The translations under genes were made by a program, and so were the position numbers. Below are positions 1 through 64,000 of a stretch of 64,000 nt of DNA, one piece after another. The stretch is from Enterobacteria phage GiZh, in the sequence record NC_054903.1. One strand, given 5' to 3'. Position 1 is the first letter of the stretch, and each line of letters opens with the position of its first letter. Below the pieces are notes generated by a model, which saw only the letters and a program-made list of their open reading frames with translations, searched no databases and was not told where the DNA came from.

Positions 1-476
1 TCAAAAGGACAGAATTCTCTTCACGATTATTCCAAAGCTGCTCATAAAGACCAATACCAGAGATTTTACCATTAATGCTTTTATATTCAATGTATCCAAT
101 ATCATTTGCTTTATTTAAAGCTTTATCTAAAGAATACGTTTTACCAATACCTGCTGCGCCGGAGATAATTAATGAACGAATATTTCCATTAATAATACCA
201 TTCGTCATCATTCCCATAACATTAAATCTTTTATTAATGCGGGTTTTCATATCTTCATATGATTCTTTAACTTCTTCAACTTTTACACCATCATATGAAA
301 TATCTGATTTGTAAACCCAAACACCGCGACGTTTACCGTCAATTTCAACAAAAACTTTACCATCTCCTTGTGCATCTACCGGAGCATTATCTGGGAACCA
401 TTCGCCTAAGAGCTCAAAAGTTCCAGAGATTTCTTTACCGAAGTAGATACCCTTATTGATAGTTACAGTTTTCATT
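1..476 (-). CDS. P-loop NTPase (partial; C-terminal part lies beyond window start)
   Basis: Minus-strand ORF from ATG at 476 (MKTVTINKGIYFGK...), Walker A-like IISGAAGIGKTYSL, still open at position 1. Confidence 0.55.
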
Positions 477-499
477 TTATTCTCCAAATCCGTATCAGT

Positions 500-556
500 T
501 GATAGTTGTATAGTACCATAAAGCTTTATGCTTGTAAACCGTTTTGTGAAAAATTT
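500..556 (-). promoter_or_regulatory. early-promoter/stem-loop cassette (PeSL-like)
   Basis: Minus sense GTTTAC (forward gtaaac 535-540), about 18-nt spacer, GGTACTATAC -10-like; near-identical copy at 15758-15815. Confidence 0.5.
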
Positions 557-561
557 TTGAA

Positions 562-590
562 ATAAAAAAAAAGGGAGCCCGAAGGCTCCC
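562..590 (-). terminator. intrinsic terminator
   Basis: Hairpin GGGAGCC-CGAA-GGCTCCC (573-590) followed on the minus strand by a 9-U run. Confidence 0.7.
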
Positions 591-592
591 TA

Positions 593-1606
593 TCATTTAT
601 AATAACTTCGGTGGTTTTCAAGATAGACCTTCTCAAGGAAGTCATCCCAGAAACTCATGTCTACTGTTTTAGGCATACCGTTCTTAGAAGCTTCAGTAGA
701 TGCTGCTTCTACTTGATCGACCACATCTTCCAAAAACTCTTGAACTGTTTTAAATGGATGTTTACCCAACTTCACGTCGAGAATAAATGGAGCATCTTGA
801 AGTGGATAGACTAAGTCACCAGTTTTGTAAATTTCCAATAGTTGGAGTCCACCACGACAAGCATGACTCAAAGCTTTCCAGTCAATACCTTCATTGGCTT
901 CGGCCTTACGAGCACGTTCACCATATTCAGCATCTAATTTGTTCAGTGACTGCTTAAGCTCAATAAGAGAAAGCGTTGTCTGATATTTACGACCCAACAC
1001 AGTGTAGAACGTTTGTGGGCCTGTTTTCTCATGATTATGGAACACCCATTCACAGAATTCGTTTTCTGGAAGACGATGCTTAATATCTTCAACTTTAGTG
1101 CGACGCTGCTTAATAGAACCATCTTCTTGGTAATCAATCCACTGCTCAGGGATTTGATTAACTACTTTCAATACATCACGTAATGCAGCCAAACGAGAAC
1201 CTTTGACACCGTATTTAGAAGCTTGCTTGCGGACATATCCTAAATATGATTTCATGTTAGTCGTATAAAAACGAGAACGGTTGTCTTGAATAAACTTCCA
1301 CACATCAGGCAAATCAGATTTAACCACTAGTTCAGGTGGAGTGTGAAGCATATCTAATGCTACGGTTTCACCATCTGCTGCTAATTTAAAGAAATATTTA
1401 AGACTGTATAGTTCATGGTCAATATCATCTTTAGTGTTTTTAGATGATGTGTTGTTAGTGTTTTTACTCATATGCTCTTTAACATTTCCGATAAGAATAT
1501 CGCGAGCAGGAGGAACAAAGATTTCTTTAAAATCTACATCAGATTCTGGAGTAGAAGTTCCATAAAGATGACTACCAAAATAGCTTTTCATTACTGTTTT
1601 CATCAT
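593..1606 (-). CDS. nucleotidyltransferase-fold protein (pol-beta superfamily signature)
   Basis: 337 aa ORF; N-terminal YFGSHLYGTSTPESDVDF fits the G[GS]-x(9-13)-Dh[DE]h NTase motif; later acidic residue in VALDMLH. Confidence 0.6.
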   Translation of the reverse strand: MMKTVMKSYFGSHLYGTSTPESDVDFKEIFVPPARDILIGNVKEHMSKNTNNTSSKNTKDDIDHELYSLKYFFKLAADGETVALDMLHTPPELVVKSDLPDVWKFIQDNRSRFYTTNMKSYLGYVRKQASKYGVKGSRLAALRDVLKVVNQIPEQWIDYQEDGSIKQRRTKVEDIKHRLPENEFCEWVFHNHEKTGPQTFYTVLGRKYQTTLSLIELKQSLNKLDAEYGERARKAEANEGIDWKALSHACRGGLQLLEIYKTGDLVYPLQDAPFILDVKLGKHPFKTVQEFLEDVVDQVEAASTEASKNGMPKTVDMSFWDDFLEKVYLENHRSYYK

Positions 1607-2064
1607 TCAGCCTTATATTCAATAACAGGACATACTTTAGCTTTACGCGCTTTTAAAAATTCGACGATAACCGATTTCTTGGGTTGAATAGGAGGTAAAC
1701 CTTTATACGCCCTATCAATATTTTCTACGTGTAAAGCATAATCCTTTTTCCATTTATAATCTTTATATTTTTCACGCAAATGTGCAGGAATAACAAATGA
1801 ACCGATAATAAGTAAAACAACCAAAAGCGCAAGTATAAATGCCGATGGAAGAAGAGTCCATAAACTACCGAAAATAAGCCAACGTTGTAGGCTTTCTGCA
1901 CAAATAATTGTTAGCCCTACGAGTATAGCACATCCAAAAATAGAAACGAAAAATGTAGGAATGGCAATAGACCAAAAATATGCGCATAGTGTCTTAGGTC
2001 GTTGCCATTCATCGTTAAACAATTTGAATAATTTATAATGCCAAGAGTTTTCATTAATAATCAT
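1603..2064 (-). CDS. hypothetical membrane protein
   Basis: 153 aa ORF with hydrophobic helices; 4-nt overlap with downstream gene suggests coupling. Confidence 0.5.
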   Translation of the reverse strand: MIINENSWHYKLFKLFNDEWQRPKTLCAYFWSIAIPTFFVSIFGCAILVGLTIICAESLQRWLIFGSLWTLLPSAFILALLVVLLIIGSFVIPAHLREKYKDYKWKKDYALHVENIDRAYKGLPPIQPKKSVIVEFLKARKAKVCPVIEYKAE

Positions 2065-2066
2065 AA

Positions 2067-2588
2067 TTATCCTTTCATTGAAGGTGTAACAGTTGTTAAA
2101 TACTTAATCATAGCCTCAGCTTCTGATTTTGATAGTGAAATTTCTTCACCGTTTTGGCGAATAGAAACAAAATCTGGATGACGATCACCACCAGCTTTTA
2201 AAACACACATATAAGTATCAGCTTCGCCTTCAATATTTGAAATGATTGAAGCAGTTCCACACGAATGTGGTTTTTGATAAATCAATACAGCTTTTCTTCC
2301 ACCATTTGACTGTTCATAGGCTTTTAATACATCAAACAAATCAGTTCTTTTATCAATAGCTAAAATGTTATTTTCATCTTCAATGTTAAATCCTTCGGAT
2401 ACTTCATAAAGCGTTACCCATAAATCACCAATGTCAATAACAGCATTTACTTTTCCACGGCTTTCAAGAGTATGACAAATTTTCTTGATTTCGTCATAAC
2501 TCATTTTAATAATATCATCTCCTTGAATAAGAAAGATGTCATTTTTAAATTCAACACGAATTAAACCACTTTCACTTGAAATAAACAT
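2067..2588 (-). CDS. hypothetical protein, member of a tandem paralog family
   Basis: 173 aa ORF; C-terminus EAEAMIKYLTTVTPSM resembles that of the next ORF. Confidence 0.5.
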   Translation of the reverse strand: MFISSESGLIRVEFKNDIFLIQGDDIIKMSYDEIKKICHTLESRGKVNAVIDIGDLWVTLYEVSEGFNIEDENNILAIDKRTDLFDVLKAYEQSNGGRKAVLIYQKPHSCGTASIISNIEGEADTYMCVLKAGGDRHPDFVSIRQNGEEISLSKSEAEAMIKYLTTVTPSMKG

Positions 2589-2594
2589 ATTTCC

Positions 2595-2906
2595 TCACTT
2601 TGAAATCATAGTTGGAATGACAGAATCAAGATAAGTCTTTAGTGCAATAGCTTCGTCTTTGGTAAATGTGACAATATGTGCTCGAGAATCATCATTTTGG
2701 CGAACAAGTACGACATCGCCATCTTCATAAGAAGTCTTGACATCCAAAGTCGTAGTATAGTTTGCAGCTACTGGATTAATAATGTTAGCACCGCGATCTT
2801 TAGCCCATTGAAGTTTAGCCTTTTCGGGTGTTTCGGCTGTTTCAGATTCTAAGAATTCTTTCACCTTGGCAACGAATGTTGCCCAATTGTTGATAGAAAG
2901 ACACAT
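2595..2906 (-). CDS. hypothetical protein, tandem paralog (start placed at internal Met MCLSINNW)
   Basis: ORF 2595..2966 in track; start trimmed to avoid 56-nt overlap; C-terminus DEAIALKTYLDSVIPTM. Confidence 0.45.
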   Translation of the reverse strand: MCLSINNWATFVAKVKEFLESETAETPEKAKLQWAKDRGANIINPVAANYTTTLDVKTSYEDGDVVLVRQNDDSRAHIVTFTKDEAIALKTYLDSVIPTMISK

Positions 2907-2910
2907 AAAT

Positions 2911-3150
2911 TCAGTTTCNAATATTACCGCCGTAAAGGCCACGATAAAAACGAACTTGGAGGTCACCTGTAATATTAGTTACACCGGTAACTCCTGAGGG
3001 AGCATAAGATAAAATCGCAGCCAGTTCCATAGGAAGAATAGTAATACTATCGTCTTCCTGCGTCAGAACGTATACATTACCGCGTTTTTCGATAACTAGG
3101 TCACCGAACAAATCAGTTGTTTCAATTACAGCTTTCATATTATTTACCAA
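2911..3150 (-). CDS. hypothetical small protein, tandem paralog; contains ambiguous base
   Basis: 79 aa ORF; motif QEDDSITILPMELAAILSY resembles neighbours; N at 2920 gives one X codon. Confidence 0.4.
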   Translation of the reverse strand: MVNNMKAVIETTDLFGDLVIEKRGNVYVLTQEDDSITILPMELAAILSYAPSGVTGVTNITGDLQVRFYRGLYGGNIXN

Positions 3151-3325
3151 TTAAAGTTTCAATATAAGAATCAAGATTTACTTTAGCTTCTTCCATAAGA
3201 GTTTTGTATTTAATCTTGTTAGCATGTCCGGAGAAAGCTGATTCATCAATAATTGTTGATGTATGAACAGCTTTACTATACGTCTCAATTAATTCTCTTA
3301 ATTTAAAAGCCTGCTCACTTGTCAT
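3140..3325 (-). CDS. small helical hypothetical protein
   Basis: 61 aa ORF in track. Confidence 0.4.
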   Translation of the reverse strand: MTSEQAFKLRELIETYSKAVHTSTIIDESAFSGHANKIKYKTLMEEAKVNLDSYIETLIGK

Positions 3326-3489
3326 TACATACTCCTCTGAATCATATCAATAATGTTGTTTACCAAATTATAAGTAAACATTGGGTAATTATATTGAATC
3401 ATCACATACACAACAAACAAAACTTTCATTCTCTTCTCCTTGGCAGTTGACAAGATTACTATACCATAACCTTGCCAACTTGTAAACCA

Positions 3490-3663
3490 TTAAATGACGT
3501 TTTCAATAAAATTCTGAAGCTTTGTGTGAGCATCAACCATGATTTTCATTTCTTCTTTGGCGAAAGCTGTACCTCTTTCCCGAGCAGAATACTCATAGTC
3601 AGAAACTGCATTAGCATATTCTTCAATTAGCTTCATTAAAAACATCTGCTTTTCAGTTTTCAT
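3490..3663 (-). CDS. small helical hypothetical protein (below ORF-track cutoff)
   Basis: Hand-translated 57 aa ORF MKTEKQMFLMKLIEEYANAV..., similar in composition to neighbouring small ORFs. Confidence 0.3.
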   Translation of the reverse strand: MKTEKQMFLMKLIEEYANAVSDYEYSARERGTAFAKEEMKIMVDAHTKLQNFIENVI

Positions 3664-3847
3664 TATTCCACCTAATCATTTCAAGATATTGAACTAATTT
3701 AGCTTTAGATTTGTCCAAATCCTTTTTAGCTGCTTCTATACCGTCGTATGAATATCCTTCACAATGCTCAACTGCTAATTGGTATGAATCTATTTCAATA
3801 TCATGCGCTAATTTAATGATTTTTTCAAACTGTTCGCGTGTTAGCAT
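3653..3847 (-). CDS. small helical hypothetical protein
   Basis: 64 aa ORF in track. Confidence 0.4.
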   Translation of the reverse strand: MLTREQFEKIIKLAHDIEIDSYQLAVEHCEGYSYDGIEAAKKDLDKSKAKLVQYLEMIRWNNEN

Positions 3848-3849
3848 AA

Positions 3850-4053
3850 TTAAACTCTCGTATTATGATCGATAATTTCATCAAGAAACATATCTAACGC
3901 TTCTAAAGCATTATCAACTTTAGCTTCAAGTTCATCAATACCTTTATTTGCAATGCCTGACGAAAACCAAGCAAAGTCACTAAGTTCCTCGTCTGCTTTA
4001 CGAATTAAAGCTACCAATTCTTTAATCTTATCCGCTTGCTCTATACTAATCAT
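3850..4053 (-). CDS. small acidic hypothetical protein (start placed at MISIEQADK)
   Basis: ORF 3850..4089 in track; internal ATG at 4053 gives an ATGA overlap with upstream ORF stop. Confidence 0.4.
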   Translation of the reverse strand: MISIEQADKIKELVALIRKADEELSDFAWFSSGIANKGIDELEAKVDNALEALDMFLDEIIDHNTRV

Positions 4054-4286
4054 TATTCCACCACATATGACAGAGAGAATATTGCACACGCCATGTGAGT
4101 TGCAACTTCATCACACATATTATAACGTTTCTTAAGAAATTCTACAAGTTCTTCACTAGTAACTTCATCCATGTCGACGAAAAAATCACCATTAATGATG
4201 ACGTAGATATTTCCTTCTTGATTGAGTGCTTCAATTTTCATGATGTTCTCCTCTTTATCCGATAGTTGTATAGTATCACAGCTCAA
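4053..4286 (-). CDS. small acidic hypothetical protein
   Basis: 77 aa ORF downstream of an early-promoter-like element. Confidence 0.45.
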
Positions 4287-4305
4287 ACGGAAAGTAAACC
4301 GGTAA
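4261..4305 (-). promoter_or_regulatory. early-promoter cassette (PeSL-like)
   Basis: gatagttgtatagtatcac core plus gtaaac at 4294-4299; directly downstream of terminator 4308-4331. Confidence 0.5.
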
Positions 4306-4307
4306 AA

Positions 4308-4331
4308 TGAAAAAAGTCTCCCGAAGGAGAC
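4308..4331 (-). terminator. intrinsic terminator
   Basis: Hairpin GTCTCC-CGAA-GGAGAC plus U-run on minus strand. Confidence 0.65.
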
Positions 4332-4336
4332 TAATG

Positions 4337-4723
4337 TTATTCGAGGGAAAGAAGATACTTACTCTGGTAAAACATTCCAGTAATATCATCTATCGTGCTT
4401 TGGATGGCTGGAGGCATTTCTTTATAAATGCTGTTAGATTGGTCTAGTATGTGATCAATCATTTTAATTGTGTCGGTAGGAAGTTTACTGGCATCTGGAA
4501 TTGAAGGCGTGTATTTTCTACCAGAATACCCCAAATATTGCTCACCAAATTTATCAATCAAATCTGGCAACTCGGAGAAAATAAAATCGTATGCTTTGTG
4601 TCTAGCATAACTTTTAGTTTCAAAATGTGCAGAATGAAAATAAGCTTGTGCAGCCATTAATAAACCTAAGTATTCATCTGCCTTTGAAGGTTTTCCACTT
4701 TGTGAAAAGTCGCTGAATTTCAT
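4337..4723 (-). CDS. hypothetical protein at the T4 rI.-1 position
   Basis: 128 aa ORF immediately downstream of rI, overlapping its stop. Confidence 0.6.
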
Positions 4724-5013
4724 TCAGTCTCCAATTTAATGTTCATAATTCTAGCGTATGATTGTGCCATCTCCGCGCCTCGTTCTATACATTCAAAATC
4801 AGAAGAGCACGGGTCATTTTTATAGGTCGTTCTCATAAAACTATAGAATTGTTCAGACGATTCTACGCTTTTATTTTCAAAAAGTGTATAAACGTGCCTA
4901 ATACCAGATTCCATAAATTTATCAAAATGAGGATCGACATTCGCTTCAATCGATGGAGATAAAACAAATGACAATCCTAGCATGGCAAAAAGTGCCGTTG
5001 CTTTTAAGGCCAT
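4720..5013 (-). CDS. rI: lysis inhibition regulator rI
   Basis: 97 aa; MALKATALFAMLGLSFVLSPSIEA... matches T4 RI as recalled; N-terminal signal-anchor. Confidence 0.85.
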   Translation of the reverse strand: MALKATALFAMLGLSFVLSPSIEANVDPHFDKFMESGIRHVYTLFENKSVESSEQFYSFMRTTYKNDPCSSDFECIERGAEMAQSYARIMNIKLETE

Positions 5014-5025
5014 AAAGGCCTCCTA

Positions 5026-5238
5026 TCATTTTTGTCCTGTATTTACTTTATGCCGATGCACGGCCTTAACTTTATCAAGGTATTTTTCAAAATTTCGCAA
5101 TCTAGTATAGTCTGCCGGAGATTGGTTGAGTGATACTTCTCGACGCAAAGCTGAAATGATATTTCCAACTTCCCTACGAATTTCATCTAATTGAAGAACA
5201 GTAAGATTGCGAAGTTGCTTTTCAGTTAATTGTAGCAT
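5026..5238 (-). CDS. hypothetical protein at the T4 rI.1 position
   Basis: 70 aa ORF between tk and rI. Confidence 0.55.
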
Positions 5239-5280
5239 ATATACCCCTTTAGTTAGATAAACCTATTTATAACTTTTGCA

Positions 5281-5862
5281 CTAACCGAGCTTTTTAGTTA
5301 ATTCATTCCAATGTTTTCTGCACAAAGAAACATAAATTTCATCACCAATACAGATTTGATTACCTTCTTTAACTGGTGTTCCATCTTCCATTAATCGAGC
5401 TGTCATAATCGCTTTTTTGCCGCAATGACAAACTGCCTTTAGTTCAATAAGTTTATCTGCAATCGCTAAAAGTTCTTTAGAACCTTCAAACAATTTTCCA
5501 GCGAAATCAGTCCTTAATCCATAAGCCATAACAGGAACATTATATGTATCAACAATTCGGCTCAATTGATGCACCTGTTCAGTTTTTAAAAACTGAGCTT
5601 CATCTACAAATACGCAATGAATATCTTTTTGTGCTTCAGCCCATTTATAGAACTCGAAAATATCCATATCATCTGTAATAATATTCGCTTCCTGTTTAAT
5701 TCCAATGCGAGAAACAACTTCACAGACAGAATCGCGAGTATCAATAGCAGGCTTAAGAACTAATACACTCATTCCACGTTCTTTATAATTATGTGCAGCA
5801 GTCAAAAGAGAAGCAGATTTTCCAGCATTCATTGCTGCATAAGTAAAAATTAAACTCGCCAT
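5281..5862 (-). CDS. tk: thymidine kinase
   Basis: 193 aa; P-loop AAMNAGKSASLL; length and sequence consistent with T4 Tk. Confidence 0.9.
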   Translation of the reverse strand: MASLIFTYAAMNAGKSASLLTAAHNYKERGMSVLVLKPAIDTRDSVCEVVSRIGIKQEANIITDDMDIFEFYKWAEAQKDIHCVFVDEAQFLKTEQVHQLSRIVDTYNVPVMAYGLRTDFAGKLFEGSKELLAIADKLIELKAVCHCGKKAIMTARLMEDGTPVKEGNQICIGDEIYVSLCRKHWNELTKKLG

Positions 5863-5871
5863 ATCACCTTC

Positions 5872-6057
5872 TTAAAGCGTATTCACATAAGCTATTAATT
5901 CATTTTCTTTCTTATCAAACCGATCAGCAAATTCTTCCTGCTGTTCTGGAGATAGCGGGCCGTATTCATCATAAAAGGTGTTTGCTTCTATATGCTCATC
6001 TAGAAGTTCATGGATAAGCTCAAACAATTTATCTTTTTGTTCTTTGCTTAGACTCAC
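5872..6057 (-). CDS. small acidic hypothetical protein
   Basis: 61 aa ORF directly upstream of tk. Confidence 0.45.
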   Translation of the reverse strand: MSLSKEQKDKLFELIHELLDEHIEANTFYDEYGPLSPEQQEEFADRFDKKENELIAYVNTL

Positions 6058-6226
6058 AGTATGTCAATCCCCAAAAGTTTTAAAATGACTCGTTTCTGAT
6101 TCATAACCGCTACGATTGAATGACCGTTGGGGTCTTTTTGACCTGATCCAATTATAAATCCTTTTTGCGCAGAAAGTTCAATCAAAACATCAAGTTCACG
6201 TAATAATTGATATTTTAAATCATCAT

Positions 6227-6454
6227 TCATTTTGGTTTACCTTCTTTAACGAAATCAGGATAAGGATAAAATCCTGAATAAAATCCTTCACCTTTATGAT
6301 TGATGCATCCTTTATTAGAACAATAGCACCAATAATCGAAATCACAAGCCATTTCATCGTTGCATAAAGCAAAAACAACCGGCCACTTACACTTTTCACA
6401 GTGGGCATTTTTAAGAATACTAGTTTGGCTCATAACCATGTAACCTTTAAGCAA
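6227..6454 (-). CDS. Cys-rich small protein (possible metal-binding)
   Basis: 75 aa with 8 Cys including CEKC and CYC pairs. Confidence 0.45.
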   Translation of the reverse strand: MLKGYMVMSQTSILKNAHCEKCKWPVVFALCNDEMACDFDYWCYCSNKGCINHKGEGFYSGFYPYPDFVKEGKPK

Positions 6455-6642
6455 TATTCTTCTACATGTTGTTTACGACCTTTCTTATCAATAAAGGTAT
6501 ATTCAACGAATGTTCCAATGTAGTCTTTATCTACATCATGTGGACTATTAATTGGACATTTAGTACGGCAAATGCGTTCCCATTGACGAATAATTACTGC
6601 TTTGTTTTTAGGATCAAACGGATGCGGGTAATGTACTTTCAT
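6430..6642 (-). CDS. hypothetical protein
   Basis: 70 aa ORF in track. Confidence 0.45.
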   Translation of the reverse strand: MKVHYPHPFDPKNKAVIIRQWERICRTKCPINSPHDVDKDYIGTFVEYTFIDKKGRKQHVEEYCLKVTWL

Positions 6643-7093
6643 AATCCACCACTATTAAATCAATATCAGGAGTAAACATGTCGATTAATTTAGAAACCTT
6701 ATCCCAATCGCCGCCAGCAATACCACAACCTATGCGTGGAATGTAAATTACCGGTTTAAACAAAAGGGTTTCTGCCTGTAGATTTAATTCTATCATGCAG
6801 TTTACTAAAGCACCATAATCAAGATTAGGACCTGGTTCGTATTGCGTATACAAGTTATAACATATGCCAAAACCATTAGGTTTATGTTTAAAAACAATAG
6901 ACATATCGCCTAATTTATCACGAGAACCGTACTCAGTAGTGGTTTTATCTATTTCTAAAATTTTGGGATAGGCTCTTGCTAATTGACCCGCTACACCTGA
7001 ACCCATAGTATGAAAACAATTGCACCCGTGCGCAATAATATTACCTTGAAGAAATAGGGCGACAATATCGCCCTTGATATATTTTGCAATCAT
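6614..7093 (-). CDS. macro-domain protein (ADP-ribose binding/hydrolase fold)
   Basis: 159 aa; GDIVALFLQGNIIAHGCNCFHTMGSGVAGQLA and PRIGCGIAGGDW resemble macro-domain Gly-rich loops. Confidence 0.6.
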   Translation of the reverse strand: MIAKYIKGDIVALFLQGNIIAHGCNCFHTMGSGVAGQLARAYPKILEIDKTTTEYGSRDKLGDMSIVFKHKPNGFGICYNLYTQYEPGPNLDYGALVNCMIELNLQAETLLFKPVIYIPRIGCGIAGGDWDKVSKLIDMFTPDIDLIVVDYESTLPASV

Positions 7094-7431
7094 CTAGTAC
7101 TCAATCCTCGATTATAAGAATCTACCAAACGGTCAACCATTGAATGACAAGCGGCTTTATCTTTCTCCTCCGCAACTGAACATTCTAAGGTATTCCACTT
7201 TTTAGCATATCGTTTTAATAATGTATCGTTTTTGTATCTACTTGATTTATCTCTTTCTCCGTCTTTATATGCATATATTAATTTCTGCGCAAATTCAGCT
7301 TGGCATGCTTTATTTTTCCCGCAATAATCCGCTGCAGTACGGTTTACATACTCTCTAATTTCAGTATATGATGTATCTGCTAACGCAGAAAATGAAATTA
7401 ATCCTATACATAAAACCAAAATTTTAGTCAT
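7090..7431 (-). CDS. small secreted Cys-containing protein (T4 vs position)
   Basis: 113 aa; N-terminal signal-peptide-like MTKILVLCIGLISFSALA. Confidence 0.55.
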   Translation of the reverse strand: MTKILVLCIGLISFSALADTSYTEIREYVNRTAADYCGKNKACQAEFAQKLIYAYKDGERDKSSRYKNDTLLKRYAKKWNTLECSVAEEKDKAACHSMVDRLVDSYNRGLSTR

Positions 7432-7969
7432 TTACTATTTCCAAAAGTTTATTATTTTTAAGGTAATTAGCCTTTTCTAGGACTTCAGAAGCATATTTAG
7501 AACCTGCTTTAACATTCCATCCCGAATTATAAGAGGATATTGCTTTTCTTATATCGCCCTTATGTATATTTAACCAATAAGAAAGTTCAATGTACGCCCA
7601 GGAAGCTGAATTGGATCGTTTATTCAACATTCTTTTTATTTCAGCATCGGTCATATTATAACCAAGTTCCTTAACTCTTGCTCGCATAGTAGGCAAATAA
7701 TTTTGGAACATTCCATAAGCGTGATGCTTTGGTTTAGATTTTAAATTAACTCCGCCAGAGCTTTCTTGCCATAAAATAGCAGCCATTATATGACCTAATC
7801 CGCTCTTGTGGATATTTTTGTGTGTTTTATATTTTCCATCCTTAGAAAACTGTTCCCCGAATTGATACGCGTAACGCATGTTATCGAGTTGGACATTACT
7901 GAAAGTATGCTCGGAGCTATGTGCCATCATTGAAATGGCCAATAGACCAGCGAGTAGTGCTTTTCTCAT
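7424..7969 (-). CDS. lytic transglycosylase-like secreted protein
   Basis: 181 aa; signal peptide; AAILWQESSGG resembles the SLT catalytic ES motif. Confidence 0.55.
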   Translation of the reverse strand: MRKALLAGLLAISMMAHSSEHTFSNVQLDNMRYAYQFGEQFSKDGKYKTHKNIHKSGLGHIMAAILWQESSGGVNLKSKPKHHAYGMFQNYLPTMRARVKELGYNMTDAEIKRMLNKRSNSASWAYIELSYWLNIHKGDIRKAISSYNSGWNVKAGSKYASEVLEKANYLKNNKLLEIVND

Positions 7970-7976
7970 GCTTACC

Positions 7977-8438
7977 TCATTGAGTTTTAATTACTGCTTT
8001 AGAAGCCTTTCCTGGTAAACGACGACTGTTGATAATTGCCATCCTGCATTGAAGTGACGGGTTTTTGAACTTCTCATTAGGCTTACAAACCGTAAATCCA
8101 AGCCAAAGATTTCCATCTGTGATTTCTAAACGTCCAGGACGATATTCAACCCCATCAATAAAATCCTCGTCAATGTCAGGACGCGGAGGCATACTCAGGA
8201 ATTCATTAACTTCTAAAACATGGTCTTTTATTTTATGGAATAATTCAAAAACATATGTCTCATCAATCTCCCGTTGAATTGCACGATCAAGAAGATGCTG
8301 AGAATATTTTAGATGAAACGATGAGACCCCTGCTGCTTTTGATGCCTCACGAATCTCATTGTTAATTTGACGAAACTCCGACTCAAAATGACGACGAAGC
8401 TTATTTCGACGGATAAAAACTTCTGTGTTGATAGTCAT
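7977..8438 (-). CDS. regB: endoribonuclease RegB
   Basis: 153 aa; MTINTEVFIRRNKLRRHFESEF... matches T4 RegB as recalled. Confidence 0.85.
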   Translation of the reverse strand: MTINTEVFIRRNKLRRHFESEFRQINNEIREASKAAGVSSFHLKYSQHLLDRAIQREIDETYVFELFHKIKDHVLEVNEFLSMPPRPDIDEDFIDGVEYRPGRLEITDGNLWLGFTVCKPNEKFKNPSLQCRMAIINSRRLPGKASKAVIKTQ

Positions 8439-8457
8439 GTTATTCTCCTCTTAACTG

Positions 8458-8500
8458 ATAGAAAAATTATACCACAGTCAAGAGGAAAAGTAAACAGTTA
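8458..8500 (-). promoter_or_regulatory. early promoter upstream of regB
   Basis: Minus sense TGTTTAC, 18 nt, TATAAT (forward attata 8466-8471; gtaaac 8490-8495). Confidence 0.6.
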
Positions 8501-8818
8501 TTCTTTAAATCTAATCAATTTATTCATAGACTTTGAAACTTCTGCACGAACCTCACGTAAGTTTTTAAGCTGTTCAAGACGCTGCTCATAGTAAGCAATT
8601 TCATCTTCTTCGAGACAGTCCTGTGAATCTTCTTTAAGATAACGTGCATAGTCCTGAAAAGCTTTACGGACTACTTCCTGAAAGTCATCAAGACTTTGAA
8701 TTTTCTTAGGAGCGGCAGATACACGACGAGGTGCAGTATAATACTCATAACCAAACCCTGCACTTAATTGAGCCATTAGTATTTTTCCTCTGGTTGGAAC
8801 ACTGCACGACAAGCCCAC
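8498..8818 (-). CDS. hypothetical protein
   Basis: 106 aa ORF upstream of regB. Confidence 0.5.
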
Positions 8819-9078
8819 ATACTGGCTTCTTTGAGTTTCGTTTTAGCAATAGTTAACTGATCGAGGCTTTCAGCGTAATTCTTCGCGAGTTCATCATCTT
8901 CACAGCTATCAAATGCTTCCCAAAATTCATCGTATAAAGCATCAAAGATAAGTCCTAAACGAACTTCAGCGTCTTTAATAGCATTTACTTTACCGATTTT
9001 TTCGTCGGTATGCGGCTTATAACCTTTAATATCTTCAATCATATTTGACTTCCTCACCAGTGCATAAATCATATTCAA
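8776..9078 (-). CDS. hypothetical protein at the T4 vs.4 position (possible Acb2-like)
   Basis: 100 aa ORF; assignment by position only. Confidence 0.45.
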
Positions 9079-9256
9079 CTAAACGAATAGGTTCATGAAT
9101 GCCATATCCTTGAACAGAAATTTCTGTCGTAGGATAAATTCCATCAATATCACCCATATTCCAGGCTTCATTAAATTGCTGTTCGCCTGAATTACTAAAC
9201 CACTCGGCGAAAGCATTTAGCACATCTTTAGAACCTTCAATAATTATCTTTGCCAT
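9035..9256 (-). CDS. hypothetical protein
   Basis: 73 aa ORF in track. Confidence 0.45.
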   Translation of the reverse strand: MAKIIIEGSKDVLNAFAEWFSNSGEQQFNEAWNMGDIDGIYPTTEISVQGYGIHEPIRLVEYDLCTGEEVKYD

Positions 9257-9618
9257 TACAAACTCTCGGTGAAGGTACGAGCGATAACGTCGCGCTGCTG
9301 TTCCGGAGTCAGAGAATTAAAGCGAACTGCATAACCTGATACACGGATGGTCAGCTGCGGATATTTTTCCGGATGCTTAACTGCATCTTCCAGAGTTTCA
9401 CGACGCAGAACGTTAACGTTCAGGTGTTGACCACCTTCAATTTTAACTGTAGGCTGTGGTTCAATTTCAATTTCACGGGCATGCAAACCGTAGAAAATTT
9501 CTGGGTCTACAAAAGAGTCCTCTTTAAAGGTTTTAGAGACAATAATTCGTGCTTGAATACCATCTTCAAAATAAATAGTACCTTTATGTGTGCCTTCAAG
9601 AATTTGATATGCTTTCAT
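9256..9618 (-). CDS. autonomous glycyl-radical cofactor (GrcA/YfiD-like)
   Basis: 120 aa; C-terminal [31 protein letters not shown] is the glycyl-radical signature. Confidence 0.8.
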
Positions 9619-9624
9619 ATAACC

Positions 9625-10005
9625 TCAATTAGAAAATAAATTTATCCAAGATTGTTCTTTAATTAAAAATGGCTCAGAATCATATGCCATTAAACTTTGG
9701 GTAATTAGTCCTTTAAAAGGCCCATCAATAAATTCCATGGTAAAATATGGAATTTTATTCATTAATCTTGCATTAGGAGCAGTGCACAAAACTCTGCATC
9801 CTTTGAATACGCCTTTTTGTAATTTGTATTGCTTGGGATAAAATTCGCTTAAAATGTTATTATTTGCCAAAATTTCAAAATGATTTACCAATTTATTTTT
9901 AATAGTTTTTGGCGAAAAATAGAGATATTCGAAAAGCTGTGTGTCTGTCATCATTGCATTCCGATTACGAAAAACTGTGGACGAGTAATACCACCAATGC
10001 AACAT
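9625..10005 (-). CDS. hypothetical protein
   Basis: 126 aa ORF in track. Confidence 0.45.
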   Translation of the reverse strand: MLHWWYYSSTVFRNRNAMMTDTQLFEYLYFSPKTIKNKLVNHFEILANNNILSEFYPKQYKLQKGVFKGCRVLCTAPNARLMNKIPYFTMEFIDGPFKGLITQSLMAYDSEPFLIKEQSWINLFSN

Positions 10006-10490
10006 TTACTATTACAGCAGTAGTGTACAGTGTCAATATGGACGCTATAAATCTTATCCATATCAGGAGATTTGACAGGCTCATCAATTATATACAAAAT
10101 TCGCGAAAGCGATAAACCTCTGAACTTGCTTCCTTTATTACCGATAAAACTACGGACAGAATCGGTAAATAAACGGAATCGAATATCATCGCTAGAATAA
10201 CGAGAAAATTCTTTTTTAATGTGGCCTGCAGAAATTTTAGCGTAAGCTGAAGTATTAGAAAGAACAATAACTGTTCCACCATCATACAGCCAATTAGCGG
10301 CAAAGTTAGTTACTGCAGTTGATTTACCGGATTGACGTCCACCATCTATACGAAGTGTGCAGTACTGTTTAAGTAATTCTTCAAATGGTGGGATATAATC
10401 GTTTTTACAAATTTCTTCTACTCTAGCATCAGAATGGTGTGTAAAAGCATTCATCAGGGATAGATAAGGACCAGTTAAAAATGTTCTCAT
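9951..10490 (-). CDS. P-loop ATPase (start placed at MRTFLTGPYL)
   Basis: Walker A GGRQSGKST and Walker B-like LYIIDEP; GAGAG upstream of ATG at 10490. Confidence 0.5.
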   Translation of the reverse strand: MRTFLTGPYLSLMNAFTHHSDARVEEICKNDYIPPFEELLKQYCTLRIDGGRQSGKSTAVTNFAANWLYDGGTVIVLSNTSAYAKISAGHIKKEFSRYSSDDIRFRLFTDSVRSFIGNKGSKFRGLSLSRILYIIDEPVKSPDMDKIYSVHIDTVHYCCNSKCCIGGITRPQFFVIGMQ

Positions 10491-10631
10491 TTTATTCTCT
10501 CTAAATTTGGGCCATTCCGTGGCGCATGAATTGTCCATTTCTGTATTTACCCATTACCGCACTCAGGCTCGACCTTATCACAGGTTGGCGGGAATCCCTC
10601 ACAGAATCATGAGGTCCAGCTTGTTCCCATA

Positions 10632-11105
10632 TTATTTGAACGATTTAACGTACTGAATAGAACCTTTACTATTCACAAAGGCAATTTTACCATTTTTATT
10701 ATACATGGTAGCAGTACGTTGATAACCATAAGTTTGTTTACCAGATTGATAACCAACTAATGCGAAATTATCTTCGCCCATTTTATTCTGTTTAGCGCGA
10801 ATGCGTTCATGACCATGTGCCATAAGAACCTTAGCATCACCAGTTGCAATGGATCGACGAGTTTTTTCATCTTCAACTGTATTAACAAAGTCGTCAAATG
10901 AATCAAATTTAGCATGAGATTTATTATACAATTTTCCATCTACTGCATAATTATATCCCTGTACATCCATCTCAACTTCTGTACCATCATCCAATACAGC
11001 AGTGATTTTTTGACCTTTTTTAAATTTCAAAAGATCAGTAAAAGATTCAGCAATAATTTGAGAATTAATAGCTGCTTCAGTGATAAATTCTTGATATGTT
11101 TTCAT
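10632..11105 (-). CDS. internal-protein-like (capsid-targeting leader)
   Basis: 157 aa; N-terminus MKTYQEFITE then AAIN resembles the T4 IP leader with a gp21-type cleavage site. Confidence 0.7.
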   Translation of the reverse strand: MKTYQEFITEAAINSQIIAESFTDLLKFKKGQKITAVLDDGTEVEMDVQGYNYAVDGKLYNKSHAKFDSFDDFVNTVEDEKTRRSIATGDAKVLMAHGHERIRAKQNKMGEDNFALVGYQSGKQTYGYQRTATMYNKNGKIAFVNSKGSIQYVKSFK

Positions 11106-11114
11106 ATGTTTCCT

Positions 11115-11531
11115 TTAAATGTAAATATTTTTACCGTAATACTTATACCAATGTGGTTTCATTAAAATTTTTTCATCAAGTCGTTGTTGACTCAATTTAA
11201 TAGCTGATTTGCATGGATTATAATCATTTTTCCATTCTACTGGAATATCGCTGATGTCAGGAACTTCAGTATCTTTTATACTGAACCCGCGTTTTAAGCA
11301 TTCCGTTATAATGTCTAATTGACTCTTTCGCAAAAATTCTAACTTATCGTAAAAGAACGTAACATGACCAGAACCTAAAATAAACTCGGAAGATATTTTA
11401 AAATCTTTAACGCGCTTACCGTTTGCCACATGCTTACGAACTATACCAAAAACACGCGGCAATTCACGGTATTCTGCGATTAAATGTTGATCAGCAAGTT
11501 CAGATACTAAAGTCAAATTAATACGAGTCAT
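11115..11531 (-). CDS. denV: endonuclease V (pyrimidine-dimer DNA glycosylase)
   Basis: 138 aa; [17 protein letters not shown]...[10 protein letters not shown] close to T4 DenV. Confidence 0.9.
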
Positions 11532-11544
11532 TTTATCCCTCCAA

Positions 11545-11590
11545 TTAACTGTGAATATACTATCACAATTCTAGGAGAAAGTAAACAACT
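11545..11590 (-). promoter_or_regulatory. early promoter upstream of denV
   Basis: gtaaac near 11581-11586 and tatactatc -10-like region. Confidence 0.45.
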
Positions 11591-12121
<531 letters not shown>

Positions 12122-12562
12122 TTAAAAGAGGCTGTTCATTATTCGGTAAAGTGAAGGACCCATCACATATTGCCACTGAGTACGAGGAATAAGAGCAAAA
12201 GCATCCATCTCTGGAATCATAACACCATCTTTATTTTCAAAATAAGACTCGCAATGGCAATTTCTAAACATCTCATGCTCTACTGGAATCGTATAATAAA
12301 ACAGCTGTAAGTCTTTATTACTAGAATATTTAAATACACCTAGGTCTTCTAGAAGGTCTGGATTATAATTGCTAAAACCGGTCTCTTCTAAGCATTCTCT
12401 TCGTGCTGCATCTAGTGCGCTCAAATCAGAATTTTCTACACGGCCTTTTGGAATATCCCAACGATGTGCCATCATTCCAGGCTTACGAGAACCAGTAACC
12501 CGTCCCATGAATAAATCTTTATCTTCTGTCATAAAGATAATACCAGCTGATAATGTTTTCAT
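12122..12562 (-). CDS. nudE: Nudix hydrolase
   Basis: Nudix box GRVENSDLSALDAARRECLEETG; start at MKTLSAGIIF with ATGA overlap (track ORF extends to 12577). Confidence 0.8.
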   Translation of the reverse strand: MKTLSAGIIFMTEDKDLFMGRVTGSRKPGMMAHRWDIPKGRVENSDLSALDAARRECLEETGFSNYNPDLLEDLGVFKYSSNKDLQLFYYTIPVEHEMFRNCHCESYFENKDGVMIPEMDAFALIPRTQWQYVMGPSLYRIMNSLF

Positions 12563-13047
12563 TTTAATTTCCTGCATTCGGTGATAAAATTATTTAAATT
12601 TTGAGTGTATTTCTTTTCATCAAAAATCTTTTGCTGCCTACGTAAACGCCATGGCATTTCAATGAACACGCACCATATTCCTGATAGTACTGCTGCTGTA
12701 AAAATATTAACAAGTATAATTAAAAGAATCCAATCTTCCGTTCTGCCTACTGGACTTTCTCCAAAGAAGCAAAATACAAATGATGTCACAGGAAAACTAA
12801 TAATATACCACAGAATAACCTTCTTATCTGTGAACCAATCAGCGTTCGTTAACTTAGCACGACCATTTTGAATACACACGAATTTATCATCTGTTACAGT
12901 AGATGGCTTAACTGCTTGATATCCCATTCTAAACTCCCTAATTAATCGTTTCTTTGTATCTTCAGAACAGCCGCTCCAGTCAACTCTATCGACTGAAATG
13001 CCATCGTCCCCATCATCTAAATCATACCAGCGAGTTTTTAAAATCAT
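12559..13047 (-). CDS. hypothetical membrane protein (tandem family)
   Basis: 162 aa with TM helices; C-terminus NFITECRKLK. Confidence 0.55.
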   Translation of the reverse strand: MILKTRWYDLDDGDDGISVDRVDWSGCSEDTKKRLIREFRMGYQAVKPSTVTDDKFVCIQNGRAKLTNADWFTDKKVILWYIISFPVTSFVFCFFGESPVGRTEDWILLIILVNIFTAAVLSGIWCVFIEMPWRLRRQQKIFDEKKYTQNLNNFITECRKLK

Positions 13048-13418
13048 TTGATTTTCCTACAATCATTCACGAATTCTTTCATTGATTCATTTTCAATATA
13101 AGACATGTAGTTATTATATTCTTTTAATTGTATTTTGTAATCCTTTTTTCTTTGCCAATTTATTTTAAAATTATCATAATGAAAATATAAAATAATACCA
13201 AAGAATGAAAATAATGAAATCGCTATAGTATAATGAAGTTCACTCCAAACTTCTATTATATCTACTATACCGCTGACATTACTGCGGATGTTTAAAATAA
13301 TACAGTCAATCATTAATCCAATAAGACTACCAGCAAGAGCTGCAGCCAACGCCACAGCAAAAATTAAAAATGACTCAGAAAAAGAATATTTGTCTTTATT
13401 TAGTTTTGGCTTTTGCAT
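13044..13418 (-). CDS. hypothetical membrane protein (tandem family)
   Basis: 124 aa with TM helices; C-terminus EFVNDCRKIK. Confidence 0.55.
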   Translation of the reverse strand: MQKPKLNKDKYSFSESFLIFAVALAAALAGSLIGLMIDCIILNIRSNVSGIVDIIEVWSELHYTIAISLFSFFGIILYFHYDNFKINWQRKKDYKIQLKEYNNYMSYIENESMKEFVNDCRKIK

Positions 13419-13792
13419 CGTGATTCCTTAACAAATTTCATAATTTCGTTAAATTCATGCATATCTAATTTAAGCTGGTGTTCCTTTTTAATCTTTTTAC
13501 ACTGAGCTTTCCATTCACGTACACGTTTACGATAATGCCTTCCTTGATACCAATATCCTACCCAATTTACAGGTACCAATAAAAATGGAACTACTAATGG
13601 AAGAATTAGTGTTGCTCCAAATATTGCACCAGATTCAATATCAGTCATAACGTCTATAACTATTCCAGCAATCAACAGAATCACAAATGATACGGCTACC
13701 ACAGGACCTATTAACACATCAGTAGAAATTATCTGACGCTTTAATTCATACTTTAAGGGTTTACTTGGAAGATACATTGATGGCTTTGACAT
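13400..13792 (-). CDS. hypothetical membrane protein (tandem family)
   Basis: 130 aa with TM helices; C-terminus KFVKESRCKSQN. Confidence 0.55.
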   Translation of the reverse strand: MSKPSMYLPSKPLKYELKRQIISTDVLIGPVVAVSFVILLIAGIVIDVMTDIESGAIFGATLILPLVVPFLLVPVNWVGYWYQGRHYRKRVREWKAQCKKIKKEHQLKLDMHEFNEIMKFVKESRCKSQN

Positions 13793-14366
13793 ATTCTCTG
13801 CATTCCTTCACAAATTTTTCTAATAATAAATCGCTTTCAAAATTGGGATTTTCTACGAATTTATCAAAAAGATTATCGACAATAGTTAAGATATTCTTTT
13901 TACTAAGAATACGTTTATTTTCATGCTTCGTTTCAGAATCAACTATAAGAGTAAAGAAATATTTCTTGCCCTGAAATTTTACAGTAGTATCAATATAGAA
14001 TAAATTTGACTTTTGTAAATTACGTTTAAACCATGCATCACTTAAACTATAAACGCCAAGATAATCATAATCGTCGTTTAAATAACAGACCGTCCATTCA
14101 GGAGAAACAAAATCAGTAAATTCAACGTCAAAATCGCATGTTAATAAATGAATTGATTCAATACTGTTAATAAGTATTCCAGGACGTATTAAAGACTTTT
14201 TACCTTTATAAAATCCAGAAAGACTTTCATCAGTTTCATATGAAGAACCCCAATAATAATTACGTCCTTCTGCCATACGTTTAAGAGCATTTAATAATTG
14301 GTCTGGAACATCAACCTGTCTTTGGAACTCTTCAAACATTGAATTGAAATCACTTTGCATTTTCAT
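13761..14366 (-). CDS. hypothetical protein
   Basis: 201 aa; C-terminal EKFVKECREYV shares the junction motif of the downstream family. Confidence 0.5.
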   Translation of the reverse strand: MKMQSDFNSMFEEFQRQVDVPDQLLNALKRMAEGRNYYWGSSYETDESLSGFYKGKKSLIRPGILINSIESIHLLTCDFDVEFTDFVSPEWTVCYLNDDYDYLGVYSLSDAWFKRNLQKSNLFYIDTTVKFQGKKYFFTLIVDSETKHENKRILSKKNILTIVDNLFDKFVENPNFESDLLLEKFVKECREYVKAINVSSK

Positions 14367-14407
14367 TCCTACTTACTCCAAGTAATAGGGGCCGAAGCCC
14401 CTTATCA

Positions 14408-15001
14408 TTATTTCAGAGAATTAATGTATTCCTGAACATCGGCAGAGGTAGTTTCAACCCCAGAAATATTGCCATTAAAGGTTTCAACTCGAGCAAGAGT
14501 ATCTTCAATATCAACCTTAGTCAGTGCTGCAATTTCAACTACATCATCAGCAGTACTAATTCCGAGGGCATTCGCGGCGCGAGTTTCACGGATATATTCC
14601 AATTTAACTGCAAGTTCTTGGCGAGCATCATCTAACTCAACTACTTTCTTGGCAATTTCAATTCGCATTTCAGCATAACCATCAGCTTTAGTAGTCAACT
14701 GCTCAGCTGTTCGACGATATAGTAAACCGAGTTTAGCATGCATTGTTACATCTTGACCTTCAGAAAGAAGCTTGCGAATTTCACGCTCTTTTGATTCGGC
14801 CTGCTTATTCTTTTCGACAATAAGTTCACGAATACGCTTTTCTTCATTAATAGATTTAACAGAAGCAGTTTTTAGATCTTTAATCTTATCAAGTAGTTTT
14901 GCTGCCGCAGCAGTATACTGTTCTTCAACAGATAGATTTTTAGCCATAGCAGAACCAAGTTTAGTGCGAATAAACTCAACAATTTTCTTCAGCATGTTCA
15001 T
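14408..15001 (-). CDS. coiled-coil hypothetical protein
   Basis: 197 aa, charged heptad-like composition. Confidence 0.5.
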
Positions 15002-15039
15002 AGCATTTCCTTTAGTTAATTAAGGGTTTTATAATCCGT

Positions 15040-15075
15040 GGGAGTATTATACTCTACTCCCAAGAGTTTGTAAAC
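15040..15075 (-). promoter_or_regulatory. early promoter with inverted repeat around -10
   Basis: gtaaac 15069-15074; inverted repeat gggagta/tactccc encloses TATAAT-like loop. Confidence 0.45.
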
Positions 15076-15405
15076 TTATTCTTCGTCCAATTCATCAATA
15101 AATTTATCGATACTACTATTAATAGACTCATCGATGATTAACAAAGCATCATCTATAATATTAATATTTTCTAAAGCATCAATATAAGCTTGATTGACTA
15201 TAGACCATGCCCTTTGAAAATATGGGGCTTCATCATCAGGACTGAACCAACGTACACCTTCAAAGATACGTTTAGCATAATCCAACACCCATTGTACAGG
15301 CATGTTTTGAGAGCGTTCATTAAACTCTTCAAAGTCCTTAGATTCAAAAAGCTCTTCAGGATAATAATTTCTATTACAAAAAGCTTTACTAAAGTTACGT
15401 TTCAT
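15076..15405 (-). CDS. hypothetical protein
   Basis: 109 aa ORF with promoter-like element upstream. Confidence 0.5.
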   Translation of the reverse strand: MKRNFSKAFCNRNYYPEELFESKDFEEFNERSQNMPVQWVLDYAKRIFEGVRWFSPDDEAPYFQRAWSIVNQAYIDALENINIIDDALLIIDESINSSIDKFIDELDEE

Positions 15406-15424
15406 AATGTTCTCCTCAAAGTTA

Positions 15425-15465
15425 TAGGCTCATAATATCTCAATCATGAGCCTGTGTAAACTTAT
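15425..15465 (-). promoter_or_regulatory. early promoter with inverted repeat around -10
   Basis: gtaaac 15457-15462; inverted repeat ggctcat/atgagcc encloses aatatctcaatc. Confidence 0.4.
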
Positions 15466-15788
15466 TTCATATTATTGAAATATTCTTCAGCAATTTCATC
15501 ATTATCATGATAAACTTTAGAAGACAGTTTAACATAACTTTCAGCAGTGAACATGTTAATCACAACCTTTACAGTATACCACTGACCATCTTCATTACCC
15601 ATTACTGCGTAAGTTTCAAACAACGGATGATCAGGACCGATAACTTTAATATCATTCACTGTACGACCGAAATCTTCTGAAACACATTTCATAAAGAAGT
15701 TGAACAGCTCACCGTAATTATCCATTTCATTCTCCAAGTTATTTTCTGTATCAGTAGTTGATAGTTGTATAGTACCATGGAAGGACAA
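15462..15788 (-). CDS. hypothetical protein
   Basis: 108 aa ORF downstream of a promoter/stem-loop repeat. Confidence 0.5.
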   Translation of the reverse strand: MSFHGTIQLSTTDTENNLENEMDNYGELFNFFMKCVSEDFGRTVNDIKVIGPDHPLFETYAVMGNEDGQWYTVKVVINMFTAESYVKLSSKVYHDNDEIAEEYFNNMK

Positions 15789-15815
15789 GGATGTAAACCG
15801 TTTTGTGAAAAAATT
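15758..15815 (-). promoter_or_regulatory. early-promoter/stem-loop cassette (PeSL-like)
   Basis: tagttgatagttgtatagtaccat...gtaaaccgttttgtgaaaaa; near-identical to copy at 486-556. Confidence 0.5.
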
Positions 15816-15931
15816 TTTAAAAAGTTTTGGGGAATTCTAGGGCAGGGAGGGGAAATCAAAGGATAGGATAATATATTATAAAGGGTAGAAACTAAATGAT
15901 GTCTAGAGAGGCCTGGAAAGGCCTAGATACC

Positions 15932-15958
15932 AAAAAGCCCCAACCTTTCGGCTAGGGC
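15932..15958 (-). terminator. intrinsic terminator after IP-like gene
   Basis: Minus sense GCCCUAGCC-GAAA-GGUUGGGGC-UUUUU; near-copy of terminator at 16486. Confidence 0.65.
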
Positions 15959-15966
15959 TAAGAATG

Positions 15967-16440
15967 TTATTTGATTTGTTTAGCAGACCAAATGCGGTCT
16001 TTAATAATTTTTTGGATGTCTTCAACATATTCAAGAGAGTGAACATGTGGGTTATCTTTGAAACTATAAGCACGAGCTAGCTTTTGGCCTTCAGTTTTAA
16101 TTACTAAAAGCTCTTTAAGGATAGCTTCATATTTGGAGATAATTCCTTTAACAATATTTTTCTCTTGTGCGACTTTAGGATCTGCTTTAGGAGCAGGTTT
16201 ACCTGAAGCCTTTGCAAAAGCAGCTCCAGTAGCAACTAAACTTTTCCAGGCCATACTAACTGCATTTCCCGTAAATCCTTCCGCTTTCATATCGCGAGCA
16301 AATTGGAATCGTGACTCATCGGAAGCATCTTTATAGGAATATTTACCCGCGGCAATGGCAGCTTTTGCAACAGCTTGAATTTCAGTGCTAGATGCTTCAT
16401 TTAACACCGCTTCATTTAAAAATTGAGCATATGATTTCAT
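15967..16440 (-). CDS. internal-protein-like (capsid-targeting leader)
   Basis: 157 aa; MKSYAQFLNE then AVLNE; minus-strand TATAAATA upstream; flanked by two related terminators. Confidence 0.65.
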   Translation of the reverse strand: MKSYAQFLNEAVLNEASSTEIQAVAKAAIAAGKYSYKDASDESRFQFARDMKAEGFTGNAVSMAWKSLVATGAAFAKASGKPAPKADPKVAQEKNIVKGIISKYEAILKELLVIKTEGQKLARAYSFKDNPHVHSLEYVEDIQKIIKDRIWSAKQIK

Positions 16441-16476
16441 CTTATTTCCTGTTTTAATTTGTAGATTTAATATACT

Positions 16477-16484
16477 TATTTATA
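16477..16484 (-). promoter_or_regulatory. late promoter (TATAAATA) for IP-like gene
   Basis: Minus-strand TATAAATA 37 nt upstream of ATG at 16440. Confidence 0.55.
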
Positions 16485-16485
16485 C

Positions 16486-16513
16486 TAAAAAGCCCCAACC
16501 TTTCGGTCGGGGC
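16486..16513 (-). terminator. intrinsic terminator ending the tRNA/stable RNA cluster
   Basis: Minus sense GCCCCGACC-GAAA-GGUUGGGGC-UUUUU. Confidence 0.7.
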
Positions 16514-16559
16514 TAAGCCTTGCGGCAACCTTGTCGGGGTTCCACCTGCTAAGGCAAGT

Positions 16560-16830
16560 GTTTGTACGAAACGCCGGGATTCGAACCCGGTTATTAAGTA
16601 GTTGACGCTACTCAATATTTTTAAAAGGCCATATCTCGACCATATCCGAACGTTCCGTCAAAAACGCTACTCGGCTTACGGCAAAGATATTTCCTCGAAT
16701 CGATAATTCGGTGCGCCGTTTCTGCTGTGATGTAAGGGGGCATTAACCGATCGTAAAGATTTGTTAATGCCAGTCCTTACCCAGGGAACATCAGTCCGAC
16801 GACTTACCGGTAGCGACCCGGTTTCTTGTT
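16560..16830 (-). ncRNA. possible stable small RNA(s) downstream of tRNA-Arg (T4 rnaC/rnaD-like position)
   Basis: No ORF; tRNA-like T-arm CCGGGTTCGAATCCCGG on minus strand near 16573-16590; ends at terminator 16486-16513. Confidence 0.3.
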
Positions 16831-16906
16831 TGGTCGAGGCAGTAGGGATCGAACCTACGACCTAGGACTTAGAAGGTCCTTGCTCTTCCTTCTGAGCTAT
16901 GCCTCG
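16831..16906 (-). tRNA. tRNA-Arg (anticodon UCU)
   Basis: Hand-folded cloverleaf: acceptor CGAGGCA/TGCCTCG, loop CTTCTAA, T-arm GTAGGTTCGATCCCTAC, encoded CCA. Confidence 0.75.
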
Positions 16907-16910
16907 GATT

Positions 16911-16985
16911 TGGCGGACGTGATAGGATTCGAACCTATAACCAATCGCTTAACAGGCGATCGCTCTGCCATTGAGCTACACATCC
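16911..16985 (-). tRNA. tRNA-Asn (anticodon GUU)
   Basis: Acceptor GGATGTG/CACGTCC (one G-U), anticodon loop CTGTTAA, T-loop TTCGAAT, CCA. Confidence 0.7.
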
Positions 16986-16989
16986 AAAT

Positions 16990-17076
16990 TGGTGGGGAGT
17001 GATGGAGTCGAACCACCCGAGTCGCAATGACAATGGATTTACAGTCCACACCGCTACCTCTACGGGATAACTCCCC
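16990..17076 (-). tRNA. tRNA-Tyr (anticodon GUA), long variable arm
   Basis: Acceptor GGGGAGT/ACTCCCC, anticodon loop CTGTAAA, 87 nt, CCA. Confidence 0.7.
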
Positions 17077-17088
17077 TAATTCATAATT

Positions 17089-17163
17089 TGGTGGCCCTGG
17101 GTGGAATTGAACCACCATCTGGCGATTATGAGTCGCTTGCTTGAACCTTCCAGCTACAGGGCC
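17089..17163 (-). tRNA. tRNA with CAU anticodon (Ile2-like)
   Basis: Acceptor GGCCCTG/CAGGGCC; anticodon arm GCGACTCATAATCGC resembles tRNA-Ile(LAU); CCA. Confidence 0.7.
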
Positions 17164-17164
17164 T

Positions 17165-17240
17165 TGGTGCTGATTGACGGAATCGAACCGCCGACCTTCT
17201 CATTACAAGTGAGTTGCTCTACCTACTGAGCTAAATCAGC
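17165..17240 (-). tRNA. tRNA-Thr (anticodon UGU)
   Basis: Acceptor GCTGATT/AATCAGC, anticodon loop CTTGTAA, T-loop TTCGATT, CCA. Confidence 0.75.
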
Positions 17241-17245
17241 AAAAC

Positions 17246-17335
17246 TGGCGGAGGCGATAGGATTTGAACCTATGAGTCGCCGGAGCGACTGCCGGTTTTC
17301 AAGACCGGTGCATTAAACCACTCTGCCACGCCTCC
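17246..17335 (-). tRNA. tRNA-Ser (anticodon UGA), long variable arm
   Basis: Acceptor GGAGGCG/CGCCTCC, anticodon stem-loop CCGGT-CTTGAAA-ACCGG, 90 nt, CCA. Confidence 0.75.
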
Positions 17336-17337
17336 AG

Positions 17338-17411
17338 TCTCCATACAAGGATTTGAACCTTGGACCTCCTGATCCCAAATCAGGCGCTCTACCAAACTGA
17401 GCTACACGGAG
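17338..17411 (-). tRNA. tRNA-Pro (anticodon UGG)
   Basis: Anticodon stem-loop CCTGA-TTTGGGA-TCAGG, T-arm CAAGGTTCAAATCCTTG; CCA not encoded. Confidence 0.7.
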
Positions 17412-17421
17412 TAAATTAAAT

Positions 17422-17495
<74 letters not shown>

Positions 17496-17500
17496 AAATT

Positions 17501-17587
17501 TGGTGCGAGAAGTGGGACTCGAACCCACAAGGAAATCATTCCGCAGCATTTTAAGTGCTGTACCTTTACCAATTTGACCATTCTCGC
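17501..17587 (-). tRNA. tRNA-Leu (anticodon UAA), long variable arm
   Basis: Acceptor GCGAGAA/TTCTCGC, anticodon stem-loop CAGCA-CTTAAAA-TGCTG, 87 nt, CCA. Confidence 0.75.
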
Positions 17588-17588
17588 G

Positions 17589-17661
17589 CTGGGAATAAAG
17601 GACTCGAACCTTTGCATCCTGGAATCAAAATCCAGTGCCTTACCAACTTGGCTAATTCCCA
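17589..17661 (-). tRNA. tRNA-Gln (anticodon UUG)
   Basis: Acceptor TGGGAAT/ATTCCCA, anticodon stem-loop CTGGA-TTTTGAT-TCCAG; 1 nt from tRNA-Leu. Confidence 0.7.
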
Positions 17662-17758
17662 ATTATTAACAAAGGCTCTTAAGCAAGAACCCTTGATGAT
17701 AGAGGGTATTAATCAGTGCGATATGAGTTAATAATAACAAATAATTCTTAAAGCATAT

Positions 17759-18052
17759 TTACCATTTATGATAATACATATTTACGATGCATTCAAGACC
17801 CAAAGGATTCTTGAAAATATCATATTCAAGAGGACCTTTTTCTGTTTCAATAAAGAAATCAAAATTTACTGTATTAAATTTACGGTCTTCCTTTACTAAT
17901 TTAACTTGTGAAGATGAACGGTCAATGTAAACCTTTTCAACTTCAAAATATGTTAAAATGCCATAATCATCAATCAAGGCTTTAGCCGCGTCTTGATCAT
18001 ATTTATATCCATTTTCAATGGACGATACTTTCGCATAAAGAATCATTATCAA
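17759..18052 (-). CDS. hypothetical protein
   Basis: 97 aa ORF in track. Confidence 0.5.
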   Translation of the reverse strand: MIMILYAKVSSIENGYKYDQDAAKALIDDYGILTYFEVEKVYIDRSSSQVKLVKEDRKFNTVNFDFFIETEKGPLEYDIFKNPLGLECIVNMYYHKW

Positions 18053-18468
18053 CCTTCATCAACAATAGTATGCGTATTGGCATTTACAATTTGCCACCAA
18101 TCAAAGCGATTGGAACCATAATCTGGTTTGTTTTCATTTTCTTTGATAATGTCACGGAGTTCATCTTCAGTGGCGGCTTTCGCGATTAAATCAGCATATC
18201 CACCACGAGGATAATAATTATCACCTGCAAAAAGTAAAAAGTTTGGTTTAATGTTATTGAACTCTTCAAGAGTAATAACCTTTCCTGACGGTTGAACAAT
18301 CTCTACATATTTATATCCCAATTTTTGAGCAGCATCTACTGCTTCAAGCAAAGTATCATGAGCCCATCCAATTTGACAACCTGGCTTTTCAGATGGATTA
18401 GCCTGATAATCCGCATACACTTTGTACATTCTATTCACCTTTAGAAATTTTATCCATAACGATAGCAA
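18049..18468 (-). CDS. hypothetical protein
   Basis: 139 aa ORF; 4-nt overlap with downstream ORF. Confidence 0.5.
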   Translation of the reverse strand: MLSLWIKFLKVNRMYKVYADYQANPSEKPGCQIGWAHDTLLEAVDAAQKLGYKYVEIVQPSGKVITLEEFNNIKPNFLLFAGDNYYPRGGYADLIAKAATEDELRDIIKENENKPDYGSNRFDWWQIVNANTHTIVDEG

Positions 18469-18616
18469 TTAAACCAATTAAAAATGCTACTACAAGTGAA
18501 AACACATTTTCTGCTGTAGTCAATAATCCGCATATAAATCCAACAAACATTGAAAAACTAAAAGCAGAAGCAGAAATTGCAATAGCAACATTTCGAATTA
18601 ATTCACAACGTTTCAT
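18431..18616 (-). CDS. small membrane protein
   Basis: 61 aa hydrophobic ORF downstream of promoter/stem-loop at 18630-18680. Confidence 0.4.
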   Translation of the reverse strand: MKRCELIRNVAIAISASAFSFSMFVGFICGLLTTAENVFSLVVAFLIGLIAIVMDKISKGE

Positions 18617-18629
18617 TTTATTCTCCTCG

Positions 18630-18680
18630 GTAGTTGATAGGGTAATAGTATCACTACCCTATCTAAAAGTAAACTTATTT
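18630..18680 (-). promoter_or_regulatory. early-promoter/stem-loop cassette (PeSL-like)
   Basis: Core TAATAGTATCACTAC flanked by inverted repeat gataggg/ccctatc; gtaaac 18669-18674. Confidence 0.5.
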
Positions 18681-18908
18681 TTTACGAAAAATTGATTTAT
18701 TTTCTGCTGCCCATTTTTCAATAACTGCAGCAGGACCAGTAACAACAATTTTATCACCGTAATCTTCTGCGGCGAGTTGACCGAAATTATCTAATGCATC
18801 ACGAAGAACTCCATGAGGCATTTCACCCATTTTATCTTTCTTGCCGGTGTAAATAAACTCAACTTTTACATCAGAAGATTCAGCGATAAACTCTTTGAAA
18901 GTTTTCAT
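18675..18908 (-). CDS. internal-protein-like (capsid-targeting leader)
   Basis: Start placed at MKTFKEFIAE then SSDV (track ORF extends to 18974); about 77 aa. Confidence 0.6.
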   Translation of the reverse strand: MKTFKEFIAESSDVKVEFIYTGKKDKMGEMPHGVLRDALDNFGQLAAEDYGDKIVVTGPAAVIEKWAAENKSIFRKK

Positions 18909-18934
18909 TTTGATTTCCATTTGGTTTTGTTTTG

Positions 18935-18990
18935 ATAGAGTAATAGTATCACTACTAAAACCCTGTGTAAACAACTTTGTGAAATTATTT
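18935..18990 (-). promoter_or_regulatory. early-promoter cassette (PeSL-like)
   Basis: Same core; gtaaacaactttgtgaaattattttaaa shared with copy at 19262. Confidence 0.5.
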
Positions 18991-19242
18991 TAAATCTTCT
19001 AATCGTTTCTTCATCTTAGAACCATTTTTAGCAATTTCTCCTGCATCTGAGCATAATGCTAAAAGCGCTTTAACTTTAGTTTGGTCTCCTTTAAAAGATG
19101 AAGGATCGACTGCAGCAGCAAGTTCTTTAATACGAGAGAAAAGACGCTCAGCTTCAGCTAAAGCCATTCCAAGCTTTACTTCCATACCGTGGGAAGATTC
19201 GGTGATAGTAGTTTTTGTAGCAAACTCTTTGAAAGTTTTCAT
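18985..19242 (-). CDS. internal-protein-like (capsid-targeting leader)
   Basis: 85 aa; MKTFKEFATKTTITE then SSHG; AGGA upstream of ATG. Confidence 0.65.
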   Translation of the reverse strand: MKTFKEFATKTTITESSHGMEVKLGMALAEAERLFSRIKELAAAVDPSSFKGDQTKVKALLALCSDAGEIAKNGSKMKKRLEDLK

Positions 19243-19261
19243 TTTATTTTCCTAATTAATT

Positions 19262-20011
<750 letters not shown>

Positions 20012-20012
<1 letters not shown>

Positions 20013-20725
20013 TATAGTACCTTTAGTGTATTTTTAATTTTAGAAAAAAGTTCTTCAAGAGAACCATCGTTTGTAATTACTAAATCGCCATCACGAATTG
20101 GCAATCCAGCTTCTGTAATATGAGTATCATTGGATTTTTGACCAGGACGAACTACATGAATTACTGTAGCACCCATCTCCCTAGCCGCATCCATTTCATG
20201 ATCTTGACGAGTATCAGGAACGATATAATAATCATAACCTGAGTTAAATTTATCAAGATAATCTAAAGCAAATAATTTTACCCAATACATGCGGTCGAAG
20301 TTATTAACAATCAAATCCGTACCTAGGGCTTGCATCAGACGACGGACTGACCATTGATCTTCAATATTATTTATAACGTCAGCAATCTTATTAAATGCTA
20401 CGAAATTAACTGCGTCATCAAAAACAAACACACCTTTAATTGGGCTTTTACTATTAAGATAGCAAAATGCTTGTTCCATAATCGTAATTACTTCTAATTT
20501 AGTCAGATTTAAATTAGTCTCACGATCATAGTCAATTCCTTCAAACTCTTTACGAGTTAAGCAAGGATAGTCAGTGTTTTCTGCAAATACGCCCCATGCA
20601 TAAGCTAATGCATCTTTAATAGGACCAGCAAGTTGATATTTAACTGCAGAATAATTATTCATGATAAAATCTGCAGTAGTATCTTTTCCACTACGCTTTA
20701 CACCGCTTAAAAAGATTAGTTTCAT
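20012..20725 (-). CDS. 1: deoxynucleoside monophosphate kinase
   Basis: Start at MKLIFLSGVKRSGKDTTADF (P-loop); track ORF extends 13 codons further upstream. Confidence 0.9.
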
Positions 20726-20734
20726 GTGTTTCTC

Positions 20735-20785
20735 CTCAAATTTAATTAAGATTATAACACACAAAACTGAAGCATTAAACTTCTG
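20735..20785 (-). promoter_or_regulatory. sigma70-like promoter upstream of gene 1
   Basis: Minus sense GTTTAA, about 16 nt, TGTTATAAT extended -10. Confidence 0.4.
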
Positions 20786-21305
20786 CTATAATTTTACCAT
20801 CTTTTTCTACTTGAAAATAGGTGTAAGGAATCGTTGCAGTACATACTAAAGCCGGGTCTGAATCTTCTGTGTAGCTAAATTCTACTTCAGACAGGTCAGA
20901 AACCCAAGGCTTATAAAAATTTATTGACATCACGATTTCAGTTTTGCTATTATCTAAGATGTAAAGCGTAATGTATTCAGGACCTGTTTTTTGAGCAGTA
21001 TTTTCACCTGTAAGATAGTTGCTAGTTCCTAGCATCCATTCATACATTCCTATCCACGACTTAAGTTCTTCATCAACTATAAATCTCACAATGAGTGGAT
21101 CATACTCGAATGTAACACCTGGACGTTGTGCTCGGCCCAGTCCAAACGGCCCAGTCACGGTATCAGTAACAGGTATTCTAATTCCTGGAATAGGAACTGA
21201 CTGAGCATTTAAAGTAAAAGCAGATGTAGTATTACTATGTGGTATTGATACTACAAAGTTAGTTGTATTTGCTTGGTTAAAAATTTGTTGCAGAGCTTGC
21301 GACAT
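20775..21305 (-). CDS. 3: tail completion / sheath stabiliser protein gp3
   Basis: Start at MSQALQQIF gives 176 aa as for T4 gp3; position between genes 1 and 2. Confidence 0.75.
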   Translation of the reverse strand: MSQALQQIFNQANTTNFVVSIPHSNTTSAFTLNAQSVPIPGIRIPVTDTVTGPFGLGRAQRPGVTFEYDPLIVRFIVDEELKSWIGMYEWMLGTSNYLTGENTAQKTGPEYITLYILDNSKTEIVMSINFYKPWVSDLSEVEFSYTEDSDPALVCTATIPYTYFQVEKDGKIIAEV

Positions 21306-21411
21306 ATATTCCTCATAATGCTTTATAACTGTTGGTGGTATAATGGGTCTAAGTCCCTTCCATTCAATTCCATTTAGAACAAACAACAGAAAAGAATGGA
21401 AGATAATAGAA

Positions 21412-22236
21412 TTAGATATTTGACCAGACTTTGTTTGCAGAGAAACGTTTTCCTTTTGAAACGAACTGCTGAAGTGGCATCAACACAACGTTCGCCCAAT
21501 CTTTCGGGGCGATTTCAACAAGGCTACCCATAATATTACCAGGTATATATGCCTTAATCATTTGGTCTGCACCCCTAAATCCTTTCACTTGACTCCAATC
21601 AATTTTTAATTTCGTTTTATTAGTAATAGTAGGTGTATTTGAATATTGCTTTAAAAGCTCTTCTAGAAATTGCTGACGAGCTTTAGGTGGAATATAGTGC
21701 AAGTTTAATCCGTACATTAAATTATGCTTACCTAAACCAAGGTAAATTATCAAAGGAAATTTATCCCAGTAAGGAAGAGTTTCCTTGTGTTTAGCATCAT
21801 AAGCAAAAGCATATATTCGTCCCGGCTGCGGGCGAACAACTTTATGTCCTTTTACTTGCTTAATAGTTTCAGCAAACCACTTTCTGGTTTTATTATTAAT
21901 TGCTGCGCCTTCATTACGAATTTTATCACGCAATGTTTGCCTGAATGAATTTATCATAAGCAGTTGTCTTTCTTGCTTATTGAGTTTATTCATTGGTTTT
22001 GATTCAAGCTTTTGAATCTTTTCAGCCGTTTTAATTCCTGAAGCATATTTTGACATTGCCGAAGTAAACGTAGAGTATTTGATTCCTCTTTCTTCAGCAA
22101 ATTGTTTTCCTGTCATTCCTTTTGCTTTGGCCTTTTTATATTCAAGACCTATTTGAATCCATTTCTTTTCGTTTAATGATTGCTTAACCTTTGGAACTTG
22201 GGGAGTGCTTTCATTAATTATTTGAAAAATAGCCAT
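21412..22236 (-). CDS. 2: DNA end protector protein gp2
   Basis: 274 aa, basic; length and position match T4 gp2. Confidence 0.85.
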
Positions 22237-22688
22237 TATGCCCCCTTAAAGCCAAGAGCTCGTAATCCATCTTCTGTTAGAATTCTAAATTTTATTCCAC
22301 GCTTTTCAGCTAAAGACTGTGCTGCTTTCCATTTGTCAGTATTAACAGAATATGTATAAATTTCATTCATAAATCTTTTCTTCGCTGCGGTTGTTAGATG
22401 TGCTGGTTTAACTGGTGGTTGTGTTTCTTTTTTAGGTTTTATTTCAATAAAAAATTCTTGTCCAGAAGAATCTTTCATCCAAATATCCATGAAGTATCTA
22501 CGTTTTTTCCCTTCTGCATTACAAAAATAAGGAATTACTGCTGTTTCACTACCCCATGCAATAATTTCTGGATTTTTATCTAACCATTCAAAAAAGAATT
22601 TTTCCCAATTTGATCTATACGTAATTTTTTTAGGGTCACCTCTATACTTTGATATATTTTTAGGAACCCATTTTCCAGAATATGCCAT
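22236..22688 (-). CDS. 4: head completion protein gp4
   Basis: 150 aa; ATGA overlap with gene 2; length and position match T4 gp4. Confidence 0.85.
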
Positions 22689-22699
22689 TGGATTCTCCT

Positions 22700-22707
22700 T
22701 ATAAATA
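22700..22707 (+). promoter_or_regulatory. late promoter (TATAAATA) for gene 53
   Basis: TATAAATA 29 nt upstream of ATG at 22736. Confidence 0.65.
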
Positions 22708-22714
22708 GATAATA

Positions 22715-22722
22715 TATTTATA
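22715..22722 (-). promoter_or_regulatory. late promoter (TATAAATA) for gene 4 operon
   Basis: Minus-strand TATAAATA in the divergent region. Confidence 0.55.
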
Positions 22723-22735
22723 AACAGGAGGGCCC

Positions 22736-23326
22736 ATGCTCTTTACATTTTTTGATCCGATTGAATATGCGGCCAAAACGGTGAATAAAAACGCGCCGAC
22801 TATTCCTATGACAGATATTTTTAGAAACTATAAAGACTATTTTAAACGCGCTCTTGCGGGATACCGCTTACGTACTTATTATATTAAAGGTTCACCACGC
22901 CCGGAAGAATTAGCAAATGCTATATATGGAAATCCACAGCTGTATTGGGTTTTATTGATGTGTAATGATAATTATGATCCGTATTATGGATGGATTACTT
23001 CGCAAGAAGCTGCTTATCAAGCATCTATACAAAAATACAAAAACGTAGGTGGAGACCAAATAGTATATCATGTGAATGAAAACGGTGAAAAATTTTATAA
23101 TTTAGTATCATATGATGATAATCCATATGTTTGGTATGATAAAGGCGATAAAGCTAAAAAATATCCTCAATATGAAGGAGCGCTTGCTGCGGTCGATACG
23201 TATGAAGCTGCTGTTCTTGAAAATGAAAAACTTCGTCAAATAAAAATAATAGCAAAATCAGACATCAATTCATTTATGAACGACCTTATACGTATAATGG
23301 AGAAATCTTATGGAAATGATAAGTAA
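22736..23326 (+). CDS. 53: baseplate wedge protein gp53
   Basis: 196 aa; first plus-strand late gene after a divergent late-promoter region. Confidence 0.85.
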   Translation: MLFTFFDPIEYAAKTVNKNAPTIPMTDIFRNYKDYFKRALAGYRLRTYYIKGSPRPEELANAIYGNPQLYWVLLMCNDNYDPYYGWITSQEAAYQASIQKYKNVGGDQIVYHVNENGEKFYNLVSYDDNPYVWYDKGDKAKKYPQYEGALAAVDTYEAAVLENEKLRQIKIIAKSDINSFMNDLIRIMEKSYGNDK

Positions 23327-25037
23327 TAACCTCAATTGGTTTGTTGGTGTTGTTGAAGATAGAATGGACCCATTAAAATTAGGTCGTGTTCGTGTTCGTG
23401 TTGTTGGTCTGCATCCACCTCAAAGAGCACAAGGTGATGTAATGGGTATTCCAACTGAAAAATTACCATGGATGTCAGTTATTCAACCTATAACTTCTGC
23501 AGCAATGTCAGGAATTGGAGGCTCCGTTACTGGTCCGGTAGAAGGAACTAGAGTTTATGGTCATTTTTTAGACAAATGGAAAACTAACGGAATTGTCCTT
23601 GGCACGTATGGTGGAATAGTTCGCGAAAAACCGAATAGACTTGAAGGATTTTCTGACCCAACTGGGCAGTATCCTAGACGTTTAGGAAATGATACGAACG
23701 TATTAAACCAAGGCGGAGAAGTAGGATATGATTCGTCTTCTAATATTATCCAAGATAGCAATCTAGATACTGCGATAAATCCCGATGATAGACCGCTATC
23801 AGAAATTCCAACTGATGATAATCCAAATATGTCAATGGCTGAAATGCTTCGCCGTGATGAAGGATTAAGACTAAAAGTTTATTGGGATACTGAAGGATAT
23901 CCGACAATTGGTATTGGTCATCTTATCATGAAGCAGCCAGTTCGTGATATGACTCAAATTAATAAAGTTTTATCAAAACAAGTTGGTCGTGAAATTACCG
24001 GAAATCCAGGTTCTATTACAATGGAAGAAGCGGTAGCTTTATTTGAACGTGATTTGGCTGATATGCAACGTGACATTAAATCACATTCTAAAGTTGGCCC
24101 AGTTTGGCAAGCAGTTAATCGTTCTCGTCAAATGGCATTAGAAAATATGGCATTTCAGATGGGTGTTGGCGGTGTAGCTAAATTTAACACAATGTTAACT
24201 GCTATGTTAGCCGGAGATTGGGAAAAGGCATATAAAGCTGGTCGTGATTCATTGTGGTATCAACAAACAAAAGGCCGTGCATCCCGTGTTACCATGATTA
24301 TTCTTACGGGAAATTTAGAATCATATGGCGTTGAAGTGAAAACCCCAGCTAGGTCTCTATCAGCAATGGCTGCTACTGTAGCTAAATCTTCTGACCCTGC
24401 TGACCCTCCTATTCCAAATGACTCGAGAATTTTATTCAAAGAACCAGTTTCTTCATATAAAGGTGAATATCCTTATGTGCATACAATGGAAACTGAAAGT
24501 GGACATATTCAGGAATTTGATGATACCCCTGGGCAAGAACGATATAGATTAGTTCATCCAACTGGGACTTATGAAGAAGTATCACCGTCAGGGAGAAGAA
24601 CAAGAAAAACTGTTGATAATTTGTATGATATAACCAACGCTGATGGTAATTTTTTGGTAGCTGGCGATAAAAAGACTAACGTCGGTGGGTCAGAAATTTA
24701 TTACAACATGGATAATCGTCTCCACCAAATAGATGGAAGCAATACAATATTTGTGCGTGGCGATGAAACTAAGACGGTTGAAGGTAATGGAACTATCCTA
24801 GTTAAAGGTAATGTTACTATTGTAGTTGAAGGTAATGCTGACATTACAGTTAAAGGAGATGCTACCACTTTAGTTGAAGGAAATCAGACTAATACAGTAA
24901 ATGGAAATCTTTCTTGGAAAGTTGCTGGGACAGTTGATTGGGACGTTGGTGGTGATTGGACAGAAAAAATGGCATCTATGAGTTCTATTTCATCTGGTCA
25001 ATACACAATTGATGGATCGAGGATTGACATTGGCTAA
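23310..25037 (+). CDS. 5: baseplate hub / tail lysozyme gp5
   Basis: 575 aa; internal lysozyme domain EMLRRDEGLRLKVYWDTEGYPTIGIGHLI; C-terminal VxGxxxxx repeats. Confidence 0.95.
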   Translation: MEMISNNLNWFVGVVEDRMDPLKLGRVRVRVVGLHPPQRAQGDVMGIPTEKLPWMSVIQPITSAAMSGIGGSVTGPVEGTRVYGHFLDKWKTNGIVLGTYGGIVREKPNRLEGFSDPTGQYPRRLGNDTNVLNQGGEVGYDSSSNIIQDSNLDTAINPDDRPLSEIPTDDNPNMSMAEMLRRDEGLRLKVYWDTEGYPTIGIGHLIMKQPVRDMTQINKVLSKQVGREITGNPGSITMEEAVALFERDLADMQRDIKSHSKVGPVWQAVNRSRQMALENMAFQMGVGGVAKFNTMLTAMLAGDWEKAYKAGRDSLWYQQTKGRASRVTMIILTGNLESYGVEVKTPARSLSAMAATVAKSSDPADPPIPNDSRILFKEPVSSYKGEYPYVHTMETESGHIQEFDDTPGQERYRLVHPTGTYEEVSPSGRRTRKTVDNLYDITNADGNFLVAGDKKTNVGGSEIYYNMDNRLHQIDGSNTIFVRGDETKTVEGNGTILVKGNVTIVVEGNADITVKGDATTLVEGNQTNTVNGNLSWKVAGTVDWDVGGDWTEKMASMSSISSGQYTIDGSRIDIG

Positions 25038-25566
25038 TATACTTCCAATGAGCGCTGATTTAGGAGAATCCATGGAAGGTTCTTCTATCGACGTCACCTT
25101 TACCGCTCAATTAGAAACAGGTGAAACGTTAGTATCTATAAATATAACTAGTTACGAAGAAACTCCTGGGGTTTTAGTAGAAGAAAATCGCTTATACGGA
25201 ACGTATGAATCTGTATTTGGTTTTGGAAATGACGCGTTGAAATATCGTTTAGGTGATGAATTTAAAACTGCTGCTTCATGGGAAGAACTTCCTACTGATT
25301 CTGACACTCAGTTGTATTTGTGGAAAGCTCCTCAAAATCTCCAGAAGACATTCACTTACGAAGTAACATTAATATATGACTACCAAGAACAAAGTGAATC
25401 TGGAGGTTCTGGCAGTAATTCTAGGTCATCTTCTGATACTACTGAACCGACGGATCCTCCTGCTCCAGTAAGAAAAACTCTAGTTAAAAATTACACAAAA
25501 ACTATAGTTGGAAATTGGAGTCGTTGGGCTAATAAACTGAGAAGCTATGTATATGAGAGGCCATAA
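25009..25566 (+). CDS. hypothetical protein (T4 5.1 position)
   Basis: 185 aa ORF overlapping gp5 3' end; true start may be internal. Confidence 0.55.
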
Positions 25567-25860
25567 ATGTCAGGATTGAGTTATGATAAATGCGTTACCG
25601 CAGGTCATGAAGCGTGGCCTCCAACAGTTGTGAATGCTACACAAAGTAAAGTATTCACTGGAGGAATTGCTGTTCTCGTAGCAGGTGATCCAATTACAGA
25701 ACATACAGAAATTAAAAAGCCATATGAAACACATGGCGGAGTGACACAACCCAGAACTTCTAAGGTATATGTCACTGGAAAGAAAGCTGTTCAAATGGCT
25801 GATCCAATATCATGCGGTGATACTGTGGCTCAGGCATCATCTAAAGTATTCATTAAATAG
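25567..25860 (+). CDS. 5.4: spike-tip PAAR-like protein gp5.4
   Basis: 97 aa, position before gene 6. Confidence 0.75.
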
Positions 25861-25868
25861 GATTTAAA

Positions 25869-27851
25869 ATGGCAAATACCCCTGTAAATTATCAATTAAC
25901 AAGAACAGCAAATGCTATTCCCGAGATATTCGTCGGGGGTACGTTTGCTGAAATAAAACAAAACCTCATTGAATGGCTTAATGGCCAAAATGAATTTTTG
26001 GATTATGATTTTGAAGGCTCAAGATTAAACGTTCTGTGTGACCTTTTGGCTTATAATACGCTGTACATTCAACAGTTTGGTAATGCTGCTGTGTATGAAA
26101 GCTTTATGCGTACTGCTAACTTACGAAGTTCAGTTGTTCAAGCTGCACAAGATAACGGATATTTACCTACTTCAAAATCCGCTGCACAGACCGAAATTAT
26201 GTTAACATGCACCGACGCATTGAATAGGAATTACATTACAATTCCTCGCGGAACTCGCTTTTTAGCATATGCAAAAGATACTTCTGTTAATCCATATAAC
26301 TTCGTTTCTACCGAAGACGTTATTGCTATTCGTGATAAAAATAACCAATATTTTCCGCGTTTAAAATTGGCCCAGGGACGTATAGTAAGAACTGAAATCA
26401 TTTATGATAAATTAACACCTATTATCATTTATGACAAAAATATAGATAGAAACCAAGTTAAACTATACGTTGATGGAGCAGAATGGATTAACTGGACAAG
26501 AAAGTCAATGGTTCATGCTGGTTCTACATCAACAATTTACTACATGCGTGAAACTATTGATGGAAATACTGAGTTTTATTTTGGTGAAGGTGAGATTTCT
26601 GTTAATGCGGCAGAAGGAGCATTGACTGCTAATTATATTGGGGGTCTTAAACCTACCCAGAACTCTACGATTGTTATTGAGTACATCAGTACTAACGGCG
26701 CAGATGCGAATGGCGCAGTCGGATTTTCATATGCAGATACATTGACAAATATAACTGTCATCAACATTAATGAAAATCCAAACGATGACCCAGATTTTGT
26801 TGGGGCAGATGGCGGCGGCGATCCAGAAGATATTGAACGTATTCGCGAATTGGGTACTATTAAACGCGAAACCCAGCAACGCTGCGTAACTGCGACTGAC
26901 TATGATACATTCGTTTCAGAGAGATTTGGTTCTATTATTCAAGCAGTTCAGACGTTCACTGATTCTACTAAACCTGGTTATGCATTTATTGCTGCTAAAC
27001 CTAAATCAGGGCTATATTTAACTACTGTACAGCGCGAAGATATTAAAAATTATCTCAAAGACTATAATTTAGCTCCTATTACGCCATCAATTATTTCTCC
27101 TAATTATCTTTTTATTAAGACTAATTTAAAAGTCACATATGCTTTAAATAAGCTACAAGAATCCGAACAGTGGCTCGAAGGTCAAATAATTGATAAAATT
27201 GATCGTTATTATACCGAAGACGTAGAAATTTTTAACTCATCTTTCGCTAAATCTAAGATGTTGACATATGTAGATGATGCAGATCACTCTATCATTGGCT
27301 CATCAGCGACAATTCAAATTGTTCGTGAAGTACAAAACTTCTATAAAACGCCTGAAGCAGGTATTAAATACAATAATCAAATAAAAGATCGTTCTATGGA
27401 ATCTAATACGTTTTCATTTAATTCTGGACGAAAGGTTGTGAATCCTGATACTGGTTTAGAAGAAGATGTATTATATGACGTTCGCATAGTATCAACAGAC
27501 CGAGATTCTAAAGGAATAGGTAAAGTTATTATTGGTCCATTTGCTTCTGGCGATGTTACAGAAAATGAAAACATTCAGCCGTATACAGGCAACGATTTTA
27601 ACAAATTAGCAAATTCTGATGGACGCGACAAATACTATGTTATCGGTGAAATAAATTATCCAGCTGACATGATTTATTGGAATATCGCTAAAATTAATTT
27701 AACATCTGAAAAATTTGAAGTTCAGACTATTGAATTATATTCTGACCCAACCGATGATGTTATCTTTACTCGCGATGGTTCACTGATTGTATTTGAAAAT
27801 GACTTACGTCCACAATACTTAACTATCGATTTGGAGCCTATATCACAATGA
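25869..27851 (+). CDS. 6: baseplate wedge protein gp6
   Basis: 660 aa, matches T4 gp6 length and order. Confidence 0.9.
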   Translation: MANTPVNYQLTRTANAIPEIFVGGTFAEIKQNLIEWLNGQNEFLDYDFEGSRLNVLCDLLAYNTLYIQQFGNAAVYESFMRTANLRSSVVQAAQDNGYLPTSKSAAQTEIMLTCTDALNRNYITIPRGTRFLAYAKDTSVNPYNFVSTEDVIAIRDKNNQYFPRLKLAQGRIVRTEIIYDKLTPIIIYDKNIDRNQVKLYVDGAEWINWTRKSMVHAGSTSTIYYMRETIDGNTEFYFGEGEISVNAAEGALTANYIGGLKPTQNSTIVIEYISTNGADANGAVGFSYADTLTNITVININENPNDDPDFVGADGGGDPEDIERIRELGTIKRETQQRCVTATDYDTFVSERFGSIIQAVQTFTDSTKPGYAFIAAKPKSGLYLTTVQREDIKNYLKDYNLAPITPSIISPNYLFIKTNLKVTYALNKLQESEQWLEGQIIDKIDRYYTEDVEIFNSSFAKSKMLTYVDDADHSIIGSSATIQIVREVQNFYKTPEAGIKYNNQIKDRSMESNTFSFNSGRKVVNPDTGLEEDVLYDVRIVSTDRDSKGIGKVIIGPFASGDVTENENIQPYTGNDFNKLANSDGRDKYYVIGEINYPADMIYWNIAKINLTSEKFEVQTIELYSDPTDDVIFTRDGSLIVFENDLRPQYLTIDLEPISQ

Positions 27852-30800
27852 CAGTAAAAGCACCTTCAGTCACTAGTCTCAGAATTTCCAAGTTATCCGC
27901 AAATCAGGTGCAAGTACGCTGGGATGACGTTGGTGCTAATTTCTACTATTTTGTAGAAATCGCTGAGACAAAAACAAACTCGGGGGAAAAACTCCCGAGT
28001 AATCAATATCGTTGGATTAATTTAGGATATACTGCAAATAACAGCTTCTTTTTTGATGATGCTGATCCATTGACATCATACATTATCAGAGTAGCTACAG
28101 CTGCGCAAGATTTTGAGCAGTCTGATTGGATTTATACCGAAGAGTTTGAAACTTTTGCTACAAATGCTTATACATTTCAAAACATGATTGAAATGCAATT
28201 AGCTAATAAATTCATTCAGGAAAAATTTACTCTTAATAATTCTGATTATGTTAATTTTAATAATGACACTATAATGGCTGCATTGATGAATGAATCATTT
28301 CAATTCAGCCCATCGTATGTTGATGTTTCATCAATAAGTAATTTTATTATTGGTGAAAATGAGTATCATGAAATACAAGGTTCTATTCAGCAAGTATGTA
28401 AGGATATTAACCGAGTTTATTTGATGGAATCAGAAGGAATTCTATATCTTTTTGAGCGCTATCAACCTGTAGTTAAAGTATCCAATGATAAAGGACAAAC
28501 TTGGAAAGCTGTAAAGCTCTTCAATGACCGCGTAGGATATCCTTTATCTAAGACAGTATATTACCAATCTGCGAACACAACATACGTTCTAGGATACGAC
28601 AAGATTTTCTATGGCCGCAAATCTACTGATGTTAGATGGTCAGCCGATGATGTCAGATTTAGTTCTCAGGATATAACATTTGCTAAACTTGGCGACCAGT
28701 TACATTTAGGATTTGATGTAGAAATTTTTGCCACTTACGCGACTTTGCCAGCGAATGTATACCGCATTGCAGAAGCTATTACTTGCACCGATGATTACAT
28801 TTACGTTGTCGCCAGAGACAAAGTTAGATACATAAAAACGAGTAATGCACCTATAGATTCTGATCCATTATCTCCAACATATTCGGAAAGACTTTTTGAA
28901 CCTGATACCATGACTATAACCGGAAATCCTAAAGCAGTATGTTATAAAATGGATTCTATCGGTGATAAAGTTTTTGCTCTTATTATTGGTGAAGTTGAAA
29001 CATTAAATGCTAATCCTAGAACATCAAAAATAATTGATTCCGCTGATAAAGGAATATATGTTTTAAATCATGACGAAAAAACATGGAAAAGAGTTTTCGG
29101 TAATACCGAAGAAGAAAGAAGACGTATTCAACCCGGATATGCGAATATGTCAACTGATGGTAAATTAGTTTCTCTGTCTTCGAGTAATTTTAAATTTTTA
29201 AGTGATAACGTTGTTAATGACCCTGAAACTGCTGTAAAATACCAGTTAATCGGTGCTGTTAAATACGAATTTCCTCGCGAATGGTTAGCTGATAAACATT
29301 ATCATATGATGGCGTTTATAGCGGATGAAAAATCTGATTGGGAGACTTTTACTCCTCAACCGATGAAATACTACGCAGAACCGTTCTTTAATTGGTCTAA
29401 AAAATCTAACACTCGTTGTTGGATAAACAACTCTGATAAAGCTGTTGTAGTTTATGCAGATTTGAAATACACCAAAGTTATTGAAAATATTCCAGAAACG
29501 TCACCAGATAGATTAGTGCATGAATACTGGGATGATGGCGATTGCACTATAGTAATGCCAAATGTTAAATTCACTGGATTTAAAAAATATGCATCTGGGA
29601 TGCTTTTCTATAAAGCCTCTGGTGAAATAATTTCTTACTATGATTTTAACTATCGCGTGAGAGATACAGTAGAAATTATTTGGAAGCCAACTGAAGTATT
29701 TTTAAAAGCATTTTTACAAAACCAAGAGCATGAAACTCCTTGGTCGCCTGAAGAAGAGCGTGGATTGGCTGACCCTGATTTAAGACCATTGATTGGCACA
29801 ATGATGCCTGATTCTTATTTGTTGCAGGATTCGAATTTTGAGGCATTTTGCGAAGCATATATTCAGTATCTTTCTGATGGATATGGAACTCAGTATAACA
29901 ATTTACGAAATTTAATTCGTAACAAATATCCACGAGAAGAGCATGCATGGGAATATTTGTGGTCAGAGATATATAAAAGAAACATTTATTTAAATGCTGA
30001 TAAACGCGATGCTGTTGCGAGATTCTTTGAATCACGTAGCTATGATTTTTATTCTACTAAAGGAATTGAAGCATCATACAAGTTTCTTTTTAAAGTTCTT
30101 TATAATGAAGAAGTTGAAATTGAAATTGAATCTGGGGCTGGTACTGAATATGATATAATCGTTCAATCTGATTCTTTGACTGAAGACTTAGTAGGACAAA
30201 CGATTTATACGGCAACAGGAAGATGTAATGTTACTTATATAGAAAGAAGCTATTCTAATGGTAAATTGCAATGGACCGTAACTATTCATAATCTTTTGGG
30301 ACGATTAATTGCTGGACAAGAAGTTAAAGCAGAAAGACTCCCTAGTTTTGAAGGCGAAATTATTCGTGGGGTCAAAGGAAAGGATTTGCTTCAAAACAAT
30401 ATAGACTATATTAATAGAAGTAGATCATATTATGTAATGAAAATTAAATCCAATTTACCTTCTTCTCGTTGGAAATCTGACGTTATTCGTTTTGTTCATC
30501 CAGTAGGATTTGGATTTATAGCAATTACCCTTTTAACGATGTTTATTAATGTTGGTTTAACTCTTAAACACACAGAGACTATAATTAATAAATACAAAAA
30601 CTATAAATGGGATTCTGGATTGCCTACTGAATATGCTGATAGAGTAGCTAAATTGACTCCAACTGGTGAAATTGAGCATGATTCGGTAACAGGCGAAGCA
30701 ATTTATGAGCCTGGCCCAATGGCTGGTGTAGAATATCCTCTTCCTGATGACTATAATGCTGAAAATAACAATTCAATATTTCAAGGTCAATTGCCGTCTG

Positions 30801-30946
30801 AACGACGTAAATTAATGAGTCCTCTATTTGACGCATCTGGAACAACATTTGCGCAATTTAGAGATTTAGTTAATAAACGTCTAAAAGATAATATAGGAAA
30901 TCCAAGAGACCCTGAAAATCCAACACAGGTTAAAATAGATGAATGA
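27848..30946 (+). CDS. 7: baseplate wedge protein gp7
   Basis: 1032 aa, matches T4 gp7 length and order. Confidence 0.9.
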   Translation: MTVKAPSVTSLRISKLSANQVQVRWDDVGANFYYFVEIAETKTNSGEKLPSNQYRWINLGYTANNSFFFDDADPLTSYIIRVATAAQDFEQSDWIYTEEFETFATNAYTFQNMIEMQLANKFIQEKFTLNNSDYVNFNNDTIMAALMNESFQFSPSYVDVSSISNFIIGENEYHEIQGSIQQVCKDINRVYLMESEGILYLFERYQPVVKVSNDKGQTWKAVKLFNDRVGYPLSKTVYYQSANTTYVLGYDKIFYGRKSTDVRWSADDVRFSSQDITFAKLGDQLHLGFDVEIFATYATLPANVYRIAEAITCTDDYIYVVARDKVRYIKTSNAPIDSDPLSPTYSERLFEPDTMTITGNPKAVCYKMDSIGDKVFALIIGEVETLNANPRTSKIIDSADKGIYVLNHDEKTWKRVFGNTEEERRRIQPGYANMSTDGKLVSLSSSNFKFLSDNVVNDPETAVKYQLIGAVKYEFPREWLADKHYHMMAFIADEKSDWETFTPQPMKYYAEPFFNWSKKSNTRCWINNSDKAVVVYADLKYTKVIENIPETSPDRLVHEYWDDGDCTIVMPNVKFTGFKKYASGMLFYKASGEIISYYDFNYRVRDTVEIIWKPTEVFLKAFLQNQEHETPWSPEEERGLADPDLRPLIGTMMPDSYLLQDSNFEAFCEAYIQYLSDGYGTQYNNLRNLIRNKYPREEHAWEYLWSEIYKRNIYLNADKRDAVARFFESRSYDFYSTKGIEASYKFLFKVLYNEEVEIEIESGAGTEYDIIVQSDSLTEDLVGQTIYTATGRCNVTYIERSYSNGKLQWTVTIHNLLGRLIAGQEVKAERLPSFEGEIIRGVKGKDLLQNNIDYINRSRSYYVMKIKSNLPSSRWKSDVIRFVHPVGFGFIAITLLTMFINVGLTLKHTETIINKYKNYKWDSGLPTEYADRVAKLTPTGEIEHDSVTGEAIYEPGPMAGVEYPLPDDYNAENNNSIFQGQLPSERRKLMSPLFDASGTTFAQFRDLVNKRLKDNIGNPRDPENPTQVKIDE

Positions 30947-31943
30947 TTCAAGTGTTATCTATCGTGCGATAGTTACTTCAAAATTTAGAACAGAAAAAAT
31001 GTTGAATTTTTATAATTCAATTGGAAGTGGTCCGGATAAAAACACTATCTTTATCACATTTGGAAGATCAGAACCGTGGTCATCAAATGAAAATGAGGTG
31101 GGCTTTGCTCCACCTTATCCAACTGATTCTGTATTAGGCGTAACTGACATGTGGACGCATATGATGGGAACCGTAAAGGTTCTTCCATCTATGCTTGATG
31201 CAGTTATTCCTCGTAGAGATTGGGGAGATACTAGATATCCGGATCCATATACATTTAGAATTAACGATATTGTAGTGTGTAACTCAGCTCCTTACAATGC
31301 TACTGAATCAGGCGCAGGCTGGTTAGTATATCGCTGTTTAGATGTTCCTGACACAGGAATGTGTTCAATAGCATCTTTAACTGATAAAGATGAATGCCTT
31401 AAGTTAGGTGGAAAATGGACTCCTTCTGTTAGGTCAATGACTCCTCCTGAAGGTCGAGGAGACGCGGAAGGAACAATCGAACCAGGAGACGGATATGTTT
31501 GGGAATATCTTTTTGAGATTCCGCCTGATGTATCTATAAATAGATGCACGAATGAATATATCGTGGTTCCTTGGCCTGAGGAATTAAAAGAAGACCCGGC
31601 TAGATGGGGGTATGAAGATAATCTCACTTGGCAACAAGATGATTTTGGATTAATTTACCGTGTTAAGGCAAATACTATCCGTTTTAAAGCATATTTAGAT
31701 TCAGTTTATTTTCCAGAAGCTGCATTGCCGGGAAATAAAGGATTTAGACAAATATCAATAATCACGAATCCTCTTGAAGCTAAAGCTCATCCAAATGACC
31801 CAAATGTTAAAGCTGAAAAGGATTATTATGATCCGGAAGATTTAATGAGGCATTCGGGCGAAATGATTTATATGGAAAATAGGCCACCTATTATTATGGC
31901 AATGGATCAGACAGAAGAAATCAATATTCTGTTTACATTTTAA
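30939..31943 (+). CDS. 8: baseplate wedge protein gp8
   Basis: 334 aa, matches T4 gp8. Confidence 0.9.
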   Translation: MNDSSVIYRAIVTSKFRTEKMLNFYNSIGSGPDKNTIFITFGRSEPWSSNENEVGFAPPYPTDSVLGVTDMWTHMMGTVKVLPSMLDAVIPRRDWGDTRYPDPYTFRINDIVVCNSAPYNATESGAGWLVYRCLDVPDTGMCSIASLTDKDECLKLGGKWTPSVRSMTPPEGRGDAEGTIEPGDGYVWEYLFEIPPDVSINRCTNEYIVVPWPEELKEDPARWGYEDNLTWQQDDFGLIYRVKANTIRFKAYLDSVYFPEAALPGNKGFRQISIITNPLEAKAHPNDPNVKAEKDYYDPEDLMRHSGEMIYMENRPPIIMAMDQTEEINILFTF

Positions 31944-31948
31944 ATTAA

Positions 31949-31975
31949 GGGAGCCCATGGGCTCCCCTTTTCTTT
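31949..31975 (+). terminator. intrinsic terminator after gene 8
   Basis: Hairpin GGGAGCC-CATG-GGCTCCC followed by CTTTTCTTT. Confidence 0.65.
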
Positions 31976-31982
31976 ATAAATA
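31975..31982 (+). promoter_or_regulatory. late promoter for gene 9
   Basis: TATAAATA 25 nt upstream of ATG at 32007. Confidence 0.65.
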
Positions 31983-32006
31983 CTATAAACTCATAAGGAA
32001 ACCGCT

Positions 32007-32873
32007 ATGTTCATTCAAGAACCAAAGAAATTGATTGATACCGGCGAAATTGGTAACGCTTCTACTGGTGATATCTTATTCGACGGTGGTAATAAAATTA
32101 ATAGTGATTTTAACGCAATTTATAATGCGTTTGGCGATCAGCGTAAAATGGCAGTAGCAAATGGCACTGGAGCAGATGGTCAAATTATCCATGCTACTGG
32201 ATATTATCAAAAACACACTATCGCAGAGTATGCAACTCCAGTAAAAGTTGGCACTAGGCATGATATTGATACCTCTACTGTAGGTGTTAAAGTTATCATT
32301 GAAAGAGGCGAACTCGGCGATTGTGTTGAATTCATTAACTCTAATGGATCAATATCAGTTACTAATCCTTTGACAATTCAAGCTATTGATTCAATTAAAG
32401 GTGTTTCAGGTAATTTAGTAGTAACTAGCCCATATAGTAAAGTTACTTTACGCTGTATTTCATCTGATAATTCTACGTCGGTTTGGAATTATTCTATTGA
32501 AAGTATGTTTGGACAAAAGGAATCACCAGCTGAAGGTACATGGAATATTTCTACATCTGGATCAGTTGACATTCCATTATTTCATCGCACTGAATACAAT
32601 ATGGCTAAATTACTAGTTACATGCCAATCGGTAGATGGAAGAAAAATTAAAACAGCAGAAATAAATATTCTTGTGGATACTGTTAATTCAGAGGTCATTT
32701 CTTCTGAATATGCTGTCATGCGAGTTGGGAATGAAACCGAAGAAGACGAAATCGCTAATATTGCATTTAGTATTAAAGAAAATTACGTAACGGCGACTAT
32801 AAGTTCTTCAACTGTCGGTATGAGAGCAGCAGTTAAAGTTATCGCTACGCAGAAAATCGGGGTGGCTCAATAA
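32007..32873 (+). CDS. 9: baseplate protein gp9 (long tail fiber socket)
   Basis: 288 aa; TATAAATA late promoter 25 nt upstream. Confidence 0.9.
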   Translation: MFIQEPKKLIDTGEIGNASTGDILFDGGNKINSDFNAIYNAFGDQRKMAVANGTGADGQIIHATGYYQKHTIAEYATPVKVGTRHDIDTSTVGVKVIIERGELGDCVEFINSNGSISVTNPLTIQAIDSIKGVSGNLVVTSPYSKVTLRCISSDNSTSVWNYSIESMFGQKESPAEGTWNISTSGSVDIPLFHRTEYNMAKLLVTCQSVDGRKIKTAEINILVDTVNSEVISSEYAVMRVGNETEEDEIANIAFSIKENYVTATISSSTVGMRAAVKVIATQKIGVAQ

Positions 32874-34681
32874 TGAAACAAAATATTAATATCGGTAATG
32901 TTGTAGATGATGGTACCGGTGACTACCTGCGTAAAGGTGGTATAAAAATAAATGAAAACTTTGATGAGCTTTATTATGAACTCGGTGATGGTGATGTTCC
33001 ATATTCAGCCGGTGCCTGGAAAACTTATAATGCTTCATCAGGACAAACATTAACAGCAGAATGGGGAAAATCGTACGCTATTAATACATCTTCTGGAAGA
33101 GTGACTATAAATCTTCCAAAGGGCACAGTTAATGATTACAACAAGGTAATTAGAGCTAGAGACGTATTTGCTACGTGGAACGTCAACCCAGTTACACTAG
33201 TAGCTGCTTCCGGCGATACGATTAAAGGGTCTGCAGTACCAGTTGAAATTAATGTTCAATTCAGCGATTTAGAACTAGTGTATTGTGCCCCAGGACGTTG
33301 GGAATATGTCAAAAATAAACAAATTGACAAAATTACCAGTTCAGACATTAGTAATGTAGCTCGTAAAGAATTTTTAGTTGAAGTTCAAGGACAAACGGAC
33401 TTTTTAGATGTTTTCCGTGGAACCAGTTATAATGTAAATAACATCAGAGTAAAACATCGTGGTAACGAATTATATTACGGCGATGTGTTTAGCGAAAACA
33501 GTGATTTTGGCTCTCCAGGCGAAAATGAAGGAGAACTGGTTCCTCTTGATGGATTTAATATTCGATTAAGACAGCCTTGTAATATTGGTGACACTGTTCA
33601 AATTGAAACATTTATGGATGGTGTATCGCAGTGGAGAAGTTCATATACAAGACGTCAAATTAGATTGTTAGATTCAAAATTAACGTCAAAAACTTCTCTA
33701 GAAGGAAGTATTTACGTTACTGATTTATCAACAATGAAATCAATTCCATTTTCTGCTTTTGGATTAATTCCAGGAGAACCTATTAATCCTAACTCTCTTG
33801 AGGTTCGTTTTAATGGGATTTTGCAGGAATTGGCTGGCACAGTTGGAATGCCATTATTTCATTGTGTTGGTGCCGATTCAGACGATGAAGTAGAATGCTC
33901 TGTTTTAGGTGGAACTTGGGAACAATCTCATACCGATTATTCAGTTGAAACTGATGAAAACGGCATACCGGAAATTTTACATTTCGATAGAGTATTTGAG
34001 CATGGTGACATTATCAATATCACCTGGTTTAATAATGATTTGGGTACATTATTAACAAAAGATGAGATTATTGATGAAACTGATAATCTTTATGTATCGC
34101 AAGGACCAGGGGTAGATATTTCCGGTGATGTAAATTTAACAGACTTCGATAAAATTGGTTGGCCAAATGTAGAAGCAGTTCAATCTTATCAACGCGAATT
34201 TAATGCTGTTTCAAATATCTTTGATACGATTTATCCTATTGGAACTATATATGAAAACGCTGTTAATCCAAACAACCCTGTTACATATATGGGATTCGGC
34301 TCATGGAAATTATTTGGGCAAGGAAAAGTTTTAGTTGGATGGAATGAAGATATTTCGGATCCGAATTTTGCTCTAAATAACAACGATTTAGATTCTGGCG
34401 GAAATCCTTCGCATACTGCAGGTGGAACAGGTGGTTCTACTTCTGTTACATTGGAAAATGCTAATCTTCCTGCAACTGAAACAGATGAAGAAGTTCTAAT
34501 AGTTGATGAAAATGGATCAGTCATTGTTGGTGGGTGTCAATACGATCCAGATGAATCCGGTCCAATTTACACTAAATACCGTGAAGCTAAAGCATCTACT
34601 AACTCTACTCACACTCCGCCAACATCAATAACTAACATTCAACCATATATTACAGTTTATCGTTGGATAAGGATTGCATAA
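32873..34681 (+). CDS. 10: baseplate protein gp10
   Basis: 602 aa, matches T4 gp10. Confidence 0.9.
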
Positions 34682-35340
34682 TGAGTTTACTTAATAATAA
34701 AGCGGGAGTTATTTCCCGCTTAGCCGATTTTCTTGGTTTTAGACCTAAAGCTGGTAATATAGATGTAATGAATCGTCAATCAGTTGGGTCAGTGACAATT
34801 TCTCAATTAGCGAAAGGATTCTATGAACCAAACGTAGAATCAGCTATTAATGATGTTCATAATTTTTCTATAAAAGACATTGGTACAATTATTACTAATA
34901 AAACTGGTGTTTCTCCTGAGGGTGTTTCTCAAACTGATTATTGGGCATTTTCTGGAACTGTAACAGACGATTCTCTTCCTCCGGGTTCTCCTGTCACAGT
35001 ATTAGTATTTGGTCTTCCAGTTTCAGCAACTACTGGAATGACGGCAATTGAGTTTGTTGCAAAAGTTCGTGTTGCCCTTCAAGAAGCTATTGCGTCATTT
35101 ACTGCTATCAACTCATATAAAGACCATCCGACAGATGGTAGTAAATTAGAAGTTACTTATTTAGATAATCAAAAACATGTATTAAGCACATATTCTACAT
35201 ATGGAATAACTATTTCACAGGAAATTATTTCTGAGTCTAAACCTGGCTACGGTACATGGAATTTATTAGGCGCACAAACTGTAACTTTAGATAATCAGCA
35301 GACTCCTACAGTACTTTATCATTTTGAGAGAACAGCATGA
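34681..35340 (+). CDS. 11: baseplate protein gp11
   Basis: Start at [17 protein letters not shown] gives 219 aa as in T4 gp11 (track ORF starts 18 nt earlier). Confidence 0.9.
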
Positions 35341-36920
35341 GTAATAATACATATCAACACGTTTCTAATGAATCTCGTTATGTAAAATTTGATCCAACTG
35401 GTACAAATTTTCCGGAAGAGATTACTGATGTTCAGGCTGCTATAGCAGCCATTTCTCCTGCTGGCGTAAATGGAGTTCCTGATGCATCGTCAACAACAAA
35501 GGGAATTTTATTTCTTGCCACTGAACAGGAAGTTATAGATGGAACTAATAATACCAAAGCAGTTACACCGGCAACGTTGGCAACAAGATTATCATATCCA
35601 AATGCTACCGAAGAAGTTTATGGACTTACACGTTATTCAACAGACGATGAAGCTGTAGCTGGTGTTAATAATGAATCATCTATAACTCCGGCTAAATTTA
35701 CTACAGCAATTAATCACATTTTTGATACACGAATTTCTTCTGAAAGTTCACTTGGCGTTATTAAGTTATCATCTCTACCGCAAGCATTAGCTGGTGCAGA
35801 TGATACTACTGCAATGACTCCATTAAAAACGCAGCAGTTAGCTATTAAATTAATTGCGCAAATTGCTCCTTCTGAAACCACAGCTACCGAATCGGACCAA
35901 GGTGTTGTTCAATTAGCAACAGTAGCGCAGGTTCGTCAGGGAACTTTAAGAGAAGGTTATGCGATTTCTCCTTATACGTTTATGAATTCATCTGCTACTG
36001 AAGAATATAAAGGCGTAATTAAATTAGGAACACAGTCAGAAGTTAACTCGAATAATGCTTCTGTTGCTGTTACTGGTGCAACTCTTAATGGTCGTGGTTC
36101 TACAACGTCAATGAGAGGCGTAGTTAAATTAACTACAACTGCCGGCTCACAGAGTGGAGGTGATGCTTCGTCAGCACTAGCTTGGAATGCTGACGTTATC
36201 CATCAAAGAGGCGGTCAAACTATTAATGGAACACTCCGCATTAATAACACGCTTACAATAGCTTCAGGTGGAGCAAATATTACCGGAACAGTTAACATGA
36301 CCGGTGGTTATATTCAAGGTAAGCGTGTCGTAACACAAAATGAAATTGATAGAACTATTCCTGTCGGAGCTATTATGATGTGGGCCGCTGATAGTCTTCC
36401 TAGTGATGCTTGGCGTTTTTGCCACGGTGGAACTGTTTCAGCATCAGATTGTCCATTATATGCTTCTAGAATTGGAACAAGATACGGCGGAAGTTCATCA
36501 AATCCTGGATTACCTGATATGCGTGGTCTTTTTGTTCGCGGCTCTGGTCGTGGCTCTCACTTAACAAATCCAAATGTTAATGGTAATGACCAGTTTGGTA
36601 AGCCTAGATTAGGTGTAGGTTGTACTGGTGGATATGTTGGTGAAGTACAGAAACAACAGATGTCTTATCATAAACATGCTGGCGGATTTGGTGAGCATGA
36701 TGATTCTGGAGCATTCGGTAATACCCGTAGATCAAATTTTGTTGGTACACGTAAAGGACTTGACTGGGATAACCGTTCATACTTCACCAATGACGGATAT
36801 GAAATTGACCCGGCATCACAACGAAATTCCAAATATACATTAAATCGTCCTGAATTAATTGGAAATGAAACACGTCCATGGAACATTTCTTTAAACTACA
36901 TAATTAAGGTAAAAGAATGA
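35337..36920 (+). CDS. 12: short tail fiber gp12
   Basis: 527 aa, matches T4 gp12. Confidence 0.9.
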
Positions 36921-38380
36921 CAGATATTGTACTGAATGACTTACCATTCGTTGACGGCCCTCCTGCGGAGGGCCAGAGCCGCATTTCCTGGATTAAAAAC
37001 GGCGAAGAAATATTAGGAGCTGACACACAGTATGGAAGCGAAGGTTCAATGAATAGACCTACAGTTTCTGTACTAAGAAATGTTGAAGTTCTTGATAAAA
37101 ACATTGGAATACTTAAAACATCTTTAGAAACCGCAAATAGTGATATTAAAACCATCCAGGGCATCTTAGATGTATCTGGTGATATTGAAGCTTTAGCGCA
37201 AATAAGTATCAATAAAAAGGATATTTCTGACCTCAAAACGCTAACCAGTGAACATACAGAAATATTAAATGGAACTAATAGTACTGTTGACAACATTCTT
37301 GCTGATATTGGTCCATTTAACTCCGAGGCCAACTCTGTATACAGAACAATCAGAAATGATTTACTGTGGATAAAGCGTGAACTTGGACAATACACTGGTC
37401 AAGATATTAATGGTCTTCCTGTTGTAGGAAATCCTAGTAGTGGAATGAAGCATCGCATTATTAATAATACTGATGTCATTACTTCACAGGGAATACGTTT
37501 AAGTGAATTAGAAACAAAATTTATTGAATCTGATGTAGGTTCTTTGACCATTGAAGTTGGTAATCTTCGCGAAGAGCTTGGACCGAAACCACCGTCTTTT
37601 TCACAGACTGTTTATAGTCGTTTAAATGAAATTGACACTAAACAGACAACAGTTGAGTCTGATATTAGTGCTATTAAGACCTCAATAGGATATCCAGGAA
37701 ATAATTCGATTATTACGAGTGTTAATACAAACACTGATAATATTGCATCTATTAATTTAGAGCTAAATCAAAGTGGAGGTATTAAACAGCGTTTAACCGT
37801 TATTGAAACTTCTATTGGTTCAGATGATATTCCTTCGAGTATTAAAGGCCAAATCAAAGATAATACAACTTCAATCGAATCTTTAAATGGAATCGTCGGT
37901 GAAAACACTTCATCTGGTTTAAGAGCGAATGTTTCGTGGTTAAACCAAATTGTTGGAACTGATTCTAGCGGTGGACAACCTTCTCCTCCTGGGTCTCTTT
38001 TAAACCGAGTTTCTACAATTGAAACTTCTGTTTCAGGCTTGAATAACGATGTTCAAAACCTACAAGTAGAGATTGGTAATAACAGCACAGGAATTAAAGG
38101 GCAAGTTGTAGCGTTAAATACTTTAGTAAATGGAACTAACCCAAATGGTTCAACTGTTGAAGAACGCGGATTAACCAATTCAATAAAAGCTAACGAAACC
38201 AACATTGCATCAGTTACACAAGAAGTGAATACAGCTAAAGGCAATATATCTTCTTTACAAGGCGATGTTCAAGCTCTCCAAGAAGCAGGTTATATTCCTG
38301 AAGCTCCAAAAGATGGCCAAGCTTACGTTCGTAAAGACGGCGAATGGGTATTGCTTTCTACCTTTTTATCACCAGCATAA
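36917..38380 (+). CDS. wac: fibritin (whiskers)
   Basis: 487 aa coiled-coil; C-terminal [27 protein letters not shown] foldon. Confidence 0.95.
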
Positions 38381-38411
38381 CATGGGGCCGCAAGGCCCCA
38401 AAGGATTTTAA

Positions 38412-40113
<1,702 letters not shown>

Positions 40114-40120
40114 TAAATAT

Positions 40121-40128
40121 TATAAACT
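40121..40128 (+). promoter_or_regulatory. possible late promoter for gene 15 (one mismatch)
   Basis: TATAAACT upstream of ATG at 40155. Confidence 0.3.
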
Positions 40129-40154
40129 AATTAAAGCCCAGATTAGGAGAAATC

Positions 40155-43295
<3,141 letters not shown>

Positions 43296-43323
43296 TATTA
43301 AAGCATATTAAAGAGGATTAAAA

Positions 43324-45303
43324 ATGACTTTATTATCTCCGGGCATTGAGCTCAAAGAAACTACGGTTCAAAGCACCGTGGTTAATAACTCTACTGGTAC
43401 AGCAGCTTTGGCCGGTAAATTCCAGTGGGGTCCTGCTTTTCAAATTAAACAGGTTACAAATGAAGTAGATTTAGTTAATACTTTTGGTCAACCTACAGCT
43501 GAAACTGCTGACTATTTTATGTCTGCAATGAATTTCTTACAATACGGAAATGATTTGCGAGTTGTGCGTGCTGTCGATAGAGATACCGCTAAAAACTCAT
43601 CTCCGATTGCCGGTAATATTGAATACACTATTTCTACCCCAGGTAGTAACTACGCGGTTGGAGATAAAATCACTGTTAAGTATGTTTCAGAAGATGTTGA
43701 AACAGAAGGTAAAATTACTGAAGTAGATGCTGATGGAAAAATTAAGAAAATTAATATTCCTACCGCAAAAATTATCGCTAAAGCGAAAGAAGTCGGTGAA
43801 TACCCAGCATTAGGTTCTAACTGGACTGCGGAAATTTCTTCGTCTTCCTCTGGTTTAGCTGCAGTAATAACTCTTGGAAAAATTATTACTGATTCTGGTA
43901 TTTTATTAGCTGAAATTGAAAATGCCGAAGCTGCTATGACAGCTGTTGACTTTCAAGCAAATCTCGAAAAATATGGAATTCCAGGAGTAGTAGCTCTTTA
44001 TCCAGGCGAATTAGGCGATAAAATTGAAATTGAAATCGTATCTAAAGCTGACTATGCAAAAGGAGCTTCTGCATTACTCCCAATTTATCCAGGTGGTGGT
44101 ACTCGTGCATCTACTGCTAAAGCAGTGTTTGGATATGGACCACAAACTGATTCACAGTACGCTATTATAGTTCGTCGCAATGATGCTATTGTTCAAAGCG
44201 TTGTTCTTTCAACTAAGCGTGGTGAAAAAGATATTTACGATAGTAACATCTATATCGATGACTTTTTCGCAAAAGGCGGCTCAGAATATATTTTTGCAAC
44301 TGCACAAAACTGGCCAGAAGGCTTCTCTGGAATTTTAACTCTGTCTGGTGGATTATCATCAAATGCTGAAGTAACAGCAGGAGATTTGATGGAAGCTTGG
44401 GACTTCTTTGCTGACCGTGAATCCGTTGATGTTCAACTGTTTATTGCGGGTTCTTGTGCCGGTGAATCTTTAGAAACAGCATCTACTGTCCAAAAACACG
44501 TCGTTTCAATTGGGGATGCTCGCCAAGATTGCTTAGTATTGTGCTCACCACCACGTGAAACTGTAGTTGGAATTCCTGTAACTCGCGCTGTTGACAACTT
44601 AGTCAACTGGAGAACCGCAACAGGTTCATACACTGATAATAACTTTAATATCAGTTCAACCTATGCAGCAATTGATGGTAACTATAAGTATCAGTATGAC
44701 AAATATAATGATGTGAATCGTTGGGTTCCATTAGCAGCTGATATTGCTGGTTTATGCGCAAGAACTGATAACGTTTCTCATACTTGGATGTCTCCAGCTG
44801 GTTATAATCGTGGCCAAATTTTGAACGTTATTAAACTGGCTATTGAAACTCGCCAAGCTCAGCGCGACCGTTTATACCAAGAAGCTATTAACCCGGTAAC
44901 TGGCACAGGTGGCGATGGTTACGTATTGTATGGTGATAAAACAGCTACTTCTGTTCCTTCTCCGTTTGATCGTATTAACGTTCGTCGTCTGTTTAATATG
45001 TTGAAAACGAATATCGGACGTAGTTCAAAATATCGTTTGTTCGAATTAAACAATGCGTTTACTCGTTCATCATTCCGCACAGAAACTGCCCAGTACTTAC
45101 AGGGAATTAAAGCTCTTGGTGGAATTTATGAATATCGTGTAGTTTGCGATACAACAAATAACACTCCGTCAGTAATTGATAGAAATGAGTTTGTTGCAAC
45201 ATTCTACATTCAACCGGCGCGCAGTATAAATTATATTACTTTGAATTTCGTCGCAACTGCTACTGGTGCAGATTTCGATGAGTTAACTGGTCTTGCAGGT
45301 TAA
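43324..45303 (+). CDS. 18: tail sheath protein gp18
   Basis: 659 aa, matches T4 gp18. Confidence 0.95.
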   Translation: MTLLSPGIELKETTVQSTVVNNSTGTAALAGKFQWGPAFQIKQVTNEVDLVNTFGQPTAETADYFMSAMNFLQYGNDLRVVRAVDRDTAKNSSPIAGNIEYTISTPGSNYAVGDKITVKYVSEDVETEGKITEVDADGKIKKINIPTAKIIAKAKEVGEYPALGSNWTAEISSSSSGLAAVITLGKIITDSGILLAEIENAEAAMTAVDFQANLEKYGIPGVVALYPGELGDKIEIEIVSKADYAKGASALLPIYPGGGTRASTAKAVFGYGPQTDSQYAIIVRRNDAIVQSVVLSTKRGEKDIYDSNIYIDDFFAKGGSEYIFATAQNWPEGFSGILTLSGGLSSNAEVTAGDLMEAWDFFADRESVDVQLFIAGSCAGESLETASTVQKHVVSIGDARQDCLVLCSPPRETVVGIPVTRAVDNLVNWRTATGSYTDNNFNISSTYAAIDGNYKYQYDKYNDVNRWVPLAADIAGLCARTDNVSHTWMSPAGYNRGQILNVIKLAIETRQAQRDRLYQEAINPVTGTGGDGYVLYGDKTATSVPSPFDRINVRRLFNMLKTNIGRSSKYRLFELNNAFTRSSFRTETAQYLQGIKALGGIYEYRVVCDTTNNTPSVIDRNEFVATFYIQPARSINYITLNFVATATGADFDELTGLAG

Positions 45304-45338
45304 TACGGTGCATTCTAAAGGCCTGTTTCGGCAGGCCA

Positions 45339-45346
45339 TATAAATA
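45339..45346 (+). promoter_or_regulatory. late promoter for gene 19
   Basis: TATAAATA after hairpin GGCCTG-N-CAGGCC (45320-45337). Confidence 0.6.
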
Positions 45347-45419
45347 CACTATATCCTTAATTCTTTAATTCTATATGCCCTAGGTTAAACATAGGGATAT
45401 AAATACTACAGAGGCTAAT

Positions 45420-45911
45420 ATGTTTGTAGATGATGTAACACGAGCGTTTGAATCTGGTGATTTTGCTCGACCTAACTTATTCCAAGTAGAAATTTCTTAT
45501 CTTGGACAAAATTTTACGTTTCAATGTAAAGCCACTGCTTTACCAGCTGGTATTGTAGAAAAAATTCCAGTCGGATTTATGAACCGTAAAATTAACGTAG
45601 CAGGCGATCGTACATTCGATGACTGGACTGTTACAGTAATGAACGATGAAGCTCATGATGCTCGCCAGAAGTTCGTTGATTGGCAAAGCATTGCTGCGGG
45701 GCAAGGAAACGAAATTACTGGTGGAAAACCTGCAGAGTATAAAAAGAGCGCTATCGTTCGTCAATATGCTCGTGACGCTAAAACAGTAACAAAAGAAATT
45801 GAAATTAAAGGTCTGTGGCCTACTAACGTGGGTGAACTTCAATTAGATTGGGATTCAAACAATGAAATCCAAACCTTTGAAGTAACTCTTGCTCTCGATT
45901 ATTGGGAATAA
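45420..45911 (+). CDS. 19: tail tube protein gp19
   Basis: 163 aa, late promoter upstream. Confidence 0.95.
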   Translation: MFVDDVTRAFESGDFARPNLFQVEISYLGQNFTFQCKATALPAGIVEKIPVGFMNRKINVAGDRTFDDWTVTVMNDEAHDARQKFVDWQSIAAGQGNEITGGKPAEYKKSAIVRQYARDAKTVTKEIEIKGLWPTNVGELQLDWDSNNEIQTFEVTLALDYWE

Positions 45912-45943
45912 AATGAATGGGGAGAAATCCCCATCCTGCTTAA

Positions 45944-47568
<1,625 letters not shown>

Positions 47569-47569
<1 letters not shown>

Positions 47570-47808
47570 TGGAAGGTTTAATTGAAGCTATTAAATCAAA
47601 CGACCTCGTAGCCGCTCGTAAATTATTTGTTGAAGCCATGGCTGCAAGAACGACTGATTTAATTAAAGAAGAAAAAATCGCTATCGCTCGTAATTTCTTA
47701 ATCGAAGGTGAAGAACCTGATGACGAGGATGATGACGAAGACGAAGATAGTGATGATAAAGACGACAAAAAAGACAAAGACTCTGACGAAGACGAGGATG
47801 ATGAATAA
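47569..47808 (+). CDS. 67: prohead core protein gp67
   Basis: 79 aa with acidic tail [15 protein letters not shown]. Confidence 0.85.
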
Positions 47809-48233
47809 TGCTTCTGATCCCTGAAACTCATGAATTAGTTCTCGAGAATGTCGAAGCACTTATTCCTGAAGCACAGGGTCGCTTTGACGAATTGTCTTCT
47901 GCTTTAAATAAAGACGATATAAATACAATTGTCGAGAATATGCTTGATGATGAAACTGATTTAGCGGTTGCATTAGCTTCTATTAATGAAAATATGCCGT
48001 TAAATGAATTTATCGTTAAACATGTTTCTGCCCGTGGTGAAATTACTCGCACTAAAGATCGCAAAACCCGCGAACGTAATGCATTTCAAACTACCGGGTT
48101 GTCTAAAGCAAAACGTAGACAAATTGCTCGTAAAGCTACCAAAACGAAGATTGCCAATCCAGCAGGTCAATCTCGTGCTCAGCGTAAGCGTAAAAAAGCT
48201 CTTAAACGCCGTAAAGCATTAGGATTAAGCTAA
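47808..48233 (+). CDS. 68: prohead core protein gp68
   Basis: 141 aa, position between 67 and 21. Confidence 0.85.
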
Positions 48234-48871
48234 TGAATGAACCCCAATTACTAATTGAAACTTGGGGTCAACCTGGCGAAATTATTGATGGCGTACCAAT
48301 GCTTGAATCTCATGATGGAAAAGACTTAGGTTTAAAACCTGGTTTATACATCGAAGGAATATTCATGCAAGCGGAAGTCGTCAATAGAAATAAACGTCTT
48401 TATCCAAAACGTATATTAGAAAAAGCGGTAAAAGACTATATTAATGAGCAAGTTTTAACTAAACAAGCTCTCGGAGAATTAAATCATCCTCCACGCGCTA
48501 ATGTTGACCCGATGCAAGCCGCTATCATTATAGAAGATATGTGGTGGAAAGGAAATGACGTATACGGACGAGCTCGTGTTATTGAAGGTGACCATGGTCC
48601 TGGAGATAAATTAGCAGCTAATATTCGTGCCGGATGGATTCCAGGAGTTTCTTCTCGTGGATTAGGTTCATTGACTGACACAAATAAAGGTTATCGTATC
48701 GTAAACGAAGGATTCAAATTAACTGTAGGTGTTGATGCAGTATGGGGTCCAAGTGCTCCAGATGCATGGGTAACTCCTAAGGAAATTACCGAATCACAGA
48801 CGGCGGAAGCCGATACAAGTGCCGATGACGCCTATATGGCTCTCGCAGAGGCCATGAAAAAAGCGTTATAA
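48233..48871 (+). CDS. 21: prohead core protease gp21
   Basis: 212 aa, matches T4 gp21. Confidence 0.9.
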   Translation: MNEPQLLIETWGQPGEIIDGVPMLESHDGKDLGLKPGLYIEGIFMQAEVVNRNKRLYPKRILEKAVKDYINEQVLTKQALGELNHPPRANVDPMQAAIIIEDMWWKGNDVYGRARVIEGDHGPGDKLAANIRAGWIPGVSSRGLGSLTDTNKGYRIVNEGFKLTVGVDAVWGPSAPDAWVTPKEITESQTAEADTSADDAYMALAEAMKKAL

Positions 48872-48873
48872 AT
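48866..48873 (+). promoter_or_regulatory. late promoter for gene 22
   Basis: TATAAATA 29 nt upstream of ATG at 48902. Confidence 0.65.
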
Positions 48874-48901
48874 ATTATTATCTAAACAACAGGACTACAA
48901 A

Positions 48902-49711
48902 ATGCTTAAAGAACAACTGATTGCCGAAGCGCAGAAAATTGATGCTTCCGTTGCTCTTGATAGTATTTTCGAATCAGTTAATATTTCTCCGGAAGCAAAA
49001 GAAACTTTCGGCACTGTATTCGAAGCTACCGTCAAGCAGCACGCCGTTAAATTAGCTGAATCTCATATCGCTAAAATTGCTGAAAAAGCAGAAGAAGAAG
49101 TAGAAAAAAATAAAGAAGAAGCAGAAGAAAAAGCTGAGAAGAAAATCGCTGAGCAAGCTTCTAAATTCCTTGACCATCTTGCAAAAGAATGGCTCACTGA
49201 AAATAAATTAGCAGTAGATAAAGGCATCAAAGCCGAACTGTTTGAATCCATGCTTGGTGGATTAAAAGAGCTCTTTGTTGAACACAACGTTGTTGTTCCA
49301 GAAGAATCAGTTGATGTTGTAGCTGAAATGGAAGAAGAGCTGCAAGAACATAAAGAAGAATCAGCTCGTCTGTTCGAAGAACTCAATAAGCGTGACGCAT
49401 ATATCAATTATGTGCAGCGTGAAGTGGCATTGAGCGAAAGTACTAAAGATCTGACTGAGTCTCAAAAAGAAAAAGTCTCTGCTCTGGTCGAAGGTATGGA
49501 TTATTCAGATGCATTCTCAAGTAAATTGAGTGCAATCGTAGAAATGGTGAAGAAATCTAATAAAGATGAAAGCACTATTACTGAGAGTATAAATACTCCT
49601 GATACTGAAGCAGCCGGACTGAATTTCGTCACTGAAGCTGTAGAAGATAAATCTGCATCTGGTGCAGAAGATATTGTAAGTGTATATGCGAAAGTCGCAT
49701 CTCGTTTCTAA
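48902..49711 (+). CDS. 22: prohead core scaffold protein gp22
   Basis: 269 aa, acidic helical; late promoter at 48866. Confidence 0.9.
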   Translation: MLKEQLIAEAQKIDASVALDSIFESVNISPEAKETFGTVFEATVKQHAVKLAESHIAKIAEKAEEEVEKNKEEAEEKAEKKIAEQASKFLDHLAKEWLTENKLAVDKGIKAELFESMLGGLKELFVEHNVVVPEESVDVVAEMEEELQEHKEESARLFEELNKRDAYINYVQREVALSESTKDLTESQKEKVSALVEGMDYSDAFSSKLSAIVEMVKKSNKDESTITESINTPDTEAAGLNFVTEAVEDKSASGAEDIVSVYAKVASRF

Positions 49712-49729
49712 TTTTAAAGGTTAACACAA

Positions 49730-51295
49730 ATGACTATCAAAACTAAAGCTGAACTTTTGAACAAATGGAAGCCATTACTGGAAGGTGAAGGTTTACCGGA
49801 AATTGCTAATAGCAAACAAGCGATTATCGCTAAAATCTTTGAAAACCAGGAAAAAGATTTCCAGACAGCTCCGGAATATAAAGACGAAAAAATTGCTCAG
49901 GCATTCGGTTCTTTCTTAACAGAAGCTGAAATCGGTGGTGACCACGGTTATAATGCTACTAACATTGCTGCAGGTCAGACTTCTGGCGCGGTAACTCAGA
50001 TTGGCCCAGCTGTTATGGGTATGGTACGTCGTGCTATTCCTAACCTGATTGCTTTCGATATTTGTGGTGTTCAGCCGATGAACAGCCCGACTGGCCAGGT
50101 ATTCGCACTGCGCGCAGTATACGGTAAAGACCCAATCGCTTCCGATGCTAAAGAAGCATTCCACCCAATGTATGGTCCAGATGCAATGTTCTCTGGTCAG
50201 GGTGCTGCTAAGAAATTCCCAGCTCTGGCTGCTAGCACACAAACCACAGTAGGTGATATCTATACTCACTTCTTCCAGGAAACTGGTACTGTATATCTGC
50301 AAGCTTCTGTTCAAGTAACAATCGATGCTGGCGCGACTGATGCTGCTAAATTAGATGCTGAAATTAAGAAACAAATGGAAGCTGGTGCACTGGTAGAAAT
50401 CGCTGAAGGTATGGCTACTTCTATCGCTGAACTCCAGGAAGGTTTCAATGGTTCTACCGATAACCCATGGAATGAAATGGGCTTCCGTATCGATAAACAA
50501 GTTATCGAAGCTAAATCTCGTCAGCTGAAAGCTGCTTACTCTATCGAATTAGCACAAGACCTCCGTGCTGTTCACGGTATGGATGCTGATGCTGAACTGT
50601 CTGGTATTCTGGCTACCGAAATTATGCTGGAAATCAACCGCGAAGTTGTTGATTGGATTAACTACTCAGCGCAGGTTGGTAAATCTGGTATGACCCTGAC
50701 TCCGGGTTCTAAAGCTGGTGTATTTGACTTCCAGGACCCAATCGATATTCGTGGTGCTCGCTGGGCGGGTGAATCCTTTAAAGCTCTGTTGTTCCAGATT
50801 GACAAAGAAGCAGTTGAAATTGCTCGTCAGACCGGTCGTGGTGAAGGTAACTTCATTATCGCTTCCCGTAACGTAGTTAACGTTCTGGCTTCAGTTGATA
50901 CTGGCATTTCTTATGCTGCGCAAGGTCTGGCTACCGGCTTTAACACTGATACTACCAAGTCAGTATTTGCTGGTGTTCTGGGTGGTAAATACCGTGTATA
51001 TATCGACCAGTATGCTAAACAGGATTATTTCACTGTAGGTTATAAAGGTCCGAACGAAATGGATGCTGGTATTTACTACGCTCCATATGTAGCTCTGACT
51101 CCGCTGCGTGGTTCCGATCCGAAGAACTTCCAACCAGTAATGGGATTCAAAACTCGTTACGGTATCGGTATCAACCCATTTGCAGAATCCGCTGCTCAGG
51201 CTCCGGCTTCTCGCATCCAGAGCGGTATGCCTTCTATTCTGAATAGCCTTGGTAAAAACGCTTACTTCCGCCGTGTATATGTTAAAGGTATCTAA
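49730..51295 (+). CDS. 23: major capsid protein gp23
   Basis: 521 aa; biased codon usage typical of a highly expressed gene. Confidence 0.95.
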   Translation: MTIKTKAELLNKWKPLLEGEGLPEIANSKQAIIAKIFENQEKDFQTAPEYKDEKIAQAFGSFLTEAEIGGDHGYNATNIAAGQTSGAVTQIGPAVMGMVRRAIPNLIAFDICGVQPMNSPTGQVFALRAVYGKDPIASDAKEAFHPMYGPDAMFSGQGAAKKFPALAASTQTTVGDIYTHFFQETGTVYLQASVQVTIDAGATDAAKLDAEIKKQMEAGALVEIAEGMATSIAELQEGFNGSTDNPWNEMGFRIDKQVIEAKSRQLKAAYSIELAQDLRAVHGMDADAELSGILATEIMLEINREVVDWINYSAQVGKSGMTLTPGSKAGVFDFQDPIDIRGARWAGESFKALLFQIDKEAVEIARQTGRGEGNFIIASRNVVNVLASVDTGISYAAQGLATGFNTDTTKSVFAGVLGGKYRVYIDQYAKQDYFTVGYKGPNEMDAGIYYAPYVALTPLRGSDPKNFQPVMGFKTRYGIGINPFAESAAQAPASRIQSGMPSILNSLGKNAYFRRVYVKGI

Positions 51296-51310
51296 TCTTT
51301 GACGATTTAA

Positions 51311-51339
51311 GGGACCTTCGGGTCCCTTTAGTTGTTTTT
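51311..51339 (+). terminator. intrinsic terminator after gene 23
   Basis: Hairpin GGGACC-TTCG-GGTCCC followed by TTTAGTTGTTTTT. Confidence 0.7.
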
Positions 51340-51343
51340 ATGG

Positions 51344-51351
51344 TATAAATA
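51344..51351 (+). promoter_or_regulatory. late promoter for gene 24
   Basis: TATAAATA 28 nt upstream of ATG at 51379, just after the gene 23 terminator. Confidence 0.65.
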
Positions 51352-51378
51352 AATCATATAAACCAAAAGGAAAGCGCA

Positions 51379-52662
51379 ATGGCTAAAATCAACGAACTTC
51401 TGCGCGAATCAACCACAACGAATAGCAACTCAATCGGTCGCCCAAATCTCGTTGCTTTGACTCGCGCTACCACTAAATTAATATATTCTGACATTGTAGC
51501 AACGCAAAGAACTAATCAACCTGTTGCTGCTTTTTACGGTATCAAATACCTTAACCCAGATAACGAATTTACATTTAAAACTGGTGCTACTTACGCTGGC
51601 GAAGCTGGATACGTAGACCGAGAACAAATCACAGAATTAACAGAAGAGTCTAAATTAACTCTCAATAAAGGCGATTTATTCAAATATAATAATATCGTTT
51701 ATAAAGTATTAGAAGATACACCATTTGCTGATATTGAAGAAAGCGACTTAGAGTTAGCTCTTCAGATTGCAATCGTTCTTTTAAAGGTTCGTCTATTTTC
51801 TGATGCAGCATCAACAAGCAAATTTGAAAGCTCTGATAGCGAAATTGCAGATGCTAGATTCCAGATTAATAAATGGCAAACCGCCGTTAAATCTCGTAAA
51901 CTTAAAACTGGTATCACAGTTGAATTAGCACAAGATTTAGAAGCAAATGGATTCGATGCTCCTAATTTCTTGGAAGATTTGCTTGCAACTGAAATGGCAG
52001 ATGAAATCAATAAAGATATTCTGCAGTCTTTGATTACAGTATCAAAACGTTATAAAGTTACAGGAATTACTGATACTGGATTCATTGATTTGAGTTATGC
52101 ATCTGCACCTGAAGCTGGTCGTTCATTATACCGAATGGTATGTGAAATGGTTTCACATATCCAAAAAGAATCAACTTATACAGCAACGTTTTGTGTTGCT
52201 TCAGCTCGTGCCGCTGCGATTCTTGCTGCATCAGGTTGGTTAAAACATAAACCAGAAGATGATAAATATCTTTCACAAAATGCCTATGGGTTCTTAGCTA
52301 ATGGTTTACCGCTTTATTGCGATACTAACAGCCCATTAGATTATGTAATCGTTGGCGTAGTAGAAAATATCGGTGAAAAAGAAATTGTTGGATCAATTTT
52401 CTATGCTCCGTATACAGAAGGTCTCGACTTAGATGACCCTGAACATGTTGGTGCATTTAAAGTTGTGGTTGATCCAGAAAGCTTACAACCGTCTATCGGT
52501 TTATTAGTTAGATATGCTTTATCAGCAAATCCTTATACCGTAGCAAAAGATGAAAAAGAAGCAAGAATAATTGACGGTGGAGACATGGATAAAATGGCGG
52601 GTCGTTCAGATTTGTCTGTTTTATTAGGTGTTAAATTACCAAAAATTATTATTGATGAATAA
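51379..52662 (+). CDS. 24: capsid vertex protein gp24
   Basis: 427 aa, paralogous in fold to gp23; late promoter at 51344. Confidence 0.95.
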   Translation: MAKINELLRESTTTNSNSIGRPNLVALTRATTKLIYSDIVATQRTNQPVAAFYGIKYLNPDNEFTFKTGATYAGEAGYVDREQITELTEESKLTLNKGDLFKYNNIVYKVLEDTPFADIEESDLELALQIAIVLLKVRLFSDAASTSKFESSDSEIADARFQINKWQTAVKSRKLKTGITVELAQDLEANGFDAPNFLEDLLATEMADEINKDILQSLITVSKRYKVTGITDTGFIDLSYASAPEAGRSLYRMVCEMVSHIQKESTYTATFCVASARAAAILAASGWLKHKPEDDKYLSQNAYGFLANGLPLYCDTNSPLDYVIVGVVENIGEKEIVGSIFYAPYTEGLDLDDPEHVGAFKVVVDPESLQPSIGLLVRYALSANPYTVAKDEKEARIIDGGDMDKMAGRSDLSVLLGVKLPKIIIDE

Positions 52663-52690
52663 AACAAAGGGACCGAAAGGTCCCTTTTTA
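52661..52690. terminator. bidirectional terminator between gene 24 and rnlB
   Basis: Hairpin GGGACC-GAAA-GGTCCC flanked by A-run on one side and T-run on the other. Confidence 0.7.
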
Positions 52691-52691
52691 T

Positions 52692-53699
52692 TTAGCTCAC
52701 CAACTCAATCCAAGCTGGACGAAGTACATCTTGTACCATTTTAACTAATTCCTTTTTAATCAAAGAAGGATTATCTGCTTGAGTTAGAGTAATACCTTCA
52801 CGAGAAGTTTCTTCCAAAATATCTTGAACAGTTAGCCCCATCACCTTTCCAAAATCCTTTGGACCAATTTCGCCAATTTTAGAAATAACGTTATTTACGC
52901 GGTTTAGTGTAACGTAACAAGCTAAAATTCCAACCAATTTGTTATCAGCTTCTGATAGCTCAACTTTAGCTTTAATAGGCTTATCAGACTTTTTCTTTTC
53001 ACTAAATTTAGAGTTCTTGCATTTAATCGCTACACGAGCACCGTTTGGCAGCCATTTAGGGAAACAAGGCTTCAGAACATAACCTTCTGCAGTATTATCA
53101 CCAATAACATTAGCATCAAATACACAATTATTTGCTTCGACAAGGTCTTCCGATGCCGTAACGTTATAAGCGGCTAAGACGGAATCAAGGTCGTTTGGAA
53201 TCATGATAAGAGCATCAAATGTTCCACGTCCAAGCATTGGTGCCATTTTAAAACCAAACGTATTACAGAAATCTTGCATTTCGTAATCACTCATGTAATA
53301 AGTATCACCGCTTTCCGTGTTTATGATGATATCGAATACATAGAAATCTTTTTCACCGTAGTCAACACCTTTCTGAATTCCACCACCAGCGAATTCACCA
53401 AAGACTTGATATGTCACCGGCACTGAAGTTGAAATACTGTCCATGACTTCTTGAACGCCTTTAATAGCTTTATCATACTTTTTGAGTACTATTTCATAGC
53501 CATAAAAATCTTCTGCTGGAAGAATAGGGCCAGTACGTTTAGCGCAAGTTACTTTATCACGCTCAATAATCAATGAGAAATTTGTACCATGAATCTTTTC
53601 ACGAGCTACCCACTCCCCACCAGTCAATCCCAAGCTATAAAGTTTTTCAATAAATTTAGAGTTATAATGATTTTCAAGACTGCTATACTTTTTAAACAT
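52692..53699 (-). CDS. rnlB: RNA ligase 2
   Basis: 335 aa; ligase motif I EKIHGTN; matches T4 Rnl2 as recalled. Confidence 0.9.
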
Positions 53700-53708
53700 A
53701 ATTAATCC

Positions 53709-53987
53709 TCAAAATGTAATTTCTAACCAATCACCATCACGCTGATCACTATTAACTTTAAAGCTGAATCCTTCTTTTCTCAGCCAATCACCAATTTCTT
53801 CAGTAATCAATTTATCGCGAGCAGTACAATAATAACTAAAATATGTTTTACCTTGTTCAGCTGCTTTATTAGCAAGTTCTGAAAAATCTTTAATAAAACA
53901 CTCTAACTTAAACTGTTTACTTTTTAATGCTTTTTCGCGTAATTGATTAGCAAAAGATTCATTTTCATAAAGATCATACTGTTCCAT
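53709..53987 (-). CDS. hypothetical protein (T4 24.2 position)
   Basis: 92 aa ORF. Confidence 0.55.
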   Translation of the reverse strand: MEQYDLYENESFANQLREKALKSKQFKLECFIKDFSELANKAAEQGKTYFSYYCTARDKLITEEIGDWLRKEGFSFKVNSDQRDGDWLEITF

Positions 53988-54189
53988 TTTTCACCTTTTT
54001 ATTGATATGTCTTTTTCTATAGACAACTTTTTCTCGAGTTTCAAATTTATTCTTAGCAGTCATAGCTCGAGCCCATAATACAGCCACTTCTTTCGCCTGT
54101 AAGTTTAATTCACGAGCAATTTCAATGAATGACTTTCCAGACTCATGAAGAGTAAACACCACAACCTCAGTTCTCATAATCAATCTCAT
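53974..54189 (-). CDS. small putative HTH DNA-binding protein (T4 24.3 position)
   Basis: 71 aa; HTH-like SGKSFIEIARELNLQAKEV. Confidence 0.5.
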   Translation of the reverse strand: MRLIMRTEVVVFTLHESGKSFIEIARELNLQAKEVAVLWARAMTAKNKFETREKVVYRKRHINKKVKNGTV

Positions 54190-54246
54190 GTTATCGAGTT
54201 GGTGCCATTATATACATCATTTTCTGATTGTGTTTTGTGTGCTTTC

Positions 54247-54272
54247 AAAATGAAGAAAGGGGCCGAAGCCCC
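54247..54272 (-). terminator. intrinsic terminator after hoc
   Basis: Hairpin GGGGC-TTCG-GCCCC then U-rich tract on minus strand. Confidence 0.6.
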
Positions 54273-54278
54273 TTATGA

Positions 54279-55409
54279 TTATGGATAGGTATAGATGATA
54301 CCAGTTTCTAAAGCAGTTTTATGAATGATGTATCCATTACGTGATTCTTGAACATCAACTTCTGGATAGTCTTTCATCATCTTCTGAAGAGTGTAACGAT
54401 GCAGGTAGTATTTACTATCTGGGTCTTCAGTTTTCCAATCTTTACCTTCTTCAGTCATTTTTTGAATTTCATCCATAACCCACCAACCGCACCAGATGTA
54501 AGCTGAGCTACGGTGTGGAAGAGGATGAACATAAGGTAATTCACCTTCTGGTTCTGGAGCAACTTTATCAGTTACCTGAACTTGACCTTCTGCCGTAATA
54601 GTTTTGCTATCATAATCAGCAGCAGTAACAGTTGCAGTAACTTCAATAGTTTGACTTCCAATAGATGAGGTATCAACGGTATATACATTAGTTGACCCTT
54701 CTACAGGAGAAGAATCTTTCTTCCATGAATACGCAATTTGCGCTTCTTCTGGAGCATCAGTGACATTAGCAGTAAATGTAGCCGAAGCATCTTGTTGAAC
54801 GTTAATAGAAGGAGGAGTCAATGTAACCTGTGGATTCATTGTCTTCTTATTAACTGTCAATGATACTTCATTAGAAGTAACTTCCTTTGTATCATAATCT
54901 GTCGCGGTTACTTGAGCTACACACTTAATTGTTTTAACTCCGCTTGTGTCAGGAGTGTAATTGAATGTAGCGTCAGTTGCTTCGCTTACAGGAGAACCGT
55001 CAACGTGCCATTGATACGTAGCAGATGCACCTGGCGGCTGTGAATCTAAGGCAGCGGTAAATTGAACGGCTGTTCCGATTACTCCCTCCGGAGGACTAGC
55101 AGGAGTTACGGCTAATGTAGTTGTCTGTGTTTTATTTTGAACCGTGATAGTTGTAGTAGTTTCTGCTGTTTCAGGTTCAGATTCTGCAACTTGATTGGTT
55201 GCAACGACTTTAATAGTCTTTTGACCGGCAGGTCCTTTTAGTACATAACTAAAAGTTGCTGACGTTTCTTCCTGCGGAGCGTCGTCTACAGTCCAAGCAT
55301 ATGTAATAGGTCCATCTCCAGTTTGACCACTGGGTGTAGCAGTAAACTGCTGAGTCTGATCTATAACTCCAGTAGGTGTTTTAGGAGTTATATCAACTGT
55401 AAAAGCCAT
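54279..55409 (-). CDS. hoc: highly immunogenic outer capsid protein Hoc
   Basis: 376 aa, Thr/Val-rich Ig-like repeats, conserved C-terminal capsid-binding region. Confidence 0.9.
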   Translation of the reverse strand: MAFTVDITPKTPTGVIDQTQQFTATPSGQTGDGPITYAWTVDDAPQEETSATFSYVLKGPAGQKTIKVVATNQVAESEPETAETTTTITVQNKTQTTTLAVTPASPPEGVIGTAVQFTAALDSQPPGASATYQWHVDGSPVSEATDATFNYTPDTSGVKTIKCVAQVTATDYDTKEVTSNEVSLTVNKKTMNPQVTLTPPSINVQQDASATFTANVTDAPEEAQIAYSWKKDSSPVEGSTNVYTVDTSSIGSQTIEVTATVTAADYDSKTITAEGQVQVTDKVAPEPEGELPYVHPLPHRSSAYIWCGWWVMDEIQKMTEEGKDWKTEDPDSKYYLHRYTLQKMMKDYPEVDVQESRNGYIIHKTALETGIIYTYP

Positions 55410-55418
55410 AAGTTATCC

Positions 55419-56099
55419 TTATTTTAATGTTACGAAAGAAGAATTACGTGTTTCACGAATTAAAACTGATCCGTCACGATTAATGTAGTAAATTAAGCTA
55501 AATAAAGTTTGGTGCGCCGACGCGTGTTCAAAACTAGTTGGGTGAGATTTCCAATCCGGAGTTTCAGCAATCCACTGGTAAATCCACCAAGGAACAGTGC
55601 AGAATCCTGGATTTTTTCCAATCAGCTGAAGATTCGGACTAAAGTTTTCCGGAAGAGTAAATACAGACGGCTTTTCAGATTCAATAATCTCAGCTACAGC
55701 CTGCTCGAATTTTTCTTCAACAAAAGGAGTATCTTCAATCAAAACATCGGTATTTTCAGGAATTTTATCCGTTTCTACTACTTCAATTTTAATGTCAGAT
55801 TTAACCGGAGAATCAATCAGAAGTGCTGCTTCTGGATTGACTTCTTCATCGTCATATTTTAATCCGTCTGCAGCATCAGCAGCATCAATTAAGTCTTTAA
55901 TAGATAACCCATCAGTCTCTGGCATAGGTTCACTAGCGAGCTTCTGGAGGGCTTCTTCAATATCATTAACGATATTATCAAAAGATTTATTCTTTTTGAC
56001 CTTTATACCAAACTGTTCAGCATATTCAGCTAATTTAGCTTTAGCTTCTTTATTATCATCAAGAGCCTTCAGCTCTGCAATATAATCTTTATCTATCAT
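55419..56099 (-). CDS. inh: inhibitor of prohead protease
   Basis: 226 aa, position between hoc and uvsW. Confidence 0.8.
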   Translation of the reverse strand: MIDKDYIAELKALDDNKEAKAKLAEYAEQFGIKVKKNKSFDNIVNDIEEALQKLASEPMPETDGLSIKDLIDAADAADGLKYDDEEVNPEAALLIDSPVKSDIKIEVVETDKIPENTDVLIEDTPFVEEKFEQAVAEIIESEKPSVFTLPENFSPNLQLIGKNPGFCTVPWWIYQWIAETPDWKSHPTSFEHASAHQTLFSLIYYINRDGSVLIRETRNSSFVTLK

Positions 56100-56112
56100 A
56101 ATATTTCCTCAG

Positions 56113-56120
56113 TATAAATA
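56113..56120 (+). promoter_or_regulatory. late promoter for uvsW
   Basis: TATAAATA 30 nt upstream of ATG at 56150. Confidence 0.6.
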
Positions 56121-56149
56121 TAGATATATTTATTACATGGTATTTAGAC

Positions 56150-57661
56150 ATGACTGACATTAAAGTACATTTTTATGATTTTAGTCACGTGAGAATTGAT
56201 TGTGAAGAAAGTACATTTCATGAACTCCGTGATTTCTTTAGCTTTGAAGCTGATGGGTATCGTTTTAATCCGAAGTACAAATATGGTCATTGGGATGGAC
56301 GAATCCGTCTTTTAGATTATAATCGTCTTCTTCCATTCGGCTTAGTCGGGCAAATTAAAAAGTTCTGCGATAACTTTGGCTATAAAGCCTGGATTGACCC
56401 ACAGATTAACGAAAAAGAAGAATTATCAAGAAAAGATTTTGATGAATGGCTTTCTAAATTAGAAATCTATTCAGGAAATAAAAGAATTGAACCGCATTGG
56501 TATCAAAAAGATGCAGTGTTCGAAGGATTAGTTAATCGTCGTAGAATTCTTAATCTTCCAACATCCGCAGGTAAATCTTTAATTCAAGCTTTGCTCGCTC
56601 GGTATTATTTGGAAAATTATGAAGGTAAAATTCTTATCATTGTTCCAACAACTGCTCTGACAACTCAGATGGCTGATGACTTTGTTGACTATCGTTTATT
56701 CAGTCATGCAATGATAAAGAAAATTGGTGGTGGAGCATCAAAAGATGATAAATATAAAAATGATGCGCCAGTTGTTGTTGGTACATGGCAAACTGTAGTA
56801 AAACAGCCAAAAGAATGGTTCTCACAGTTTGGAATGATGATGAATGATGAATGCCATCTTGCCACAGGAAAAAGTATTTCATCTATCATATCAGGTTTAA
56901 ATAACTGCATGTTCAAATTCGGTTTGTCCGGTTCATTACGTGATGGCAAAGCCAATATCATGCAGTATGTTGGAATGTTTGGTGAAATATTTAAGCCAGT
57001 AACGACTTCTAAGTTAATGGAAGATGGACAAGTAACTGAGCTAAAAATTAATAGTATTTTTCTTCGCTATCCCGATGAGTTCACTACTAAATTAAAGGGA
57101 AAAACTTATCAAGAAGAAATAAAAATTATTACTGGGCTTAGTAAAAGAAATAAATGGATCGCTAAATTAGCTATTAAGCTTGCGCAAAAAGATGAAAACG
57201 CTTTTGTCATGTTTAAACATGTATCACATGGTAAAGCTATTTTCGATTTAATTAAAAATGAATACGATAAAGTTTATTACGTATCAGGGGAAGTTGATAC
57301 CGAAACCCGCAATATAATGAAAACCTTAGCTGAAAATGGTAAAGGAATAATTATAGTAGCTAGTTATGGTGTATTTTCTACTGGTATTTCAGTTAAAAAT
57401 CTGCATCACGTTGTTTTAGCGCACGGCGTTAAATCAAAAATTATTGTATTACAAACAATCGGTCGTGTATTACGTAAGCATGGTTCTAAAACAATCGCAA
57501 CTGTCTGGGACCTCATAGATGATTGTGGCGTTAAGCCAAAATCTGCTAATACGAAAAAGAAATATGTTCATTTGAACTATCTTTTAAAACACGGCATTGA
57601 TCGTATTCAGCGCTACGCAGATGAAAAATTCAATTACGTAATGAAAACAGTTAATTTATAA
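56150..57661 (+). CDS. uvsW: DNA helicase UvsW
   Basis: 503 aa; Walker A TSAGKS, DExH MNDECH, helicase motif VI QTIGRVLR. Confidence 0.9.
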   Translation: MTDIKVHFYDFSHVRIDCEESTFHELRDFFSFEADGYRFNPKYKYGHWDGRIRLLDYNRLLPFGLVGQIKKFCDNFGYKAWIDPQINEKEELSRKDFDEWLSKLEIYSGNKRIEPHWYQKDAVFEGLVNRRRILNLPTSAGKSLIQALLARYYLENYEGKILIIVPTTALTTQMADDFVDYRLFSHAMIKKIGGGASKDDKYKNDAPVVVGTWQTVVKQPKEWFSQFGMMMNDECHLATGKSISSIISGLNNCMFKFGLSGSLRDGKANIMQYVGMFGEIFKPVTTSKLMEDGQVTELKINSIFLRYPDEFTTKLKGKTYQEEIKIITGLSKRNKWIAKLAIKLAQKDENAFVMFKHVSHGKAIFDLIKNEYDKVYYVSGEVDTETRNIMKTLAENGKGIIIVASYGVFSTGISVKNLHHVVLAHGVKSKIIVLQTIGRVLRKHGSKTIATVWDLIDDCGVKPKSANTKKKYVHLNYLLKHGIDRIQRYADEKFNYVMKTVNL

Positions 57662-57674
57662 GGGCTTCGGCCCT

Positions 57675-57917
57675 TTGGAGAAAAAGATGTTACTAGAATT
57701 TAAACAATTTCTTTATGAAGCTTCTATTGATGAATTTATGGGTAAAATTGCCTCTTGTCAAACATTAGAAGGTTTAGAAGAACTTGAAGCTTATTATAAG
57801 AAAAGAGTCAAAGAAACTGAATTAAAAGATACTGATGACATCTCTGTGAGAGATGCTTTGGCAGGAAAAAGAGCTGAATTAGAAGATTCAGACGATGAAG
57901 TAGAAGAAAGCTTTTAA
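57675..57917 (+). CDS. uvsW.1: UvsW.1 small protein
   Basis: 80 aa ORF immediately after uvsW. Confidence 0.75.
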   Translation: MEKKMLLEFKQFLYEASIDEFMGKIASCQTLEGLEELEAYYKKRVKETELKDTDDISVRDALAGKRAELEDSDDEVEESF

Positions 57918-57972
57918 ATTAAAAAAGGCCCAACCAAAAAGGAAGGGCCAAAACTATAGACTAAAGGTCACA

Positions 57973-58140
57973 CTATAGCAAAAGTTGTGTTTCATTTAAT
58001 TGTTCTTCCGAACTTTCTGAAACTGGTAGTTCTTTAATGTAATTATAGCAAGGCCCAGGATGTACAGGACCTTTGTCTGTTTCAACAACCAATGCAGAAT
58101 CGATTGGAGTTTTACAGACAACGCAAATCTTATCTGACAT
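57973..58140 (-). CDS. small Cys-containing protein (uvsY.-2 position)
   Basis: Hand-translated 55 aa ORF MSDKICVVCKTPIDSALVVETDKGPVHPGPC...; below track cutoff. Confidence 0.4.
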   Translation of the reverse strand: MSDKICVVCKTPIDSALVVETDKGPVHPGPCYNYIKELPVSESSEEQLNETQLLL

Positions 58141-58168
58141 GATTGTCTCCTCTGAATTATATATCTAT

Positions 58169-58393
58169 TTATACAACTCTCATATGCATATCAATGCCCA
58201 TATCTTTAGAATAAAAATATTCATCAAGATATCCAGCAAATTTTCCTTTAATATAAAGGACATCTTCACCACACGGGTGGTCGGCCAGGATACGAATATC
58301 CTGACGCTTAAGATTATGCTTTTTCATTAAGAATTGAATCTCAGTTTCAAATTCTTCTTCATAATTAAAAGCATCATCAATGCTATATCTCAT
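58169..58393 (-). CDS. hypothetical protein (uvsY.-1 position)
   Basis: 74 aa; ATGA overlap with uvsY stop. Confidence 0.6.
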   Translation of the reverse strand: MRYSIDDAFNYEEEFETEIQFLMKKHNLKRQDIRILADHPCGEDVLYIKGKFAGYLDEYFYSKDMGIDMHMRVV

Positions 58394-58806
58394 TATTTTC
58401 CAGCCTCAAATGCTCGCATGTCTTGAATATGCTTAATAGCAAATCCGCGTGATTTAATAGCATCAAGAGCTCCGCTACAGAAATCCAATAAAATCCCCCA
58501 ATACTGTAACGAGGTATCAACCTTTAAAACATCCTTATCAGCTGATAGAACTGTTTTCATTTCTGATTTCTCGTAACGATCCATACTAAATTCATCACCA
58601 TCTCCTCGTCCCGAGTAGTAGTCTAATTTAGCTTTAAGAGCAACTTTTTTCTGTGCATCAATTCTAAGCATTTCCTTTTTAATACTTGAATGCTTATTGA
58701 GCCATTTACTATATAACATCACATTATTAGCTGCTTCATACTGCAATTTAGTCGAATCTATAAACACATCTTTCTTCAATTCTTCTTGAAGATCTTCTAA
58801 TCTCAT
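58393..58806 (-). CDS. uvsY: recombination mediator UvsY
   Basis: 137 aa; MRLEDLQEELKKDVFIDSTKLQYEAANNVML... matches T4 UvsY. Confidence 0.95.
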   Translation of the reverse strand: MRLEDLQEELKKDVFIDSTKLQYEAANNVMLYSKWLNKHSSIKKEMLRIDAQKKVALKAKLDYYSGRGDGDEFSMDRYEKSEMKTVLSADKDVLKVDTSLQYWGILLDFCSGALDAIKSRGFAIKHIQDMRAFEAGK

Positions 58807-58840
58807 ATTGTTCTCTATTCAATTGTTATTGGATGGACTT

Positions 58841-58866
58841 AGATTCATTATACCACGTTTTAACGT
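58841..58866 (-). promoter_or_regulatory. MotA-dependent middle promoter upstream of uvsY
   Basis: Minus sense TGCTTCA (MotA-box-like) 13 nt upstream of TGGTATAAT. Confidence 0.55.
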
Positions 58867-58872
58867 GAAGCA

Positions 58873-59271
58873 TTATACTCTATTACTGGAAGCCAGTTGC
58901 AGTTTTATCTGCTCAATATCATCGGGGTTATCGATGACCGAAAAGCGTATTTCTACTATCAGAGTATAATCATCATAAACGGGTATCACATTAACTGCTA
59001 ATTTATCAATACGTGGCTCATAGTTTCTTACTGCGCTTTCGATATTGCGCTCAACTGTGTCAGCAGTAAGAGGAGTCATATTTTCAAAAAGTTGGTCTGA
59101 TAAATCACATCCAAATTCAGGGTCAAACGGTCTTGAACCTTTTCTTGTTGTAATAATTCCCAAAAGACTGTTTTTAATTGACCTTAATCCAAGCGATCTG
59201 GAAACGTCTTTGTTCCAATCCATTTTCATTTCCGGGTCAATGTCAGAATAAAGCTTATTAATATTTGACAT
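58873..59271 (-). CDS. 25: baseplate wedge protein gp25
   Basis: 132 aa, matches T4 gp25. Confidence 0.9.
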   Translation of the reverse strand: MSNINKLYSDIDPEMKMDWNKDVSRSLGLRSIKNSLLGIITTRKGSRPFDPEFGCDLSDQLFENMTPLTADTVERNIESAVRNYEPRIDKLAVNVIPVYDDYTLIVEIRFSVIDNPDDIEQIKLQLASSNRV

Positions 59272-59897
59272 TATAGTAACTCAAAGAACTCTTTGAGGCC
59301 TCTTATTACGTGAGCATGGGTTTTTCCACACTCTGGACACTTAATTGGAACAGCCAAATAAACAGTAGGCTTTAAAAGCATATCTTTTATAGCTACAATA
59401 TCTGACTCTGTGATGATAGAATATAAATCTTCCAGTTCCTTTTCGTTTAAGTCTTCAACTGGAATGCTTTCCCCGTTAGCATGAATCGTTTCTATACATG
59501 ATACTATCATGTGGGCTATATTTTTATCATCAAAAATTTTAGGGTATCGGAATTTAATTTTAATGTCACCCAGTATATACCAGAGGTCTTCTGGTGCATC
59601 TATTTGTGTATGTAATAGATTTATATGGGTTGGTATTTCAGTTCCACAGGTGCACTTCCAGGAGTTTTCGTGATTAACTTCACCGAGAGAATGTGCCCAT
59701 AAATGAATCAACAATAGTTCTGATTCTTGGCGGTTTAAATCTTTTGCATTTGTGCAGTCTTTGATTAGCTTTTTAACAATTACTTCTACGGAACCATTAT
59801 TTTTGGCAGTAATAAGTTCTAGATATTCTTTAAGCGTGAATGCGCGACAATTGATTATTTTAGAACCAACTCTCACATCAAATTTGTATTCATACAT
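59271..59897 (-). CDS. 26: baseplate hub protein gp26
   Basis: 208 aa; divergent from gene 51. Confidence 0.85.
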
Positions 59898-59918
59898 ATT
59901 TAGCTCCTTTATTTATCA

Positions 59919-59926
59919 TATTTATA
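59919..59926 (-). promoter_or_regulatory. late promoter for genes 26/25
   Basis: Minus-strand TATAAATA overlapping the plus-strand copy in ATATTTATAAATA. Confidence 0.5.
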
Positions 59927-59930
59927 AATA
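59923..59930 (+). promoter_or_regulatory. late promoter for gene 51
   Basis: TATAAATA 18 nt upstream of ATG at 59948. Confidence 0.6.
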
Positions 59931-59947
59931 GAATAAAAGGAGCATCT

Positions 59948-60697
59948 ATGGCAAACATTATTCGTTGTAAATTACCAGATGGTGTTCATCGTTTTAAACC
60001 ATTTACGGTAGAAGATTATCGAGATTTTTTGTTAGTTCGAAACGATATAGAACATCGGTCACCACAAGAACAAAAAGAAATAATTACTGATTTAATTGAT
60101 GATTATTTTGGAGACTATCCGAAGACTTGGCAACCATTTATATTTTTGCAGGTATTTGTAGGGTCAATAGGTAAAACTAAAGTACCGGTCACATTTGTAT
60201 GTCCAAAATGTAAAAAAGAAAAGACAGTTCCATTTGAAATATATCAAAAAGAATTAAAGGAACCTGTTTTTGATGTAGCTAATGTTAAAATTAAATTAAA
60301 GTTTCCTTCTGAGTTTTATGAAAATAAAGCAAAGATGATTACTGAAAATATTCATTCTGTTCAAGTAGATGAAATATGGTATGATTGGAAGGAAATTAGT
60401 GAATCAAGCCAAATAGAACTTGTTGATGCCATCGAGATAGAAACATTAGAAAAAATTCTCGATGCAATGAATCCTATTAATTTAACTCTACATATGTCAT
60501 GCTGTAATAAGTACATTAAAAAATACACTGATATAGTAGACGTGTTTAAGCTATTAGTTAACCCAGATGAGATATTTACTTTTTATCAAATTAATCACAC
60601 ACTCGTAAAAAGTAATTATAGCTTAAATTCAATAATGAAAATGATTCCTGCTGAGCGCGGATTCGTATTAAAACTGATTGAGAAGGATAAACAATAA
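59948..60697 (+). CDS. 51: baseplate hub assembly protein gp51
   Basis: 249 aa; late promoter at 59923. Confidence 0.85.
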
Positions 60698-61872
60698 TGA
60701 GTATGTTGCAACGCCCCGGATATCCAAATCTCAGCGTTAAATTATTTGATAGCTACGACGCTTGGAGTAATAATAGATTTGTTGAATTAGCTGCTACTAT
60801 TACTACATTAACTATGCGGGATTCTCTTTATGGCCGAAATGAAGGAATGCTACAGTTTTATGATTCTAAAAACATCCATACAAAAATGGATGGAAATGAA
60901 ATAATTCAGATTTCTGTAGCTAATGCAAACGATATTAATAATGTTAAAACACGAATTTATGGATGTAAGCATTTTTCCGTGTCAGTAGATTCAAAAGGCG
61001 ATAACATCATTGCTATTGAATTGGGAACTATTCATTCTATAGAAAATCTTAAATTTGGTAGACCATTTTTCCCTGATGCAGGTGAATCTATAAAAGAAAT
61101 GCTTGGTGTCATTTATCAAGATCGCACATTATTAACTCCAGCAATAAATGCTATAAATGCTTATGTTCCTGATATTCCATGGACTAGCACATTTGAAAAC
61201 TATTTGTCATATGTAAGAGAAGTTGCTCTAGCTGTAGGAAGCGACAAATTTGTATTTGTATGGCAAGACATCATGGGAGTTAACATGATGGACTATGATA
61301 TGATGATAAATCAAGAACCATACCCAATGATTGTCGGTGAGCCATCTTTAATAGGTCAATTTGTCCAAGAATTAAAATATCCATTAGCATATGATTTCGT
61401 TTGGTTGACTAAATCGAATCCTCACAAACGTGACCCAATGAAAAATGCTACTATCTATGCTCATTCATTTTTAGATTCTTCACTGCCAATGATTACTACA
61501 GGAAAGGGCGAAAACTCTATTGTGGTGTCAAGGTCAGGTGCTTATTCTGAAATGACTTATAGGAATGGATATGAAGAAGCTATTCGTCTTCAAACTATGG
61601 CACAATATGACGGCTATGCTAAATGTTCTACTGTCGGTAATTTTAACTTGACTCCTGGTGTTAAAATTATTTTTAATGATAGTAAAAACCAATTTAAAAC
61701 AGAATTTTACGTTGATGAAGTTATCCATGAATTATCAAATAATAATTCAGTAACTCATCTATATATGTTCACTAATGCAACGAAACTGGAAACAATAGAC
61801 CCAGTTAAGGTTAAAAATGAATTTAAATCTGATACTACCACTGAAGAAAGTAGTTCTTCCAATAAGCAATAA
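60697..61872 (+). CDS. 27: baseplate hub protein gp27
   Basis: 391 aa, matches T4 gp27. Confidence 0.9.
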
Positions 61873-62350
61873 AGAAGTTTCTATTCCTAAAATGGGTCTT
61901 AAACATTATAACATTTTAAAAGATGTTAAAGGTCCTGATGAAAATTTAAAACTTCTTATTGATTCTATTTGTCCGAATTTGTCACCAGCAGAAGTTGATT
62001 TCGTTTCTATTCATTTATTGGAATTTAATGGAAAGATTAAATCTCGTAAAGAAATAGATGGTTATACTTATGACATTAATGATGTTTATGTATGCCAAAG
62101 ATTAGAATTTCAATACCAAGGAAATACATTTTATTTTAGACCTCCTGGAAAATTTGAACAATTTTTAACGGTGAGCGATATGTTATCTAAATGCTTGCTT
62201 AAGGTCAACGATGAAGTTAAAGAAATTAATTTTCTTGAGATGCCAGCATTCGTTTTAAAATGGGCAAATGATATTTTTACAACTTTAGCAATTCCTGGCC
62301 CTAATGGTCCAATAACTGGAATTGGCAATATTATTGGATTATTTGAATGA
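61817..62350 (+). CDS. 28: baseplate hub protein gp28
   Basis: 177 aa; overlaps gene 27 3' end. Confidence 0.85.
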
Positions 62351-64000
62351 AAAAGCCACAAGAAATGCAAACGATGCGTAGAAAAGTTATTTCAGATAAT
62401 AAACCAACACAGGAAGCGGCTAAATCCGCTTCCAACACTTTATCTGGACTTAATGATATATCTACGAAATTGGATGATGCTCAAGCTGCTTCTGAATTAA
62501 TAGCTCAAACTGTCGAAGAAAAATCGAATGAAATAGTTGGAGCAATTGGTAACGTAGAAAGCGCAGTGAGTGATACTACTGCTGGTTCTGAGTTAATTGC
62601 TGAAACTGTCGAAATTGGCAACAATATTAATAAAGAAATCGGTGAATCACTCGGAAGCAAATTAGATAAATTAACAAGTTTACTAGAGCAAAAAATCCAG
62701 ACAGCTGGAATTCAACAAACAGGAACTAGTTTAGCTACGGTTGAAAGCGCTATTCCCGTTAAAGTCGTTGAGGATGATACTGCTGAATCTGTGGGTCCTT
62801 TATTACCAGCTCCTGAAGCAGTTAATAATGATCCTGACGCTGATTTTTTCCCTACCCCTCAGCCAGTTGAGCCAAAGCAAGAATCACCAGAAGAAAAACA
62901 GAAAAAAGAAGCATTTAACTTAAAATTATCTCAAGCTTTAGATAAATTAACAAAGACAGTTGATTTTGGATTTAAGAAATCCATTTCAATTACTGATAAA
63001 ATATCAAGCATGCTATTTAAGTATACCGTCAGTGCTGCTATTGAAGCTGCTAAAATGACTGCAATGATATTGGCTGTTGTTGTTGGAATAGACCTGTTGA
63101 TGGTTCATTTTAAATACTGGTCAGATAAATTTTCAAAAGCCTGGGATTTATTTAATACTGACTTTACTAAATTCTCTAGCGAAACCGGAACATGGGGTCC
63201 TTTATTACAGAGCATCTTTGATTCTATTGATAAAATTAAACAACTTTGGGAAGCGGGAGATTGGGGTGGATTGACAGCAGCTATTGTTGAAGGACTCGGA
63301 AGTGTTCTTTTTAATTTAGGTGAACTTATTCAATTAGGTATGGCTAAATTATCTGCAGCAATTCTTCGAGTCATTCCTGGTATGAAGGATACTGCTGATG
63401 AAGTAGAAGGAAGAGCATTAGAAAATTTCCAAAATTCTACTGGAGCATCTCTCAATAAAGAAGACCAGGAAAAAGTTGCAAATTATCAAGATAAACGAAT
63501 GAATGGAGACCTTGGTCCGATAGCAAAAGGATTAGATAAAATTGCTAATTGGAAAACTCGTGCATCTAATTGGATTCGTGGGGTTGATAATAAAGAAGCA
63601 CTAACTACCGACGAAGAACGCGCAGCAGAAGAAGAAAAATTAAAGCAACTTTCACCTGAAGAAAGAAAAAATGCTTTAATGAAGGCTAATGAAGCCCGTG
63701 CCGCAATGATTCGCTTTGAAAAATATGCTGATTCAGCTGATATGAGTAAAGACTCAACGGTTAAATCTGTTGAATCTGCCTATGAAGACCTTAAAAAACG
63801 GATGGATGACCCGGATTTAAATAATTCACCGGCGGTTAAAAAAAAANTTGCTGCTAGATTTTNTTAAAANTNATGCTACTTATCAAAAGCTCAAGAAGAA
63901 NCAGCCTAATGCCAAANCTGAAANTTCTGCTAAAACGCCAGAAGCAAAANAAANCCAGGGAATAGAAAAAAAAAAAGCACAGCAAGCTCCTGTTCAACAA
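62347..64000 (+). CDS. 29: tail tube length determinant gp29 (partial; 3' end beyond window)
   Basis: ORF open to window end; track stops at 63867 only because of ambiguous bases. Confidence 0.85.

Follow-up and report, generated by a model that had tools for sequence, protein, structure and literature searches.

The 64,000 nucleotides of Enterobacteria phage GiZh analysed here (NC_054903.1; henceforth the window), from a genome of the Tequatrovirus type, contain at 9951-10490 an open reading frame (ORF) for a small protein with nucleotide-binding motifs, which raises the question of the family it belongs to and of what it could do for the phage. An earlier note on this DNA had taken it for a ~180-aa P-loop ATPase of no assignable family, encoded upstream of the vs-region genes. 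Used as a tblastn query, the protein matched 1008 phage records, and in 1006 the match spanned 80% or more of the query, with vs.8 of T4-type phages 95-99% identical to it (97% for RB14 vs.8); the vs.8 family profile, PHROG 1488, matched residues 19-195 of a 195-aa version of the ORF at E 7.7e-79. These tblastn and PHROG 1488 matches rule out a chance ORF and, as judged from them, it is the orthologue of phage T4 vs.8 (NP_049732; PHROG 1488). The flagged ORF is thus real, lies on the minus strand and encodes 179 aa, and the comparison with the T4 vs.8 product that had been suggested finds orthologous proteins at the identity just given. Because it is vs.8, it does not lie upstream of the vs genes but itself opens the vs.8-to-vs.3 block; the T4 protein that it strongly matches has a name, albeit no established role. 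The gene, its motifs and its downstream neighbour are as follows:

9951..10490, minus strand: vs.8 coding sequence, 540 nt (179 codons and a TGA stop), predicted stand-alone terminase-type ATPase core.
10317..10343, minus strand: Walker A (P-loop) motif GGRQSGKST, aa 50-58, of the terminase type, Arg-Gln lying within the loop.
10116..10124, minus strand: F-R-G motif (aa 123-125), candidate trans-acting arginine finger.
10077..10097, minus strand: Walker B LYIIDEP (aa 132-138), Asp and then the catalytic Glu.
9999..10025, minus strand: HYCCNSKCC (aa 156-164), the Cys cluster, in a loop particular to the lineage.
9954..9962, minus strand: G-M-Q (aa 177-179), the C-terminal residues, where the last β-strand ends, after strand 172-176.
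9625..9954, minus strand: vs.7 (108-109 aa, PHROG 2049), whose start overlaps the vs.8 stop (ATGATGA).

A longer ORF of 195 aa could be read from an ATG at 10538, and the reference entry for T4 vs.8 is 219 aa long, its added N-terminal residues not being conserved. We reject both longer starts because an 8-nt indel shifts the added T4 sequence into another frame in the window and because the N-terminus of all vs.8 homologues has the form M-[KR]-x-(F)-L-T. From these alignments, the true start codon is likely the one that gives the 179-aa protein, the core over which T4 vs.8 is ~95% identical to that of the window.

The protein is also homologous to residues ~142-272 of the T4-type large terminase, gp17. 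In profile-profile comparison using hhalign, a 36-sequence vs.8 alignment matched a 20-sequence alignment of the gp17 ATPase over 122 columns (Prob 96.6%, E 6.4e-10); the TerL profile PHROG 2 matched vs.8 at E 4e-6; and T4 gp17 chains were the second to fourth best matches in a PDB sequence search with vs.8. Pairwise BLAST of vs.8 against gp17 was insignificant (E 0.29), the gathering threshold of Pfam Terminase_6N (PF03237) was missed (15.1 bits where 22 are required, E 0.019), an exhaustive HMMER search in one pass with vs.8 retrieved no terminase, and phmmer of vs.8 against the PDB was uninformative. Both proteins have a P-loop of the form [GS]RQxGK[ST], an R-G before Walker B and a Walker B of the form hhhhDE, and the order of helices and strands in vs.8 is that of gp17 ATPase subdomain I. 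In the alignment, the vs.8 P-loop pairs with gp17 SRQLGKT (161-167); F-R-G, whose R-G lies ~12 residues ahead of the Walker B Asp-Glu, with V-R-G, invariant in the alignment of T4-type TerL (gp17 R245-G246); and Walker B with gp17 IYIDE (D255-E256). The adenine-binding gp17 Q143 is not kept, being replaced by I33 in a variable column of the vs.8 alignment, and Y32, which aligns to gp17 Y142, is retained in only 12 of the 36 homologues. The window has its own gp17 at 41460..43292, carrying both Pfam domains, Terminase_6N and Terminase_6C, and it is to the ATPase core of this gp17 that the hhalign match links vs.8. By these comparisons vs.8 and the ATPase core of T4-type large terminases are paralogues, so that the protein previously considered unassignable does have a family, and it was the HHpred-type check proposed at the time, a profile-profile comparison, that tied it to the gp17 ATPase.

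Structure prediction, the other check proposed, gave an AlphaFold2 model with a five-stranded α/β fold (36 sequences; pLDDT 85, pTM 0.84), replacing an earlier model from 12 sequences that was unusable (pLDDT 58). In a structure search of the PDB the best match to vs.8 was a helicase (E 1.6e-3, TMq 0.45), and terminases ranked 11th and lower. The ATPase domains of P74-26 TerL (4ZNI/7KS4) and phi29 gp16 (5HD9) and the RecA-like domain 1 of SF1/SF2 helicases (RecD, DSH9, UvsW) all have the general ASCE P-loop fold of vs.8, and the fold matches to TerL, gp16 and helicases (E 1.6e-3 to 5e-2, TMq 0.44-0.47) leave terminases and helicases unseparated. Since the structure search is this weak and unspecific, the specific link of vs.8 with TerL is carried by the profile comparison and the details of the motifs. 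From the original wording, 'minimal RecA/AAA-like ATPase or kinase', a compact RecA-like (ASCE) P-loop ATPase can be kept, but neither AAA+ nor kinase. We rejected an AAA+ protein on the grounds that matches to AAA profiles stayed below threshold (17.2 bits against 27 for AAA_14, 14.1 against 27 for AAA_30) and that the model lacks a helical lid. An NCBIfam search with vs.8 gave no matches, and a defence-system ATPase was discarded, its PADLOC matches being insignificant (PtuA, E 0.0034, 14.5 bits).

The three motifs by which the protein had been recognised (GGRQSGKST, LYIIDEP and HYCCNSKCC) are all present as claimed. Among the 36 vs.8 homologues, G55 of the P-loop is invariant, R52 occurs in 35, K56 in 34 and Q53 in 33; the column of D136 has 29 Asp and 5 Glu, and that of E137 has 32 Glu and 2 Asp, so that the catalytic residues are retained in ~90% of this diverse set. 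R124 is found in 32 of the homologues and G125 in 33, and the candidate role of R124 is based on R139 of P74-26 TerL, which we take to be an arginine finger. At the C-terminus, G177 is kept in 33 and Q179 in 31 of the 36; by its topology in the model, G-M-Q may correspond to the terminase C-motif or to a sensor position, and it falls outside the hhalign alignment, which ends at residue 153, short of the C-motif (gp17 T285-T287). The Cys cluster does exist in the window protein but is a lineage-specific, low-confidence loop and no trait of the family: C158 and C159 occur in 10-12 of the 36 homologues and C163 and C164 in five at most, and the cluster overlaps residues 161-167, the sole segment of the AlphaFold2 model with pLDDT below 50. 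A family-defining metal site was rejected for this lack of conservation and the disordered loop, and a Pfam 'Conotoxin' match (E 0.003) is an artefact of Cys composition.

The vs.8 family is small (at E <= 1e-3, a set of 1.84 billion proteins yielded 41 representative clusters) and was found only in T4-like phages in the present searches; full-length members have ~165-185 aa, and shorter ones are seemingly fragments. Gene order in the window and in T4-type phages is syntenic (e, denV, internal head protein gene, vs.8, vs.7, vs.6), which places vs.8 in a T4-like block between the e/denV/internal-protein genes and vs.7-vs.3/regB. An equivalent block surrounds the distant homologues in L037 and L038, and all three distant family members examined are in T4-like contexts. 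With vs.7 the association is inconstant in distant T4-like phages, and we rejected it as an obligate partner of vs.8, despite their overlapping stop and start, because a vs.5-like gene takes its place in Gelderlandvirus and in another distant T4-like contig. The gene lies within what we take to be the early-transcribed tk-vs-denV region of T4-type genomes. From the same T4 block, vs.3 acts against Thoeris as the protein TadIV-1; a plasmid with vs.8 to vs.3 has been cloned and kept in E. coli, the block of type IV Thoeris not being attributable to vs.8 (PMC13243611).

Upstream of vs.8 lies a leader with features of a structured RNA:

10491..10631, minus strand: leader from the Ip4-like gene to vs.8, rich in G+C, strongly conserved and holding the RNA element.
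10590..10628, minus strand: 5' stem-loop, outer stem GGGAA/UUCCC around the hairpin CCUCAU/GUGAGG.
10546..10592, minus strand: RNA core region, with the 35-nt core AACCUGUGAUAAGGUCGAGCCUGAGUGCGGUAAUG at 10552-10586.
10587-10589 with 10549-10551, minus strand: closing stem of the RNA core, 3 bp; the core also holds a 4-bp hairpin.
10511..10523, minus strand: 3' hairpin GCCA-CGGAA-UGGC, immediately before the ribosome-binding region of vs.8.
10495-10500, minus strand: weak Shine-Dalgarno-like AGAGAG in the vs.8 leader.

The leader is ~95% identical to that of T4 despite the different gene upstream (the Ip4-like internal head protein gene in the window, denV in T4), and 930 phage records match it. 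Covariance model R1 finds a single copy in the window (65.7 bits, E 1.6e-17), and the stems of the core covary: in 20 as in 35 distinct sequences, none of 500 shuffles reached the observed score. Compensatory changes in the 5' outer stem were seen by eye, with GGGAG/CUCCC in L018, CCAGA/UCUGG in L004 and GGGG/CCCC in the rV5-like L003. The 3' hairpin is conserved in T4-like phages except for a variable first loop base, but is weakly supported because no covariation was seen in it. AGCC...GCGGUAAU may resemble the 530 loop of 16S rRNA, and the invariant CCUGU hairpin may resemble GUN anticodon loops. The element precedes vs.8 in all T4-like phages sampled, and its core recurs in four other lineages (rV5-like, Phapecoctavirus, N4-like and ~46-kb phages), where it usually lies within or beside tRNA gene arrays.

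No Rfam family matched the leader or the core, and a literature search by sequence strings and keywords found no description of the RNA. Other accounts of the leader were discarded: it is not an unusually stable fold (z-score 0.35); the sole open frame across the core, which might have been a small ORF, is broken in L018; there is no similarity to T4 rnaC or rnaD; and as for a bacterial element, 185,579 species genomes gave chance matches only, and a related RNA copy used as the query against E. coli genomes gave no match. On balance, we believe, with some reservation, that this RNA represents a real family of structured RNAs that Rfam lacks. It is improbable, in our estimation, that the RNA (~10511-10628, minus strand) and vs.8 make up a two-part functional module, in which the RNA would control vs.8 expression or act together with the vs.8 protein, and the 35-nt core would be a free-standing small RNA at the tRNA arrays of other lineages; the phi29 packaging RNA and its ATPase would be a loose analogy for such a pairing. 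If confirmed, the RNA ahead of vs.8 would be a new phage RNA family across at least five phage lineages.

As to function, terminase is the main protein by which bacterial Avs1-3 and Upx sense tailed phages. A 2026 report classes T4 vs.8 as a terminase-like ATPase, finds it toxic on co-expression with EcAvs2, an immune sensor for terminase, and presents an AlphaFold 3 model of vs.8 in the EcAvs2 terminase pocket with a bridging ATP (PMC13601566); the terminase-like nature of vs.8 is accordingly already in the literature. Activation of EcAvs2 by vs.8 is the opposite of the effect expected of a simple inhibitor. Since this toxicity is the only functional datum, our best guess is an accessory early ATPase, whose biology would involve host systems that survey terminase-like ATPases. 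Residue conservation suggests that vs.8 would bind and hydrolyse ATP; by analogy with terminases it would probably form an oligomer, R124 of one subunit completing the active site of its neighbour, and alone it should be unable to package or cut DNA. Taken as a whole, the explanation that we favour, and consider moderately probable, is that of a T4 vs.8 orthologue which is a stand-alone copy of gp17 subdomain I and serves as an accessory ATPase early in infection. A more speculative step, to which we give rather less than an even chance, is that vs.8 is a counter-defence factor that some Avs2 proteins came to recognise.

Recognition by Avs2 might instead be a side effect of the fold, with vs.8 acting in the DNA or RNA metabolism of the phage as a motor or regulator that depends on nucleic acid, for instance one that tunes packaging by co-assembly with gp17, gp16 or the portal, or a minimal helicase-like or loader ATPase. 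Conservation of the catalytic Glu, the P-loop Arg and the candidate Arg finger would fit such a true enzyme, as would the top PDB folds (SF1/SF2 helicase RecA domains, RecD and packaging ATPases), the similar small P-loop proteins that BFVD holds for many large phages, and the topoisomerase and rII genes adjoining one distant homologue. We nonetheless regard this as unlikely, given that vs.8 is a single RecA-like domain without a recognisable DNA-binding, lever or nuclease module and sits among small accessory genes; moreover, as it is missing from most tailed phages and occurs here only in T4-like ones, it is not core to replication or packaging. The same conserved residues weigh against a catalytically irrelevant terminase decoy that would bind ATP and occupy Avs1-3 or Upx sensors early. 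A decoy would accord with the modelled position in the EcAvs2 pocket (PMC13601566), with a protein cut down to about a minimal ATP-binding core, and with a gene block that holds proven anti-defence genes. However, the catalytic Glu and the candidate Arg finger, needless for a pure decoy, are kept in ~90% of homologues, and toxicity with EcAvs2 amounts to activation, not blocking (PMC13601566). A passive mimic is therefore disfavoured by the strict conservation of catalytic and candidate arginine-finger residues, and we hold a decoy to be distinctly improbable.

A small P-loop kinase for a nucleoside, nucleotide or polynucleotide would typically be of the size of vs.8, which also drew weak matches from uridine-cytidine kinase profiles (E 0.27-0.45). 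These matches are insignificant, however, the catalytic Glu after Walker B and the TerL profile match point to the ASCE rather than the kinase-GTPase class, and the model has no visible lid or substrate-binding domain, all of which makes a kinase very hard to credit. Several GenBank records (teqhad, slur phages, mogra, PYPS2T and others) label vs.8 and vs.7 homologues 'endoribonuclease' or 'Endoribonuclease RegB T4-bacteriophage encoded', which would have vs.8 be a RegB-like enzyme, but the label was seemingly copied from record to record. Neither Pfam REGB_T4 (PF10715) nor any RNase family matched vs.8 at E <= 1, and the true regB is a separate gene ~1.5 kb downstream in the same block; RegB identity is refuted at the sequence level, and we give it practically no credence.

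If vs.8 is the accessory terminase-type ATPase that we favour, then a terminase ATPase in miniature, made early and probably active, bears directly on the co-evolution of phages and bacterial sensors, in which its part could be that of a trigger, of a decoy or of a counter-defence enzyme. To PMC13601566 our analysis adds the likely 179-aa start, the strictness with which the catalytic residues and the candidate arginine finger are conserved, and the finding that neither the Cys cluster nor vs.7 holds throughout the family. In the databases, the labels 'endoribonuclease' and 'large terminase subunit' and the 219-aa length given for T4 vs.8 are apparently mistaken.

Compared with known systems, vs.8 of the window is closest to T4 vs.8, which likewise heads a vs.8-to-vs.3 block behind the conserved leader. 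Relative to gp17, of which it spans ~30% of the length, vs.8 ends at residue 179 and is without the N-terminal region, ATPase subdomain II and the RNase-H-like nuclease domain; moreover, terminase is a late gene in T4, whereas vs.8, from general knowledge of T4, is in an early-transcribed region. PMC13601566 credits vs.8 with recognisable sequence homology and Walker motifs, and the description consulted makes no such statement for Ksap1 and Ksap2. By that same description, Ksap1 and Ksap2 are, like vs.8, small lineage-restricted phage proteins with a terminase-ATPase-like sheet, which are not terminases but activate Avs2 on co-expression (PMC13601566).

The open reading frame at 9951..10490 (minus strand) encodes, as the earlier note described and as ORF listing and a sequence check confirmed, a 179-aa protein, with GGRQSGKST at residues 50-58, LYIIDEP at 132-138 and HYCCNSKCC at 156-164. 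By tblastn the protein is found in 1008 phage records and the RB14 copy, annotated vs.8, is 97% identical to it, and in the T4 reference locus the same gene heads the vs.8-to-vs.3 block. The ORF is therefore vs.8 itself rather than lying upstream of the vs region as had been proposed; the earlier note was right in its observation and in only part of its interpretation. The minus-strand neighbour genes, listed here together with the leader and RNA candidate ahead of vs.8, identify the window as that of a T4-type phage:

9256..9618, minus strand: vs.6, encoding a GrcA-like glycyl-radical protein
10491..10631, minus strand: leader between the Ip4-like gene and vs.8 (141 nt, G+C-rich)
10511-10628, minus strand: conserved structured RNA candidate directly upstream of vs.8 (core 10552-10586)
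10632..11105, minus strand: Ip4-like internal head protein gene (DUF7412)
11115..11531, minus strand: denV
11591..12085, minus strand: lysozyme gene e
16831..17661, minus strand: tRNA cluster

In megablast, 809 phage records match window 9500..11200, which is 97.6% identical to Escherichia phage teqhad (Tequatrovirus). The match records of close relatives (H10, H13, H19 and H23-H25) cover this region in two pieces (~2030 bp versus 1701 bp), implying a probable extra insert of ~330 bp, and one additional hypothetical gene is annotated in these relatives. Gene order is not that of T4 (10632-11531 versus 5940-7416 of the T4 reference locus, L002): the Ip4-like gene lies between denV and vs.8 in the window but not in T4, and e adjoins denV without the intervening ipII or ipIII of T4. 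The end of this variable segment is the exact beginning of the conserved vs.8 leader. The tRNA set also differs between the phages, since the window carries ten tRNA genes (Arg, Asn, Tyr, Met, Thr, Ser, Pro, Gly, Leu and Gln), spaced too tightly for a segB insert, and T4 (L041) eight, with segB inserted among them.

ORF listing gave a longer 195-aa frame from ATG 10538 (extension over 10491-10538), public-assembly gene calls (cluster P0001, 1051 member sequences) are likewise N-terminally extended to 195 aa, and the T4 reference annotation (NP_049732; L002 5254-5913) has 219 aa, spanning the leader RNA as though coding. Neither extension is conserved: T4 and the window differ by an 8-nt indel that frame-shifts them between close relatives, and because of it the T4-type extension runs out of frame in the window to a stop codon. 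The N-terminus M-[KR]-x-(F)-L-T is common to all 36 family members, and a weak AGAGAG ribosome-binding sequence 5' of ATG 10490 recurs in relatives. The start supported by these comparisons is ATG 10490 (MRTFLT), giving the 179-aa form.

When 1.84 billion representative proteins were searched exhaustively by profile (E <= 1e-3, single pass), the vs.8 family came to only 41 clusters, with no terminase among the matches; full-length members have ~165-185 aa and shorter ones appear to be fragments. Three distant members were located, all in T4-like genomes; in two of these the gene belongs to that same nudE/e/denV-to-regB/vs block, and in the third it adjoins topoisomerase and rII genes. The start codon of vs.7 overlaps the vs.8 stop codon, but vs.7 is not a constant partner, since Gelderlandvirus and another distant contig have a vs.5-like gene in its place. 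In the 36-sequence alignment, G55 is kept in all, R52 in 35, K56 and R113 in 34, Q53 and G125 in 33, R124 in 32 and Q179 in 31, while position 136 is Asp in 29 and Glu in 5, and 137 is Glu in 32 and Asp in 2. The C-terminal Cys cluster to which the earlier note drew attention is present in the window protein but not kept across the family (C158/C159 in 10-12 of 36, C163/C164 in at most 5); it falls in the sole segment of the AlphaFold2 model with pLDDT < 50 (residues 161-167) and is a lineage-specific loop.

Pfam matches of vs.8 were all sub-threshold (AAA_14, Terminase_6N with E 0.019, AAA_30), and in PHROGs it belongs to family 1488, of unknown function, with PHROG 2 (large terminase) a weaker match (E 4e-6). 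We compared the vs.8 alignment, using hhalign, with one of the gp17 ATPase comprising the window's own large terminase (41460..43292; Terminase_6N plus Terminase_6C) and 19 homologues. The two matched over 122 columns with 96.6% probability (E 6.4e-10), vs.8 residues 32-153 aligning to gp17 142-272, GRQSGKS to SRQLGKT (161-167), F-R-G to the invariant V-R-G (R245-G246) and IIDE to YIDE (D255-E256). T4 gp17 chains ranked second to fourth (E ~0.02) in a profile search of PDB sequences. Structure prediction, which had been proposed as a check, gave a confident AlphaFold2 model (36 sequences; pLDDT 85, pTM 0.84) of a five-stranded alpha/beta domain with a long N-terminal helix, whose Foldseek matches in the PDB were weak and generic ASCE (best E 1.6e-3, TMq 0.45), namely helicase RecA domains, RecD, P74-26 TerL and phi29 gp16. 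Our conclusion is that vs.8 and the terminase ATPase core are paralogues, and hence that a protein for which no family had been assigned from the sequence can be placed in this lineage. It is not itself a terminase, because the N-terminal region, subdomain II and nuclease domain are absent; the adenine-binding Gln of gp17 is not kept, and no alignment was obtained for the terminase C-motif. Foldseek against BFVD returned many uncharacterised proteins of 145-175 aa from T4-like and jumbo phages. These P-loop proteins resemble vs.8 in fold and come from T4-like phages of Proteus, Vibrio and Aeromonas and from the jumbo phages phiRSL1, 201phi2-1, EL, Phabio and CBB, which suggests that stand-alone mini-ATPases are a wider class in large phages.

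The vs.8 region of T4-type genomes is transcribed early. R124 lies ~12 residues ahead of the catalytic Glu, a spacing that we take to resemble the one in P74-26 TerL between its trans-acting arginine finger and the Glu (R139, E150), which makes R124 a candidate finger in vs.8. That the catalytic Glu and this candidate finger are strictly conserved favours an active, probably oligomeric ATPase over a passive mimic, and tells against a pure decoy, which we rank third. Ranked first is an accessory early ATPase that would be tied to host surveillance of terminase-like folds. An accessory role is favoured because vs.8 has no nucleic-acid-handling domain, is confined to T4-like phages in the contexts checked, and has small early genes around it, some of them with proven anti-defence roles; an accessory in DNA or RNA metabolism or packaging ranks second. 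A kinase ranks fourth, and a RegB-like RNase fifth: several GenBank records label vs.8 and vs.7 homologues 'endoribonuclease' or 'Endoribonuclease RegB' (including L001 3127-3992), but this has no sequence support, neither vs.8 nor vs.7 matching the RegB profile, and the label seems to have been propagated by copying between records. Other GenBank records label vs.8 'large terminase subunit'.

The main point on vs.8 is already in print: it emerged when T4 proteins were screened with AlphaFold 3 against the immune sensor EcAvs2, and that article (PMC13601566; Nat Commun, August 2026) leaves its role open while suggesting that Avs2 may have come to recognise vs.8-type proteins as anti-defence factors. 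In the same block, vs.3 is the anti-Thoeris sponge TadIV-1 and the only gene of the vs.8-to-vs.3 fragment reported to impair type IV Thoeris, and a vs.8-to-vs.3 plasmid could be cloned and maintained in E. coli (PMC13243611). The gene is the known T4 vs.8, now placeable in the terminase-ATPase lineage.

Less expected than vs.8 itself is the RNA upstream of it. The leader is ~95% identical to that of T4 despite the different upstream gene, and its 35-nt core (AACCUGURAUAAGGUCGAGCCNRAGNGCGGUAAUG) recurs with ~90% identity in unrelated phage groups beyond the T4-like: Vequintavirus (rV5-like), Phapecoctavirus, N4-like Klebsiella phages (Pylas, KpCHEMY26) and ~46 kb contigs. Copies outside the window lie in loci L003, L006, L007, L012, L020, L039, L040 and others. 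In non-T4 phages the core usually lies inside or adjoining a same-strand tRNA gene array; a sigma-70-like promoter (TTGACA-17-TATACT) precedes it in the rV5-like L012, and a likely intrinsic terminator follows it in L020, a 5.7-kb contig. A vs.8-like ORF lies within ~200 nt 3' of the core in 28 of 55 copies, all 28 T4-like, and is absent from that interval in the other 27. Klebsiella phage vB_Kpl_K65_evo6 (L034) has two copies (117-163 and 639-685), one between two internal virion protein genes, where an opposite-strand 'hypothetical protein' overlaps; in the copy ahead of vs.8, the closing stem is broken and core bases are altered.

A covariance model detected a single copy in each genome (65.7 bits for that at window 10546..10592) and also matched the one which, in L038, precedes a vs.8 homologue of just 29% identity. 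Covariation is seen in the 3-bp closing stem (CG/UA/GC, CG/GC, AU/GU/UA/GC), and the inner hairpin has one pair with a compensatory change. For this structure, with short helices and drawn by eye from some of the very sequences tested, the observed covariation score was reached by 0 of 500 shuffles, in 20 and in 35 distinct sequences, and dropped to one quarter or less in slid controls; single-sequence folding of the leader indicated no unusual stability. In L006, L007, L010, L013, L014, L017 and L039 (N4-like, Phapecoctavirus and 46-kb), a long closing helix carries the core at its tip; it is formed by recurring boxes in the ~60 nt on either side (5' GTGCTCTTWYCGTTGTG..., 3' ...CACAACA..GGTAAGAGCAYT), which are found also between other tRNA-array units and may be processing stems. 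Rfam gave no match, and 185,579 species genomes contained no bacterial copy, giving chance matches only. No description was found in the searchable literature; the RNA could be one of the anonymous motifs of PMC10690425, whose supplements lie outside that search. In most copies the hairpin loop carries the triplet GUA, in the window GUG. The invariant CCUGU of the hairpin presumably resembles U33-G34-U35 of GUN anticodon loops, and AGCC...GCGGUAAU of the core (10552-10586, minus strand), adjoining the closing stem, is in our estimation similar to the 530 loop of 16S rRNA (GCCAGCAGCCGCGGUAAUAC).

Follow-up and report, generated by a model that had tools for sequence, protein, structure and literature searches.

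Gene content of the e–vs.8 region

The window analyzed here, a 64,000-nt stretch of DNA from Enterobacteria phage GiZh (NC_054903.1), carries the genes e, denV, ip4 and vs.8 in that order, all on the minus strand (Table 1). The open reading frame (ORF) ip4 had been described in a first-pass annotation as an internal-protein-like gene directly downstream of denV, and this is indeed its position, with 9 nt from the stop codon of denV to the start codon of ip4. The gene lies between denV and vs.8, in one of the two variable ip loci, the other being the ipI locus near 57B. Its product begins with MKTYQEFITEAAINS, that is MKTYQEFITE/AAIN (slashes mark candidate cleavage sites throughout).

Table 1. 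Features of the window and of the corresponding regions of related phages (positions in the window unless another record is named).
Feature	Position	Strand	Remarks
vs.8-like gene	9951-10538	minus	downstream of ip4
GC-rich element, right block boundary	10539-10631	minus	just after ip4 stop; nested hairpin GGGAA..CCTCA..TGAGG..TTCCC
ip4 (ipIV) coding sequence	10632-11105	minus	ATG ORF, 157 aa and stop codon
Linker, codons 11-20 of ip4	11046-11075	minus	ends in second candidate cleavage site I-A-E/S
Capsid-targeting leader MKTYQEFITE, codons 1-10 of ip4	11076-11105	minus	ends in protease-type motif I-T-E/A
Shared 5' module aaaaatatttacatttaaaggaaacat	11106-11132	minus	Shine-Dalgarno AAGGAAA; overlaps last codons and stop of denV
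denV, diverged allele	11115-11531	minus	138 aa; Pfam Pyr_excise (pyrimidine-dimer glycosylase), PHROG 1183 endonuclease V
Promoter-like GTTTAC, 18 nt, TGaTAGTAT	11557-11586	minus	upstream of denV; read by eye, below scan threshold
Lysozyme gene e	11591-12085	minus	upstream of denV
Two exact T4 late-promoter motifs TATAAATA	12099-12119	minus	upstream of e; nearest exact ones upstream of ip4
nudE	12122-12577	minus	upstream of e
tRNA cluster	16834-17661	minus	ten genes (Rfam); 16995-17074 barely over threshold
ip gene, ipI locus	18675-18908	minus	77 aa, MKTFKEFIAE/SSD, PHROG 8111, no Pfam family
ip gene, ipI locus	18985-19242	minus	85 aa, MKTFKEFATKTTITE/SS, PHROG 3499, no Pfam family
gp21 prohead core serine protease	48233-48871	plus	Pfam Peptidase_S77, E 1.5e-111
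gp22 scaffolding core protein	48902-49711	plus	Pfam T4_CASP, E 5.2e-90
Variable block, window			denV, ip4
Variable block, T4			ipIII, ipII, denV
Variable block, T2			ipIV only, without denV
Variable block, teqsoen			denV, 105-aa leader-bearing gene, ip4
GC-rich element, T4 (L003)	3310-3440		
GC-rich element, T2 (L002)	3475-3615		
GC-rich element, teqsoen (L004)	895-1026		
Additional ip gene, teqsoen (L004)	1517-1834		105 aa, MKTYQEFIAE/SAAGQRVEGGY..., PHROG 3966 'unknown function'
vs.8, T4 (L003)	2754-3413		annotated 219 aa

In the T4 reference (NC_000866) the order is e, ipIII, ipII, denV and vs.8, in agreement with the annotation, which placed ipII and ipIII of T4 between denV and e. The arrangement in the window does differ from it: the T4 ip genes lie upstream of denV, whereas ip4 lies downstream. 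No homolog of ipII or ipIII was found in the 64-kb window, where tblastn returned leader matches of 11-19 residues only. The denV allele shows 77% amino acid and 78% nucleotide identity to T4 denV, with 290 of 417 nt aligned, unlike e, nudE and vs.8, which are 94-96% identical to their T4 counterparts at the nucleotide level. The denV product ends in GKNIYI, compared with GKAIYA in T4, the last codons of the gene being overwritten by a 5' module shared among ip genes.

The same 27 nt stand in front of T4 ipII and in front of the second ip gene in phage teqsoen, and with the leader codons included the identity between ip4 and T4 ipII extends over 50 nt (-27 to +23). Each of the ip genes compared has nearly the same ribosome-binding-site module of ~27 nt at its 5' side, followed by the same leader codons, and T2 ipIV and T4 ipIII have a 60-nt upstream region in common. 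Such repeated modules would be obvious substrates for homologous recombination that shuffles ip cassettes.

Comparison of the window with T4, T2 and teqsoen defines a variable block (Table 1), bounded on the left by e and its downstream intergenic region and on the right by a GC-rich element. The element starts 0-4 nt past the stop codon that ends the block, which belongs to ip4 in the window, T2 and teqsoen, and to denV in T4. It is 92% identical to the window copy after T4 denV and 94% after T2 ipIV; in teqsoen both stems are kept and the loop is shorter. As judged from these alignments, the block between e and vs.8 is a recombination-prone cassette site. The GC-rich gap was also considered as a structured RNA, a candidate that was dropped when it matched no Rfam family and its folding energy proved no better than that of shuffled sequences (z = 0.62); it is retained here as a cassette boundary only. 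Its role may lie in the processing or stability of RNA, in termination, or in marking a boundary for recombination.

The content of the block also varies among the phages that carry ip4. T2 lacks denV and has ipIV directly after e, in contrast to the window, in which denV separates e from ip4, and teqsoen has an additional ip gene between denV and ip4 that the window lacks. In front of the latter gene stands the 5' module that ip4 has in the window. Approximately 330 bp are also extra at this locus in slur02/04, JK38, Solly and others, which suggests an insertion of the teqsoen type, teqsoen being the only one of these phages that was checked.

Downstream of the block, T4 vs.8 is annotated with a 5' end that extends through the GC-rich element. 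A stop codon closes the frame of such an extension in the window, where vs.8 is a 195-aa ORF with a match to PHROG 1488 that begins at residue 19; the vs.8 product of phage JK1 is annotated as 180 aa. The true start of vs.8 is probably Met17 (ATG at 10490), and the N-terminal extension in T4 may be an annotation artefact. The vs.8 protein has weak P-loop/AAA and terminase-N-like matches.

Late-promoter motifs of the TATAAATA type are found 24 times in the window, against 9.5 matches expected, but a motif scan found no exact copy directly before ip4. Motifs with one mismatch occur nearby, TAAAAATA at 11126-11133, inside the shared module, and TATAAGTA at 11140-11147. The intergenic sequence before denV, which contains a promoter-like element, also precedes T2 ipIV and T4 ipIII. 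A scan for promoter and terminator consensus sequences around ip4 gave counts no higher than in shuffled sequences. As no exact late motif stands directly before the gene, late synthesis, a requirement for packaging, would probably depend on read-through from e or on a variant motif of the TAAAAATA type.

Identity and distribution of ip4

The predicted protein matches the Pfam family DUF7412 (PF24183) with E = 5.7e-96, its residues 1-157 aligning to profile positions 1-158, and a score of 319.4 bits against a curated cut-off of 27. It also matches PHROG 3155 ('internal virion protein') over its full length (E = 6e-102, 339 bits). These full-length matches identify the ORF as a genuine gene rather than a chance reading frame. 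Its identity is 100% with the T2 ipIV product ('internal virion protein'), with 'Ip4' of RB32 and with the 'IpIV internal head protein' of PP01. The sole significant match in a viral structure library was Ip4 of K3 (UniProt Q38388; 99% identity, TM 0.96). Ip4 is annotated at the corresponding position in phage JK1, and T4-like phages of Klebsiella, Salmonella and Raoultella encode proteins of ~68-72% identity. Given the 99-100% identity to proteins already named Ip4 or IpIV, the gene in the window is, on its sequence, ip4 (ipIV), a known internal head protein gene of the T-even phages.

In T2, K3, RB32 and PP01 we are dealing with the same protein (99-100% identity over 157 residues) with the same leader, encoded at the same site, adjacent to the GC-rich element that precedes vs.8. 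The gene has been named since the 1990s (K3 Ip4) and is annotated across hundreds of genomes, so that its description as a differently arranged, possibly distinct effector overstated its novelty. That the T-even ip loci are polymorphic is textbook knowledge, and the finding is correct but ordinary.

A tblastn search with Ip4 of 50,697 phage records found the protein in 469 of them, in 289 cases with at least 99% identity, and its carriers include T4-like phages of Klebsiella, Salmonella and Serratia. Both T4 proteins of this locus were found in fewer records (IPIII in 261, IPII in 198), making ip4 the most widespread ip gene at the e-vs.8 locus. In 163 records at least 80% of a 210-nt stretch across the denV-ip4 junction was matched. 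Among sequenced relatives the denV-ip4 arrangement is the commoner one and the T4 arrangement the rarer.

The protein had also been taken to be distinct from T4 IPII and IPIII, and this view stands. BLASTP aligned Ip4 with IPII at 31% identity over 77 aa, an alignment that is largely driven by the leader, and with IPIII over the first 13 residues and no more; neither high identity nor the T4 gene order was thus found. Ip4 and the two T4 proteins have in common the 10-residue leader, the 5' module and the block between e and vs.8, and presumably the scaffold core, gp21 cleavage and injection route, but their mature parts are unrelated. That many T-even ip genes share the capsid-targeting leader only is credited to Repoila et al. 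(1994) by later authors (PMC3012670, PMC12373910).

The annotation counted ip4 as a third ip gene, and two further leader-bearing ORFs are indeed present in the window. They occupy the ipI locus, with the tRNA cluster on one side of them and the ORF at 19315-19770 on the other. The 85-aa protein has a longer, atypical leader, with the first Glu-ended motif at residue 15.

The family as a whole is small. Clustering at 90% identity gave 14 clusters from a single-sequence search and 16 from a profile search, and of the 1.84 billion representatives searched exhaustively with HMMER only 7 were matched. One distant member (P0017) is encoded on a T4-like contig, downstream of the genes for a tail-tube protein, a dNMP kinase and Acb1, and upstream of those for a valyl-tRNA synthetase modifier and an antiholin; the gene order known from that region in T4-like genomes seems to be preserved on this contig. 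Another match (P0019), an adhesin-like repeat protein of 1879 aa, covered profile positions 36-55 in eight stretches of ~20 residues (DGTEIEASVTGYDKAGN compared with DGTEVEMDVQGYNYAVDG) and was rejected. The similarity most likely reflects convergence on a short beta-hairpin motif rather than homology.

Leader, candidate processing sites and predicted fold

The leader MKTYQEFITE is identical in 9 of 10 positions to MKTYQEFIAE of T4 IPII and IPIII, which bears out its description as a near-canonical capsid-targeting leader; T4 IPI has this leader too. In T4 head maturation the protease gp21 recognizes an aliphatic-x-Glu motif and cuts after the Glu. Ip4 contains such motifs at residues 8-10 (ITE/A), at the end of the leader, and 18-20 (IAE/S), and the same phage encodes gp21, so that cleavage is predicted. 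The window also encodes the scaffolding core protein gp22 (Table 1), gp67, the capsid protein gp23 and, at the position of gp68, an ORF with no Pfam match. In GenBank X04567, residues -10 to -1 of T4 IpII and IpIII are annotated as a removed signal peptide.

Both glutamates are kept in the Ip4 family, including members that are only 34-36% identical. M1, F7 and E10 are invariant or near-invariant down to 34% identity. At position 20 all 13 close members have Glu, as do 14 of the 15 members overall, and it always stands in the context aliphatic-x-E with S or A as the next residue. In the AlphaFold model a confident domain follows residues 1-20, which are modeled with low confidence; residues 10-18 have a pLDDT below 50, and values above 80 are reached only from residue 21. 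The conservation of Glu20 and this rise in confidence suggest that the mature protein, Ip4*, may start at Ser21 and not at Ala11, in which case it would have 137 aa, a mass of 15.5 kDa and a pI of 9.3. The mature region of 147 aa proposed earlier therefore agrees with the site at Glu10, but not as the single possible length, as the conserved site at Glu20 could give 137 aa.

The quality of the model depended on the alignment. With 13 close homologs AlphaFold reached a pLDDT of 50.7; a Foldseek search with that model found nothing (TM ~0.15) and was discarded as meaningless. Addition of three distant members raised the pLDDT to 83.8 (pTM 0.78), with the five models between 82 and 84. The predicted structure has two low-confidence helices at the N-terminus, strands at residues 33-38, 43-54, 113-120, 131-137, 140-146 and 149-156, and helices at 70-74, 80-87 and 91-103. 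A loop at 121-130 is conserved but modeled with less confidence; G122, G127 and Y128 in it are invariant, and the invariant T131 opens the next strand. The confident model had no close structural neighbor.

A PDB search with the family profile gave marginal sequence matches to dsRBD1 of RNA helicase A (E 0.064 and 0.11), which raises the question of whether the N-terminal half of Ip4 is a double-stranded RNA-binding domain (dsRBD) that binds nucleic-acid duplexes. Residues 43-77 align with the signature G-x-x-x-N-K-x-x-A, and several residues invariant in the family lie there. We give this explanation hardly any credence, as it was rejected in a follow-up with the confident AlphaFold model.

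The first-pass annotation drew attention to the segment HGHERIRAKQ and to many Lys and Tyr residues. The segment is present at residues 97-106, and the protein contains 18 Lys and 9 Tyr. H97-G98-H99 is kept in most close members of the family, and T4 likewise packages an enzyme, the ADP-ribosyltransferase Alt, both of which would fit an injected enzyme such as a metal-dependent hydrolase that uses the HGH motif. His97 and His99 are, however, replaced in the three distant members; HGH is thus not a signature of the Ip4 family, the emphasis placed on it was too strong, and we consider an enzymatic function very improbable.

Possible function of the mature protein

The T-even internal proteins have been described as diverse defence proteins that have the leader alone in common (PMC3012670). 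Each of the T4 proteins Ip1, Ip2 and Ip3 inhibits a different GmrSD type IV restriction enzyme, without cross-protection (PMC12373910), and IPIII without its leader is active in the host cytoplasm (PMC9391042). Ip2 and Ip3 differ from Ip4 in having identified GmrSD targets. A further parallel is IPI* of T4, the mature form of Ip1 and a dedicated inhibitor of the GmrSD of E. coli CT596 (PMC3012670). Like Ip4 it is a small protein that is made with a leader and has its own compact fold, and it is processed and injected, as is proposed for Ip4. It is, however, encoded at another locus (the ipI locus near 57B), is apparently unrelated in sequence and has 76 residues in its mature form, compared with 137-147 for Ip4.

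The gene ip4 is one of the interchangeable T-even ip genes, and by analogy with these proteins its product is probably targeted by its leader, cut by gp21, injected and active as a nuclease inhibitor. Packaging, processing and injection are proposed for Ip4 because they are established for the T4 internal proteins; searches of the literature found no data on the presence of Ip4 in virions or on its injection. The precursor would be made late, probably by read-through from the late promoters of e and from the denV promoter, and would reach the scaffolding core of the prohead by way of its N-terminal leader. There gp21 would cut after Glu10 (ITE/A) and possibly also after Glu20 (IAE/S), leaving a basic Ip4* of 15.5-16.5 kDa among the packaged DNA. 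Injected together with the DNA, Ip4* would then inhibit, in a stoichiometric manner, a host 'first-response' nuclease that attacks DNA containing glucosyl-hydroxymethylcytosine, a step modeled on the T4 proteins only. The target would be a type IV restriction subtype with which Ip4 has yet to be paired.

An anti-defence role of Ip4* is likely on this analogy, and a target of the GmrSD type is only moderately likely. When ip4 to ip10 were assayed against a panel of GmrSD variants, no reproducible inhibition was obtained (PMC12373910, Supplementary Fig. 9), and we therefore do not claim that Ip4 belongs to the GmrSD inhibitors, but only that it probably works like them. Beyond the leader no kinship to these inhibitors was detected, either in the BLASTP comparison with IPII and IPIII or in the viral structure library, in which Ip4 alone was matched. 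On the function of Ip4, our literature search found only a figure legend on T2 ipIV repeats and the negative screen just cited (PMC12373910).

The inactivity against the GmrSD variants tested is also what would be expected if Ip4* were mainly structural, a charge-neutralizing, DNA-associated protein present in many copies and without a specific host target. The mature protein is basic, with a predicted pI of 9.1-9.3 after removal of the first 10 or 20 residues and 22 Lys and Arg against 17-18 Asp and Glu, and ~1000 internal protein molecules are embedded in the packaged DNA of T4 (PMC3012670). Its net charge is, however, only about +4 to +5, and the compact, confidently modeled fold and many invariant non-basic residues (G31, V48, G50, N61, A65, Q120, G122, G127, Y128 and T131) suggest a specific interaction surface. 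Moreover, the three T4 internal proteins once deemed generic each proved to have a specific target, and the swapping of cassettes among close relatives is typical of arms-race genes. We thus regard a mainly structural role as unlikely.

Somewhat easier to entertain, though still a tentative proposal, is that Ip4* is injected and acts as an inhibitor with its own fold, in which a small beta-barrel core is combined with a three-helix insert and the conserved Gly/Tyr-rich loop 120-131, and that its target is a first-response defence outside the GmrSD variants tested. The target might then, equally tentatively, be sought in another family of modification-dependent nucleases or in a non-nuclease system. 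Since no ip gene at the locus is more widespread than ip4, such a target would be a common enterobacterial defence.

The preferred reading remains that of an interchangeable, injected nuclease inhibitor. Ip1, Ip2 and Ip3 are each paired with one GmrSD, and Ip4 is the commonest of the internal proteins at this locus. Later work could build on the confident model of its structure, on the conservation of a second candidate site after Glu20 and on the exactly mapped boundaries of the cassette.

Follow-up and report, generated by a model that had tools for sequence, protein, structure and literature searches.

ESCRT-III subunits carry C-terminal MIM helices, short amphipathic elements on the subunits themselves that bind the MIT domains of Vps4. 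The PspA homologue LiaH is recruited by LiaI, a small anchor protein in the membrane, and this arrangement is established (PMC9239133). In the T-even phages, the CTS is an earlier example of a short terminal tag common to proteins that are otherwise unrelated (PMC3012670), and the PeSL cassettes of T4-type phages, which are intergenic, conserved at the nucleotide level and made up of a promoter and a terminator-like hairpin, have been proposed to mediate modular shuffling (PMC2839356, PMC4122927). The locus that we compare with these systems encodes a series of adjacent proteins that end in a common short peptide, a tag that looks to be previously undescribed. T4 is among the best-studied viruses, and its genes e.2 to e.6 were previously without an assigned function.

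The window, i.e. the whole 64,000-nt stretch of phage GiZh that was analysed, belongs to a Tequatrovirus. ORF calls and translation gave four successive minus-strand ORFs of 201, 130, 124 and 162 aa, which are T4 genes e.5, e.4, e.3 and an intact e.2; nudE and e lie downstream of them. In the T4 reference, the intact 162-aa e.2 gene is frameshifted and thereby truncated to 102 aa, and e.5 is annotated under that name in AR1, NR1 and T4. The features of the locus are as follows.

14408 to 15001, minus strand: e.6, 197 aa, PspA/Vipp1-like (IM30, ESCRT-III superfamily) by AF2 model, Foldseek and profile search
14387 to 14402, minus strand: GC-rich stem-loop AGGGGCTTCGGCCCCT, between e.6 and e.5, which are 41 nt apart
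13761 to 14366, minus strand: e.5, 201 aa, soluble, no TM segment, tail 11 residues before the stop
13797 to 13814, minus strand: e.5 tail core, F-V-K-E-C-R (TTT GTG AAG GAA TGC AGA)
13400 to 13792, minus strand: e.4, 130 aa, two TM segments (~13646-13702 and ~13568-13624), paralogue of e.3
13496 to 13513, minus strand: internal tail-like element of e.4, W-K-A-Q-C-K, inside ...REWKAQCKKIK
13418 to 13435, minus strand: e.4 tail core, the variant F-V-K-E-S-R, then C-K
13044 to 13418, minus strand: e.3, 124 aa, two TM segments (~13314-13370 and ~13182-13238), paralogue of e.4
13056 to 13073, minus strand: e.3 tail core, F-V-N-D-C-R, then K-I-K-stop
12559 to 13047, minus strand: intact e.2, 162 aa, with a ~75-aa N-terminal soluble domain, two TM segments (~12763-12819 and ~12649-12732) and the tail
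12571 to 12588, minus strand: e.2 tail core, F-I-T-E-C-R, then K-L-K-stop
12122 to 12562, minus strand: nudE (e.1), Nudix hydrolase (Pfam NUDIX, 1.1e-13), last gene of the overlapping block

The true start of nudE is the ATG at 12562, as in the NR1 annotation and as indicated by the anatomy of the junction, rather than the upstream ATG at 12577. The stem-loop at 14387 to 14402 sets e.6 apart from the tightly overlapping e.5-e.4-e.3-e.2-nudE block. Topology analysis confirmed the two TM segments that a first-pass annotation had given each of the 162-, 124- and 130-aa proteins: e.4, e.3 and e.2, which are adjacent and co-oriented, each contain two hydrophobic segments, and their N-termini and tails are basic, indicating an N-in/C-in topology. 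The GenBank labels for these ORFs (sulfurtransferase, host specificity protein or DNA primase) are wrong. We also rejected a rhodanese-like reading of the "CRK" ending suggested by the NCBI sulfurtransferase label, since there is no such domain and no NCBIfam match. Searches of Pfam, NCBIfam and PADLOC with e.2 to e.5 gave no match, and PHROGs returned only uncharacterised phage families; Pfam PF26873 is a precomputed assignment on e.4 homologues. Sequence searches of the PDB with e.5 and e.6 gave no significant match, and a search of 1.84e9 representative proteins with e.5 gave five matches, all of them Tequatrovirus/Mosigvirus-type or fragments. AF2 modelling of e.5 from its single sequence gave no usable structure (pLDDT 40), and literature searches under the gene names e.2 to e.6 returned nothing on function.

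The four proteins share the ending Φ-x-x-F-[VI]-x-[ED]-[CS]-R (e.5, ...LEKFVKECREYVKAINVSSK; e.4, ...IMKFVKESRCKSQN; e.3, ...MKEFVNDCRKIK; e.2, ...LNNFITECRKLK). The common C-terminal motif that had been noted on the four ORFs is therefore present on all of them; however, the motif of e.5 is 11 residues from the end, and e.4 has a variant with Ser in place of Cys and a Cys two residues later. A six-frame scan of the window for F[VI]x[ED][CS]R, covering 46,064 residues in segments no shorter than 40 aa, gave exactly four matches, which are the four C-termini, against a chance expectation that we estimate at ~0.1. In the 2-TM proteins e.2, e.3 and e.4, the peptide is on the cytoplasmic side, and the soluble e.5 carries it at its C-terminal end. 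The TM segments vary within Tequatrovirus, but conservation of the final 12 residues is 92-100%. The amphipathicity of the tail is moderate (shuffle p 0.04-0.17).

The tail has the same position and form in other T4-like phages. For 442 ORFs from 13 loci, 36 of the 39 matches to the tail pattern were no more than 20 aa from the C-terminus, as compared to ~20% expected, two of the 36 being the unrelated C-terminus of thymidine kinase. The thymidine kinase end, YVSLCRKHW (5317-5334), fits the relaxed pattern and was set aside as conserved tk sequence. The relaxed pattern matched no C-terminus of a real gene in the other ~100 kb of T4. Scans of IMG/VR for FIKECRK-stop and FIxEC[RS]K-stop found the ends of substantial genes only on T4-like contigs, the remaining hits being out-of-frame chance matches. 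In its general form, the tail consists of a hydrophobic residue at -3, often an acidic residue or Asn at -2/-1, and F-[I/V]-x-x-C-R-[K/E/G], ending 0-25 residues before the stop. We curated 42 tails with a pattern that required the aromatic, I/V/L and R/K positions and did not require the Cys at +4; these have F (34), Y (6) or W (2) at position 0, followed by I (32) or V (9), with C in 32 and R in 39. When the e.3 tail is compared with e.4 by hhalign, the internal WKAQCK element is the best match, though not a significant one (E 0.015). In the e.4 alignment this element is conserved in Mosigvirus and Jiaodavirus; it could be another copy of the tail, of older origin. The C-terminus of e.6 itself is a looser look-alike. 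Alleles lacking the tail exist, namely the T4 reference e.2 and 97-aa forms of e.3, indicating that the phages can, in some settings at least, do without the tag.

The tail is linked to e.6 by genomic position. The core F-I-x-x-C-R was found on 3-6 adjacent genes in most of the 13 T4-like genera sampled, and the gene directly after e.6 is tailed in 13/13. These include Pseudotevenvirus, Biquartavirus and Tulanevirus, where e.6 is in another context, among nrd genes, and the next gene still bears the tail. In the window, in ~100 kb of T4 and in the flanks of each locus, the tag is confined to the gene cluster that starts with e.6. The bodies of the carriers are only 25-55% identical to the proteins of the window, where tblastn detects them at all. 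A Kuttervirus (Ackermannviridae) has an e.6 homologue without a tail-bearing neighbour, and hence e.6 does not need the tag. The assignment of e.6 to the PspA family has several sources. Its AF2 single-sequence model is a helical hairpin (pLDDT 74.6) for which the top 11 Foldseek matches in the PDB are all Vipp1/PspA (best E 2.9e-4). The e.6 profile aligns in register with Vipp1/PspA in the PDB, but with E values of 4.7-8.2; one e.6 orthologue matches Pfam PspA_IM30 (E 4e-4); and a published HHpred search matched e.6 to PspA 4WHE with 99.9% probability (PMC7862958).

Two lineages have tail variants of their own. In phiP4-3, all six tail copies have Y at position 0, and in PS2, two unrelated proteins both end in C-K-[ED]-K-Y. 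Such concerted variation suggests a shared partner, although it could instead come from gene conversion or recent duplication. Our reading is that the tail serves on the cytoplasmic side as an address or docking tag recognised by one partner of all carriers, which may be e.6, and we assign this reading a probability of roughly 60%.

Common descent of the carriers accounts for only part of the resemblance. The first-pass annotation had proposed gene duplication, and this holds for e.3 and e.4: hhalign of cross-genus profiles aligned the two proteins over their whole length (96%, E 3e-9, 114 columns) and still did so after removal of the tails (91%, E 1e-6). By contrast, the similarity of e.2 and e.5 to the other carriers is limited to the final 10-15 residues, and hhalign finds none when the tails are removed; phmmer searches with tail-less carriers recovered separate sequence families, with no link between e.2, e.3, e.4 and e.5. 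Hence, a likeness confined to the junction codons, which had been named as the outcome that would count against relatedness, describes e.2 and e.5 but not e.3/e.4. Comparisons within a genus are too weak to detect the paralogy, and cross-genus alignments were therefore needed: single-sequence Smith-Waterman gave z 5.0 for e.3-e.4, z 3.8 for e.2-e.3 (tail only) and ~0 for the others, and a Tequatrovirus-only hhalign gave a probability of 3% at Neff 1.3. By these alignments, e.3 and e.4 arose by tandem duplication and are the only true paralogues among the four. Between families, hhalign aligned tails only, except for e.3-e.4; weaker exceptions were e.4 against the last 2-TM family and part of the e.5-position lineage. 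Based on phmmer, hhalign and the 42 curated tails, the short terminal peptide is the sole element shared by otherwise unrelated carriers. Since e.2, e.5 and several carriers in other genera share nothing detectable with e.3/e.4 but the tail, the tail behaves as a portable tag.

The carriers might nevertheless descend from a single ancestral gene by repeated tandem duplication, with the tail as the slowest-evolving remnant (e.g. a self-association or membrane-surface helix) and no common external partner. This would be consistent with the demonstrable paralogy of e.3 and e.4, the weak alignment of e.4 with the last 2-TM family (53%), the match of the Tequatrovirus/Mosigvirus e.5 family to e.5-position proteins of other genera (86%), and the fact that the carriers are all adjacent and co-oriented. 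We consider it unlikely, however, because the carriers differ in architecture (2-TM proteins of 90-130 aa, e.2 with its 75-aa N-terminal domain, and soluble proteins of 100-320 aa) and have no profile similarity once the tails are removed, and because the near-invariant C-R would be left unexplained. The mean hydrophobicity of the tail is negative, unlike that of membrane-targeting helices, and we rejected a membrane-targeting reading of the tail as too polar.

The tail sequences also overlap the signals for translation of the next gene. At all four junctions in the window, the next ATG is 5-10 nt past a purine tract formed by motif codons, either AAGGAA (K-E) or AGGAAA (R-K). AAGGAA in the e.5 tail is 10 nt upstream of the e.4 ATG at 13792, and AAGGAA in the e.4 tail is 5 nt upstream of the e.3 ATG at 13418; AGGAAA in the e.3 and e.2 tails is 5 nt upstream of the ATGs of e.2 and nudE, respectively, with ATGA overlaps at 13044-13047 and 12559-12562. 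The genes from e.5 to nudE thus fit the definition of overlapping cistrons, in that their starts overlap and the Shine-Dalgarno sequence is inside the upstream ORF. As had been suggested, each junction in the window provides the next gene with its ribosome-binding site and overlapping start, the Shine-Dalgarno sequence being made of motif codons in 4/4 cases; the ATGA arrangement, however, is limited to e.3/e.2 and e.2/nudE (4-nt overlaps), the overlaps of e.5/e.4 and e.4/e.3 being 32 and 19 nt. Serving as the Shine-Dalgarno sequence for the next overlapping gene is, as judged from the junctions, a secondary use of the K-E and R-K codons of the tag.

Translational coupling could be the primary cause, with the sequence kept for the Shine-Dalgarno and overlapping start and the peptide a by-product. 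The minimal FIKECRK-stop (TTT ATT AAG GAA TGY MGN AAA TGA) does place AAGGAA 8 nt upstream of an ATGA start, and the Arg codons at +5 are skewed towards AGA/AGG/CGA (30/39, as compared to a background of 47%). However, F, I/V and C are unnecessary for a Shine-Dalgarno sequence, and yet conservation is highest at these positions. Every synonymous codon occurs in the tails (TTT/TTC, ATT/ATC/ATA, TGC/TGT and five Arg codons), and third codon positions vary like background. Over the 42 instances, the spacing between the R codon of the tail and the next ATG varies between -7 and 71 nt; in ~40% of them it exceeds 10 nt, and some tails precede an intergenic gap. This variation in synonymous codons and in spacing indicates that Shine-Dalgarno supply is not the primary cause of tail conservation. 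The proposed junction consensus, GAATG(C/T)AG(G/A)AAA, did not survive: it is exact only in e.2, has one mismatch in e.3 and e.5, and is unmatched in e.4 even with two, and with no more than two mismatches it occurs 36 times in the window as compared to 37 times expected. The four junctions share exact runs of no more than 8 nt and overall identities of 17-25 of 39 nt. We detected no RNA structure at the junctions (folding z -1.1 to +1.3), and no Rfam family in 11400-16500. Because synonymous codons vary, the DNA consensus occurs at chance level, the junctions share runs of at most 8 nt and RNA structure is absent, the repeated element is the peptide rather than the DNA junction, and we regard coupling as the primary cause as decidedly improbable. 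The tail is very probably a functional tag that acts at the peptide level. On the evidence of these alignments, amino-acid-level selection keeps the tag in the 13 T4-like genera sampled.

A peptide-level role other than docking would be that of a processing or turnover signal: the tail could be recognised by a host protease as a C-terminal degron, or it could be related to the T4 CTS/gp21 site (MKTYQEFI[AT]E, cut after I-x-E). Over its first half, the tail is similar to the CTS of the internal-protein-like gene of the window (MKTYQEFITEA, 11076-11096, vs LNNFITECRK), a pattern spanning CTS and tails matches just four sites in 164 kb, tail ends contain basic residues, and the CTS is itself a short terminal tag on otherwise unrelated proteins. 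Nevertheless, the E at +3 required by the gp21 (L/I)-x-E rule is present in only 16/42 tails, the CTS lacks the invariant C-R and is N-terminal rather than C-terminal, and 2-TM proteins of the inner membrane are unlikely capsid cargo, making this explanation very improbable. We give hardly any credence to the idea, also raised in the first-pass annotation, that the junctions are recombination module boundaries, i.e. short conserved DNA at gene ends for PeSL-like cassette swap or insertion: the region is hyperplastic (in Mosigvirus and Dhakavirus, additional genes totalling ~3-4 kb separate e.2 from e.3 or e.4), a natural in-frame e.4::e.2 fusion exists (P0144 of phage UFV05) and PeSL-mediated shuffling is documented in T4-type phages (PMC2839356, PMC4122927), but the limited identity of the paralogous junctions, the conservation of amino acids with synonymous drift, a fusion point within TM1 rather than the tail, and junctions that are coding, neither intergenic nor structured, and without promoter plus stem-loop all argue against it.

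Under the docking-tag reading, the tail would fold into a short helix of weak amphipathicity. Through the L/F/I/C face of this helix, all carriers would bind a single partner on the inner surface of the cytoplasmic membrane. A single common docking partner for the carriers is somewhat better than an even bet. The most likely candidate would be the e.6 polymer, although naming e.6 as that partner is tentative. The 2-TM proteins e.2, e.3 and e.4 would then be membrane anchors or adaptors, as LiaI is for LiaH or PspB/C for PspA, and e.5 would be a soluble client or regulator; the whole would be a phage-encoded membrane-maintenance module, expressed early in infection. The PspA-like e.6 next door makes a role in membrane integrity plausible for the carriers. 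A broader version of this proposal, which we put forward as speculation and hold more doubtful than the identity of the partner, is that T4-like phages have their own Psp/ESCRT-III-like membrane-maintenance machine, in which interchangeable adaptors plug into the e.6 polymer through the F-I-x-x-C-R helix, a counterpart of the MIM tag, and in which turnover of adaptors behind a constant tag adapts membrane protection, and hence lysis timing, to different hosts. The tag ties five T4 genes (up to six in relatives) into one probable functional unit around a PspA/ESCRT-III-like protein, gives a precise annotation rule for ORFs that are currently mislabelled, and suggests that a constant peptide tag can persist while its carrier proteins are replaced. 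If the partner is e.6, this would be, to our knowledge, the first virus-encoded Psp-like system with defined adaptors, and would bear on how phages keep the host membrane energised until lysis.

The carriers resemble Imm, Sp, RI and RIII in being small early or accessory inner-membrane or periplasmic T4 proteins, and the first-pass annotation had suggested a possible role of this class, in superinfection exclusion or lysis control. We found no homology to these proteins in Pfam, PHROGs, NCBIfam or PADLOC; in ~164 kb of T4-type sequence that includes imm, sp and rIII, the chance tk match is the only ending of this kind on a gene that is not part of the e.6-to-e cluster. The CTS of the T4 internal proteins is likewise a short peptide at a protein terminus, and nothing else is conserved among the T-even proteins that carry it, which are highly diverse, evolve fast and are encoded in plastic loci (PMC3012670); locally, QEFI[AT]E of the CTS resembles xxF[IV]xE of the tail. 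By contrast, the CTS sends proteins into the prohead and is cut by gp21, whereas the tag has an invariant C-R and is found on membrane proteins. Like PeSL, the tails are short, recur, and are found where genes meet in hyperplastic regions; unlike PeSL, they are coding, conserved only as peptide and unstructured, with no intergenic space at the four junctions.

The closest parallels are to ESCRT-III and to the Psp and Lia systems. As with MIM helices, a short, putatively amphipathic C-terminal helix would be common to different members and have one reader (proposed here), and e.6 belongs to the ESCRT-III/PspA superfamily. The consensus of the tail differs from that of MIM helices, however, and we know of no MIT or Vps4-like protein in T4. 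The proteins e.2, e.3 and e.4 have no sequence relationship to PspB, PspC, LiaI or LiaF in Pfam or NCBIfam. Unlike Psp/Lia, the phage system is viral and expressed from early promoters, its putative recruitment of e.6 is suggested by conserved gene adjacency, and it has several anchors together with soluble carriers that bear one common C-terminal motif; we know of no shared C-terminal motif of this kind in Psp/Lia systems. In its overall arrangement, the locus is like E. coli PspA-PspB/PspC and B. subtilis LiaH-LiaI, in that e.6, with its PspA/IM30 fold, adjoins small, co-oriented inner-membrane proteins with cytoplasmic tails.

The window is a segment of a Tequatrovirus genome; positions 12000-15100 have counterparts in 641 phage records, with Escherichia phage Ge15 as the best match (96.8%). 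Names for the minus-strand genes were taken from the T4-style annotation of phages AR1, NR1 and T4.

Genes of the region, as named in AR1, NR1 and T4
11591-12085, minus: e, lysozyme, 164 aa
12122-12562, minus: nudE
12559-13047, minus: e.2, 162 aa
13044-13418, minus: e.3, 124 aa
13400-13792, minus: e.4, 130 aa
13761-14366, minus: e.5, 201 aa
14408-15001, minus: e.6, 197 aa

At 162 aa, the e.2 of the window is intact; the T4 reference e.2 is a frameshifted, truncated allele of 102 aa, and the 'intergenic' T4 DNA before nudE still encodes the second transmembrane (TM) segment and the C-terminal tail of e.2 (NNFITECRKL; 2980-3200 of our T4 locus, NC_000866 about 67480-67700). A GC-rich hairpin at 14387-14402 sets e.6 apart from the block e.5-e.4-e.3-e.2-nudE, in which every junction is overlapping. 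Strong early-promoter-like sites lie on the minus strand upstream of e.6 (TTTACA-17-TATAAT, 15046-15074) and of e.7 (TTTACA-17-TATTAT, 15432-15460); the stretch from e.6 to nudE has no comparable site, with weaker matches inside coding sequence only. GenBank/NCBI records name e.3 and e.4 homologues 'sulfurtransferase', one e.3 homologue 'DNA primase', e.6 'host specificity protein' and, apparently, e.5 'phosphoserine phosphatase' in some cases; domain searches of these proteins gave no support for these names.

The first-pass annotation had described four neighbouring ORFs with a common C-terminal motif, and we found this tail, with the core F-I-x-x-C-R, at the ends of e.5 (LEKFVKECREYVKAINVSSK), e.4 (IMKFVKESRCKSQN), e.3 (MKEFVNDCRKIK) and e.2 (LNNFITECRKLK). 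In six frames of the 64-kb window, F[VI]x[ED][CS]R has four matches, all of them at these C-termini. A relaxed pattern added only the C-terminus of thymidine kinase (tk; YVSLCRKHW, 5317-5334, minus), which we rejected as a chance look-alike: it is conserved tk sequence, also present in the tk of Bp7. A further 100 kb of T4 contained no match to the relaxed motif near the end of a real gene. Because the motif is confined to these C-termini in the window and is missing near gene ends in the further T4 sequence, the protein-level observation is real and far beyond chance. The description of e.2, e.3 and e.4 as two-TM proteins also held, each having two hydrophobic segments. With basic residues at the N-termini and in the tails, and acidic ones in the connecting loops, the predicted topology is N-in/C-in, with cytoplasmic tails. 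Within Tequatrovirus, these tails are the best-conserved parts of the three proteins (92-100% conservation over the last 12 residues) and the TM segments are variable. The tag is missing from some isolates, since 97-aa e.3 alleles (P0038-P0041, e.g. Escherichia phage LH2) have the C-terminal part replaced (RKKGLQNTIKRI). Within e.4, a conserved tail-like element, REWKAQCKKIK (13496-13513, e.4 residues 94-99), lies ~28 residues upstream of the terminal motif, which is Cys-less; the element could be an older C-terminus, later extended. The ends of e.7 (15076-15405; IDKFIDELDEE) and e.6 (14408-15001; its Tyr invariant in 10 genera) are looser look-alikes, left out of the member count because they have no C-R core.

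We collected the cluster from other T4-like genera by synteny, using e.2, e.4 and e.6 as anchors. The tail was found in Tequatro-, Mosig-, Dhaka-, Jiaoda-, Karam-, Winkler-, Roskilde-, Kagamiyama-, Biquarta-, Tulane-, Pseudoteven-, Braga- and Muldoonvirus. The consensus comes from 42 curated instances, collected with a pattern that demanded the aromatic, I/V/L and R/K positions, not Cys at +4 or the flanking preferences.

Tail consensus by position (n=42 for counts; 0 is the aromatic residue)
-3: L/I/V
-2: E/N
0: F 34, Y 6, W 2
+1: I 32, V 9
+4: C 32
+5: R 39, K 3
+6: K/E/G

Between the motif and the stop there are 0-25 residues. Its C-terminal positional bias is extreme: among 442 ORFs the relaxed motif has 39 matches, 36 of them (two tk look-alikes included) no more than 20 residues from the C-terminus. 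In IMG/VR scans, T4-like contigs were the only ones on which a gene of substantial length ended in the tag.

The same hyperplastic region of Dhaka-, Mosig-, Karam-, Winkler- and Biquartavirus also holds another family, of small soluble proteins encoded side by side, whose final residues are W-x-[ST]-S-S-x-x-C or W-x-x-S-S-C (e.g. GAWISSSAMC, GGWVSSSSEC, KIWYPSSC); neither the window nor the scanned T4 stretches contain this second motif.

Second-family genes, in coordinates internal to each relative's locus
L004: 2183-3221
L005: 4731-5525
L008: 9303-9841
L010: 9832-10391
L012: 5468-5689

In every case the cluster begins with e.6, and the gene immediately 3' of e.6 carries the tail in 13/13 T4-like genera sampled, including those with e.6 among nrd genes instead of between the tRNA genes and e. 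AF2, run on the single sequence, models e.6 as a long hairpin of helices (pLDDT 74.6; residues 30-130 above 84), and the model's top eleven Foldseek matches in the PDB are all Vipp1/PspA (best E 2.9e-4). The cross-genus e.6 profile aligned in register to Vipp1/PspA chains at E values of only 4.7-8.2, and one e.6 orthologue matched Pfam PspA_IM30 at E 4e-4. The e.6-PspA link is already published, only as a remark: a genome announcement matched an e.6 homologue to E. coli PspA (HHpred 99.9%; PMC7862958). Outside the T4-like phages, an e.6/PspA-like homologue is present in Escherichia phage vB_EcoM_3HA11 (Kuttervirus, Ackermannviridae; L053 6010-6618), with about 28% identity to Bragavirus e.6; it adjoins DNA ligase and primase/helicase genes and has no tail-bearing neighbour in that locus.

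Given their spacing, L/I (-3), F (0), I (+1) and C (+4) would fall on one face of a helix. Tail amphipathicity is moderate, and a membrane-targeting helix was rejected because the tails are too polar. A packing role for the Cys, not a catalytic or metal-binding one, would fit the sequences, because I, V, L, M or S stands in its place in some copies. Some variants run through a whole lineage: Y stands at position 0 in each of the six copies of phiP4-3, and PS2 has two proteins, unrelated to each other, that share the ending C-K-[ED]-K-Y. Such variants suggest co-evolution with one partner, for which the PspA-like e.6 is the best candidate; a host target, or association of the tails with one another, would serve equally.

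Gene duplication, one proposed origin of the array, was upheld for e.3 and e.4 and not for e.2. Within-genus comparisons are underpowered for paralogy; we used cross-genus family alignments (hhalign). The e.3 and e.4 families share an M-x-K-P N-terminus and align over their full length (96%, E 3e-9, 114 columns), and still do so without tails (91%, E 1e-6). By contrast, alignment of e.2 to e.3, e.4 and e.5 is confined to the last 9-15 columns (79%, E 1.5e-5, 14 columns for e.3) and disappears from the cross-genus profiles without tails; phmmer on tail-less sequences likewise found only separate families, none of which connected e.2, e.3, e.4 and e.5 to one another. The gene after e.6 is in part a fast-evolving lineage: e5A (Tequatro/Mosig) matches e5B (Dhaka/Jiaoda/Karam/Winkler) at 86%, and e5B matches Cronus at 42% and Asfd_1 at 51%; for the proteins of Pseudotevenvirus and Bragavirus, and for several more of the soluble carriers, the match is through the tail only. 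Carrier bodies comprise two-TM proteins (87-130 aa), e.2, which has an N-domain of 75 aa, and soluble proteins (100-320 aa). Because only e.3 and e.4 align beyond their tails, the array is, as judged from these alignments, probably one true tandem duplication plus a tag on bodies that either have no relationship or have diverged beyond recognition.

The nucleotide-level description of the junctions fared less well. The proposed consensus GAATGYAGRAAA fits exactly at e.2 only, with one mismatch at e.3 and e.5 and more than two at e.4; allowing up to two mismatches, it has 36 matches in the window versus 37 expected. The ATGA overlap is present at 2/4 junctions, the other two overlapping by 19 and 32 nt. 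The four window junctions share 17-25/39 nt, with exact runs of at most 8 nt, and have neither RNA structure (folding z -1.1 to +1.3) nor an Rfam match. At tail positions the synonymous codons are all in use (TTT/TTC, ATT/ATC/ATA, TGC/TGT, AGA/AGG/CGA/CGT/CGC), at frequencies like those elsewhere in the same genes. Because synonymous codons are free, nucleotide identity is low and no RNA structure or Rfam match was found, selection appears to act on the peptide, not on nucleic acid.

A reading as translational coupling only draws on the claim that the junction supplies the next gene's ribosome-binding site, which proved correct in the window: at 4/4 junctions the motif codons K-E (AAG GAA) or R-K (AGG AAA) form a Shine-Dalgarno sequence 5-10 nt before the next ATG. 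This secondary nucleic-acid use is visible also in the Arg codons at +5, which are skewed to purine-rich (30/39 versus 47% background). It cannot account for the conservation, because the motif-to-next-ATG distance is so variable (-7 to 71 nt). As for a PeSL-like recombination boundary (PMC2839356, PMC4122927), recombination between cluster members does happen: the 106-aa P0144 of Escherichia phage vB_EcoM-UFV05 is a natural in-frame e.4::e.2 fusion with e.3 deleted, joining roughly the first 30-40 residues of e.4 to the second half of e.2, whose tail is kept, and carrying both PF26873 and PF26896. However, its joint lies inside TM1, away from the tail, and with so little shared nucleotide sequence the suggestion of a recombination module boundary was not sustained. 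Like these two readings, a pure relic of ancestry and a degron or processing signal each leave unexplained an invariant F-I-x-x-C-R combined with free synonymous variation and a variable start distance.

The first half of the tail resembles the core of the starts of internal-protein-like genes in the window, MKTYQEFITEA and MKSYAQFLNEA, which are without the C-R. These starts and a third resemble the capsid-targeting sequence of T4 internal proteins, and two of the three lie on either side of the e-gene cluster. Between denV (11115-11531) and e, where T4 has ipII and ipIII, the window has neither.

Capsid-targeting-like starts
10632-11105, minus: MKTYQEFITEA
15967-16440, minus: MKSYAQFLNEA
about 18879-18896, minus: MKTFKEFIAES

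For the function or motif of e.2-e.5, Pfam-A, NCBIfam, PADLOC and PHROGs returned only 'unknown' or 'membrane protein'; precomputed Pfam accessions exist for e.4 (PF26873) and e.2 (PF26896), both outside the Pfam-A set searched, and literature searched by gene name held nothing on what these e genes do. The tail is a tag at the peptide level, C-terminal and cytoplasmic, that occurs in this cluster alone and is kept across deep divergence on unrelated bodies, with codons that partly double as ribosome-binding sites. It makes one testable unit of previously unassigned T4 genes, with a function that we infer. Among known arrangements it comes closest to a protein of the PspA family accompanied by small membrane partners, or to a terminal address tag shared by several proteins. 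PspB/C bind PspA. We liken e.6 and the tail carriers, in their putative association, to this system and to LiaI-LiaH, in which LiaI anchors LiaH (PMC9239133).

Follow-up and report, generated by a model that had tools for sequence, protein, structure and literature searches.

What is the small gene that follows the tRNA operon of Enterobacteria phage GiZh, and what do the two copies of one transcription terminator that bracket it do there? We analysed a window of 64,000 nucleotides of this genome (NC_054903.1); "the window" means this whole stretch, and all positions refer to it. GiZh is a Tequatrovirus (a T4-like phage) and is 99.9% identical to Escherichia phage JLBYU24. A first-pass annotation of the sequence had described an internal-protein-like gene with its own promoter and terminator, inserted by recombination at the terminator that ends the tRNA cluster. 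Our analysis makes it probable that the locus is a late internal-protein module lying between repeated copies of the operon terminator, and that the repeat is a recombination joint.

The internal proteins (IPs) of T-even phages are described as small, basic and non-essential, with only an N-terminal leader of about ten residues in common (PMC12373910, PMC9026906, PMC4122927). In the account that these papers give of Repoila et al. (1994), ipI lies between 57B and the tRNA genes, and ipII and ipIII lie beside e. The same three papers describe the number and identity of IP genes as varying among close relatives and attribute their shuffling to conserved flanking or leader sequences. Ip1-3 each inhibit a distinct GmrSD enzyme; Ip2 and Ip3 were matched to specific GmrSD restriction enzymes only in 2025, and that work still counts two Ip loci (PMC12373910).

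Anatomy of the locus

Homologues of two T4 stable RNA genes, rnaD and rnaC, lie between the last tRNA gene of the operon and a hairpin that is found about 50 nt past rnaC. In the direction of transcription, the features are:

16831–16906, minus strand: tRNA-Arg(UCU), the last of the ten tRNA genes of the operon (16831–17661), by ARAGORN and Rfam tRNA
16710–16826, minus strand: homologue of rnaD (species 2 stable RNA), 88% identical to T4 rnaD
16565–16703, minus strand: homologue of rnaC (species 1 stable RNA), 139 nt, the last gene of the operon, 99.3% identical to T4 rnaC
16482–16517, minus strand: copy 2 of a 36-nt direct repeat, upstream, holding the operon terminator
16491–16514, minus strand: copy 2 terminator stem, AGCCCCGACC-GAAA-GGUUGGGGCU, with its T tract at 16487–16490
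16477–16484, minus strand: T4-type late-promoter motif TATAAATA, recognised in the sequence, 2 nt past the copy 2 T tract
16447–16450, minus strand: putative Shine-Dalgarno sequence AGGA, 6 nt ahead of the ORF157 ATG, read from the sequence
15967–16440, minus strand: ORF157, 157 aa, basic (pI 9.46), predicted to be all-helical, phrog_2280
16411–16440, minus strand: codons 1–10 of ORF157, MKSYAQFLNE, a predicted capsid-targeting sequence (CTS), from a motif scan and the IPIII positions
15927–15962, minus strand: copy 1 of the 36-nt direct repeat, downstream, holding the cassette terminator
15936–15959, minus strand: copy 1 terminator stem, AGCCCUAGCC-GAAA-GGUUGGGGCU, with its T tract at 15932–15935
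15769–15797, minus strand: sigma-70-type early promoter of e.8 (TTTACA-17-TACTAT), conserved in T4, in the conserved right-hand flank
15462–15725, minus strand: homologue of e.8, 87 aa from MDNYGELF, 95.8% identical to T4 e.8 (phrog_2678), bounding the variable site

The 157-aa ORF, its leader, the promoter motif and the hairpins are thus all present where the first-pass annotation had placed them, with coordinates right to within 1 nt. A search of positions 15000–19500 against Rfam at gathering thresholds returned only the ten tRNAs, with no match for rnaC, rnaD or the hairpins.

The operon terminator is duplicated

A consensus scan of positions 14900–19400 reported exactly two minus-strand terminators, with stems running from 16514 to 16491 and from 15959 to 15936. 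Each consists of ten base pairs (6–7 of them G-C), a GAAA loop and a UUUU(U) tail, as intrinsic terminators do. Compared with shuffled sequences, the upstream stem (16491–16514) folds at −20.3 kcal/mol (z = −3.95) and the downstream one (15936–15959) at −18.3 kcal/mol (z = −3.22). The 36-nt direct repeat that holds them is identical at 32/36 positions, spans 555 nt from start to start and is unique within the window, where its 20-nt core occurs twice versus zero expected from 100 shuffles, even when three mismatches are allowed. The claim of two near-identical hairpin terminators around the gene was therefore borne out by the scan, the folding and the repeat statistics.

The hairpin arms had also been said to carry compensating differences (CCGACC versus CUAGCC), and this proved incorrect: all three differences fall on the 5′ arm, and the two copies do not differ in the 3′ arm, GGUUGGGGCU. 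Each difference is a transition (C-G to U-G, G-U to A-U and A-U to G-U), and pairing is kept because each changed base faces a G or a U, giving G-U wobble. In a set of 22 hairpin copies, taken from the GiZh window and 14 annotated phage records (15 phage sources), we found no pair with two-sided covariation and four pairs that vary on one side only. Pairing across these 22 copies was no better than in shuffles (283/500), and the Mosigvirus copies contain two mismatched pairs. Given these mismatches and the lack of two-sided covariation, the comparison does not demonstrate selection on the hairpin structure. An exact-pattern scan of IMG/VR with the 3′ half of the hairpin found 34 loci, which were left out of the covariation test because the search pattern fixes the 3′ arm. 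Sixteen to 20 of them, depending on how contexts other than rnaC are counted, are unrelated phages with a near-identical terminator, and the hairpin sequence is generic.

According to PMC2330249, which cites Broida & Abelson (1985), transcription of the T4 operon stops after species I RNA. The upstream copy of GiZh occupies the same place as the T4 operon terminator, and hairpin and T tract are identical at 28/28 positions. In T4, however, this terminator is single and is followed by the e.8 early-promoter region, whereas in GiZh it is doubled and its T tract abuts the late-promoter motif.

A late-promoter motif precedes ORF157

The TATAAATA motif is intergenic, lies 36 nt upstream of the ORF157 ATG in the correct orientation and conforms to the T4 late-promoter pattern. 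Since the window contains 24 copies of it, where 9.5 ± 3.3 are expected, the motif alone is weak evidence, and the argument is carried by its position and its conservation in relatives. It is kept in the Jiaodavirus homologue and in 12/12 Tequatrovirus copies of the ORF157 family examined, one of which is the 153-aa L022 allele; in the ORF154 copies of Mosigvirus, AATAAATA is all that stands in place of the full motif, and ORF188 has no consensus TATAAATA. The fPS-90 record annotates it as a predicted late promoter, and a scan for sigma-70-type sites gave none in 16441–16520. We therefore retain, on position and conservation, the assignment of a minus-strand late-promoter motif of its own to the ORF157 gene, from which we infer late transcription.

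The site varies among relatives

A 1.5-kb query (window positions 15400–16900) matched 778 phage records. Of the ORFs at the site, ORF157 occurs in 510 phage records and ORF188, a second leader-bearing gene, in 165. In T4, RB3 and PST the site is empty, with e.8, a single hairpin and rnaC and no ORF. GiZh, SHBML-50-1, R5505 and fD1 carry ORF157 only, RB14 carries ORF188 only, and Phaginator, ECO78 and fPS-90 carry both; Mosigvirus genomes have ORF154 or ORF210 at the same spot. When 60 records evenly spaced among 707 matching ones were assigned to states by their alignment spans, about 23 had ORF157 only, 11 had both ORFs, 5 were empty and 4 had ORF188 only. The first-pass annotation had proposed such a comparison with other T-even genomes, and in it the cassette is present, absent with a single hairpin, joined by a second cassette or replaced. 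The relatives do not all carry the gene with one terminator, and the second hairpin is conserved outside GiZh.

In the Klebsiella phage KEN39, a Jiaodavirus, the tRNA genes are followed by the hairpin AGCCCCGTC-TTCG-GACGGGGCT, by TTTTTAGTATAAATA and then by a homologue that begins with MKFKEFLAE (the 177-aa form). Its downstream terminator is unrelated to its upstream one, and thus duplicated terminators are not required for the module. On the e.8 side, GiZh and SHBML-50-1 differ at a single position in 630 nt; then come 19 mismatches, which are confined to 16030–16428. Some relatives have a 116-aa ORF near the site, which is "trna.2" of T2L and lies outside the cassette.

The repeat as a probable recombination joint

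T4 matches the upstream flank of copy 2 at 57/60 positions versus 14/60 for that of copy 1, and the downstream flank of copy 1 at 58/62 versus 16/62 for that of copy 2. This switch of flanks, together with the 28/28 identity of the T4 hairpin and T tract to copy 2, places the T4 junction inside the shared CCGAAAGGTTGGGGCTTTTT. Elsewhere, the hairpin after rnaC leads into the e.8 flank, ORF157 alleles, ORF188, ORF210 or other ORFs, and the hairpin after the 3′ end of ORF157/154 leads into the e.8 flank or ORF188. In ST2 a Mosigvirus-type ORF154 is joined to ORF188 by a chimeric hairpin, and the ORF188 module is bounded by a 9–12-nt repeat, GGGCTTTTT(G/A)GT, which is the 3′ end of the terminator. 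The hairpin is the joint in every occupied or empty configuration compared.

These observations suggest how the unit may work. The operon terminator would insulate the cassette from upstream early and middle transcription, the late promoter would drive ORF157, read from its Shine-Dalgarno sequence, and the second terminator copy would stop the late transcript ahead of the early promoter of e.8, so that the 555-nt unit between the repeat starts would be a self-contained late-gene module. Exchange within the approximately 20 nt common to the hairpin copies would delete or add whole modules, and would leave a genome with none, one or two modules, all drawn from a single diverging family (ORF157/154, ORF188 and ORF210; phrog_2280).

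As to the direction of events, a promoter-gene-terminator module with boundaries in the operon terminator is what the first-pass annotation had recognised, and this part stands; its insertion polarity is not supported. The presence of the module is probably ancestral, because in Mosigvirus and in a Klebsiella Jiaodavirus, too, a member of this protein family comes directly after the same hairpin/TTTTTAGTATAAATA junction, and the empty site of T4, RB3 and PST would then be a deletion between repeats. The reverse course, in which the T4-like single-terminator site is ancestral and a foreign module recently integrated in the hairpin and duplicated it, is in our view unlikely. It would fit the clean single-hairpin site of T4, RB3 and PST, as well as the flanking direct repeats, which are such as homologous exchange with a circular intermediate leaves (the mini-circle model of PeSL cassettes, PMC2839356). 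The GC content of ORF157 (0.373) is also close to the window mean (0.361), and thus the donor could be another T-even phage. However, a recent insertion is difficult to reconcile with the same family following the operon terminator in Tequatrovirus, Mosigvirus and Jiaodavirus, in the last with an identical GGGGCTTTTTAGTATAAATA junction, and with the scarcity of empty sites (about 5 of the 60 sampled records); deletion between direct repeats is, moreover, the simpler event.

We likewise doubt that the repeat is a bystander, that is, that the terminators are alike through the need for a strong terminator and through old duplication or gene conversion, while modules move by recombination in the rnaC and e.8 flanks, possibly with co-conversion by a homing endonuclease. 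Similar hairpins do occur in unrelated phages, but here the likeness reaches past the stem, with CTT before it and GTAT after it (32/36), which argues for common descent and not for convergence. The T4 junction falls exactly in the shared 20 nt, a short repeat of the terminator 3′ end bounds the ORF188 module, and the ST2 hairpin is of the Mosigvirus ORF154 type on its 5′ side and belongs to the ORF188 module on its 3′ side. The flanks are 95–99% identical among relatives, SegB homing in the adjoining tRNA cluster carries flanking markers along by co-conversion (PMC2330249), and the Jiaodavirus module has two unrelated terminators; once the polymorphism exists, homologous exchange in the rnaC/e.8 flanks can move modules without the repeat. 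Yet flank exchange alone cannot give rise to the states 0, ORF157, ORF188 and both; for the founding events, at least, breakpoints at the hairpin are required.

ORF157 as a candidate internal protein

Judging by its sequence, the ORF157 protein is most likely an internal protein of the T4 type. The leader MKSYAQFLNE bears out the internal-protein-like label that the gene had been given: it has Y4, F7, L8 and E10 at the positions that were defined experimentally in IPIII for capsid targeting and processing (PMC9026906), with Y4 and F7 as in IPII/IPIII (MKTYQEFIAE). A motif scan found the prohead-protease gp21 motif (L/I-x-E) at L8-N9-E10|A11 and a second LNE|A at residues 13–15; cleavage by gp21 would leave Ala11 (AVLNEASSTEIQAVAK) or perhaps Ala16 (ASSTEIQAVAK) as the N-terminus. 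Only the leader aligns with IPI, IPII, IPIII and IpIV; the protein is basic like IPI–IPIII, and its gene is absent from T4, RB3 and PST. A predicted CTS and protease site, a small, basic and apparently dispensable product and leader-only similarity are thus combined in ORF157. Its counterpart in fD1, Gp140 (about 98% identical, 3/157 differences), was assigned to the particle by LC-MS/MS of purified virions at the strict threshold, in a low-specificity set that flags 113/277 proteins, DenV among them. The e.8 homologue next to Gp140 is absent from the particle-associated list of this same low-specificity proteome.

In PHROGs, ORF157 matches phrog_2280, described only as of "unknown function". 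An AlphaFold2 model, built on a 10-sequence alignment, is helical (mean pLDDT 70.7); a Foldseek search against PDB and BFVD matched solely the orthologue of ORF157 itself, and the predicted fold gives no functional clue. The homology of the cassette proteins is supported by the PHROG profile and by shuffle-tested pairwise scores via ORF210. The phrog_2280 profile is matched along its entire length by ORF157, ORF188, ORF210 and the KEN39 protein, and after removal of the leader ORF210 links both to ORF157 (z = 6.7) and to ORF188 (z = 5.7). Direct similarity between ORF157 and ORF188 was not detectable (z = 0.6), and hhalign of a thin ORF157 alignment against ORF188 and ORF210 aligned the leader only. 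The leaders of the diverged paralogues at the locus read MKSYAEFLTE, MKTYAEFLTE, MYTFNEFLAE and MKFKEFLAE.

The unit contains no ORF besides ORF157, which had no match in Pfam or NCBIfam; since no nuclease is encoded there, mobility of the homing-endonuclease type was rejected. The repeat of the 2026 paper on SegB amplification is that of tRNA-Tyr/segB and differs from the GiZh hairpin.

It is quite improbable that ORF157 is instead a late cytoplasmic protein that is not packaged and owes its leader to shared 5′-end ancestry only: the fD1 proteome does list clearly non-structural proteins as particle-associated, and ORF157 and ORF188 are labelled "hypothetical" or equally uninformatively in every public record examined, but the four key leader positions are kept in ORF157 and in every diverged paralogue while the rest is unrecognisable, a ten-residue CTS alone is enough to package foreign proteins (PMC9026906), and a late promoter would suit the timing of prohead assembly. 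As an internal protein, ORF157 would be carried into the prohead core by MKSYAQFLNE and cut by gp21 after Glu10, perhaps also after Glu15. The mature basic, helical protein would be packaged with the DNA and then injected, and would probably neutralise a host defence, by analogy with Ip1-3.

Comparison with known systems

Both classical IP loci of GiZh are occupied, the genes being IpIV (10632–11105), IpV (18985–19242) and IpVI (18675–18908). The ORF157 gene resembles the genes of these loci in being small, basic in its product, leader-bearing and variable in number among relatives; it differs in its site, which lies between rnaC and e.8 and holds no gene in T4. IpV and IpVI are preceded by sigma-70-type early promoters, whereas ORF157 is preceded by a terminator and a late promoter motif. 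No ip name for ORF157 or ORF188 was found in the records examined, and a literature search, in which Repoila et al. (1994) is represented by the papers citing it, returned no further ip names. By the descriptions in those citing papers, the rnaC–e.8 site would be set apart from the 1994 loci and is likely a third, unannotated internal-protein hotspot.

In PeSL cassettes a stem-loop terminator and a promoter motif flank a small accessory ORF, and relatives without the ORF have one motif (PMC2839356, PMC4122927). When the motifs recombine, the ORF is proposed to leave or enter the genome along with a promoter and terminator of its own (Arbiol et al. 2010, PMC2839356; Comeau et al. 2014, PMC4122927). 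Likewise, ORF157 is flanked by two motif copies, where T4, RB3 and PST have one. PeSL, however, combines a strong sigma-70-like early promoter with the stem-loop, whereas the GiZh promoter motif is of the late type, TATAAATA, and the GiZh repeat is essentially terminator only, of 36 nt versus about 100 nt. The morons of lambdoid phages are also autonomous transcription units that are present or absent between two conserved genes, but they are described as independent of conserved flanks (PMC2839356), while the GiZh flanks are a direct repeat; morons are expressed from the prophage, and the ORF157 gene would belong to the lytic late programme.

Significance

The shuffling of IP genes and of regulatory cassettes is already established, and the locus adds no new principle. 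It is a clear natural case of a transcription terminator acting as a recombination joint for gene modules, and with it the PeSL idea, so far one of early-promoter cassettes, takes in late-promoter ones as well. We tentatively suggest, at somewhat less than even odds, that the rnaC–e.8 gap is an unrecognised third internal-protein hotspot of the Tevenvirinae as a whole. It would hold one rapidly diversifying, late-expressed, leader-bearing family (phrog_2280: ORF157/154, ORF188, ORF210 and the Jiaodavirus 177-aa form), with 0–2 copies per genome, a number that unequal recombination would set at a joint made of terminator and late promoter, the late counterpart of PeSL cassettes. As new inhibitors injected into the host, its members would act on defences that so far have no matched phage counter-measure. 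Among the anti-defence tools of T-even phages, injected internal proteins act earliest, and ORF157 and ORF188, as probable internal proteins, offer a short list of candidate injected inhibitors for orphan defence systems. A third variable IP site may also help to explain host-range differences among therapeutic Tequatrovirus isolates.

A leader-bearing gene between two copies of one terminator

The first-pass annotation described ORF157, a probable internal-protein (IP) gene, as a cassette with its own promoter, flanked by near-identical hairpin terminators. These features are present in the sequence, in the order of transcription:

17661-16831, minus: ten tRNA genes, the last being tRNA-Arg
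16826-16710, minus: homologue of the T4 stable RNA rnaD, 88% identical to T4
16703-16565, minus: homologue of the T4 stable RNA rnaC, 99.3% identical to T4
16514-16491, minus: upstream hairpin (copy 2), AGCCCCGACC-GAAA-GGTTGGGGCT, with T tract at 16490-16487
16484-16477, minus: late-promoter motif TATAAATA, two bases past the T tract
16450-16447, minus: Shine-Dalgarno sequence AGGA
16440-15967, minus: ORF157, 157 codons, N-terminus MKSYAQFLNE
15959-15936, minus: second hairpin (copy 1), AGCCCTAGCC-GAAA-GGTTGGGGCT, six bases past the ORF157 stop, with T tract at 15935-15932
15797-15769, minus: sigma-70-type early promoter of the e.8 homologue
15725-15462, minus: e.8 homologue coding sequence

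Scanning 14900-19400 for minus-strand terminator-like sites yielded the two hairpins and no others, with folding energies of -20.3 and -18.3 kcal/mol (z about -4 and -3.2). Each is the central part of one copy of a 36-nt direct repeat; the copies lie 555 nt apart, agree at 32/36 positions and also take in CTT ahead of the stem and GTAT beyond the T tract. The 20-nt core of this repeat occurs at two places only, and was encountered in none of 100 shuffles, even with three mismatches. Together, these results confirm the initial observation. The window holds 24 occurrences of TATAAATA, where 9.5 +/- 3.3 are expected, and therefore the motif by itself is weak evidence for a late promoter. Elsewhere in the window, TATAAATA is found in tandem on the minus strand, 13 nt apart (12099-12106 and 12112-12119), and as opposed or overlapping plus- and minus-strand motifs at 22700-22722 and 59919-59930. 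Just downstream of copy 1 there is a small palindrome, GGCCTGGAAAGGCC (15910-15926), within a TCTAG...CTAGA inverted repeat and conserved only in part in T4 (AAGCCTTTCCAGACC), which may form another weak stem-loop or mark a processing site.

The differences between the two hairpin copies, which had been regarded as compensating, turned out to be confined to one arm. All three lie on the 5′ arm, the 3′ arm being identical, and pairing is kept because every change is a transition that faces G or U and is tolerated by wobble. We compared 22 hairpin copies (the window plus 14 annotated phage records, none picked by pattern search): no pair was altered on both sides, four pairs varied on one side only, Mosigvirus copies had two mismatched pairs, and pairing did not exceed that of column shuffles (283/500). 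The arm differences are thus tolerated one-sided variation and not covariation. An unrelated large phage contig has five near-identical CCCCGACCGAAAGGTTGGGG hairpins in a 7-kb stretch (L030 1918-8634; IMG/VR, 251 kb), and a separate group of 14-40-kb contigs (L013, L014, L017 and others) carries TGCCCCGGCCGAAAGGTTGGGGC at one conserved site, so this terminator sequence is widespread outside the T4-like phages as well.

The site is empty, occupied or differently occupied in relatives

The window belongs to Tequatrovirus and is 99.9% identical to phage JLBYU24 across the region. A 1.5-kb query (window 15400-16900) matched 778 phage records, and presence, absence and replacement of the cassette were all seen among relatives. 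In T4, RB3 and PST the site is empty, the e.8-rnaC gap containing one hairpin and no ORF. The occupied states are:

Occupied states of the site in relatives
ORF157 only: SHBML-50-1, R5505, fD1
A different gene of 187/188 aa only (ORF188): RB14
ORF157 and ORF188 in tandem: Phaginator, ECO78, fPS-90
A 154-aa allele (ORF154), 76% identical, with other neighbours: Mosigvirus APCEc01 and ST2
A 210-aa gene (ORF210): Mosigvirus moskry

In a sample of 60 evenly spaced records of 707 matching ones, with classes assigned by alignment span and each verified on at least one record, approximately 23 had ORF157 only, 11 had both genes, five were empty and four had ORF188 only, the remainder being Mosigvirus or other arrangements. 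The tblastn hits to ORF157 came from 510 records, and those to ORF188 from 165.

On the upstream side, the T4 sequence matches the flank of copy 2 at 57/60 positions and that of copy 1 at only 14/60; downstream, it matches the flank of copy 1 at 58/62 and that of copy 2 at only 16/62. Its hairpin matches copy 2 at 28/28 positions and copy 1 at 25/28. The junction therefore lies inside the ~20 nt common to both copies, a position that agrees with what a repeat-bounded cassette predicts.

Between tRNA-Arg and the stable RNAs, many relatives carry an extra ORF of ~350 bp (116 aa, MKGNVYLVVHDL...; records L002 2925-3275, L005 2927-3277 and L004 3605-3955) that the window lacks at 16826-16831. A match to primer #24 of the SegB paper identifies it as T2L 'trna.2'; the 'endonuclease' label in one record is not backed by Pfam. 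The site thus has a second polymorphism of presence or absence, independent of the cassette and ~300 nt away from it. The tRNA cluster of the window (16831-17661) lacks segB, and has Asn, Tyr and Met where T4 (L001 5174-6531) has segB and tRNA-Ile; endonuclease ORFs occur at various places inside relatives' clusters (Phaginator 4125-4775; fPS-90 g137c). Across 16565-16826, identity to T4 falls from rnaC to only 88% in the adjoining rnaD. No Rfam family was found for either RNA, and rnaC contains a tRNA-like T-arm (CCGGGTTCGAATCCCGG).

The hairpin as a joint between modules

We surveyed the sequences joined by the hairpin in every T4-like locus collected. After rnaC, it leads into the e.8 flank (3 loci), ORF157-family alleles (16), ORF188 (1), ORF210 (2) or other ORFs (3); after the 3′ end of ORF157/ORF154, it leads into the e.8 flank (6) or ORF188 (7). 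In ST2, the 5′ side of the hairpin is of the Mosigvirus ORF154 type and the 3′ side runs on into the ORF188 module. This module is terminated by a different stem, CCCTATC...GATAGGG, which has only GGGCTTTTT(G/A)GT in common with the main hairpin, so the module is bounded by a 9-12-nt repeat of the terminator 3′ end. Compared with SHBML-50-1, the window shows one mismatch over the 630 nt that run from e.8 across hairpin 1 into the 3′ end of ORF157, and 19 mismatches that all fall within 16030-16428. The latter stretch is an allele patch ending in the intervals that hold the two hairpins, at a resolution limited to 15742-16029 and 16429-16506.

In RB14, ORF188 lies directly 3′ of the operon terminator. 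Upstream of ORF188 in two relatives (L003 2633-2749; L006 1668-1753) there are GATAAATA or AATAAATT-like strings only and no consensus TATAAATA; it may be expressed from a weak late promoter or by transcription that runs through the ORF157 terminator. The e.8 upstream region (~15723-15860, early promoter/UP element) matches 3-5 other places per related genome, as well as unrelated T4 and T2 partial records. It is a dispersed early-promoter repeat, which could itself be a recombination site. ST2 (L009; OM982647, 'Escherichia phage ST2', 171 kb) is filed under Guernseyvirinae/Kagunavirus; it is plainly T4-like, with a tRNA cluster, e.8 and internal-protein-type genes, and combines Mosigvirus-type ORF154 with Tequatrovirus-type ORF188 and e.8. 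Its taxonomy is mislabelled and its locus a mosaic.

ORF157 and its family

Packaging of IPIII needs only the first ten residues, with positions 4 and 7 being important for targeting and 8 and 10 for processing (PMC9026906). The ORF157 leader has Y4, F7, L8 and E10, followed by Ala, and a second LNE|A motif is found at residues 13-15. Every paralogue at the site retains the leader (MKSYAEFLTE, MKTYAEFLTE, MYTFNEFLAE, MKFKEFLAE), while the rest has diverged. ORF157 is basic (pI 9.46), as IPI-III are, and shows no similarity to IPI-III or IpIV beyond the leader. It has no model in Pfam or NCBIfam; its homologue clusters number only 14, all from Tevenvirinae, and its AlphaFold2 model, helical and of moderate confidence, gave no fold matches.

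ORF157, ORF188, ORF210 and a Klebsiella phage protein (from KEN39) all match phrog_2280 ('unknown function') along the entire length of that profile. With leaders removed, ORF157 and ORF188 show no direct similarity (z = 0.6), and hhalign with a thin alignment did not confirm paralogy among the modules; leader-less ORF210 has significant similarity to ORF157 (z = 6.7) as well as to ORF188 (z = 5.7), and therefore the modules are probably diverged paralogues. Gp140 of fD1, the ORF157 orthologue (~98% identical, 3/157 differences), was found in purified virions under the strict threshold set by the authors of that study, and the neighbouring e.8 homologue was not. As 113 of 277 proteins passed this threshold, DenV among them, the detection is supportive only.

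The window contains three more leader-bearing genes at the two classical IP loci, all on the minus strand (10632-11105, 18985-19242 and 18675-18908), which by size and position correspond to PST ipIV (157 aa), ipV (85 aa) and ipVI (77 aa). The ipIV-type gene (10632-11105) matches Pfam DUF7412 and phrog_3155. The true start of the ipVI-type gene is MKTFKEFIAE at 18908, and the mechanical ORF list uses an upstream TTG (18974). Unlike ORF157, IpV and IpVI have sigma-70-type early promoters ahead of them and not TATAAATA.

Proposed origin and function of the module

In the Klebsiella Jiaodavirus KEN39, the tRNAs are followed by a hairpin, AGCCCCGTC-TTCG-GACGGGGCT, then TTTTTAGTATAAATA, then a 177-aa protein (N-terminus MKFKEFLAE) whose N-terminal two thirds are homologous to ORF157; the downstream terminator is unrelated to the upstream one. 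When the Mosigvirus data are added, the family is seen immediately after the operon terminator in three genera. The earlier proposal of a cassette inserted by recombination is largely right, save for the covariation claim and the polarity, for which insertion is the less likely direction. The most economical reading, wholly inferred, is that the module was already present in the ancestor, that duplication of the terminator, or conversion of the downstream copy, followed in the Tequatrovirus/Mosigvirus lineage, and that the empty site of T4, RB3 and PST would have arisen by deletion between the repeats.

In the module as it stands, the anatomy suggests that the upstream hairpin would terminate the tRNA/stable-RNA transcript, the late promoter adjoining its T tract would then initiate an independent late mRNA, and the second hairpin would halt this mRNA ahead of the e.8 early promoter. 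The ORF157 product would be taken into the prohead core via its leader, trimmed by gp21, packaged and injected. Ip1-3 each inhibit a different GmrSD enzyme (PMC12373910), and by analogy the ORF157 product would counter a host defence.

The finding holds, with good support for its features. Leader-sharing IP genes in polymorphic loci, shuffled via conserved flanks, were described in 1994, according to later accounts (PMC12373910, PMC9026906, PMC4122927), and motif-mediated module exchange was formalised for PeSL cassettes, consisting of a stem-loop and an early promoter, with single-motif empty sites and mini-circles (PMC2839356). The cassette is of the same kind, with differences: unlike the IP loci, its site is empty in T4, and its joint promoter is of the late type where that of PeSL is early. 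The accounts consulted, through which the 1994 work is known, count only two Ip loci, and the database records examined give no ip name to the ORF157/ORF188 family. The fPS-90 record already annotates a late promoter and three terminators at the site, without interpretation. The main value of the locus is that it exposes missing annotation, which points to candidate injected anti-defence proteins, and that it offers a clean example of a terminator acting as a recombination joint.
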